Part shown: in pieces, positions 1 through 64,000 of the stretch | Numbering within the stretch: the first letter of the stretch is position 1 | How the letters are laid out: the number at the start of each line of letters is the position of its first letter | From: Guillardia theta CCMP2712 | Taxonomy: Eukaryota; Protista; Cryptophyta | DNA length: 64,000 nt | Assembly: GCF_000315625.1 (NCBI RefSeq) | Contig: NW_005434615.1 | Span: 352,305 to 416,304, forward strand | Direction of reading: 5' to 3' | Program-made: the position numbers and the translations under genes | The notes under the pieces: model-generated | Told to the model about the DNA's origin: nothing | Databases searched by the model: none | What the model saw: only the letters and a program-made list of their open reading frames with translations

Positions 1-3000
1 CGGTCGAGAAGGCCAGCTGTGACGGAGAAGGGGGTCGAGAAGACGGCGAGCGATGAGTTTGCTGGGGCGTCGTTGGGGTTGAATCCGAGCGTGTAAGCAG
101 CGCCAGGGACGAGGACCGCGAGGTCTGTGAACGCCAGAGTTCCATCATCCGCCGTTTGCATCACCTTGTTTCCTCTCAGCGTCGCCGCACATGCCAGGCC
201 GCTGCCGCACAGGTGGCCGTGTTGGTACAAGTCGGCTCTGATGAGAGCTCCAGCAGCGGCATTGTCGAACGTGTCGAGGGCAACGAGTTTGGGCTGAACA
301 GGAAGAGCAGGGAGGTCACTCCGCAATGTGATCGCTGCCGGCGGATTCTGCAGGACAAGGAGGCGGCTCGGGGGTCCGCTGACAACGTCGAACAGCTGGG
401 AGGAGACAGGAGGCAGCAGGTCCGAGATCAGCTGGAGTCGGCAAGACCGTGCGGCCACTAGGGCCTGGAGCCCTTGGAAGTTTGCCCTGCCCCCAAGAAC
501 ATCGCTGGAGTTGAGTCTCACGAAGAACCTTGTTGCCTGTCCCAGCGTGAAGGAGCGGAAGCGAGGGCTGGGATCGCCTACGACTACCCTGACATCGGCT
601 GGGGTGTCAAAGTCCTCAGTCACGTCGTTGCCGAAGAGATCCCTGACCTGCAACACAACCTGGGGGAACACTTCTCCAGCGCGGAAGGACTGGGCGAGCG
701 GCTGGCTCGCGATCGAGAGGGAAGCAGCAGAGGAGGGGCTGACTTGCACTTCGAACAGGGTCGCCTGCAGAGATCCGATCGCAACTTTGACCTGAAACCT
801 CCCTGATCTCCTCAACCAGATGCCATCAAAACGGATTTGACCGCTTCTGACCTGCTGGTCCTCCACGGCGATGGGACTTTCACCAGCAGCGCTGGCAGTA
901 GGTACCAGGGAGAGCGAAGCTTTGTACCACAACTTGTAATATGCATCCTGAGACGTGGAGCGAGTCAAGTTCACGTACGCTCTCCTCGTCTGTCCTTCAT
1001 ACTTCCAGACCTCAACATGCTGTCCATAGCCGTTCCCTCCCTCCACGGTCAGTATCATCCCCTTGTAGTAATCATCCTCCTTCCTTGAGCCCTCAGCAAG
1101 AACTAGGAAGTTGGATCCTGCGCCAACTGCGCGTCCCTCCTCTACCCAAGATATGGAGTTCCTCCATCGATCCGTGACTGAGACTGTCAGGGCGGGCCCA
1201 ACGGCCCCGGCTGTCACCTGCGGCGAGTACGCGGAGTTCAAGAGAGAAATTTGGAACGGGAGACCGATGGTGACTCGGAACATGTTGCTCCGAGTTGTGA
1301 GAGAGCTGGAAGAGGACAGCGATACAACAAACTCCAGCTGATACAGGTTCCCGGGTGCAGACACAGACAGGCTGGAGAAGCTCGCTCCTCCGTTGACCGT
1401 TGAGAGCGTGCATGGCGTTGTAAGGATACAGGAGAGAGGCTTCCGCTGCGTCACGTTCGTGATGAGGTAAACTGACACGTCCAGGGGGCTGGTCACGATG
1501 TTGTCATAAGTATCCTTGACTTGCACTGACGGGGCCGGCGAGAGGCTTTCATACATCCTGACCGTCTGCGGCTGCTGCACCACGACGAGCTTGGCCGGAG
1601 CAGAAGCAGCGACTGAGAACACTCCGCCCTTCAAAGAGGTCGTGAGGTAGCTGAACTGAAGGTACACGTTGGATGAGACCCTGGTGGGAACAAGGTTGTT
1701 GAACACTGCGTCCCGACCTACGACGTTCGCTCGGAAGGTGTTGAGGGTATCTGCAACTTCATTGTAGACAAACAGCGCCTGGACTGTTGTGGGGTGAAGA
1801 TTAGACACGTTGATGCCGAGATCGAGATGAAGGTTGAGGGGAGCGAGGAGGTTTCCGTAGGTAAAGGTGCCTCCCGCGAGCTGCCCAGGGGATGAGAAAG
1901 TCAGGTGAACTTGGTCGTTGTGTACGACATTGATCAATCTCGATGTCACATTGAGGTTCCCAACAGCGAAGAGCAAGTGGTAAGAACAGCCCATGGCATC
2001 TGTAGCGTGAACGAAGATGTCTGTGAACTGCGCAGTCCCAGATCCTGCCGATGTTTGTGCGAAGAACTCACAGTACTGAGAAGAGATGCAGGATGAAACC
2101 ACAGTGGCTCGGACGGTCAGGACATCAAGAGTGTTGTTGAACCTGTCGGAAGGAAACACGATCGGCTGGTGGAAGAGCGGGGGAAACTGAAATTTCTTGT
2201 CAGGAGTGCAGGATATGCCCTCGTTGCACCCCTGGAGCTGCAGCTGGTCGGAAGGCTGTCGGAGGACGACGAGCCTGGCCAGGGGGCCCGGGGTGACAAG
2301 AAACAAGTTCGTGGCGGACATCAGCTGGGCAGCGGAGGAGCAAGTCGTGCAGATGAGGACGGCTGAGATGCGATATCGACCGCTGGAGGACAAGGAGAAC
2401 GCGTAGGGGCTCGAGAGATTGACTGATCGCACGATGCTGCTGACGCTCTGCTCGACCCCGGAGACCTCTCGGAGTAGGCTGACGTTGACGCGCACGGCCG
2501 AGGCGTTGGAGAAGTCGCGCCACACGCAGGAAGCAGCTGGCAGGTTGAGGACGGGGCTGAAGACAAGAGAGTCTCCTGCCGTCAAGTCTGACAGGGGAGG
2601 CTCGTCGAAGAGCCGATAGTCACATGACGCTACCTGGGAGGTTGTGACTGTGATCCGCACTTGCTGGTGGACCACCACGAACGACAAGTAGCCGAGCCCG
2701 GGCCGGCTGATGGCGATAGAACGGAACTGCACGACGTCTTGGGATTGTACGTAGCAGGCGGGCCCGGAGCACGCGATGGTCAGCTCCCCAGCTGCATCAG
2801 AGTACTTGACGGACTCTACGACCACTGACTTGGTGAACTTGTTGCCGTACACGTCGGTCAGCGCGAGCTCGGGCTGGACGGGCAAGGCAGCGGCAAACTT
2901 CCCACCAGCAGGTTGAACGAGCATTCGGACTGCCCCGAGGTCGCTGACGAGGACAGAGAAAGTTGACTGCGCAACAAACACCCGGCTCGATGCCTCGCAC

Positions 3001-6000
3001 AAGCACGACACCTGAAACTCTCCTGACCTGTTGACCTGCGCCTCCGTCCTTGAAGTTGCCGTAGACACGTTCAACTCGCTCTGGAAGGTTTGCAGAGGCG
3101 TCTGAGTCTCCTGCACCAGCTCCCCGAGCGTGACCCTGACGCTCCCTGTGACGTTGGGAGTTGGGTTACCATAGACGTCAGAGATCCTCACGACGATAAG
3201 GAAACGCTGTCCAGCAACCACACTTGTCGCATGCTCGACAAGGATTCGTCGAGGAGACCCGGGCGTTACAAGAAACATTCTGCTTTGAGACAGCAGCATG
3301 AGATTGTTCGACATGTAGGTGAAGGTTATGTTGTGCCATCCCGCCGTCGTCGGAGCGCGGAGGTTCGGGAAAAGAAAGTCTCCCAGTTGATTTTGGGCCT
3401 GCAAACAGTTGAGAAATTCTCCGTCGCAGCTGAAGCCTCCTGACAGAATCTCAACGGAATTGCTGGAGAGGTTGCCAGCCGAGTTGCCGCTATGGAGCAG
3501 AGACGCGGACAGGACGGACCCGTTGACATCGAAAAGAAGACCTCCCACTGTTGTGTTGGCTGGTTGTTTGTTGATGCGAATCTGTGAGATGTAGAGCAGG
3601 CTGAAGGCTCTCGAGAAAGTCGACCTTCCATTGATCTTGCACTCGAGGCTTACACTGACAGTAGCTGGGACCTGCGCTCCGACGTACCTAACCATCAGGT
3701 CGGGAAAGACAGCCAGGCCGTTGGAGGTGGTGGAGGCGTTCACGAGCCCAAGGAGCTGGAGCTGGGAAGTGCCTGCCTGAGAGGAGAGAGCGAGAGCGAC
3801 TGCTCCTGCTTGTGTCAGGGAATTCCCAAAACGATCTGAAACCCTCAAGGCTAGCCCATCACAGCCTGCCGAACAGTCCGGCTGAATGAGGACTTTCTCA
3901 AACCGCAGAGGCTCCCCCAAGATACTCATGGTGGGTTGACTGAGGAAAGTTGCGCTGTAGCCTTCTGCGCTGGCAACCAAGAAGAAGTCAGAGGAACTTT
4001 GAAACAGAGTGCTGGAGAGAGTGAAACTGAATCTCAGGTTCTGCTTGCCGGTGTTGTTCACGGAAAGCTGTTGGACGACGACGTAGGTTGAGTCGACTGT
4101 GAATCTAACATTATTTGATATTGACGAGCAACTGCTCGCTGTATCACAAGCTTGAATCTTAAGAATGGCTTGGGCGAGTGGAGGAATACAAATAGGGTTC
4201 AAGAATGCATCTAGCAGTTGAAAACTTGGCTGAACCGCAAAGGTCCTTCCAGCCTCATAGACGCTAGGAGGCAGGAAAACTCGCATGCTCTTTGGTCCGG
4301 CTGGTATCAGAGTCGCAGACGATGAGTTTGACAGGTGGAAAGTCTCCTCATTGATTCGCAGAGTTGAAAGTATCTGAAGTTGTTTGGTCACATTGCACGT
4401 GTATTGCAGCACGGCGTCATCGGGCCACAACCGATCGACGGAGATGCTGATGGATAAGGAATTACTTGACATGGCGGAGACATCCTGAGTCCCGTAGACT
4501 TGGGAGGTGCCGATAGACACCCTCAGCGAAGTCAAGGAGCTGTTTGATCCGCTCAAAAGAATATAGTTGAGAAATTCATCGAAGACTTGGAAGGAGATAT
4601 GAAGGGGTTGCGGCGAACCAGCCTGAATGACGACTGGCTCAACGGACATGATGGCGTTTGATACAGAGAGAGATGGGGTGACGATGACGTAATGAGAGAG
4701 CGTAGTCATGCTCAAATAACGAAAGGCTAAAGTGAAATTTCCTGCTCGAGTGATTGTGAGGTTTTCAAACTTGTACAACGAAGATGATCCTCCAGTTGCC
4801 CGAAGTGAAGTCGAGCAATGGCCAAGTAAGAACTTCTGAACTGCTGTGCACTGGTAGAGGAGAACGTCGGTGTTCGACACACTGACTGACATCGCAACAT
4901 CAGTGGAAAGAAGATTGCCAAAGATGTCCTTCACCGCCATCTCTACAGTGAACAGTTCACCAGCCACCAAGGTTTGCGGGAACTCTTGCAAGAAGTCTAT
5001 GGAGAATGGAACTGTCGGCAGAACGTAGAAAATTTTCGAAGGCAGGCTGTGGTTCTTCATTTCCAGACATTCCTCCACGTTGTACAGATTCGCTCGAACA
5101 ACAAAGCTTCCCGACAAGTTCATGCTGAAATCGAAGCGGATGCCATAGGAGGTTTCTGTTCCGTTCACTTTCAGGAAGGGTACAGACAGCCCTGTTGTCG
5201 CATCGTATGCTCCCACGTCCAGCCACATCGCACTATCTGGTTTCCTGCAGATGGAACCAGCACAAGTCCAACCTTGATCAAGACTTGTGTCAAATTTGAG
5301 CACTTTCAGCTCAATACCCCCGGGGACCAGCTGCCCTGCTGTTCCATTCTTGATGTCTGAAACAAACCTCAAGTTCCTGATAGGATTTGCGACGATGTCA
5401 AAGTTCGCCAAAGTCTCCAAGGTCTTGAGCCCCCCTGTGAATCGATGACGCAGCAGCAACGTGTAGTAGCTGGTCATATTCAATATGATGTTCCTGACAA
5501 CAATCTCTCCATTGGCCGCTGTGGAGAGCGGAAGCTGGCTGCTCAACTGGGTAGGCATGCAGGGCTGAGTCGTCAGTTGAATCACAAAGTTTCCTTGTGC
5601 GATGCTAGCATTGCTCAGTGCAGAGCTCTTGTAGAAGACTGTCGCTGCATTCTGTGCCTGACTGAACCCCCTTGTTGTACTGCAAACCTCCACGAACGTC
5701 GTCTGGCTGAGCTCTTCAGGCGTGAAGCTGCATCGACCGCGAAGGCTTGAAATCACCCAAGAAAACGAACCGGAGCAGGTGACATTGGGTAGCGTGTCGC
5801 AGGAGTATAAGAAGAAAGTCCTCCCGTTGACTTGAGATGACTTCTTGTACGAGAGATAGCTCTCTCCTGTTTTCGTCTCCCTGATATACACTCCATCATA
5901 GTCGGAAAGGACGATCTTTTGTCCTGCAGAGTTGTATAGAGTAGAGAGACTGCCATCGATGGAAGAAACAATTGAGGATACATTCACATTGATCATGTCT

Positions 6001-8123
6001 CCAGAGCATGAAACTACCTCCATGCTCGTTGTTCCTCCGCTCACAGGGACTGTAACTTGTCCAGAGACAAAGAGTGAGGATCCTTTGATGGCAACGGTGG
6101 GCTCAGGACTTAACGGACAACCCACGACTCCCAAGGAAGGTTGCGACAGAACTGTCAATCTCTCTGGCGAATAAGTTCCAAAGCTTGGAGATGAGATCGA
6201 GTATGAGTTAGTAGGGCAGCTGGCTGTTTCGCACTTGAATGAAAATATGAGCTGAAGACTGTTCCCGAGCCCGTTCACAGCGAGATTTTTGAATTCCGCA
6301 ACGCCCATCACCAGTTGTTGTGAACATTGGGCCGACACAACATTGTTGCACATGATTCGAGCGTTTTGTTGGTTCGCTGCAATGCTTACTGTTACTGACG
6401 AGCTGCTCGTGGATGCCATGTTCCCATATTTATCCAATGCCACAAGTTTCGGGTAAGGGTACAACACCCCACCATAAGTGCAGCTCTGTACACCGGAAGT
6501 GACCAATAAACACGTTGCTTGCGAAGGGAAACTATCTATTTTCAACATACTGGCAGCAGCAGGCTGCACCTGGAAGGAGTTGGTGATGGCCATCAGTGAC
6601 ATGGAATAAATTCTCAATGAAAACGTGCCAATGGAGGTCAAGCATGCACTGTCGAAGGTTACCAAACCTGCACTCGACATACGAGAAGCAAGAGGCGAGG
6701 AAGGACATGAGTTACTTGTAGCTTGAGTAACTAGGTTGCCTGCTTGATCAACAACAACTATATACACGGGGATCTGATCTGCAGCTTGAACAACATTTCC
6801 AAACTCATCAACGAATGACGCGACCAACATGATGCTTGCAGTCTCACTTGCTGTCAACAGCGCAGGAGGCTGCTGGACGACGTCCAACCGAGTCACTGCA
6901 TCAAATGGCATCACCGAGAACAGAGGGCTTTCCACTGAGGCGATGTATCCTGTATTACAAGATCCTCCAGCAGACGGCAGGTAAGCATGGAAAACGATCT
7001 TATAGCCAGCCTTTGCTTTGTTTATGCGCAGATCCGTGAAGCTGACAACTCCATTTATCGAATTTGAGACGTTTTGACTGTATGGCTCAAAGGCAAAGTC
7101 CTGAAAACCACCAGCCGAGCTGAGCTTCAGCTGCGCGCAGACTTGTACGTTATCTATTGGAACGGAGTTGTCGTACTGATCTACCAGCGCCAATCGCACG
7201 GGATACTTGGCCGTAGAAAGGACGCAAGTCTTTGAGTTCGACTGCTCACAAACCTCTCCCAGTGCCAACCCAGCTTGAGCAACATCAGCCGGCGGGAACG
7301 ACGTCACCAAGAGCGAGCGAACTACTTGCGCTGGCGCTGGGAATGAGATCATCGTGAGCATGGAGGGGTAGATATCTGAATTCTCGTATGTACAGTGAGT
7401 CTCTGAGATCCCATAGCAGGAAATAAACATGATGCTGTGATCTTGGGAAGTTGCAGTCAAAACGAGGTCGGTGAACACAGCCTTGCCTTGGCTGGGCCAA
7501 ACCCTTGTCGTTCCCTTCAACTGCAAGCTCTTGGGAATATGGCAGGATACAGCATAGTCGTAGTCGGTCGAAGACTCCCATCCTCTCACGCCGAGGTAAC
7601 TGACAATCTTTTCAACTTGAATCACGACTTGAAACGGGGTCCCCACGGTGAGGGTCCGGGGGCTGCTGATCACCGAGAGACGACCGTAGGCGACATCGAT
7701 GACATCAGAAAGTGCGAAGGTGGAGTTGAAGATTGAGTTTGCTGTACAACCTTCGCCATGGAATCTGATAGTGTAATCTCGACCTGGCAGAGTCACGCCA
7801 ACGTCGGTGAAAGAAGCCGTCCCAGAAATGACATCTGCCCTAGTGCTGCCTAACAGCTCCGCACAGGTGGGATTGTTGCTCAACGAAGCTATCACGTACC
7901 TGCATTGAGCAGGAACAACAACTACAGGTTGACTGCGAAACGCCACACCTGCCACTTCCAATATCCTCCCCTTCGTAAATGTACCATCCTCTGCCTTCCA
8001 CATCGAGCAATTCGAGCAAAGATGGCCGACAAAGGGAGTCGCCTGCACATGATCTTGGGCTGAGAGCAGGAAGAGGAGAGATAGAAGGATGGACCCGTCC
8101 TGGAGCTGCAGCTTGTGCCTCAT
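1..8123 (-). CDS. Giant secreted or surface protein (>2700 aa, runs off the window) built of tandem ~110-125 aa Ig-like beta-sandwich repeats
   Basis: ATG at 8123 gives MRHKLQLQDGSILLSLLFLLSAQDHVQA (signal peptide). The same frame still reads sensibly at the left edge (LAFTDLAVLVPGAAYTLGF...FSTPFSVTAGLLD). The ORF track lists no stop-terminated minus ORF in this frame, consistent with an open frame. Recurring QP...D-x-(F/Y)-G-N...F-x-D-L motifs. Confidence 0.88.
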   Translation of the reverse strand, partial: MRHKLQLQDGSILLSLLFLLSAQDHVQATPFVGHLCSNCSMWKAEDGTFTKGRILEVAGVAFRSQPVVVVPAQCRYVIASLSNNPTCAELLGSTRADVISGTASFTDVGVTLPGRDYTIRFHGEGCTANSIFNSTFALSDVIDVAYGRLSVISSPRTLTVGTPFQVVIQVEKIVSYLGVRGWESSTDYDYAVSCHIPKSLQLKGTTRVWPSQGKAVFTDLVLTATSQDHSIMFISCYGISETHCTYENSDIYPSMLTMISFPAPAQVVRSLLVTSFPPADVAQAGLALGEVCEQSNSKTCVLSTAKYPVRLALVDQYDNSVPIDNVQVCAQLKLSSAGGFQDFAFEPYSQNVSNSINGVVSFTDLRINKAKAGYKIVFHAYLPSAGGSCNTGYIASVESPLFSVMPFDAVTRLDVVQQPPALLTASETASIMLVASFVDEFGNVVQAADQIPVYIVVVDQAGNLVTQATSNSCPSSPLASRMSSAGLVTFDSACLTSIGTFSLRIYSMSLMAITNSFQVQPAAASMLKIDSFPSQATCLLVTSGVQSCTYGGVLYPYPKLVALDKYGNMASTSSSSVTVSIAANQQNARIMCNNVVSAQCSQQLVMGVAEFKNLAVNGLGNSLQLIFSFKCETASCPTNSYSISSPSFGTYSPERLTVLSQPSLGVVGCPLSPEPTVAIKGSSLFVSGQVTVPVSGGTTSMEVVSCSGDMINVNVSSIVSSIDGSLSTLYNSAGQKIVLSDYDGVYIRETKTGESYLSYKKSSQVNGRTFFLYSCDTLPNVTCSGSFSWVISSLRGRCSFTPEELSQTTFVEVCSTTRGFSQAQNAATVFYKSSALSNASIAQGNFVIQLTTQPCMPTQLSSQLPLSTAANGEIVVRNIILNMTSYYTLLLRHRFTGGLKTLETLANFDIVANPIRNLRFVSDIKNGTAGQLVPGGIELKVLKFDTSLDQGWTCAGSICRKPDSAMWLDVGAYDATTGLSVPFLKVNGTETSYGIRFDFSMNLSGSFVVRANLYNVEECLEMKNHSLPSKIFYVLPTVPFSIDFLQEFPQTLVAGELFTVEMAVKDIFGNLLSTDVAMSVSVSNTDVLLYQCTAVQKFLLGHCSTSLRATGGSSSLYKFENLTITRAGNFTLAFRYLSMTTLSHYVIVTPSLSVSNAIMSVEPVVIQAGSPQPLHISFQVFDEFLNYILLSGSNSSLTSLRVSIGTSQVYGTQDVSAMSSNSLSISISVDRLWPDDAVLQYTCNVTKQLQILSTLRINEETFHLSNSSSATLIPAGPKSMRVFLPPSVYEAGRTFAVQPSFQLLDAFLNPICIPPLAQAILKIQACDTASSCSSISNNVRFTVDSTYVVVQQLSVNNTGKQNLRFSFTLSSTLFQSSSDFFLVASAEGYSATFLSQPTMSILGEPLRFEKVLIQPDCSAGCDGLALRVSDRFGNSLTQAGAVALALSSQAGTSQLQLLGLVNASTTSNGLAVFPDLMVRYVGAQVPATVSVSLECKINGRSTFSRAFSLLYISQIRINKQPANTTVGGLLFDVNGSVLSASLLHSGNSAGNLSSNSVEILSGGFSCDGEFLNCLQAQNQLGDFLFPNLRAPTTAGWHNITFTYMSNNLMLLSQSRMFLVTPGSPRRILVEHATSVVAGQRFLIVVRISDVYGNPTPNVTGSVRVTLGELVQETQTPLQTFQSELNVSTATSRTEAQVNRSGEFQVSCLCEASSRVFVAQSTFSVLVSDLGAVRMLVQPAGGKFAAALPVQPELALTDVYGNKFTKSVVVESVKYSDAAGELTIACSGPACYVQSQDVVQFRSIAISRPGLGYLSFVVVHQQVRITVTTSQVASCDYRLFDEPPLSDLTAGDSLVFSPVLNLPAASCVWRDFSNASAVRVNVSLLREVSGVEQSVSSIVRSVNLSSPYAFSLSSSGRYRISAVLICTTCSSAAQLMSATNLFLVTPGPLARLVVLRQPSDQLQLQGCNEGISCTPDKKFQFPPLFHQPIVFPSDRFNNTLDVLTVRATVVSSCISSQYCEFFAQTSAGSGTAQFTDIFVHATDAMGCSYHLLFAVGNLNVTSRLINVVHNDQVHLTFSSPGQLAGGTFTYGNLLAPLNLHLDLGINVSNLHPTTVQALFVYNEVADTLNTFRANVVGRDAVFNNLVPTRVSSNVYLQFSYLTTSLKGGVFSVAASAPAKLVVVQQPQTVRMYESLSPAPSVQVKDTYDNIVTSPLDVSVYLITNVTQRKPLSCILTTPCTLSTVNGGASFSSLSVSAPGNLYQLEFVVSLSSSSSLTTRSNMFRVTIGLPFQISLLNSAYSPQVTAGAVGPALTVSVTDRWRNSISWVEEGRAVGAGSNFLVLAEGSRKEDDYYKGMILTVEGGNGYGQHVEVWKYEGQTRRAYVNLTRSTSQDAYYKLWYKASLSLVPTASAAGESPIAVEDQQVRSGQIRFDGIWLRRSGRFQVKVAIGSLQATLFEVQVSPSSAASLSIASQPLAQSFRAGEVFPQVVLQVRDLFGNDVTEDFDTPADVRVVVGDPSPRFRSFTLGQATRFFVRLNSSDVLGGRANFQGLQALVAARSCRLQLISDLLPPVSSQLFDVVSGPPSRLLVLQNPPAAITLRSDLPALPVQPKLVALDTFDNAAAGALIRADLYQHGHLCGSGLACAATLRGNKVMQTADDGTLAFTDLAVLVPGAAYTLGFNPNDAPANSSLAVFSTPFSVTAGLLD

Positions 8124-8402
8124 CCTACCGAGCGAGCTCCTCCCCTCCCTACTCACCATCCCTCCCTCTCATTTGCTTGTCAATTCAGCGCCCCTTGGGA
8201 CCAATATCCATACCCCTCGTCCCCACTCATATCCGCCGGCGTTCCGAAGTTCCGATTTTCCGGGCCCGGGACTCTGCAGTCACTGAACACTGAGCCTGCA
8301 GTCACTGTGGCCGCAGCCCATGGTGCCAGGCTGCGGCCCGGGCTGCCCCGGATCGTATCTCGGCGGCTGAGTCACAGTTCCAGTGCCGGTGACCAGCCTG
8401 AG

Positions 8403-8533
8403 TGGCAGTGGCAGTGGCAGTGGCAGTGGCGGCAGTGGCAGTGGCAGTCACTGAGTGGCAGTGGCAGTGGCAGTGGCAGTGGCAGTGGCAGTGGCAGTGG
8501 CAGTGGCAGTGGCAGTGGCAGTGGCAGTGGCAG
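8403..8533. repeat. (TGGCAG)n hexamer microsatellite
   Basis: About 20 units, interrupted once by a short unit and once by CACTGAGT. Confidence 0.95.
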
Positions 8534-8614
8534 TGCCCGGCCAGTGCCACTGGAACTAGTGTCAAACGGGAATTCAAGGATCAGCCGCTGTCACACAAGG
8601 GCGGCGAATTCGAG

Positions 8615-9847
8615 TCAGAAAACTGATTTAATGCTCTCAACATATTCTTCAGCTATAGTTTCCAACCTTCGAGCTTCCTCTTTCCCAGTTAGCAGTTCAA
8701 ACATGTATTGATTCTCTGCACTGCTTGACATATCCTTGTCGGCATCATTGGCTTCCTTCCTCACAAAGTTCATCAGCTTATCTGAGTCAGAGGTTGATTC
8801 CGAGACAGCATCATATTCGATCACTTTGTCACCGTGCTCGATTCCATATTCGCTCTTTTTTGTGAGCTTCATCTTGTGCGACCTAACTCCTCCCCTTTTT
8901 CGTTTGGGAGGAAGCAATGACGAACGTTTGTTTGAGTACTGCTTGACCAGTTCATGGTCACTCAAAACCAAAGGCTCTGCAGCTTCCAAGTCCTCTTTAC
9001 GATTCCCCTCCATCGTGGAATCATTCAACTCCGTGCTTTCTGTTTCACTACAGTTGGAAGAATGCTCTAGGTACCGCTCAAAATCCCTTGGATGAGACAC
9101 CTTACCATTCGGATGGAATTCATACGGAATGAGTGATGGTAGCTCTGCCACTTGTAGCACATTCAATGGGAGCACCAACCCGACCGTGTCTGAGCGCAAC
9201 AGAGGTTTCATGAAAGCAAGGGCATGCCTCTCACAGCAAGCGCCTGTGGCGTTTCGATACAGAACTGACCACTCCAATTTCAGGTCAACGCCCTTTTCTC
9301 GATACTCTATCAACGCAGTTTGATCGAAAGTCATGAGTTCTAACAGCACAAGCCCAGCATGAAGGTTTCCGTATTGCACAGCCATATTGTACGCGTCAAA
9401 CCCGAAGACAGTCTTTGCATTGATGTCAGCTCCTGCCCTCAACAGTAGCAGAATGCATTCAACGCTCCCGTACACAGCAGCAATATGCAATGGCCTAAAG
9501 CCCAATCGATTTGGCTGATTGATGTTCGCCTGATGCTTAATCAGGAGTAAGGTAGTGTTGACTAAATTTCTTTGTACTGCATGAAAAAGAGGAGAGCAGA
9601 AGAAGTGCCGAGCATCCAGAATGTTAGGGTTGGCGCCTTGTTGAACGAGGGTTCTGGCCTCTTGTAGAGCCACGCGATCTTCTGAATGGCAGCATATCTC
9701 CTGAAGCTGCTTGCTCAAGTCTTGGCTTCCACCATGCATACTCCCAACCCCGTGACGAAAGCCATGGATAGAGGAGGCAACAAGAAAGATTGGTTGTGCT
9801 AGAATCAGGAAAATGTGGAGAAGAGAGAGGGAGCCATTTGCTCTCAT
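8615..9847 (-). CDS. Ankyrin-repeat protein with an N-terminal signal-like peptide
   Basis: GANPN..SPLFHAV, ANINQPNRLGFRPLHIAAVYG and GADINAKTVFG repeats; hydrophobic N-terminus; single 410-aa ORF. Confidence 0.85.
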   Translation of the reverse strand: MRANGSLSLLHIFLILAQPIFLVASSIHGFRHGVGSMHGGSQDLSKQLQEICCHSEDRVALQEARTLVQQGANPNILDARHFFCSPLFHAVQRNLVNTTLLLIKHQANINQPNRLGFRPLHIAAVYGSVECILLLLRAGADINAKTVFGFDAYNMAVQYGNLHAGLVLLELMTFDQTALIEYREKGVDLKLEWSVLYRNATGACCERHALAFMKPLLRSDTVGLVLPLNVLQVAELPSLIPYEFHPNGKVSHPRDFERYLEHSSNCSETESTELNDSTMEGNRKEDLEAAEPLVLSDHELVKQYSNKRSSLLPPKRKRGGVRSHKMKLTKKSEYGIEHGDKVIEYDAVSESTSDSDKLMNFVRKEANDADKDMSSSAENQYMFELLTGKEEARRLETIAEEYVESIKSVF

Positions 9848-32193: not shown

Positions 32194-32833
32194 CGTGAGG
32201 TTGGAGCTTCGCGCTAGTGCCCTCGGAGACAGCTGCGAGTCCCAACGCCAAGATACCGACGGAGAGAATGTTGCATGGTCCTTTCCAACATTTTCACCTA
32301 GCAGACAGTCATACGCACCCGTGCGTTTCTCAACGTCATATTCGTCCTCAGCTTCTTCTTTGCCTGGTACTTCTGATCTAACGCTCTGGAAACTCATCGT
32401 TCTTGGCTTCATGATGAAAAACAGCTATATTTGAGACACCTGCTTCCGCATTCTCCCCTAATTCACAACCGAGAAGGGTTTTAGAGTTTAGGGTTCTAAC
32501 TCCCCCCTGATGTCTTCCTTCTTCCTTCTTCCTTCTTCTCCCTCCTCATGTCTTCCTTCTTTCTTCTTCTCCTTCTCCCTTCCTCATCTCTACCTGCTCC
32601 AGTCATCCCCATCACCATCTCACCGGAATCATTTCCGAGCGTGCGGTCGCATTGATCCCCGGTTTTGATCGATTGAAACCATAAGGAAGACTTTATTCGA
32701 TTACATTCCTTGAGAGGGACTCCGGGGCGGCCGGGCACTGCGGCAGGGGGGGCGCCGGCCGGCCCGGGCCACTCAGTGATCACTCTGATTGCCATTATGC
32801 CCCAGCACCGCCGCCAAGTCCCTCTGCCAGTCT

Positions 32834-32927
32834 TTTACTCAAAGTTAAGTTAGAAAATCAGTACGAGGACAATCAGGAGAGTACGGTCGAGGAGGCTTGA
32901 CCCTGAGTCCTGAGTCACTGTCGCACA
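32834..32927. repeat. Dispersed intergenic repeat, copy 1
   Basis: Near-identical to 53413-53490 apart from short insertions. Confidence 0.9.
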
Positions 32928-33391
32928 ATGGGCCACACGGCACCGTTGAAACTTGAAACCCAAGCCTGCCAACCGTGCTGTTCCCCAAACTTAACTGATA
33001 CCTTCACAGGCTTAACCGGGCAGTGCACGCAGGACCATTCCCTCACTGTACTACGGTAAACGAGTATCAGACCATCCGCACTGTGACACCGGGCCCGGCC
33101 GCTTCGGTGTGCCCCGGCGGCCCGCCGGGTGAAATGAAACAGTATTACTGAAAGTTATTCGGCACGGTTCGGAGAGGTCGGAGATCGGGTCTATGAAAGG
33201 TCAGCTTCTGATATGTCCTATGACCATCCTAAGAATTTACTATGACCATGATTGTATCATGTAGGCACCCCAAATGTGTACCCTCTAAGACCTCCTATGA
33301 GGATAGATACCAGCTTTCGCTGTAGAGGAGGGCCTAGGAATAGCCTAGGCGGTAGGATCTCCTAGGACGCAATAGCGCCCTATCCTCTGCG

Positions 33392-34786
33392 ATGCCGTCT
33401 AAGAACCACTCGAAGAAGAAGTCAGACAACAAGCATGCCGACGAGCATGCCAAGGAGACGCCGACACCGGCTGCTCCTCAGAAGAGCAGCGAAGAGAGCT
33501 TCCATCTGGACGACGAGAAGATCCGCCAGGTCTTCAAGAAGTACGACAAAGACGGCAGCGGCTACCTGGAGTTCGACGAAGTCATGATCCTCGCAACCGA
33601 TCTCTACGCCAAGTTCAACCCTGATGCTCCTCCGTGAGGCCATCTTGTCTGACCTTGCTGCACGCACTCACTTGCCTGTTGTAGCGTCACTGGGGACCAG
33701 CGTGAGGTCGTTGCTAAGAAACTGATGGAGAGGATTGACCAGAAGCACGGGAACGACGATGGGCGCCTCTCCTTTGATGAGTTCGTTCCTTGGTGAGGAA
33801 GGATCGTTGTCTTGCCTCGATCGCCTTCCATGACATGTGGATGGTGAAAAATAGGTATGCAACTGCGGCGGAGAAGTACTGGAAGATGACCCATACTTCC
33901 CCCAACGATACCCCGGCACCTAAGCCCAAGGCAGAGCCTGCAGCAGAGCCGCCAAAGGAGCGTGTGAAACTTGGGGCAGCCGCAGCCCCAACCTTGCCTG
34001 TGCCTCCACCAGCTGATACAAGCTCGCCCTCCGTCGCCGTCTCGTCTTCTTCAGCTTCGAGAAGCACCACCGGACCAGCAAACGGCTTCAACGCCAACTC
34101 CAAGCAGCCCACGGGAGATACCGTCAAGATGGAAGATGGAAGCACTTGGGTCACTTCCCTTGAGCAGGTGATGTTGAATCTTGCGTTCAAGAGATTGATC
34201 TTAGTTGTCCAGGCTGTTCAGGTCCTGTCAGAGGGAAAGACAAAGATTCTTGTCGCAAGAAGGATTGGGCTCAAGGATGCTGGCGCGAAAACGCTGGCTG
34301 ATGCACTGAAGAAGAACAAGGGTTTGGAAGAGATCTACCTGTGCCAGAATGACATTGGTCCTGCCGGAGCTAAGGTATGATAGCTGTTCTCCTTCTTTGC
34401 GAATTCTTCAATTTCACCCCTGCTACATCGTCCTCTATGTGCTGTCTATGGCATTCGTGGACTTGTGTTCGTTTTGGACAATCTTCTTTACTGAGCGCAA
34501 GGTGCGCAACTGAAGTCCATTCCCTCAGGCTCTTGGCGAGGCCATCGGAGCGCACGGTTCTTTGAAGGAGGTCTACCTCGGGTACAACCAGATCTTGGAT
34601 GAAGGTGCTCAGGGCCTGGCAGAAGCCGTGGCGTCGTGCAAGACCCTCAAGGTGATTGACATCGACTACAACGGGATCACCGGCGACATCCCACAGAAGG
34701 TCGCAGCCATCAACGCCTGCTGTGACTACTTCAACGGTGGAGAGAAGGCCAAAATCGTCACCTCGCTCAGCAAGATCATGTGCTGA
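33392..34786 (+). CDS. EF-hand plus RNI-type leucine-rich-repeat protein
   Basis: EF loops DKDGSGYLEFDE and ...NDDGRLSFDEF; Pro/Ala linker; LRRs LEEIYLCQNDIGPAGAK and LKEVYLGYNQILDEGAQGLAEA; several introns. Confidence 0.85.
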
Positions 34787-34938
34787 GTAGGACCGCTGGC
34801 TTGAGTGATGCCAGGATGCAGTAGACGAGAGCTTAGTCTTTTATTGAATGAAGCTAGCGACAAATGAGCGAGCAGATGATAGATTTCTCTATCGTGGAAC
34901 GATCAACAAGGATGCTCACACGCTGAATCAAACTCTTA

Positions 34939-35631
34939 TCATCCGTAGATCAACCGGAAAACATCGTTGAAGCAATAGTATCCTTGACCCCCTGGCAAGG
35001 GAGCGAGTGTGAACACCTGTCACGTTAGACTCAGCACAAGTTTCTTTCATCTCTCAAGGAAGCAGGCTCACCTGGCTGAACTTCATTGGGTGCTCGGAAC
35101 CATCCACCTTGAGATGGCCACAGACGAAGACTAGTATGCCTCCTCCGTTGGTTGGTTGATAGTCTGATGTGACGATCTCATGCTCCACAGTCTGGAACTG
35201 AAGACCGTTGAGCTTCTGAGAGATAGCTTCCACGCCCTGAAACTTTTCACCCTCGAATGTCAGCATAGAGTTGTCTTGGTAGAGACTTCGTATGCTTGCT
35301 CGGTTGGTATCAAACATCTTGTAGTAATGACCAACGAAAGCAGCCCCTACCTCCTGCATGGCTATCGTCACAAGAAGCAAGGATGAGTTTGTTCAGGACA
35401 TTCCGACTCGTCCTCACATACCTCGAAGTTCGGGTTAAGGGAAGATCCGCCCCGCAAGCGCTGCAATGTTGGAGGGGCTTTTACATGCTCGTTCCATGGC
35501 CTTGGCGAGCTCAGCCGGAGCGAAGAGGCCGGTGCATAGCGTACTGACTCAGAGAGGGGGAGGAGGAGGAGGAGGGCGAGCACAAGGAGGCGATGGGGAG
35601 GCGAAGAGCGCGCGAGGAATAGAAACGCCAT
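34939..35631 (-). CDS. NTF2: Nuclear transport factor 2 with a signal-plus-RLRGG leader
   Basis: EVGAAFVGHYYKMFD...SMLTFEGEKFQG...KFSQ|VFTL...YYCFNDVFRLIYG*; first exon MAFLFL...LLVLALLLLLPLSES...LQRLRGG. Confidence 0.92.
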
Positions 35632-35877
35632 GTAGAACCCGCGGAAAGTAGGGAAGGGAAACGGCAAAGGGCTGGGAGGAGAGGTAGAGCAATTTCAATT
35701 AGAGTCCCAATTAATAAATGGGTGATGTATAGGGGTGAACGATCAGAGAAGGAGTGGGTCAGTGAGGAGATGAGGGTTATGGAACAGAGAACAAACGGGG
35801 AGTGACAAGGGAAAAATGGATTTCAGTAGAGAGCAGGGGGGAAGAGAGGAGGGAGAGGCGATGACAGAGGAAGGAGA

Positions 35878-36000
35878 GGAGAGAGAGAAGAGAGAGAAGA
35901 GAGAAGAGAGAAGAGAGAAGAGAGAGAAGAGAGAGAAGAGAGAAGAGAGAGAGAGAAGAGAGAAGAGAGAAGAGAGAGAGAGAGAGAAGAGAGAGAGGGG
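35878..36000. repeat. GA/AGAGA polypurine microsatellite
   Basis: Tandem AGAGA(AG) units between two divergent genes. Confidence 0.9.
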
Positions 36001-36077
36001 AGAATGATGAGGGAGGAGATCAGGTAACCTACGTAAGACACTGAAGCAAAGAGCCTTGAGGCGAAGGGTGTGAAGGC

Positions 36078-37675
36078 ATGAAGATCTACTGCATTCTCCT
36101 CGATGCACTGCCATGGTCGAGCGGAGGAGAAGGAGCGCGGCATGCACGGGACAATACCGCGGGCGAGAGTTTGGCTGAGATCGCCAGGGCCAGGAGCCTT
36201 CGCCATGTCCACCAGGTGTCTACCGGGATGTTCACGACCACCACGTAAGATCGGAGTGCTCGACGCTCCTGACTCACTCCCGTGCTGCGCAGCTTGCTGT
36301 CGATGCTCACCGGCACGCTGCCATCCGACGTGGTGCCTGGAGGAGTCGGATACCTTGCGCACCACGAGGACAGATACTACGAATGGATGAAGGTGACGGG
36401 AATGGTTCCAGCCATGGCGTCTCATGCGACTCTTGCATGCAGGATCGCAAGATCCATCTCTTCCAGCACCTAATGGCGGCAGGATTCAAGATCAAGCTGC
36501 ACAACCACCTTGACTTCATCCTCCGCATGCTCCTGGGGTATCGCTCCGACGACCCGCTGACCGAGTTCAGGACCGATAGCTCGGGGGAATGGTGGAACAT
36601 TGAGCTGAGCAGCACGAACGTGAGGGAGGGCAGCTTCGATGCGAGCATGCAAACGTTCGAGGAGTTTGATGACGAGGAGCTGTGCGGGAGGTACTATGAG
36701 CTGGAGGAAGCATACATCCGCCAGCTGCAATCAAAGAGCTCCGAAACCAACACCTTCTTCTTCACGCAGCAGCAAGACTGGCATGACTCATGGTACACCA
36801 AGAGACTCTCTGCGATGAGGAGGTCGAGGAGGAGAACCTTGGAATGGCTGAAACTGTGGAACTTCGACGAACCGGATGCTGTCTTCTGGATCTTCAGCGA
36901 TCATGGCTATCAGGTGAGACATGAGTTGCTGGTATGTGGAGCTCCACTACCACTAGCTAGGGGGAGGTAGACTTGACTAGAGTTGTCTTGCAAGCTTCAA
37001 ACACCGTATATCTCACTCAGCTCAGGTGGAGACTGTGATATCGCCGAAAGACACTCTTACATGGATGCTGTTCAGAGACAACCGACCGCAGCCGGTGATT
37101 GTTTTGTGATGATAACGATCGTAATCCGCCTGAATTCCCTCAGATGCATCCTATGCGATCTGTCATCAGCAGCGTTGACTTCTATTCCACCATAATGTGC
37201 CTCGTAATCTTGTTGATCTCTGGACTGGAACGAAAAATTTTGATGTTTGTTTAGTTGGGGAAAACTGATCACCAGGACACTGAGGCATTGGTTCCCATCA
37301 ACAAGGCTGCAAGCCTGTAAGTTGTAAGATACATTTGATGGAAATCAGATGGAAATGATGGAGTAGTTGATGACGAGGCTGTTGATGATTGTCACTTTTG
37401 CAGGGAACGAGTGTTCTTAGGAGAGGATTCGCGAGTGAAAGACAATGAGAAATTCTGTGAAGCTGCAGGTAACGAAGGGGGCGATGAGCGATTAGAATTC
37501 TCCTTCTCTCTCGCTTCTCAACATGTCAAGAAGACATTCTGAAGTAATCTTCTGATCGTGATTGTCCTTTCTCAATCTTCCAGTGGTATCGACCATCGTT
37601 GAGTGGGACGACCAACCCTCGATCAGTTATCCGGTGAAGAGCAAGCATGTCAAGGTTCCAATGATTAAACTCTGA
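36078..37675 (+). CDS. Alkaline-phosphatase/sulfatase-superfamily protein
   Basis: Spliced reading MKIYCILLDALPW...GMFTTT|TLLSMLTGTLPS...DWHD...VFWIFSDHG shows the metal-ligand and nucleophile motifs of this fold. 3' exons approximate. Confidence 0.7.
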
Positions 37676-38456
37676 TATTTGTCTGGCAGATCACTATGTA
37701 CCTTGCATGTTATGTTCGACATCTCAACACAATCAAGATCTTCAGGTTGTTGACCCTCCTCCAAGAGCTCGTTCCTGTTGTCGTAACTTCTTTCTCCTCA
37801 CCCCTCTTTCAGATACCTCTTCCTGCACGAGAACCCTTACGCTGCTGAGAAGATTTCCCTGACTGACTTGCCAGATAAGGTGCTCACAACTTGACCCCCT
37901 CCCCCCCCAACTCACTTCCTCTTCCTCTCCCTCTCCCTCTCCCACTTCCTCTCCTCCTCCCTCCTCCCACTTCCTCTCCTTCTCCATCTCCCTCCTTCTC
38001 CCACTTCCTCTCGCCCTTTCCCTCACCCTCCGCCTCCGGCCCCCATTACCTCTCCTCCTCCATCTTTCTCCTCCTTCGGCTCTGACCATCTCATGCTGTT
38101 TCCTGCAGGATGGTTGTCGGGCGCGACTGTTAGGGAGCTTGAGGGAGAAGTTCTCGTGGGTCAAGAAAGAGGAACTTGAGCAAGCTATCCTTTCCTCCTC
38201 CTCCTCCTCCTCCTCCTCCTCCTCCTCTGCTCCTGCTCCTCGTGCCCCTTCTTTTGCGCCGAGCCTCCTCCTCCTCCCGAATGGGATGGTCGTACCAGCT
38301 TGTCCTCCGGTGAAACTATTTTGAGGCAATGAAGGGGCTGATGTTTTGGAGCAGGGGACGATCCAAAGATGAAGTCGAGGCGAGCAAGACCGAGGAGGAA
38401 GAGACGAGGGTGGGGAGAGGAGGGAGACTACGTGCCGGGAGGGGAGGAGGAGAGAT

Positions 38457-38499
<43 letters not shown>

Positions 38500-38631
38500 G
38501 GGTTTCCTTCTATCAAGGGAGGAAGGCGACCTCAAACGAATCGACAGGATGGGATGGTGTAAAAACCAGAAACATCCTCTTCTTATCCTCCCCCCCCCCT
38601 TCCCCCCCCCTTCCTCCTCTTCTGCTCTTTC

Positions 38632-39996
38632 TCACACGCAAGATCGCGACTCTCGCATGCTCACCAGAGCTTCTCTTGTTGGACATTCTGAAAGGCATCT
38701 GTGAAATCATCAGCTCCTCCCTCCCTCCCTTCCTCCCTCCCTCCTTCCCTCCCTTCCTCCCTCCCTCCCTGAATCCCTCCCTCCCCCTGCCTCCTTCCTC
38801 GTCTTCGCTCTTCTCCCTCCTCTCGCTCTTTGTCATACCCGCGGGGGATTCTCGGGTCCTTGTCGACGTCGATAGGATGCTCTCCGAAGCTCCACTGGCA
38901 CTCCTGGGTTCTGCGATGGAGTGAGGAAGGAGGAAGCAAAGAGAAGAAGAGGAAGGAGGAGAAGGGGAGCGGAAGAGGAAGGAGAGGAGGGGATGAGATG
39001 GGAGCGAAGGGAGATGCAGTGGGCGGAAGAGGGAGTAGGGAGGGAGGAAAGGAAGAGGGAGGGAGGGAGGGAGGGAGGGGAACAAGAGTCCTACTCGAAG
39101 TTTGGAGTGACAGTTAGTGGGAGTCCGAGTTCCTGTGGTAGGATGAGGAGGAGATGGCGCATGCTGACTTGACATGCCTGAGAGAAGAATTGCTGGGCTG
39201 GAAGTTTGCACTGGTTGATACACAGACTCTTACATCCAGACTCCTGTTGTCCTTGTCAGCTGTCCTGTCCTGTCCTGTCCGCTCCTCTCCTCTTCCCATT
39301 CTCTCCTCTCCTCTCCTCTCCTCTCCTCTCCTCTCCGCTCCGCTCCTGTCCTGTCCTGTCCTGTCCTGTCCCCTCTCCTGTCCTCCCATCTTCTCTCCCC
39401 TCCACAATCTTCCCCTCCCCTCACTTCTTCGCTATGTTCCACTCTTCTCTCCTCCTCTCTCACCTGAAGAAACTTGCATTTCTCCACCACCAGCCCCCCT
39501 AGCTGTCCGTCTTTTCTTCTGTTCGGTCGGCTCGGGCCCACCAGGAAACCAAAGAATGTCGGAGTGACAAACGACGTTAGCCATGCCGCCTGCCTCTCTT
39601 GTTAATGACTCCTCCTCCTCCCTCCTCCTTCCCACTCTCCTCCTCCTCCTCCTCCTCCCTCCTCCTTCCCTCCCTCCCTCCCTCCTCCTCCCTCCTCCCT
39701 CCTCCTCCTCCAATCCTTGTCCCCCCATTTCCCCAGCTTATCCTTTCTCCCTTTCTGCATTTTCCAGTCTCGTTCTCCTCCTTCCCACCCTCCTCCCTCC
39801 TCCCTCTTCCCGCCTCGCTCCTCCCTCTTCCTACCCACGGCCAGGGCCCATATTGTTTCCCCGCGATGATTCCGGACATGAACACCTACAGCATCATTAC
39901 ATCCTGATCCTCTCACTTCCTCCTCCCTCCTAAATGATTCATCTCCTCCTCTGTCTCTGATCCCCCATCCGCTCTCCCCCATCCTCGTCCTCGTCT

Positions 39997-40037
<41 letters not shown>

Positions 40038-41142
40038 TTTCCTACCTTGTAGAATGGCGGCATGACGGGCGTCAGCAGCCCTGACAGCTCGTAAGTACCC
40101 CTCGACTCGCTCTGGGTGCACCTGCTAGCGTGTTGTACACCATCCGGTTCTGCGCCTCCGCCGTCTGACCAGGACGAAGGAGATACTCGCGCCCTTGCTC
40201 GAGAAGTCCGAGGATTCCCTTCACCGTGAATGTCAGGTCCTCCTCTCCTCTCCTCTCCTCTTCCATCCTCTCCTCTTCCATCCTCTCCTCTCCTCTCCTC
40301 TCCTCTCCTCTCCTCTCCTCTCCTCTCCTCTCCTCTCCTCTCCTCTCCTCTCCCACCTCTTTCTCGCTTTGAAACCCCGTCTCCTTCGCTACCAAACTCC
40401 GGAAGATGGACAGCAGAACTTTGTCGAGCGGGCTCTCAGTGTAAGTCACGTTGGGGAGGGAGCAGCTGGGGAAGAGCTCGGCCTCGTATGCCTCTCGATT
40501 TACAGCTCGAGACTTGTCCAGCAGGGAGATGTCAACTTTCTGGCAGCTGGAGTCAGCGGGGGAGGGAGGAGGAGATGGGAGGAGGGGAGGAAGGAGGAAA
40601 CGGTAAGGAGGAGGGAATGCGATGGAGAAAGCAGCAGAAGCGAGGAGGGAGGAGCGGAGCGGAGGAGCCCAGAGGAGGCAGGAGGAGACAGGAGTTGGTA
40701 CCTGCGGCTGCTTACGAACTCTACCCTCATACGGCACGTCCTGAACGTTAGGAAGATCGTTCCTGTCCACCATCCCTCCCAGTGCCGTTGCTGCCCTGAC
40801 ATAGGCAGCGTAGTCGTGCTGGATGAGCTGGTGCAAGAGGCTCCTCCTCTCGGCCAGCAGGTCTCCAGCTGCCTTGTCCTTCCCTCCCTGGGCCTCGATC
40901 TCAGCCGTCAGCCGCAGGATCTTGCTTTCCTCGTTTCTCTCCGTGTGGCTCCAGGCCCATGCCTCCTTCTTCACGTCTGCTGACGGGAACAGCATCATGC
41001 GCATGCCGGACCCTCGGCCTGCGCATCTCCGAGCCGCAGGACCACGAGGAATGTCAAGAGCTGCAGGAGGGCAGAGGAAGCAGCTCACGTCGACGAGAGC
41101 AAGCGACAAGCAGAAAGCCACTCGCAGCACGCTTCTGAACAT
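38632..41142 (-). CDS. D27-like beta-carotene isomerase family protein, probably plastid-targeted
   Basis: YTESPLDKVLLSIF, FFGFLVGP, VEKCKFLQ|ESGCKSLCINQCKLPAQQFF and LTVTPNFE|TQECQWSFG; signal peptide ending VSC followed by F. Confidence 0.88.
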
Positions 41143-41840
41143 TTGCTTCCTGCATGACAGCATAGCGGTCACAATCTAGCCACAGAAAACAACTTAATGC
41201 ATGACGATGCTGCTAATAGCACTCTTGTCTCTATTCTCCTCCTCAAACGATACGAGCCTTTCTCGATTGTCGCCCCCTCTAAATTTTTATCCTCCACTCT
41301 GCTACTCCCCACCTCCTGCTCCTGCTCCTGCTCCTGCTGCTCCTGCTGCTCCTGCTCCTCCTGCTCCTGCTGCTCCTCCTGCTCCTGCTGCTCCTCCTGC
41401 TCCTGCTGCTCCTCCTCTCCCTTCCCTCATCCTTCATGGACAGTGTACATGCTCACAAGGAACAATGTAAGCAGCAAGGTGGGGTACTTAGGTCCTCAGA
41501 AAGTACCGGGTGTCCTCTGAACAAAAAAGGGGTTCAATTTGGTGTCCGGTGGTCCATTCAGAAGATTAGGGGGTGGGGGTTATGGTTATAAAGGCAAAGG
41601 TAGTTTGCTCCGAGATGAGACTGGGGCGAGAAATGGAGGAAGAGGGGGGAAGGGGGGGGGGGGAGGAGGAGGAAGGAGGAAGGAGGAAGGGGACAAGGCA
41701 GGGAGGAAAACGATGAAGCTGTAGGCCAAGAACAGTGTTTAGAGAGGAAGAGCGCATTTTTTTATCCAAGAATGAAGATATTCGAAGATTTCATGCTGTT
41801 TGTACTCATTGAGAGTGAAGGCTAAGCTCGCTTACGACAG

Positions 41841-44127
41841 ATGGGAAACGGCTTCTCTCTGATTGCTCTGCCCCAATGGTACAGAGAATGGGGATCGATG
41901 TACGGAAAGAACGGCTTCCTGCAGGTGTGTTCCTTCTAACCTCTGTGGTAGTAATGAAGTTTGCTGGGGGTGTTGATTGAGATGTTGATTGAGATGTTGA
42001 TTGAGATGTTGATTGAGATGTTGATGTTGATGTTGATGTTGATGTTGATGTTGATGTTGATGTTGTGGTTGTAATTGTTGTTGATGATGATGCCGTTGGA
42101 GACGATGAAGACGACGGGGAGAAAGAAGACGATAGTGATGATGATGAAAAACGTGAAACGATCAAGAGATTAGCTGACGGGGTGATGCGGCAGGCGTCAA
42201 GATCGGCACAATGGGACACCACTGATCTCAAAGATCTGTCAGGCAGAGTCCACATCATCACGGGAGGGAACGCTGGTATCGGCTTCGAAGTAGCCAAGGA
42301 GCTGGCTAGGAGGAACGCAATCGTGCACATGCTCTGCAGGAACAAGGAGAGGGGCGAGGCGGCAAGAGAGCAGATCGCCAAGGAGACGGGCAACAGCCAG
42401 GTGAAGAGCCTTGCTCCAGCCTGCTGCCTGCTGCCTCCTGCCTGCTGCCTCCTGCCTGCTGCCTCCTGCCTCCTGCCTCCTGCCTCCTCCTCCATGTCGT
42501 TCACTCACGTTTCTCAGGTTTTCCTGCACACCGTCGATGTGTCAAGCGCCCAGTCCTGTCGCAGCTTTGCGGAGAAATTTCTGGAGTCCAACGAGAAGCT
42601 TCACGTCCTCGTCAACAACGCTGGGATCCTGCCGACCGAGAGAGAGACGACGGTCGATGGGCTCGAGAGCTGCATGGCGACGGCGCTGGGCGGGAGCTTC
42701 CTCCTTACCGGCCTCCTCTTGCCAGCTCTCAAGAACGCGAAGCCGTCGGTGGTCGTCAACGTGACTTCAGGTGAGAGGGAAGGAGGAGATGAGGGAAGTC
42801 ACCGGCCGCTGTCAGCTGGGATGTACCTGGCGAAGACCGACGTGGATGATCTCGAGGTGAGAGCACTCAGCTGGGGTGGCTGATGCTGAGGGGGCTTGAA
42901 GATGAAGAAGAGGAAGTTCGACGGGTTCCTGCAGTACTGCAGAGCCAAGAGGGCGCAGGTTGGCGGTTGAGGGGAGCAGGACGAGGGATGACGGCGGGGG
43001 GTAGGTTGAGCTCAGCGAGATCTGGTCAGAGAAGCTGGGAGGCAGGTGAAAGTGTTTTTGCTCCTACCGCTCCTCCCGCTCACGTTGTTTCTGCGATCCA
43101 GCGGGATTTCCTTCCACTCCATGTGAGCTCAGGGCGGGACAAGACGGGAGGCGGCGAGTGACGACTCGCAGGCATCCGGGATATGCTGTCACTCCGGGTG
43201 TAGAGGTCTTTGCCCCTTCCTGCCCCTCTGCTGATCAACTTGTCCTTCCCTCCTGTCCACCTTTCCTGCCCACCTGCCCTCCTGCCCTCCTGCCCACCTG
43301 CCCTCCTGCCCTCCTGCCCTCCTGCCCTCCTGCCCTCCTGCCCTCCTGCCCTCCTGCCCTCCTGCCCTCCTTCCTGCCTTTCCGTGCGCCTGTGCCCCTG
43401 GACTTCTGCGCTCCTCTTTCCTCCTCCTCAACCACCGTCACCACACCTGCTCGATCAACTTTGCAACTCAACACCTCTTTACTTGGAGACAGAAACTCCC
43501 AGGGCTCGGAGACAGAAAGCCTGGAGGTTTCATAGAGCAGCATGGTCCCTCGCTCCGATCCGCTGCTCAGGAAGACGCAGATCGCTGTACGCCGTTGGGA
43601 AGCTGACGTGCAGTGCAGGGAGCGGACACGATTGTATGGATGGCCAGCGCTCCCGTCGTCTCCTCCTCCACCGGTGAGAAAGCGATTCGGCTGGGCCGTT
43701 GGGATGCGAGTGATGGTGGAAGGAAGTGCAGGAGAATGGTGGAGGGCAAACAGAAAAACACGCATGGAGCAGAAGCAGGAGTAGAGGCGGGGGAGAGAGT
43801 AGGGGAAGGGGAAGGAGTAAGATCAGGGGAGTTAGGACGGAGGAAGAGGAGGGACGTAGAGTCATTCAAAATTGAGGGACTGAAGCTCGGGGCAGGCAAG
43901 CTCTGGTTTGACAGGAGGGCCGTGCACACCAGGTAAGTGAAGGGAGGGAGAGAAGGTTACGAGAGGTGACGGCCTGTCAAGTTTCCCCCTGTCCTTCACA
44001 ACTCTGAACCAGTCAGAACGTGAAATATTGTAAGTTGCTCCATACACGCCCCCCCCCCCCGGACGCTGACGTCATCGCGTCCAGATGGAGGAGGTGCGGG
44101 GAGCTCATGGGATGGAAGTTGGAGTAG
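41841..44127 (+). CDS. Short-chain dehydrogenase/reductase, DHRS12-like
   Basis: ITGGNAGIG, LVNNAG, QYCRAKRAQ (YxxxK), MHPGYAVTPGV, QGADTIVWMA and WFDR; many repeat-filled introns. Confidence 0.9.
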
Positions 44128-44225
44128 AAACTGAGCTCTTGCGTCGACTTACGAGGCCTCGACCTTCCCCGGGGATCAAAGATGTCCGGGAGGCAGCAAG
44201 CATCTCATGTTTCTTGTATTTACAT

Positions 44226-45729
44226 TCAGTGGGTAGCAGCGGTCTCATAAGTTTGCAAAGCTTGCCAAGGGTTCGGAAGTTGACCTCTCTGTTGAGCCGA
44301 GGCGCTGCCTGTGTAACAACAGCACCAGCGTGAGCAACCAAAAAGCAGTAACGACGCTGATGCTGTTGAGGAAGATGATGATGACGAGGAGGAGAAGGAG
44401 AAACAGGATGACAAGGAGCAGTCCATGGGTGAGTGAGTGCAGAGGAGGATGCGACAGGAAGCATAAAAGTAAATGAGGAGGCATACAACGTGTAACCCAC
44501 CAGTGTCCGCAGCAGCAGACGCGATCTGCTTCATCTTCTGCATCAGGGAGGATGTTCTAGCCTTCATCGCAGGCATCTACAAGCCAGTGAGATTGTCGTG
44601 CACAACCTGAGATCCTCTCACCTGGTAAGGGAAGGTATCTACATAGTTAGGGAGGGGGGCTGCGCTGGGGAAAGGGACTGCGCTAGGGAAAGGGGCTGCG
44701 GCTACTGGGGGGACGAAGGGACGAGGGGGAAAGCGGCTGGGTACTGCTCTGGGCATTGGAGGACGGAGAGTGACCTGTAAGAGAGTAAGGAGAGGATGGA
44801 GAAGGCAAGGCAATCGTCACCGTTGTCTGTGGAACCACAACACCCGCCTGCCCACCGCTGGCTTTCCATGCGCTGTAGAAAGCCGACGAGGAGGAAGACG
44901 CTAAGAGGGGACAGCATGAGATCAGATCATTCCCGTGGCACGCAGTCCTCTCACCTGAGGGGATACTTGCTCCTGTCCTCTCGCTCTGCTTCCCGCAGTT
45001 AGTCCCACAGTTCGGCACTTGAGTCCCAGACGGGAGGCTCGAGTAACCGAACTGGCCGATCCCGTTCACTCCTCCTGAGACACCTCCAGTCAAGGAAGCC
45101 TCCACAGGCCCCTCCTTCTCTGCTGCTGTGTCCATGGCAAGATCAGCGATCTTCTTTGACACTTCCTTGGACGTGATGACCCTGGTGACTGCCTCTGCGA
45201 TCTTCTTCGCCTCCTCCTCCACCTTCTTCTGTCTTTCCTCAATGTTCGCCTCAACGGCCGCCAGAGTTGCCTTGTACTCTTCGCTGGATTCATCATCTTC
45301 ATCTCCCTCAGCCTCCTTCTCGCTGCTGTCCTCCGACGGCACATCCTTCAACAGCTGGGCGCGCTTGCCCCCCAATACCTTTTTCGACCCCTCTCCACTC
45401 TTGCCCGCCGGACCTTCGAGAGGAGAGAGCTTGATCCTTCCCGTCACGAACTTGCCGTACACATACCCGACGGCATCAGCAACGCCAGGCTTCTGCTTGC
45501 CATTGGGGAACTGGACATCCCACAGCTTCAAAGAGCCACCTGGTACCGCTACTACACAATCATCCTGAGACCTCAAACACGCGGAGGAGAGTGCAGCAGC
45601 TTCAGGAGCTCCCTGCTCCTCCTCAACGAGCTCTTCACTGATAATATGGGAGCTCTGGATCGCTATCATCACGCACAGAAGCAGCGCGCACATGGCGACC
45701 GCCTGTGCAGCCTGCCGCCATGCCGGCAT
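44226..45729 (-). CDS. Hypothetical protein with an N-terminal signal or anchor (3' exons uncertain)
   Basis: Hydrophobic N-terminus, acidic coiled coil and Pro-rich later exons; GT-AG introns visible. Confidence 0.6.
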
Positions 45730-46098
45730 CGCTCGTCGAAGAGTCAGGGTAAGTACCAGTTACATAACGTTATCTTTCAGTTATAAAAGGCCGTTACACC
45801 GTTTCGAGACCGTTTTACAGAAATGGGAAACGAGCCCAGAAGCTTTTATTCGCAAAAATGATGGAGGATGCGAGGGGAGGGGGGGGAGGAAGGAGAGGGG
45901 AGGGAGAGGAGAGAGGGGGAGGAGAGGAGGGAGGGAGAGGAGGGAGAGGAGTGAGGGGAGAGCAGAATGAAATAGAGCTGATTGAAGACGCAGCATAGGG
46001 AGGCGGGAGCAGGAGAGGAGGGACTGACGATTATCCAGCACCGGTCCCTCGTTTCCTCCATGTCTCATCACAGATAGCAATCCTTGCGGGCGGCTAAG

Positions 46099-47582
46099 AT
46101 GAGAGGCTGTTGGACGATCTCTAGCGTGCTCGTCGTGCTCGTTGCGGTCTTCCTTCCAAGAATCTACAAGATCCACGTCAGTCTTGACTTCTCACCGGCT
46201 GCGCCATGAACCTTTCTCGTTAACCCTTCGTGACTTTGACAGGTTGAGCGGAACCTATCGTATCCTACGGTGATTGAAACTCGATTCCGGCATGATGTCT
46301 AAAAGTTTGTGTAAAGGACTCTATCTTCGGGTGGTTTGCTGTACAGACGATGGTGCAGTACAACAGTCCTGGTCGAGGCTTCCGTGTCCCAGCAAGTTCC
46401 TGAACGAGTACAGGTGTGCTCGATGCGATCGAGAAGTTGGCGTTGAAGGAAAACAGCACACTGCTCGAGCTTTGCATCGGACCTGGTGTAGCACTCTGAA
46501 CGATCCTTGACTGTGCTCATGTGAGACGCAGGGTATGGCGTGCAAGAAGCGCTCCGCTACAAGGGGGTGAAGGTGATTGGGGTTGACGTTTCACCCGTAA
46601 GTGTTGGAATGCAGCAAGCAGGAGGGGGTTTTGTTGACGCATGCCGAAGGACATGGTGAAAATGGCGAGCGAGGCAGTTCAGGGTGCCATCGATGAAGGA
46701 AGAGCTTCGGTGGTGTTGGGCGATGCGCGGAACCTGACGTTCCTTGGGGATGAACAAGTAGATAAGGTCTTTGCCAGCTCTTGTGGAGCGTCTCACCTGA
46801 GATGGAGTCGCTAAGGTGTTTCATATGAACTGCTGTTACTTCTGGGACAACGTGGAGGATACTCTGAAAGAAATTCTTCGGGTGATGAAGCCAGGTGATG
46901 ACTGGTTTCTTCTCCTCCTCCATGCCCTTCAAGCATTGCCCTTTCCTTCATTTGGCTTGCGGAAGCCTCGCTTCCTGACCCTCTCCTCTGCCGAACTTTG
47001 CTGCACTCCTCTTCGTCTCACCATACGTCACAACCTGAAACTTGTCTTTGAGCAGGAGGCGTGATGCTTTCCGGGGTGAAATTCGAACAATTGCAGCAGT
47101 GGGATGCGCATCCAGCGTTCTTCAAGTGACTTGCAGTGCGGAGGAGGAAATTTTTCTGACAAGCTCACCTAGAATGAGAGATGAGAAGATCTTCCTCAAG
47201 GCTTTGAAGGCTGTAGGATTTAAGAAGATCACGGTCAAGAAGGTGAAGCTCTTTCCTCGTTCTCCCCTCCCCGATGCATCTTCTCGATCAATGCTCCCTT
47301 CCCTCAATTCTGTTTCCACTCTCTTCGACGCCTCTCCTCCTTTTCCTCGGCGCTCTTACCTCCCTGCTGACAAACTCGCTGCAGGTGCGTTTGGGCTCTA
47401 GCTGTACCGGGACGAAGGCGATGAGTGGTTGTCCGGTCCACGAGGGTAATCGCTTTCTTCCTTCATCCACTCCCGTGCTCATCAGCCTGCCACAGGAATG
47501 CACTACACTGCCATCTTTGCCGAGAAGCCCGAGAGATGACATCTGTCCTGGAGTTTCTTGTTATTCATCTTCACTGCAATAA
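46099..47582 (+). CDS. Class I SAM-dependent methyltransferase with an N-terminal hydrophobic anchor
   Basis: Spliced LLELCIGP|GYG...VIGVDVSP|DMV...VLGDARNL...VFHMNCCYFW...LKEILRVMKPGG. 3' end approximate. Confidence 0.8.
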
Positions 47583-47700
47583 TAATGTCCTCTCTCCCTT
47601 GCCTCGCCCCGCCGCACCCTCTCGTTTGTCCCTTACTCCTCTCCTACCACGTCCTTTCTCCACACGGCCGTCTTGAAGCCCCCCTTCCGCCTCAGGCTTC

Positions 47701-49370
47701 TCAATCCTTGAAGAAGAGTTCCCGGCATAGTCGCATGGTCTCTTCTGGCGAGGTAACAGTATGCCCGATGGTGCGCGAGTCCTCAAAGATCTCGTAGTCG
47801 TTCCCTCCAGGTGACGTCTTGTCCCCGAAGAAGTGGATCTCCTTGTACCCTTCCGTCTCCACGAACCTCAAGCAGTAGGTCTTGTCCCACCTGGCACAGC
47901 TCCGTCACGGTGCAGGCAACAGAGAGCGGCATCACTCACCCCTGGGGAAAGACATCGAAGCTGATCTGCCCTCCAATGGAGAACTTGAGGTTGAGGTCGG
48001 CAAACTCAGTCTCGAGCTTTGCAACCATCTTCTTCCTGATGTTGTGCACCTGCATGGGCGATGAGAGTCGATGTCAAGGCAGCGAAAGTATGTCAACGTG
48101 ATCATATTGTTCGAAGGCGTCTCGCTCTTCCTGGTTGCAGTTCCTTCCGATTGGAGACACGTTGATCATACCGTTGCGGAACTCAATGAAAGTCCCTCTC
48201 TTCACGGGGATGTCGACGTCGGCAAGGTAGCGGAGGATCCAGTTGACCAGGCGCTTGATGTTGTCTTCGCCGAGATACTTCTTCAAGCTCTGCACTTCGA
48301 TGGATTTTCCATCTTTGAAGGCGTTCAGCCCGTTCTCAGGAAAGGCCCAGTCAACGATTTCAAGGTAATCGTCTCCCAGCTGCTCTTTGGCCTTGGCCAG
48401 ATCCGATCCTCCAACGACACCTACCCCCCAGCGCCATCGTCAACCCCCATGTTGTGTTCAAGTCATACCCTCACCAATAGTGACTCGCTTGCGCAAATCT
48501 TGCAGGAACTTGATCATCTCACTGGTGGCCTCCTGCCACATCGATCAGCACCGGCCGGATCCTCGACGTCTTACCTTGCGGGGTGCCGTGAGAGTCCCGT
48601 CGATGTCTGACAAAGAGACCATCAGGAACGAACATGGCGTAACTTGTAACACAGACAAAGAAGTGTGTGGGGGAGTTGCAAGAACAGACGTTGCGATAGT
48701 GGGACATCATAGACGACAAGAACATGACGATGTGGGAGAATCCGGCAGAGGACTTGATCGGTGGAAAAGGAGGAGCAGCAGGATGAGGATGAGGATCAGG
48801 ACGAGGATCAGGATCAGGAGCAGAAACAGGAACAGGACGAGGACAGGATCAGGAGCAGAAACAGGATCAGGACGAGGATCAGGAGGAGGATCAGGCTCAG
48901 GATGAGGATGAGGAGGAGGATGAAGATCAGGCTCAGGAGCAGGAGGAGGATCAGAAGGAGTAGGATCAGAAGGAGGATCAGGATCAGGATCAGAAAGACC
49001 AGGATCAGGATCAGGATCAGAAAGACCAGGATCAGGTGCAAGATCAGGAAGAGGAGGAGGAGGAGGATCAGGATCAGGATCAGGATCAGGATCAGGATCA
49101 GGATCAGGATCAGGAGCAGGCTCAGGAGCAGGCTCAGGAGGAGGAGGAGGAGCAGGATCAGGATCAGGATCAGGAGCAGGATCAGGAGCAGGAGCAGGAT
49201 CAGGCTCAGGATCAGGCTCAGGATCAGGATCAGGATCAGGATCAGGGGGAGGAGCAGGAGGAGCAGGAGGAGCAGGAGGAGCAGGAGGAGCAGGATCAGG
49301 ATCAGGAGGAGCAGGAGGATGGTGGGTCACCGAAGAGAACGAGGGTGTCCTTGCGCGAAGGAACCGCCAT
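47701..49370 (-). CDS. PMM: Eukaryotic phosphomannomutase (PMM2/SEC53 family)
   Basis: Exon 1 [13 protein letters not shown](G) at 49331-49370 splices over a 724-nt intron to give [12 protein letters not shown]; then [40 protein letters not shown] and [15 protein letters not shown]. Confidence 0.96.
48770..49320. repeat. Compound (CAGGAT/CAGGAG/GAGGAT)n microsatellite inside PMM intron 1
   Basis: About 550 nt of hexamer variants between the donor at 49330 and the acceptor at 48607. Confidence 0.93.
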
Positions 49371-50163
49371 GTTTACAAGCTCCCACTACACCACTTCCAA
49401 GGAAGAGTGTACCTACAGTTTTACTCAACTAGGACCCCACCTCCTGACTGATCCTCACCCCACCCCACTTATCAGCTTCATGCATAAGTCGAAATACCCC
49501 TCATTTGTACATTATAACCCCTCCCAGCACTAATCGGCCTCTGCCATTACATGGCCTTATTACTACTCTTGGTGGAGATGACCTGCTCATTGGGGGGGGT
49601 GGGGGTAGGCAGTTCTTTAAATGGCGTTACATGTCGTTATAACAAGTCAAGTCGTTACAGATCGTTACAATACGTTACATCATACCGTTTCAATGGTTGC
49701 TCCTACCGGTCCTTGCAATAGGAAACTACCCGGTGTCCAAGCTCTACGTCTACGTAATGCCACCCCCACCTCCCAATTTCCAGTTTTTAATTCACCAAAG
49801 TATGGGTAGTCACTTGGTCCTCCTTTCCTCTACTTAGATGGGGGATGGGGAGTAGGGGGTGACTATCTGTGGGGGGTGAGGGTACAAGGACTATGGGTAG
49901 TGATGTGCATTCTTCCATGGAGGAAATGCCGGCTGATTCATGGTAGGGTACTTGATGCCTTCCAATACCGGTGAATTTAGTTATTTTCAGGGGTGGGGTA
50001 TGAAATCAAAGAGGGTGTGCTTTCTGAAGGAGTTGGGGAGAAACCAAAATGAGTGGGTAGAGGTGAAAAATTCATGGTAGGGGTACTTACCGAGGGGTGG
50101 GGGTGAGCTAAAGGTAGGGTACAGGGTAGCGTGAGAGGTCGAGGACGAGGAGAGGCAGCAGCA

Positions 50164-51457
50164 ATGGTGGCTGAGAACTTTGGAGAAGCATGCCCGGCGT
50201 CGGCGCCGTTCTTTGGTTACATGGGAGCAGCAGCGGCTCTCATCTTTGCAAGTGAGTTTGTAATGTTGTTCTTGCAGTCTCTTCACATGTTTGACCCTGT
50301 GAGGACCTGTTGCGTGACAAAGAGTGTCAAGAGGTTGTTTGGTTTGGTGGGGTTTGATATCACTGTGAAGTGCCTTGGAAATGATGGAGAGGCAGAACGA
50401 AGTTCCTTTCCACCATGAGTGTACTTGATGATTGAGCTCAGTTTGTAACCTCTGGTTGCTGTCATTGATTCGTGGTGAACGATGTGTTTGTTGCACATGC
50501 GCTCGCAAGTTCCCTAGTGTCTTAGTGGAAGCTTGCGAGCTTCATTCCTCTATACAATTAGGGATACTCTTTTTATGTGTCAACATCTGTCCAGATGATG
50601 TGCCATCAACACTGTGCCTTTTTGTTCAATACACGTGCCGTTTGCTTAATAGGAATTCAATGTCGCCTTTTTTTTGAGTACCATCGACCATTGTCTGTTT
50701 CATAGCAAAGCTGTTATATTTTTTTGTGTACTTATCTATTTTTTTGTGTATTTGTCTATTTTTTTGTGTACTTGTCTACCGTGTTTATTTGTGTGGTATC
50801 TGTGCATGTTAATTTTTTGAGTTCCAAATTCTTCATCCCTGATTATTCTTGTAAACAGACTTGGGAGCAGCGTATGGAACTGCTAAATCCGGCGTTGGAA
50901 TTTGCTCCATGGGCGTAATGCATCCTGGATTGATTATGAAATGTAATTTGTTGTTGTTTCTTTCTATTCCGTTTAATATTTGTTCACAGCAATTATCCCC
51001 GTGGTTATGGCTGGTGTGATTGGCATTTATGGATTCATTATAGCAGTTGTTGTTGGAACGAAGAGTGAGTTGATTTCTTTGAACCAGTTCTCTTGCTGAC
51101 CAAGACCACAGTCAAGGAGCCAGTGGGTGGAGGATCTCAGGCTGTCACTCCTCAGTACACCTTGTTCTCGGCCTTCGGACATTTGGGGTCTGGCCTCACT
51201 GGAGGCTTGAGTGGTCTTGCTGCAGGCATGGCCATTGGGATCGTTGGTGATGCTGGAGTTCGTGCTACTGCTCAGCAGCCCAAGCTTTTCGTCGGAATGA
51301 TCCTCATTCTTATCTTCGCTGAGGCTCTTGGGTTGTACGGACTTATCGTTGCTCTGATCATGTCCTCTTCCGGAGGTAAGTCATGCCTTCAATGTTGTGC
51401 CAAGACAGTAAGTAATCACATTTTCTTCCTCTAGGTGGATCCTGCCCATCTGCCTAA
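50164..51457 (+). CDS. ATP6V0C: V-type H+-ATPase 16 kDa proteolipid subunit c
   Basis: [16 protein letters not shown]|[12 protein letters not shown]...[14 protein letters not shown]...[39 protein letters not shown]; four introns. Confidence 0.97.
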
Positions 51458-51561
51458 ACATCTGATTCGAAGAATCCAGACAAACAGGAGATACTTAGAA
51501 GTGTGCATTGAATGAATCATTTGAAAAACACTCGCTTCAAAGTTAAAGTCCATTGAGTATG

Positions 51562-52809
51562 TCATAACTCTTGTCTGTCATTCCCAATTGACCCACTTTC
51601 AACGCTGTCTGTACTCTCAGTCTCCAGATTGTTCTCCTCCTCATCAACAATCTCAGGAATGTGTTCGTTAAGGAACTCGATGAATCCCTGTAGAAAGGAG
51701 GTCAGCAGCGGAGCGTGTGGGTTAGAGGAACACTCACCTGCACGTTGCGATCTCTTTCGAATAAGATCGCCTGAGTGAACTTTCCGCCCATGAGCTTCAG
51801 GGTAGGATAACCATCAACGTCATGCTTAGTGCAAAACTCCTGCGCGAGATCTGACGACGAGCACTCCACTTCCATGAAAATGACTCGGCCGGACATCCTC
51901 GTGGCAGCATTCTCGAAAGCCTTCTTCATTGCAAGGCATCGAGAGCACCACTTCTCATAGAACTTGACAAAGACAGGATACTGGTCTGTGATCAGGTCCT
52001 CGCTGTGTTTAGATCAGGTTTCATTTCCCCTCCACGATGTGAGTTTCACCTATATGGAAAGACGTCCTCCTCAGTCGTCTCCTCCAGCTTTGTCAGGATA
52101 AATTCGGAAAGCTTCTCAGGCATCATTTCCCTGGTGTACCGCTCTATAATGTCGGTGAGCAAGGCGTGTACGATCAAAATTTTCCATCAATTCTTTCTTA
52201 CCCATCCCCTGCCCTTCGATCGAAACGTAAAGCATGGGAAATTTTTTCAATCCCTTCTCCTGCATCTTCACGATGTTTCGCCCCTGATACAGACAATGAA
52301 CCTTGTAGGACAGGAACTCCTCCAGGCAAATGTTCGTCACCTCATAAGCATCGCACTTCTTGAACACGATCTTTTCGGCTCCCGCAACGCCGCTGTCCTG
52401 CATGGCTCTTGAGAGAGGTCGTCCACAGCAACGTGGAGAGCAAACATAAAGGATGCGAGACTGTGACGATGCCTCACCTTCACAAGAGCTTCAGCTCCGA
52501 GAAAGACCTCCAATGCAACCTCGTCTTCTTCTATTCCTCCCTATGAGACGGTCACAAAAAAATGCACATTGAAGCCGACCGGCACAGCCTGCCTCACCTT
52601 ATACATGAGCACTACTTGATTTATGTCAGCTGGATCCAGCGCTTCAAATGGCACTTCCTCCGCCGCATGAACACTGGGCTGAAAGAACTTGGAGAACTCA
52701 TCGATCAATACAGCGCCTTCCCTCACAGCAGAGAGCGTACCACTGCAATCAGCAGGACAACGGCCAACGATACCATGCTCAGCGACAGGCTTGGTATCGT
52801 TCTTTTCAT
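51562..52809 (-). CDS. ER-lumenal thioredoxin/PDI-like protein
   Basis: Signal peptide; VKFYEKWCSRC; HDVDGYPTLKL; C-terminus RQEL* (KDEL-like). Confidence 0.85.
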
Positions 52810-53412
52810 GGAGAGGAAGAGAAAGGTGTCTCGTGCAGGAACGGGTCTGATGTTCAATCGTCCGCGATGTCTCTGCTACGCTCGCTACCGTCCGCCCGCC
52901 TCCTCCACTTGGGCCAGCGAGAAAGCTGCCATGTTGGCGGATCTCGGCTCTAGACTAGATAGGGTGAGTTACCCGGCGCGGCCGGGCCGGGCCACTCGGA
53001 CTGAGCAGCCGCCGCCCGCTTGTGGACTCCGGGCCAGTCCGGGATCATGACTCGACTTGACTCCGACTGCCATCAGTCGTGGCCGCCCGACCGACGTACG
53101 GTCCCGGGGCCCCGGCCGCCCCGGCCGATCATCACCGCCGTGCTAGTACTGACGGTCACGGCCGGGGGTACCGCCGCTTCCGAAGTTTGCCCCGGGCCCC
53201 TCCGGGGGCCTCGGCACAAAGCCCTCAGCGATGGGGAGCCTAGTAGGCCCCCCCCCCCGGCTGCGCCGCGAGTGACTCGAACTTTCACGCCCGGCCGCGG
53301 CTGCCAACGGTTACTTGGCCCAGTGGGCCGGCAGTTCACCGTCCGATCCGGGGGCCCCGGTGTGATTGTACTAGCCGCTGAGGTACGGTACTATGATCAG
53401 GCTATAAGCTAG

Positions 53413-53490
53413 TTTACTCAAAGTGAAGTTAAAATCAGTACGAGGACAATCAGGAGAGTCGAGGAGGCTTGACCCTGACACTGTCGCACA
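53413..53490. repeat. Dispersed intergenic repeat, copy 2
   Basis: TTTACTCAAAG..AAAATCAGTACGAGGACAATCAGGAGAG..TCGAGGAGGCTTGACCCTGA..CACTGTCGCACA is shared with 32834-32927. Confidence 0.9.
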
Positions 53491-53952
53491 GGCCCGGGCC
53501 CGGCACAGTGCCCGGCCAGCTTTAGTGCCAGCAATGCCACTACTAAGATCTGTAATCAAGCATAATAAGGTTTATAGTCAAACATGTTTGGCGGTTAGAG
53601 TGCATGGGGAAATCAGGAGGAGACGGCGGAGGATGGGGAGCTGGAGGAGGAGGAGAGAGGAGAAGCCGATGACGAGGATGGCGAGATTGTACATGGGAGG
53701 GGACACGAGCTTTGATTGTGACGGAGACCATCTCCTGAGAGACAAGCACCTGTACCGAGAGTTTGAAGCGGGCTCAGGGAGTCTCGAAACTGTTGTACAA
53801 GTGCAGTGAAGGGCATCGATAGCAGAGAGGAGCTAGGGTGATCGCTCCAGCACATCTTCACAGCTCTTTCAGCATTGGAACATTTGCTTGACGGGTAGGG
53901 ACTCGAAGTCTCGGCATCTTCAGCTCTCCTGGGCTCTGCCAAGGGTACAAAC

Positions 53953-56900
53953 ATGGATGTGGACGGGTCTTGGATCTCAACGACGAGTGACGCGCTCCAT
54001 GGAAACCTCGAGCGCACGTCCCGGAATCCTCTTGTTGATGACCATGTCTACACCAAGGTGAAGCGAACGAAGAACTTCGAAGCAAGGCCCGCGGTGATCC
54101 ATTTCCCGGGGTTGGAGGTTGGGCGATTCTATGAGAAGTCCGTGCGGATCGTGAATGTTTCTCGGTTCACGCAGAGGCTTCACATCCTTCCTCCTCAGAC
54201 TCACTTCTTCTCCTTCCAGTATGACAAGAAGGGGAAGATCTCCCCTGGCATGTCTGAGAAGATTTTCATCCAGTTCAGCCCCAACGAGCTGCGCTACTAC
54301 CATGACGCCATCCGCATCCACTGCGATGGAGAGAACCTCCTCGTTCCCCTGCATGCCTACCCGACCATCTCTCCGAGTGTCCCTGCCCCCTCTGTTACCC
54401 TCCCTCCCTCCAGCGGAAAGAACGAGCTCGTCTTCTTCCCGAAGCAGATTGACTTCGGCATGTGCCTGCTCGCCCAGGAGCACCAGAGGCTGCTGCCGGT
54501 CAGGAGCCACGTTCCCTTGGAGTTCGACTTCTCCATACGCATCATGAGCGCGCATCCTGACATGCAGGTGGAGCCGCAGCAAGGACGAGTACCTCCGCTC
54601 GGGCAGGTGGAGGTGGTGCTGACGTACACGCCAAGCCGGATGGTCACTGCAGAGATGATCCTTGAGATTCAGATCGAGCAGTTCAATTTTCATCCTCATC
54701 GCCTCTCCGTCATTGGATCTGCCCGGCCGAATGCGAGGAGGCAGGCGGCGCTCGAGGACCTGACGGCTTCACTTCGAGGGGAGGGAGACTTCGTTGAGTT
54801 GCAAGAGCTGGAGCAGGTGGACAAGCCTATGCGGGTGGGAGAGGGGAGGGTGGACGTTGTGAGGCTGCACGATGAGACGAGGAGCTCGGAGGAGATGCAG
54901 AGGAGGGGTGAGAAGGAGAGGACGGGAGGGGCCACGCAGACCTCCCGCAAGTCTCCTGCTGAGGCTGAGGGGAACATAGAGATGAAGGGCGTGATGATCC
55001 CAGCAGACCTGAGGACGAGGAAAGCGACGCAGTACGTCCTGAATCAAGTGACGGGGAAGCGATCGTGGAAAGAGCTCAAGAGGCAGATGGAGGAGAGCGG
55101 GGAGAGGATAGGAGGAGAGGAGCAGCTCGACCCCAAGTCCAAGGCCCTGGAGAGCATCCGGTGGTACGAGACCGTGAGGATGCAGCCAGGGGGCTTCCTG
55201 GATGTCGAGGAGGAGTATGGAGACAGCTCGCAGCAGATCAAGGAGTTCAAGTTCACCTTTGAGCTGAGGATGCGGGAGGGATACGACAAGGCTAAGGACG
55301 TGAAGTGGTTCCCAGCCATTGGTGATGAGCCGACGTCGCAGGAGGAGAAGGAGGAAGTGGAGGCGAGAAGGTCTCCTTTCGTTCTCTCCTCCTACCTGCT
55401 TGCTGCTCGTTCTCTGCTGTCCACGCTCTCCACGTCCTGCTCCTCTGTCCTTTGCTTGAAGGCTTCCCAAAGCTCTCCTCTGCGTCCTCGTCCATGCTTG
55501 CTGTGGCTGACTTGTAGAACTTGCAGAGAGCAGAGGCGAGCTGAGGAGATGGCTCGGAAGAGGGAGGCGCTGAGGAGGATGGCGGCGACAGAGGCACGGG
55601 AGCAGGTGCGGGTAGCGCACGCGACGGAGGTCGTGAGCTGCTGTGCTCCCACGTTCGACCCATACCTCAACGACGCCTGGACTGTGAGGAAGGAAGTCAC
55701 ACGCAATCTCTTGACGCAGATCCACAAGGTGAGGAGGGAGGAGGTTGCCCGTTTGACCTCCCCTGACGCTCCTCCCTTCCCGCGCCCAGGTCATCATCAG
55801 GAACAGAGTCGAGCGCAGGATCGCTGCGATCAACAACAAGCTCGACGTGATGGAGGGCGCGAGCGGGCGGCTCGTCGACTCGATCCTCACTGCCGAGTCG
55901 TTGCCTCCGACCTCTCAGGGGAAGCGAGAGAGCGGAGTGGGAGGGGGCATGACGACAGAAAAGTTCCTTGTCAGCCTGTTCCCTTCCTACCGGCCCGCGA
56001 ACTTCCGCGACCGCGAGCCCGTCCCCGTGCGGGCAGCTGAGGTGGCGGAGGAATGGAACTTCCTGCTCCTCAAGGTTCCATCGACCTACAAGCTGATGTG
56101 AGTTGACTTGGTGAGGTCGGGAGGGGAAGGCTGACGAGGAGCAGGGGATACCGGGAGGAGCAGAGGGAGGCGATCTCCGTGTACATGCCTGCAGAGGAGG
56201 AGAGGGAGCCAAGGACCGGGGCGGGAGCCGAGGAGGGGATACGGGGACCGAGGGGATCGATGGCTCCGAGCGAGGAACAGCCGCTGCTAGAGATGCCAGG
56301 GTGCTGCGTGGAGGAGCCGGGGGGACAGAAAGTGTGCGCGTGCAGGTTCTTCGAGCCGAGCAACGCACCTGCGATAGGGAGGCAGAAGTGCTTCGTGTAC
56401 GAGGCCGTGGAGGATCACGAGGAGACGGCGATAGACTTCGAGCTGCGCGCGTTCCCCCGGGTCGTGTGCGACGAGGATCTCAAGTGTCACTCGAGCATCC
56501 CTGAGAAGAACCGTGGGAAGCCGCTGGAGGCCGTGCTGATGGGGTGAGTGATGTGCATGGAAGAGAACGGTGTAGAGGTCGACATGACGATGGAGATGGA
56601 GATGATGAAGACTGAGATGATGATGGTTATGATGAAAGTGATGATGGTTATGAAGTAGATGTAGAGTAGACGTAGGTGTAGATGTAGATGTAGATGTAGA
56701 TGTAGATGTAGATGTAGATGTAGATGTAGATGTAGATGTAGATGCGATGGAGAAGTACTAAAGATAGTTCTCATCATGATGGAGAGGACCATGATGACGG
56801 CAGTAGAGACGATGACGATGAGGGTGCGGGATGATCTTTCTGCAGGCCCGTGATCGAGGGAGCCATCGTTCCCGAGCCAGAGCCCCCGTCGATGAACACT

Positions 56901-56953
56901 GTGCGATCTTACCGAGGAAACTTCGCTCCTGTACTGAGGTGAAGAATTTTTTG

Positions 56954-57025
<72 letters not shown>

Positions 57026-57738
57026 AGCCTCCTCCTGCTCCTGCTCCTGAGCCTCCTCCTGCTCCTGCTCCTGCTCCTGCTCCTCCTACGCACTGACCCA
57101 CGTCATCACAGCTCCAGATGGCTGGCGAAGAATGAACTACCTTCTTTCCTCACTTCCCCGACCCCCACCTTCATGTATGGGCCCGATGCTGCGGACCAGC
57201 AGGTCTCTTTCTGACGTCCTGAGACCTTCTGTCCTCACGATCTGGCGCAGAGCGATCATGAGGAAGAGGAAGAGGAGGGAGGAGAGGAGGAAGGAGATTC
57301 CAAACCGCCTCCTGTCACTATCAGCCCACCGACTGAGCGCTCCATCCGTGAAACATTCAAGGTATAGAAAGAAGGATGGAGGGAGGGGAGGAGGGAGGGG
57401 GGGGAGTATGATGATGATGATGATGATGATGATGTTGCTACCAGCTGCCAGCAAATCTACGGAAGGACAACGAAACAGAGGGAGGAGAAGGAGAACGAGA
57501 AGGGGGAGGGGAAGAGGCAGAGGGAGAAGGGAACGAGGGGAAGGAGGAGGCACCAGAGCACAAGGAAGGAGTTCAACCCGTGAAGATCCCCCTGAACGCC
57601 AGGACGATGCACGAGATGGTGAGGTTTCCTCCTCCTCCTCTCGGCCGTGACCTGCTGCATGCAGGAGATGGAAGCAGAAATTCGACAGGCCCGCAAGGAG
57701 TGCCTGGCTCTCCTCCCTGCTGAGCTGCAGTAAGTTTC

Positions 57739-57781
<43 letters not shown>

Positions 57782-58219
57782 TATCTCTCTTGCATCTCAA
57801 TGCTTGCTCCTTCCTTCCCTCACCCCCCAACCTTCTTCGCGCTCTTTCGTCCTGCCCTTCCGTTCTCAGCTGTGGATTTGACATGAGGACAGCAAAATCA
57901 ATCAGCTCATTGCGGACCCCAAGAAGAAAATTCCCGTAGAGCCGTCCATCTACCAGTGAGCACTCCCTCCCTCCCTCCCTCCCTCCCTCCCTCCCTCCCT
58001 CCCGTCTCCTCCTCCTCCTCTCCTCTCCTGATCCCTCTCGCTCCTCCTCCTCGCTTCCTCTCTCTGGCTCCTAAGAGACTGTTCCTCCTCCTTTCGCCCC
58101 TCCTTCCCCTCCCCCTCCTCTCCCCTGCCGCTCCTCGCTTGCTCACGTTTCCTGCCTATAGACCGTCTCCCCTCCACTGGTTGAATTTGCCGCCCCGAGA
58201 AGCTGTAAACTCCAAGTGA
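53953..58219 (+). CDS. CFAP221: Cilia- and flagella-associated protein 221 (PCDP1)-like (3' exons approximate)
   Basis: EARPAVIHFPG...RLHILPPQT...SPNELRYYHDAIRIHCDGENLLVPLHAYP, followed by FPKQIDFG and a second ASH-type domain. Confidence 0.85.
56673..56743. repeat. (TGTAGA)n microsatellite, intronic
   Basis: About 11 tandem units. Confidence 0.92.
56953..57086. repeat. (GCTCCT)n microsatellite, intronic
   Basis: Tandem units; the same unit also occurs at about 41312-41415. Confidence 0.9.
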
Positions 58220-58277
58220 AGACAAGCAGGAGGAGGAGGAGGAGGAGGAGGAGGAGAAAGTAGCAGGAGTAGAGTGG

Positions 58278-59391
58278 CTATTTCTTGCTCTTTGTTTCAC
58301 TCGCACGGGATTCCAACTGCTCAACCCGAGTCTCCAGAGCATCCAACCTTGTCCTCAATTCCTGCATGGCGTCAACCTGCTGCTGCACACTCGTCATCTC
58401 CATGAACAACCGCTCTCCCGCGTTCCACCTCCTCCCTCACTGGCATGATGGATGAGCCTCCTGCTCCTCCCGTCAGCCCCCGCTGACTCTCCTTGCATGC
58501 TCACCAGAGGAGAAGATCCCAACCCCCACTCCGTACCCGCAGCCGATCCCGCATCCTCCTCCGACTCTCGCCTGCCATGGCCTCACTGGAGCTCTCCTGG
58601 CATGCGGGTTCACCGAAGGGAAGTATCGAAGCGCCTTCCGCAGCAGGTCCATCATGGTGTATCCTCCTGCTCCCCGTCAGCGATCGCGGAGAGGGGAAGA
58701 CAACTCTATCAACCGGGCAGCTGCGACAAGATCCTTCCTAGCGGCGACATCGCGACGCTGTCGAACCCTCCTCCTGCAAGAAAGTCTTCATCTCCTTTAC
58801 GCCACCTTGAAGTGGAGGGTGGGAGGAATCGAGGAAGAAACGAGGTGACCAGGAAAGGATGAGGGGAGGAGGGGTAGGATGGGAGGAGGTACCTGCCCCT
58901 GTCAACGGGAAACCAACGCCGATTCCCATCCCCACCCCACAACCAGCTCCTGCTACCTCATCTTCAGTATCTGCTCTCTTATCCTCCTCTCAAGCACCAA
59001 GCATTAGGCCATGCCCAGATCGGATGCAAAGAGGACCAATCTCAATGAACGTTCGTTCCAGCTTGCGCAGATCGGGCAACTGAATCTGCAGGAATGGACG
59101 ACTTAGCATGGATAAACGAGCATGATGAAGATGTTTGAGAGAAAGAATGAGCGCAGATCTTTTACGTGCAGAGGCAACGGGGGAATACAACATGACTGCA
59201 TAGAAAATGATGCGCAAGCAATGAAGCCATGGAAAGAAATCAATAGCAAGGGAGAGCATAGGAGAAAGATGGAAACATTTTGCGAGCAAGAGTACGAGCA
59301 GAGCGATCGAGCATGCTGCCTTTACATGAATCGGCTCAGGGAACGCCATGTTCCCAGACTTGAACCTCCCGACGTCGAATGCTGCGGCCAC
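58278..59391 (-). CDS. Small multi-exon hypothetical protein ending in a coiled coil
   Basis: Exon-like fragments GGYTMMDLLRKALRYFPS and WNAGERLFMEM...LDALETRVEQLESRASETKSKK* flanked by splice-like sites. Confidence 0.45.
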
Positions 59392-59708
59392 CTTTCACCA
59401 TCTCCTCACACTGCCGCGCCGCTTCTCGTTACTGACTACCATCTTCTCTCTCCTCCTCCTCCTCATCGATCATGTACACCACTCGTCTTCATCTTACCGG
59501 CGTCGCTCCTGCCGCCCCCCATCGCGCTCGCCGCCAACATCAAGAACAAGGACGGCGACATGCGCCCGTTCTTGCCTTTTGTGTTCGTTGAAAACCGTTA
59601 TAGACAACAGAAATCTTGTAACGATATTGCAACCGTTACTTTCTCCGCCAGAATCTGGGTCCCAAAATAGATCCCCGGCCAACAATGTCCGCCGGCGACT
59701 GATTCTGC

Positions 59709-61658
59709 ATGGCGCTTACTGGCTCCATGCAGAGGAACCGCCCCATACAACCATCCCTCGCTCTACCATCCCTGCGCTCTCCCTCCTCCCTATCCCTCTG
59801 CCTGGCCCTGCTTCTTGCTCTTCCTTTGGAGTCCGTCAGAGCGGATCTCGCGCGCTTTCAAGACCTTTTCCACACTCCGTTCCGTCCGCAGGACTCTCGT
59901 CACTTCCAGGTCCTTCCTCCTCCTCCTCCTCCTCCTCCTCCTCCTCCTCCTCCTCCTCCCACCCCTCCTCCCACCCCTCCTCCCCCTCCTCCGCCACATC
60001 CTCCTCCATGTCCCGCCTCCCCCTTCTTCGTCCTCTCCTCCAGAAGCTGCTCGCTGCAGTCTTTCCTAACAGCTGTCACAGGTCGACGAGTCTTCCACTT
60101 TCACGGCCAACCCTGATCTGCGATTTGTGTTGAGCTATGCTGACGGGTCGGAGCTGCGAGGTTTTGGGGGCGACGACGTTGTGCATGTGAGAGCGCGAGG
60201 AGCGTCTGCCTTGCCCTTGTTCTCACTCCTCCTTAGGTCGGTGACTTCCATGGACTGGCTCCGTTCGGCTTGCTGTATCAGTGTAACAGCCCGGACTTTA
60301 ACGGGGTAGATGGTATCTTGGGGTTCGGGCTCCCGAAGCCTGGGACACAAGGGAACGAGTTGCCGCGGCCTCTGCTGTGGGCGCTGACAGACAAGATCAA
60401 GCACGACTCGAACGCTCAAGCTCTTCAGCGCAAGTTCTCCTTCTACTCCACGGATGATGCTGCCGAGCTGCAGTTGGGCGGCTACGATCCCAAGAGCTGC
60501 GAGGATGTGATGCATTACACGCCGTCGCTGTCAAAGACTGACTACATCGTTGGAGTCACTTCCGTCAAGTTCGGACGAAGCGCACATGATGCTCGTGAGC
60601 TGCTTCAGTTCTCAAACCCGACAGGAGGCGAGTATCTTCCTGCCATCATGGACTCGGGGACCTCGTGCCTGGTGCTGCCGGGGAGTCACCTGAACGGGAG
60701 GCTGGCGAACGATCCCTTCTCCGACTTCCAGAGCATGTGGTCGCTGGACAACTCTTTCTTCATCTCGATAGGAGGACGAAGTTTTGAGATCCCCTCTTCC
60801 TCGTGGTTCCTGGCGAGAACCAACCAAACCTGTGTGCAGCCTTCTCCCAACGGGATGATCGGCCTGCTGATTGGAGACGTCTTCTTCCGGTCTTACCTTG
60901 TCGAATTTGACATGACCGATCAGGAGAGGCCTGTGATCGGCATCGCGAAGCTGAGCTACATGGTGTCGCCGGTCAAGACTGCTGACCTGGATTACTACCA
61001 CCTCCCCAGGGTTCCGGTGCAGAAGCTCCGCCTGCTCAAGGGCGAGGAGACTATGTATCCGTCAGAGCACACGGAGCGGCTGAGGGAAGTGGACAGGATC
61101 CCCATATCGGACAAGAAGGGCACGCAGTACTTCATGAACCTTGCCATCGGGACGCCGCCGCAGCCGTTCACAGTCATCTTCGACACCGGGTCAGCGGTGT
61201 TCGGGGTGTTCACGGAGCAGTCGGAGTTGCCGCTGTCCATCTCCTCGAAGCTCATGGGAGGAGCGTCGCTGCACGTGGAGGCAGATGCGATGAGCTCGCT
61301 CATGGTGTGGCCCAAGGAGGACAGCAGCGGGGAGACGCTCATGGTGAAGGGATCGAAGTCTGCGGTGCTGGAGGGGATGCGACGGAGGGGACAAGCCAGC
61401 GCGCTGCTACTGGCGGGGCTAGATCTCTCAGCGAGGAGGGCAGGAGCAGGAGCAGGAGCAGGAGTCAGAGGCTCTTCCAACGGGATCGTCGGGGTGGCGG
61501 CGGTGATTCTTTCTCTTATTGTTTCTGTTAGTTTGCTCGTGGCTGCAAGGAGGCGGCGGGCGACTCAATCAGCGCGACATGCGTACGTGATGCTGGATGT
61601 CTCGCACGCGACGTGGCTGAATGGCGGGGAGGCGACCAGGACAGACTCGCATGCTTGA
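59709..61658 (+). CDS. Pepsin-family (A1) aspartic protease, circularly permuted, with a C-terminal transmembrane anchor
   Basis: Exons 59709-59909, 60082-60186 and 60237-61658 give signal peptide, HFQVDESSTF, SYADGS flap, DGILGFG, AIMDSGTS, LIGDVFFRSY, then QYFMNLAIGTPPQPFTVIFDTGS and a TM helix. Confidence 0.9.
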
Positions 61659-61788
61659 GGGTGTTGAACTGTGAATGTACATTGCCAGCTTACTTGTCGA
61701 TTCCTCTGCTGCCCCTCCTCGAACTTCTTCTGCAATTTCCTCTCGTCCTCCTCTCTCCCCTCGTCCTCCACGCCACCAGCTCCTCCTT

Positions 61789-62880
61789 TCACTCCACGCT
61801 CTCGACGGACCGAACCTTGTTGAACTCGTCCAGCGACAACAGCTTGCAAGACTCCCGCAGCTTGTTCTCTGGCGAGGAGTCAGCAGGGCCACCAGTGCTA
61901 CCAGCGGACGTCACCGAGCTCTCGTCGTGGTTGGATGATGCTGATGAAGCCCTCGGATGAAGCCTAGCAAACAGCTCTCAGTGGCAGGAGGAGGAGGAGG
62001 AGGAGGAGGAGGAGTAGGCGCACAAGCACCTTCAAGTTGAGCAGGTCTGGGTTGCTCTGCAGGTTGGAGTTCATTTCAAGCAGATGGCCCTGTCCATGCG
62101 TTAGGAGGGGGACGAAGAGCAGGTGGATTTTGAGAAACAGAGTAGGATACAGGAGGATGTGAAAGAGGAGATGTTGTTGTTGGTGAAGACGATGATTAAT
62201 GGTGATGATGATGGATGCTGATGCTGATGCTGCTGATGATGACAATGATGAGGATGAGGATGACGATAAGGACATGAAGAAGACCTGTATAGCAGCTCGT
62301 ATCTTGAACCTGCTCCCATCATCGCACACCACATCACATAGTCGGGAGTCTTCCTTGACAAACCTGCCCATCCTGTCAGCCCACCACCAACTCCCGACGC
62401 CATCGTCGCACAAGGATCCGTTCTTCTTCTTCCCTGACGGCTTCACTTCCGTCTTGTCGCCTGATCGTCCCACGTCGAAGTCCACGGCAACGATCCTCCT
62501 CCCATCTCTGAACGCCACGTGCGAGGGAGCCAGCCCCACGACACAGAGCGAGTTGAAATGCTGGTAGACGAACTGGTCGGCTCCTTCCTGTCCTCCCACG
62601 TTCGTGGCGAAGTAGTGCGTGTAGTCCCGCTCCCTTGCAAGCAGCTTCTCCCTCGACCGCAGGCACGCGGCGCCCACTGATGTCTGCGTCCTTCAAAGAT
62701 GTTTGTCACCACCACCACCACCACCACCACCTCCTCCTCCTCCTCCTCCTCCTCCTCCTCCTCCTCCTCCTCCTCCTCCTCCTCTCACATATGTCCGGAT
62801 TCTTCGCCTGTCTTGAGACGTTTGCGAGGGTTTTCAACGCCATCCTCCATGCTTTCACCGCCTTCAGCATGGTCGTTCAT
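61789..62880 (-). CDS. Abitram/Simiate (FAM206A)-like, glycine-cleavage-H-like fold
   Basis: DQFVYQHFNSLCVVGLAPSH, SGKKKNG, IRAAIQ|GHLLEMNSNL...PDLL and EGFISII; start exon inferred. Confidence 0.82.
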
Positions 62881-63198
62881 TTCCTCCTCCTGTTCGCATG
62901 CGTCATCCGCTCCCTCCCTCCCTCCCTCCCTCCCTAGCTTCTCTCCCTATCGCATTCCCTCTCCTCTCCTCTCCTCTCCTCTCCTCTCCTCTCCTCTCCT
63001 CTCCTCTCTTCTCCTCTCCTCTCATCTCCTCCCCTCCCCTCCCCTCCCCTCTCCTTTCCCGTTTGCCCCATTCGTTTCCACCGGCCTCATTTCCTTGCCC
63101 CCTCATCCCCTAATTTCTGTGCGGCTCTGGGAGGAGCGGGAGGAGGAGCAGGAGGAGGAGCAAGAGGAGGAGCAGGAGGAGGAGCAGGAGGAGGAGCA

Positions 63199-63241
<43 letters not shown>

Positions 63242-64000
63242 GAGCAGCAGGAGCAGCAGCAGCAGGAGAGCAGGAGGAGAGAAGGAGAGTTAGGAGAGAG
63301 TGAGGAGGCGAGTGTTCTTTGCCGCCCCCATCCAACCCCGTTCACACCAACACCTCCTCTCCTCTCCTCTCCTCTCCTCCTCCCCCTCCCCTCCCTCTCC
63401 CCTCCCCTCCCCTCCCCTCCCCTCCCCTCCTCCTCTTGTTCTCTTCCTCTTCATCGTATACGTCAGCGGGATAGAGGATGTCTTCTAGCCTGTGCTTCAA
63501 CAGAGGAGGAGGAGGATGGTTCATGCTGGAGAGAGGGCAAGCAGCAAGCGGCATGCTGGCCGTTACGAGGCCAGTAAGCATGAGGAGGAGGAACAGCGGA
63601 GAGAGAAGCTGCGGGGCCAAGGAAGGGGAAGGGGAGCTGTGGCTCGATCTGAACCCTGGCATGCCCAGAAGCAGCGCTCGCCTCCTGTGGACGTTCAGAG
63701 TCGCTCCTTCGCTCACAGCCCTCGCCTCCCTCGGCCTCCTCGCCTCCTTCCTCTCTCCTCCTTCCTCCCCACCTCCCTTGCAGCTCCTGCTCGATGCTTC
63801 CAGGTTCGCTTTCATGCTGCATGTTGTAGCCGGTGTGGCGGCATCGACGTGCACGGGAGGAGGGCTGGGGAGTAGGAGCAGGAGCTTTGCCGCAGGCTTC
63901 CTCTCCGGTTTCATCTGCATCGACGATCTACTCAAGAGGAGGGACGATGGATGGAGACAGCGAGAAGGAGGGGGGGGGGAGGGGGAGGAGGAGGGGGGGA

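What the first reader, a model, noticed from the sequence alone, without database searches (positions are those of the whole stretch)
59709..61658. Circularly permuted pepsin-family aspartic protease
Seen: after the signal peptide the chain starts near pepsin residue 50 (HFQVDESSTF, like FNPDDSSTF). It runs through the flap SYADGS, DGILG, the normally second catalytic motif DSGTS (60651) and the usual terminal LIGDVF...IGIA. Only then come a prosegment-like strand (VQKLRLLK) and the normally N-terminal QYFMNLAIGTPPQPFTVIFDTGS (61182). No DTG motif exists upstream and intron 1 is a pyrimidine repeat. Both Asp motifs lie in one continuous exon, so the reversed order is not a splicing artefact. 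A TM helix, RRRR and YVML (YxxPhi) follow. Known: A1 proteases keep the DTG...D(T/S)G order with an N-terminal propeptide. Inference: an intact but permuted enzyme whose inhibitory segment is now internal, implying a different activation route.
Basis: partly seen in the sequence, partly recalled or inferred. Interest (0 to 1): 0.85.

Follow-up and report, generated by a model that had tools for sequence, protein, structure and literature searches.

The report
Circularly permuted pepsin-type protease gene
This expressed Guillardia theta gene encodes a pepsin-type protease whose first ~45 residues, carrying one of the two catalytic aspartates, have moved to the far end of the chain next to a membrane anchor; every fully readable pepsin-type gene in this alga has the same order, and I found no paper describing it.

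Summary
The gene is GUITHDRAFT_112491 of Guillardia theta CCMP2712, annotated only as a hypothetical protein. It has three exons: 59709-59909, 60082-60186 and 60237-61658. Spliced transcript contigs from three studies match this model and start 20-47 nt before the ATG, so no upstream exon supplies a DTG.

Residues 51-336 match pepsin 47-326 (Z 22.4, rmsd 2.2 Å). A linker of about 45 residues follows. Residues 386-420, carrying DTGS, then match renin 9-43. A stalk, a membrane helix and a YxxΦ tail complete the protein.

- **Conservation:** both Asp motifs are invariant in 45 homologues, and the flap Tyr is near-invariant.
- **Structure:** AlphaFold models the late DTG piece at pLDDT 86-97. In a split-chain test it docks onto the body (ipSAE 0.78, best control 0.01) and touches the DSGTS loop.
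- **Spread:** 19 Guillardia loci share this order and none is canonical. Five cryptophyte genera and one Ancoracysta twista transcript share it too.

The linker is poorly modelled and varies from 24 to 234 residues across the family. Enzyme activity is inferred, not shown.

The scan reached the same reading before on a paralogue in this genome (s1-431599).

The parts
59662..61688 (+). Transcript extent seen in spliced contigs (5' ends at 59662, 59680 and 59689; 3' end near 61688)
   Evidence: table 8: three runs from three studies. Each has one contig laid as 596xx-59904 | 60079-60186 | 60237-61431 or 61688.
59709..61658 (+). Coding region of GUITHDRAFT_112491 (575 aa from the first ATG; the JGI model starts at the second Met, 59727)
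   Evidence: P0001 and P0346 are identical to the spliced translation.
59709..59843 (+). Signal peptide region (hydrophobic core SLSLCLALLLALPL)
   Evidence: Read directly from the sequence. The cleavage site is inferred.
59910..60081 (+). Intron 1, GT..AG, largely a CCT repeat
   Evidence: It is absent from the transcript contigs.
60187..60236 (+). Intron 2, 50 nt, GT..AG
   Evidence: table 5: the joint 60186>60237 is seen in three runs.
59877..60956 (+). Protease body, equivalent to pepsin residues 47-326 (P0001 residues 51-336; interrupted by the two introns)
   Evidence: Z 22.4, rmsd 2.2 Å over 252 residues against pepsin 6xct. Also.
60136..60138 (+). Flap tyrosine (P0001 Y80, pepsin Tyr75 equivalent)
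   Evidence: near-invariant column.
60651..60665 (+). DSGTS, the C-lobe catalytic motif (pepsin Asp215 equivalent), here the first in the chain
   Evidence: invariant in 45 homologues; residues 233-237 touch the DTG piece.
60957..61094 (+). Linker joining the old C-terminus to the old N-terminus (P0001 residues 337-382); contains VQKLRLLK at 61017-61040
   Evidence: residues 351-380 at pLDDT ~55-60; median length 44 aa in 152 family members.
61095..61223 (+). Transposed N-terminal piece, equivalent to pepsin residues ~3-45 (P0001 residues 383-425)
   Evidence: chymosin 2-42; pLDDT 86-97.
61182..61193 (+). DTGS, the N-lobe catalytic motif (pepsin Asp32 equivalent), here the second in the chain
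   Evidence: invariant; DTGS in 151 of 152 family members.
61224..61484 (+). Stalk between protease domain and membrane; its last ~55 residues (P0001 458-512) are modelled as disordered
   Evidence: pLDDT below 50 for residues 458-512.
61485..61559 (+). Transmembrane helix followed by the RRRR stop-transfer signal
   Evidence: helix 513-545; Kyte-Doolittle 19-residue maximum 2.88.
61560..61655 (+). Short cytosolic tail with YVML (a YxxΦ motif) at 61584-61595
   Evidence: The sorting role is inferred.

Best explanation
This is a genuine, transcribed, circularly permuted member of the pepsin (A1) fold. After a signal peptide the chain starts at the surface loop that corresponds to pepsin residues 45-50. 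It runs through the rest of the N-lobe, including the flap Tyr and the ILG psi motif, and through the whole C-lobe, including DSGTS. A linker of about 45 residues leaves the old C-terminal strand. Only then comes the old N-terminal segment, equivalent to pepsin residues ~3-45 with DTGS.

That late segment folds back into the N-lobe and places its Asp against the DSGTS loop, which completes a normal two-Asp active site. A stalk, one transmembrane helix and a short tail with YxxΦ make the protein a type I membrane-anchored enzyme. The catalytic domain faces the lumen or the cell exterior.

Shown here: the gene structure and its expression, the reversed order, conservation of the catalytic residues, and the spread of this order across the family. 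Predicted only: docking of the DTG piece. Inferred: proteolytic activity, membrane topology, sorting, and origin by tandem duplication with in-frame fusion followed by loss of the redundant ends, with the linker descending from the second copy's propeptide.
For: - **Expression and gene model:** spliced contigs from three studies match the model and begin 20-47 nt before the ATG. The public protein P0346 is identical to the spliced translation.
- **Order by sequence:** residues 61-323 align to renin 62-325 and residues 386-420 to renin 9-43. A junction profile matches chymosin 289-321 first and chymosin 2-42 second.
- **Fold:** model residues 51-336 align to pepsin 47-326 at Z 22.4 and rmsd 2.2 Å. 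Foldseek gives a target-normalised TM-score of 0.69.
- **The DTG piece packs into the body:** it is modelled at pLDDT 86-97. In the split-chain test, body 46-345 plus piece 378-445 scored ipSAE 0.78 against a best control of 0.01. The three runs agreed in at least 79% of contacts and the partner pLDDT was 65. That mark was reached by 51 of 78 solved complexes and 2 of 108 mismatched pairs. The interface includes residues 233-237 and 239 (DSGTS), 120-130 (DGILGFG) and 398-426 (DTGS).
- **Selection:** D235-S-G-T-S and D412-T-G-S are invariant, and Y80 is near-invariant, in 45 homologues at 38-59% identity. Of 152 full-length members, 151 carry DTGS in the late piece and all carry D[ST]G[TA] in the early position.
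- **Family-wide order:** 19 loci in this genome run body then DTG piece, and none is canonical. Guillardia, Hanusia, Hemiselmis, Rhodomonas and Baffinella share the order, as does one Ancoracysta twista transcript. The permuted sequences form one clade with SH-aLRT 100.
- **Independent second model:** in the Ancoracysta model the DTG piece is again confident (pLDDT 78-95) beyond a ~130-residue disordered linker.
Against: - There are no enzymatic data, so activity, pH optimum and pepstatin sensitivity are unknown.
- I could not obtain model coordinates. The Asp-Asp distance was not measured and no permutation-aware superposition was run.
- Structure predictors know the pepsin fold well, so the docking result may partly reflect memory of that fold.
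- Pepsin Trp39 is replaced here by Gly419, as in the SNFAV stretch of BACE-type enzymes (the comparison is from memory).
- No canonical N-terminal propeptide is present, so how latency is achieved is open.
- The three runs holding the spliced contigs are labelled RNA only by guess. The removed GT..AG introns are what show they derive from RNA.
- The one run on record as RNA (X20) was sampled at about 6% and laid only five reads, all at the 3' end.
Confidence: 0.85

Rival explanations
1. The fold is permuted and intact, but the protein is a non-catalytic pepsin-like protein, such as a binding or inhibitor-type protein like the TAXI xylanase inhibitors.
For: No activity data exist. The late piece scores on Pfam TAXi_N. 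A few Guillardia paralogues lack a detectable DTG piece or catalytic motifs: the loci on C56, C9:1007k and C19.
Against: Both D(T/S)G motifs, both hydrophobic-hydrophobic-Gly motifs and the flap Tyr are invariant or nearly so across 45-152 sequences. That pattern is what purifying selection on catalysis would produce. The TAXi_N hit covers only 24 residues, is below the curated cut-off, and lies in the region shared by all A1 N-termini.
Confidence: 0.07
2. The late DTG piece completes the active site of a neighbouring molecule rather than its own, giving a domain-swapped dimer or oligomer on the membrane. Activity would then depend on oligomerisation.
For: The linker is long (24-234 aa) and often disordered, so the piece could reach in trans. 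The split-chain test shows that the piece can dock as a separate chain.
Against: The monomer models place the piece in cis with high confidence in two distant family members. Nothing observed requires a swap.
Confidence: 0.06
3. The reversed order is an artefact: a misassembly, a fusion of two neighbouring gene fragments in the gene model, or a missed upstream exon carrying the true N-terminal DTG.
For: Intron 1 is a simple CCT repeat that aligners skip. The gene model in the public record is computational.
Against: Transcript contigs from three studies are co-linear with the genome, have both introns removed, and start 20-47 nt before the ATG. No other DTG piece exists in the 64-kb window. 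The same order occurs in 19 loci of this genome and in about 200 proteins from independent transcriptomes and metagenomes.
Confidence: 0.01

Closest known systems
Pepsin, renin, chymosin and cathepsin D/E (MEROPS family A1, subfamily A1A; Pfam PF00026)
   Same: Same bilobal fold: Z about 22 and rmsd 2.1-2.5 Å over about 250 residues. Same two D(T/S)G motifs, psi-loop Gly motifs and flap Tyr.
   Different: The chain order is rotated. Pepsin residues ~3-45 follow residue 326 instead of preceding residue 47. There is no N-terminal propeptide, and a linker of about 45 residues lies between the old termini. The protein also has a C-terminal membrane anchor.
BACE1/BACE2 (memapsins) and plasmepsin V / TgASP5, which are membrane-anchored A1 proteases
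   Same: Type I topology with a C-terminal transmembrane helix and a short cytosolic tail bearing a sorting motif. The DSGT form of the second motif and a small residue at pepsin position 39 are also shared. The comparison is from knowledge of these families; BACE2 and plasmepsin V appear only as weak PDB hits.
   Different: Those enzymes keep the canonical DTG...DSG order and an N-terminal prosegment. Here the Asp32-bearing piece is the part of the protease domain nearest the membrane anchor in sequence. In some paralogues and in Ancoracysta it lies within about 10 residues of the helix.
Swaposin, the plant-specific insert of plant aspartic proteinases
   Same: It is the only circular permutation linked with A1 proteases that I found in the searchable literature (PMC3320104).
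   Different: That permutation concerns the inserted saposin-like domain, not the catalytic pepsin fold.
Circular permutations made by duplication and truncation, such as DNA methyltransferases and saposin/swaposin (PMC3320104)
   Same: Two co-linear segments in swapped order. The new termini sit at a surface loop. A linker of propeptide length lies where the second copy's propeptide would have been.
   Different: No tandem-duplicate or half-truncated intermediate was found. The two tandem A1 proteins retrieved, P0163 and P0174, are exact repeats and probably assembly artefacts.

Membership tests
Peptidase family A1 (pepsin family, PF00026) | Bilobal pepsin fold | tested here: met
   AlphaFold model residues 51-336 against pepsin 47-326: Z 22.4, rmsd 2.2 Å, 252 residues aligned. 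Foldseek probability 1.00 and target-normalised TM-score 0.69.
Peptidase family A1 (pepsin family, PF00026) | Two catalytic Asp residues in D(T/S)G motifs, one per lobe | tested here: met
   D412-TGS (N-lobe type) and D235-SGTS (C-lobe type) are invariant in 45 homologues. The late piece carries DTGS in 151 of 152 members.
Peptidase family A1 (pepsin family, PF00026) | Hydrophobic-hydrophobic-Gly psi-loop motifs and the flap Tyr75 | tested here: met
   I123, G125, L307 and G309 are invariant, and Y80 is near-invariant.
Peptidase family A1 (pepsin family, PF00026) | Canonical chain order, with the N-lobe DTG before the C-lobe D(T/S)G | tested here: not met
   The order is reversed in sequence alignments. 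Named vertebrate, plant, fungal, diatom and kinetoplastid hits keep the canonical order.
Peptidase family A1 (pepsin family, PF00026) | N-terminal propeptide that blocks the cleft (zymogen) | tested here: not met
   Only about 10-20 residues lie between the signal peptide and the body. Whether the internal linker substitutes for the propeptide is inconclusive.
Peptidase family A1 (pepsin family, PF00026) | Pepstatin-sensitive endopeptidase activity | not testable with these tools
   This needs a recombinant enzyme assay.
Natural circular permutant of a known fold | Both segments are co-linear with the parent, and together they complete one domain | tested here: met
   Searches show the two segments by sequence. 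In one search the late piece docks on the body at ipSAE 0.78 against a best control of 0.01, a mark reached by 51 of 78 solved complexes and 2 of 108 mismatched pairs. The DTG piece is modelled at pLDDT 86-97.
Natural circular permutant of a known fold | Permutation-aware 3D superposition restores full-length agreement, with the two Asp side chains adjacent | not testable with these tools
Only the contact list shows residues 233-237 touching 398-426.
Membrane-anchored A1 proteases (BACE / plasmepsin V type) | Single C-terminal transmembrane helix after the protease domain | tested here: met
   Helix 513-545 in the model. Hydropathy maximum 2.88, and a transmembrane-like tail in 132 of 152 family members.

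The most novel reading that the evidence does not exclude
In the subfamily of the window's gene, the conserved ~45-residue linker is the relic of the ancestral propeptide and still works as an internal, cleavable inhibitor or folding aid. Cleaving it would give a two-chain enzyme. The Asp32-bearing hairpin would stay tethered to the membrane and the rest of the protease would be held only non-covalently. Activity could then be switched on by linker cleavage and switched off by shedding of the body. Guillardia, and perhaps cryptophytes generally, and possibly a wider group that includes Ancoracysta, would have replaced every canonical pepsin-type enzyme with this design.
Probability: 0.2. Interest if true: 0.85.

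Novelty: new variant of a known kind. Interest (0 to 1): 0.72.

Why it matters
The pepsin fold is one of the best-studied enzyme folds. Its fixed DTG...D(T/S)G order and N-terminal zymogen mechanism are textbook features.

A natural, conserved and family-wide circular permutation shows that the fold tolerates moving a catalytic strand to the other end of the chain. It removes the classical propeptide, so latency must be achieved in some other way. It also ties the Asp32 strand to a membrane anchor.

The family gives protein engineers a natural template for permuted or split aspartic proteases. It gives evolutionary biologists a rare genomic character shared by cryptophytes and Ancoracysta that could bear on deep eukaryote relationships. 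It also flags about 20 Guillardia genes, and hundreds of environmental ones, whose domain annotation hides the rearrangement.

Tried and rejected
- **Upstream exon:** tblastn and motif scans of the whole window found no second N-lobe DTG piece, and the transcript contigs start just before the ATG.
- **Duplication intermediates:** P0163 and P0174 are tandem A1 proteins, but their two copies are letter-identical, so they are probably assembly artefacts. I do not use them as evidence.
- **Linker as propeptide:** the profile alignment runs only weakly into pepsinogen propeptide residues 27-44 and into the plasmepsin X pro-region. The AlphaFold confidence there is too low to say where the linker sits, so this stays open.
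- **Canonical A1 in this genome:** none was found among 29 exon hits and 23 loci. Three divergent loci lack a detectable DTG piece altogether. The genome search scores only the best candidates, so absence is not proven.
- **Taxa beyond cryptophytes:** only Ancoracysta twista turned up. The other divergent members come from unnamed metagenomes. Contamination of that transcriptome cannot be excluded, although on the tree the sequence sits outside all cryptophyte sequences (support 87, quick search).
- **ESM Atlas feature search:** it returned only generic A1 clusters.
- **Literature:** seven searches found nothing on a permuted A1 catalytic domain.
- **Raw RNA-seq run X20:** only five reads laid, with about 6% of the run read, so there is no information on strand, transcript ends or expression level.
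- **Neighbouring ORF:** the convergent ORF at 61964-62677 has no Pfam match.

Full report
**What is there.** The window is contig C59:352305-416304 of an 87.1-Mb assembly in 669 contigs. The spliced product is letter-identical to GUITHDRAFT_112491 (XP_005828497.1, UniRef L1IZK2, 575 aa). That protein is annotated only as 'hypothetical protein / Peptidase A1 domain-containing protein'.

The gene has three coding exons: 59709-59909, 60082-60186 and 60237-61658. All junctions are phase 0. Intron 1 (59910-60081) is GT..AG and largely a CCT repeat. Intron 2 (60187-60236) is GT..AG and 50 nt long.

**Is the gene model real?** Contigs from three public runs in three studies lie on the stretch as 59662/59680/59689-59904 | 60079-60186 | 60237-61431 or 61688, with no base differences. 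The 60186>60237 joint is reported explicitly. The first intron is also missing from the contigs; the aligner placed a shared CAG on the other side of it.

The runs are labelled RNA only by guess, but removal of two GT..AG introns shows they derive from RNA. The contigs begin 20-47 nt before the ATG and carry no extra 5' sequence. tblastn and a motif scan find no other A1-type DTG piece in the 64-kb window.

**Is the order really reversed?**
- Pfam Asp matches residues 63-339 of the 575-aa protein to profile positions 42-313 (E 5e-28). TAXi_N matches residues 400-423 to profile positions 1-24.
- Against PDB sequences, and in the numbering of the 569-aa form P0001, residues 61-323 align to mouse renin 62-325 and residues 386-420 to renin 9-43.
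- A profile of the junction region from 26 family members matches chymosin 289-321 with its first part and chymosin 2-42 with its last part. About 45 unmatched positions lie between them.
- The structural aligner maps model residues 51-336 to pepsin 47-326 at Z 22.4 and rmsd 2.2 Å over 252 residues.

The chain is therefore cut between pepsin positions ~45 and ~47. From my knowledge of pepsin, this is the Cys45-Cys50 surface loop. Also from knowledge, the old C- and N-terminal strands are neighbours in the inter-lobe sheet, and here they are joined by the linker.

**Does the late piece complete the enzyme?** AlphaFold2 with a 45-sequence alignment gives pLDDT above 85 for residues 50-350. The linker (351-380) scores 55-60, the DTG piece (381-440) scores 86-97, and a helix is modelled at 513-545.

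I folded the body (46-345) and the piece (378-445) as two separate chains. The score was ipSAE 0.78 in all three runs, against a best control of 0.01. Contacts agreed in at least 79% of pairs and the partner pLDDT was 65. That mark was reached by 51 of 78 solved complexes and 2 of 108 mismatched pairs.

The confident interface contains body residues 233-237 and 239 (the DSGTS loop), 120-130 (DGILGFG) and 57-68, and piece residues 398-426 (around DTGS). This matches the canonical N-lobe packing as I know it. It is a prediction and may partly reflect the predictor's memory of the pepsin fold. I could not read coordinates, so the Asp-Asp distance is not measured.

**Conservation.** In 45 homologues at 38-59% identity, D235-S-G-T-S, D412-T-G-S, I123/G125 and L307/G309 are invariant, and Y80 (the flap Tyr) is near-invariant. 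Among 152 full-length family members:
- The first motif is DSGT in 132, DTGT in 13 and DSGA in 7.
- The late motif is DTGS in 151.
- The linker has a median length of 44 residues, with a range of 24-234.
- A transmembrane-like segment follows the DTG piece in 132.

This pattern argues for an active enzyme, but activity remains an inference.

**Spread.** A Pfam search of the whole genome gave 29 exon-level hits. With five sub-profiles laid on 23 loci, 19 distinct loci read flap/psi > middle > DSGT > C-end > DTG piece along the coding strand. Three divergent loci have no detectable DTG piece. None has the canonical order.

Named homologues with the same order come from Guillardia, Hanusia, Hemiselmis, Rhodomonas and Baffinella. 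One transcript of the predatory flagellate Ancoracysta twista (EP00164_P002530) has the same order, a linker of about 145 residues and a membrane helix directly after the DTG piece. Its AlphaFold model again shows a confident DTG piece (pLDDT 78-95) beyond a disordered linker.

The junction profile finds 162 cluster representatives at E ≤ 1e-10 among 1.84 billion. Most of the best 150 listed match in one stretch across the junction. Named vertebrate, plant, fungal, diatom and kinetoplastid hits are canonical and score far lower.

On a quick tree of the body region, 31 permuted sequences form one clade (SH-aLRT 100) against 11 canonical ones. Ancoracysta is sister to the rest with support 87. 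The outgroup was an arbitrary set of unnamed canonical sequences, three divergent rows dropped out, and the search was short. The breakpoints are the same in all members I read, which also points to a single origin.

**How it probably works and arose.** The protein is a type I membrane-anchored pepsin-type protease with its catalytic domain outside the cytosol. The YVML tail suggests adaptor-dependent sorting to endosomal or lysosomal membranes or to the cell surface; this is inferred.

The likeliest origin is permutation by duplication: tandem copies fused in frame, and the redundant ends were then lost (the model described in PMC3320104). The linker's median of 44 residues equals a typical A1 propeptide length, which I know from the family literature. 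Together with the weak co-linear alignment to the end of the pepsinogen propeptide, this fits a linker descended from the second copy's propeptide.

Whether the linker still inhibits or chaperones is open. It is well conserved within the window's subfamily (KLxLxKG...PxEH...VDRIPI, with K359 near-invariant). Across the wider family it varies in length and is disordered.

**Known or new?** Seven full-text searches found no description of a permuted A1 catalytic domain. The only permutation linked with aspartic proteinases is the swaposin insert. The library lacks most subscription journals, so this is absence of evidence only.

The sequences themselves are public but annotated as ordinary Peptidase A1 proteins. 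A follow-up agent of this scan reached the same conclusion on a paralogue in this genome (s1-431599). First readers flagged several other paralogues.

**Verdict.** This is a new variant of a known kind.

Noticed in passing
G000 loci L001-L023 (for example C15:748232-752050, C9:825148-828936, C111:189000-196000): All 19 readable pepsin-type loci of this genome are permuted. Three further loci (C56:97500-104500, C9:1004000-1011000, C19:207000-214000) have body segments but no detectable DTG piece, and two of them lack clear catalytic motifs. They may be pseudo-proteases or may have unfound exons.
   Followed up: partly
P0215 (Ancoracysta twista EP00164_P002530), not in the window: A non-cryptophyte predatory flagellate has one transcript with the same permuted order and a membrane anchor. 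It sits outside all cryptophyte sequences on a quick tree. This could be a shared ancient character, a gene transfer or contamination.
   Followed up: partly
P0163 and P0174 (metagenome/transcriptome proteins), not in the window: Two canonical A1 proteins consist of two letter-identical tandem copies joined through the propeptide. They look like the intermediate predicted by the duplication model, but are more likely assembly artefacts.
   Followed up: partly
window 59910-60081: Intron 1 is almost entirely a CCT/pyrimidine repeat. Its in-frame reading would give a proline run, and read aligners skip it as a repeat.
   Followed up: yes
window 61964-62677 (- strand) and 61704-61869: An ORF of 237 aa converges on the protease gene's 3' end, and separate transcript contigs cover 61704-61869 and run beyond it. 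The ORF has no Pfam match. The two transcripts appear to end within tens of bases of each other.
   Followed up: partly
window 16511-22210: Another first-reader note on this window proposes a CHAT protease-SAM-helicase locus. I did not examine it.
   Followed up: no
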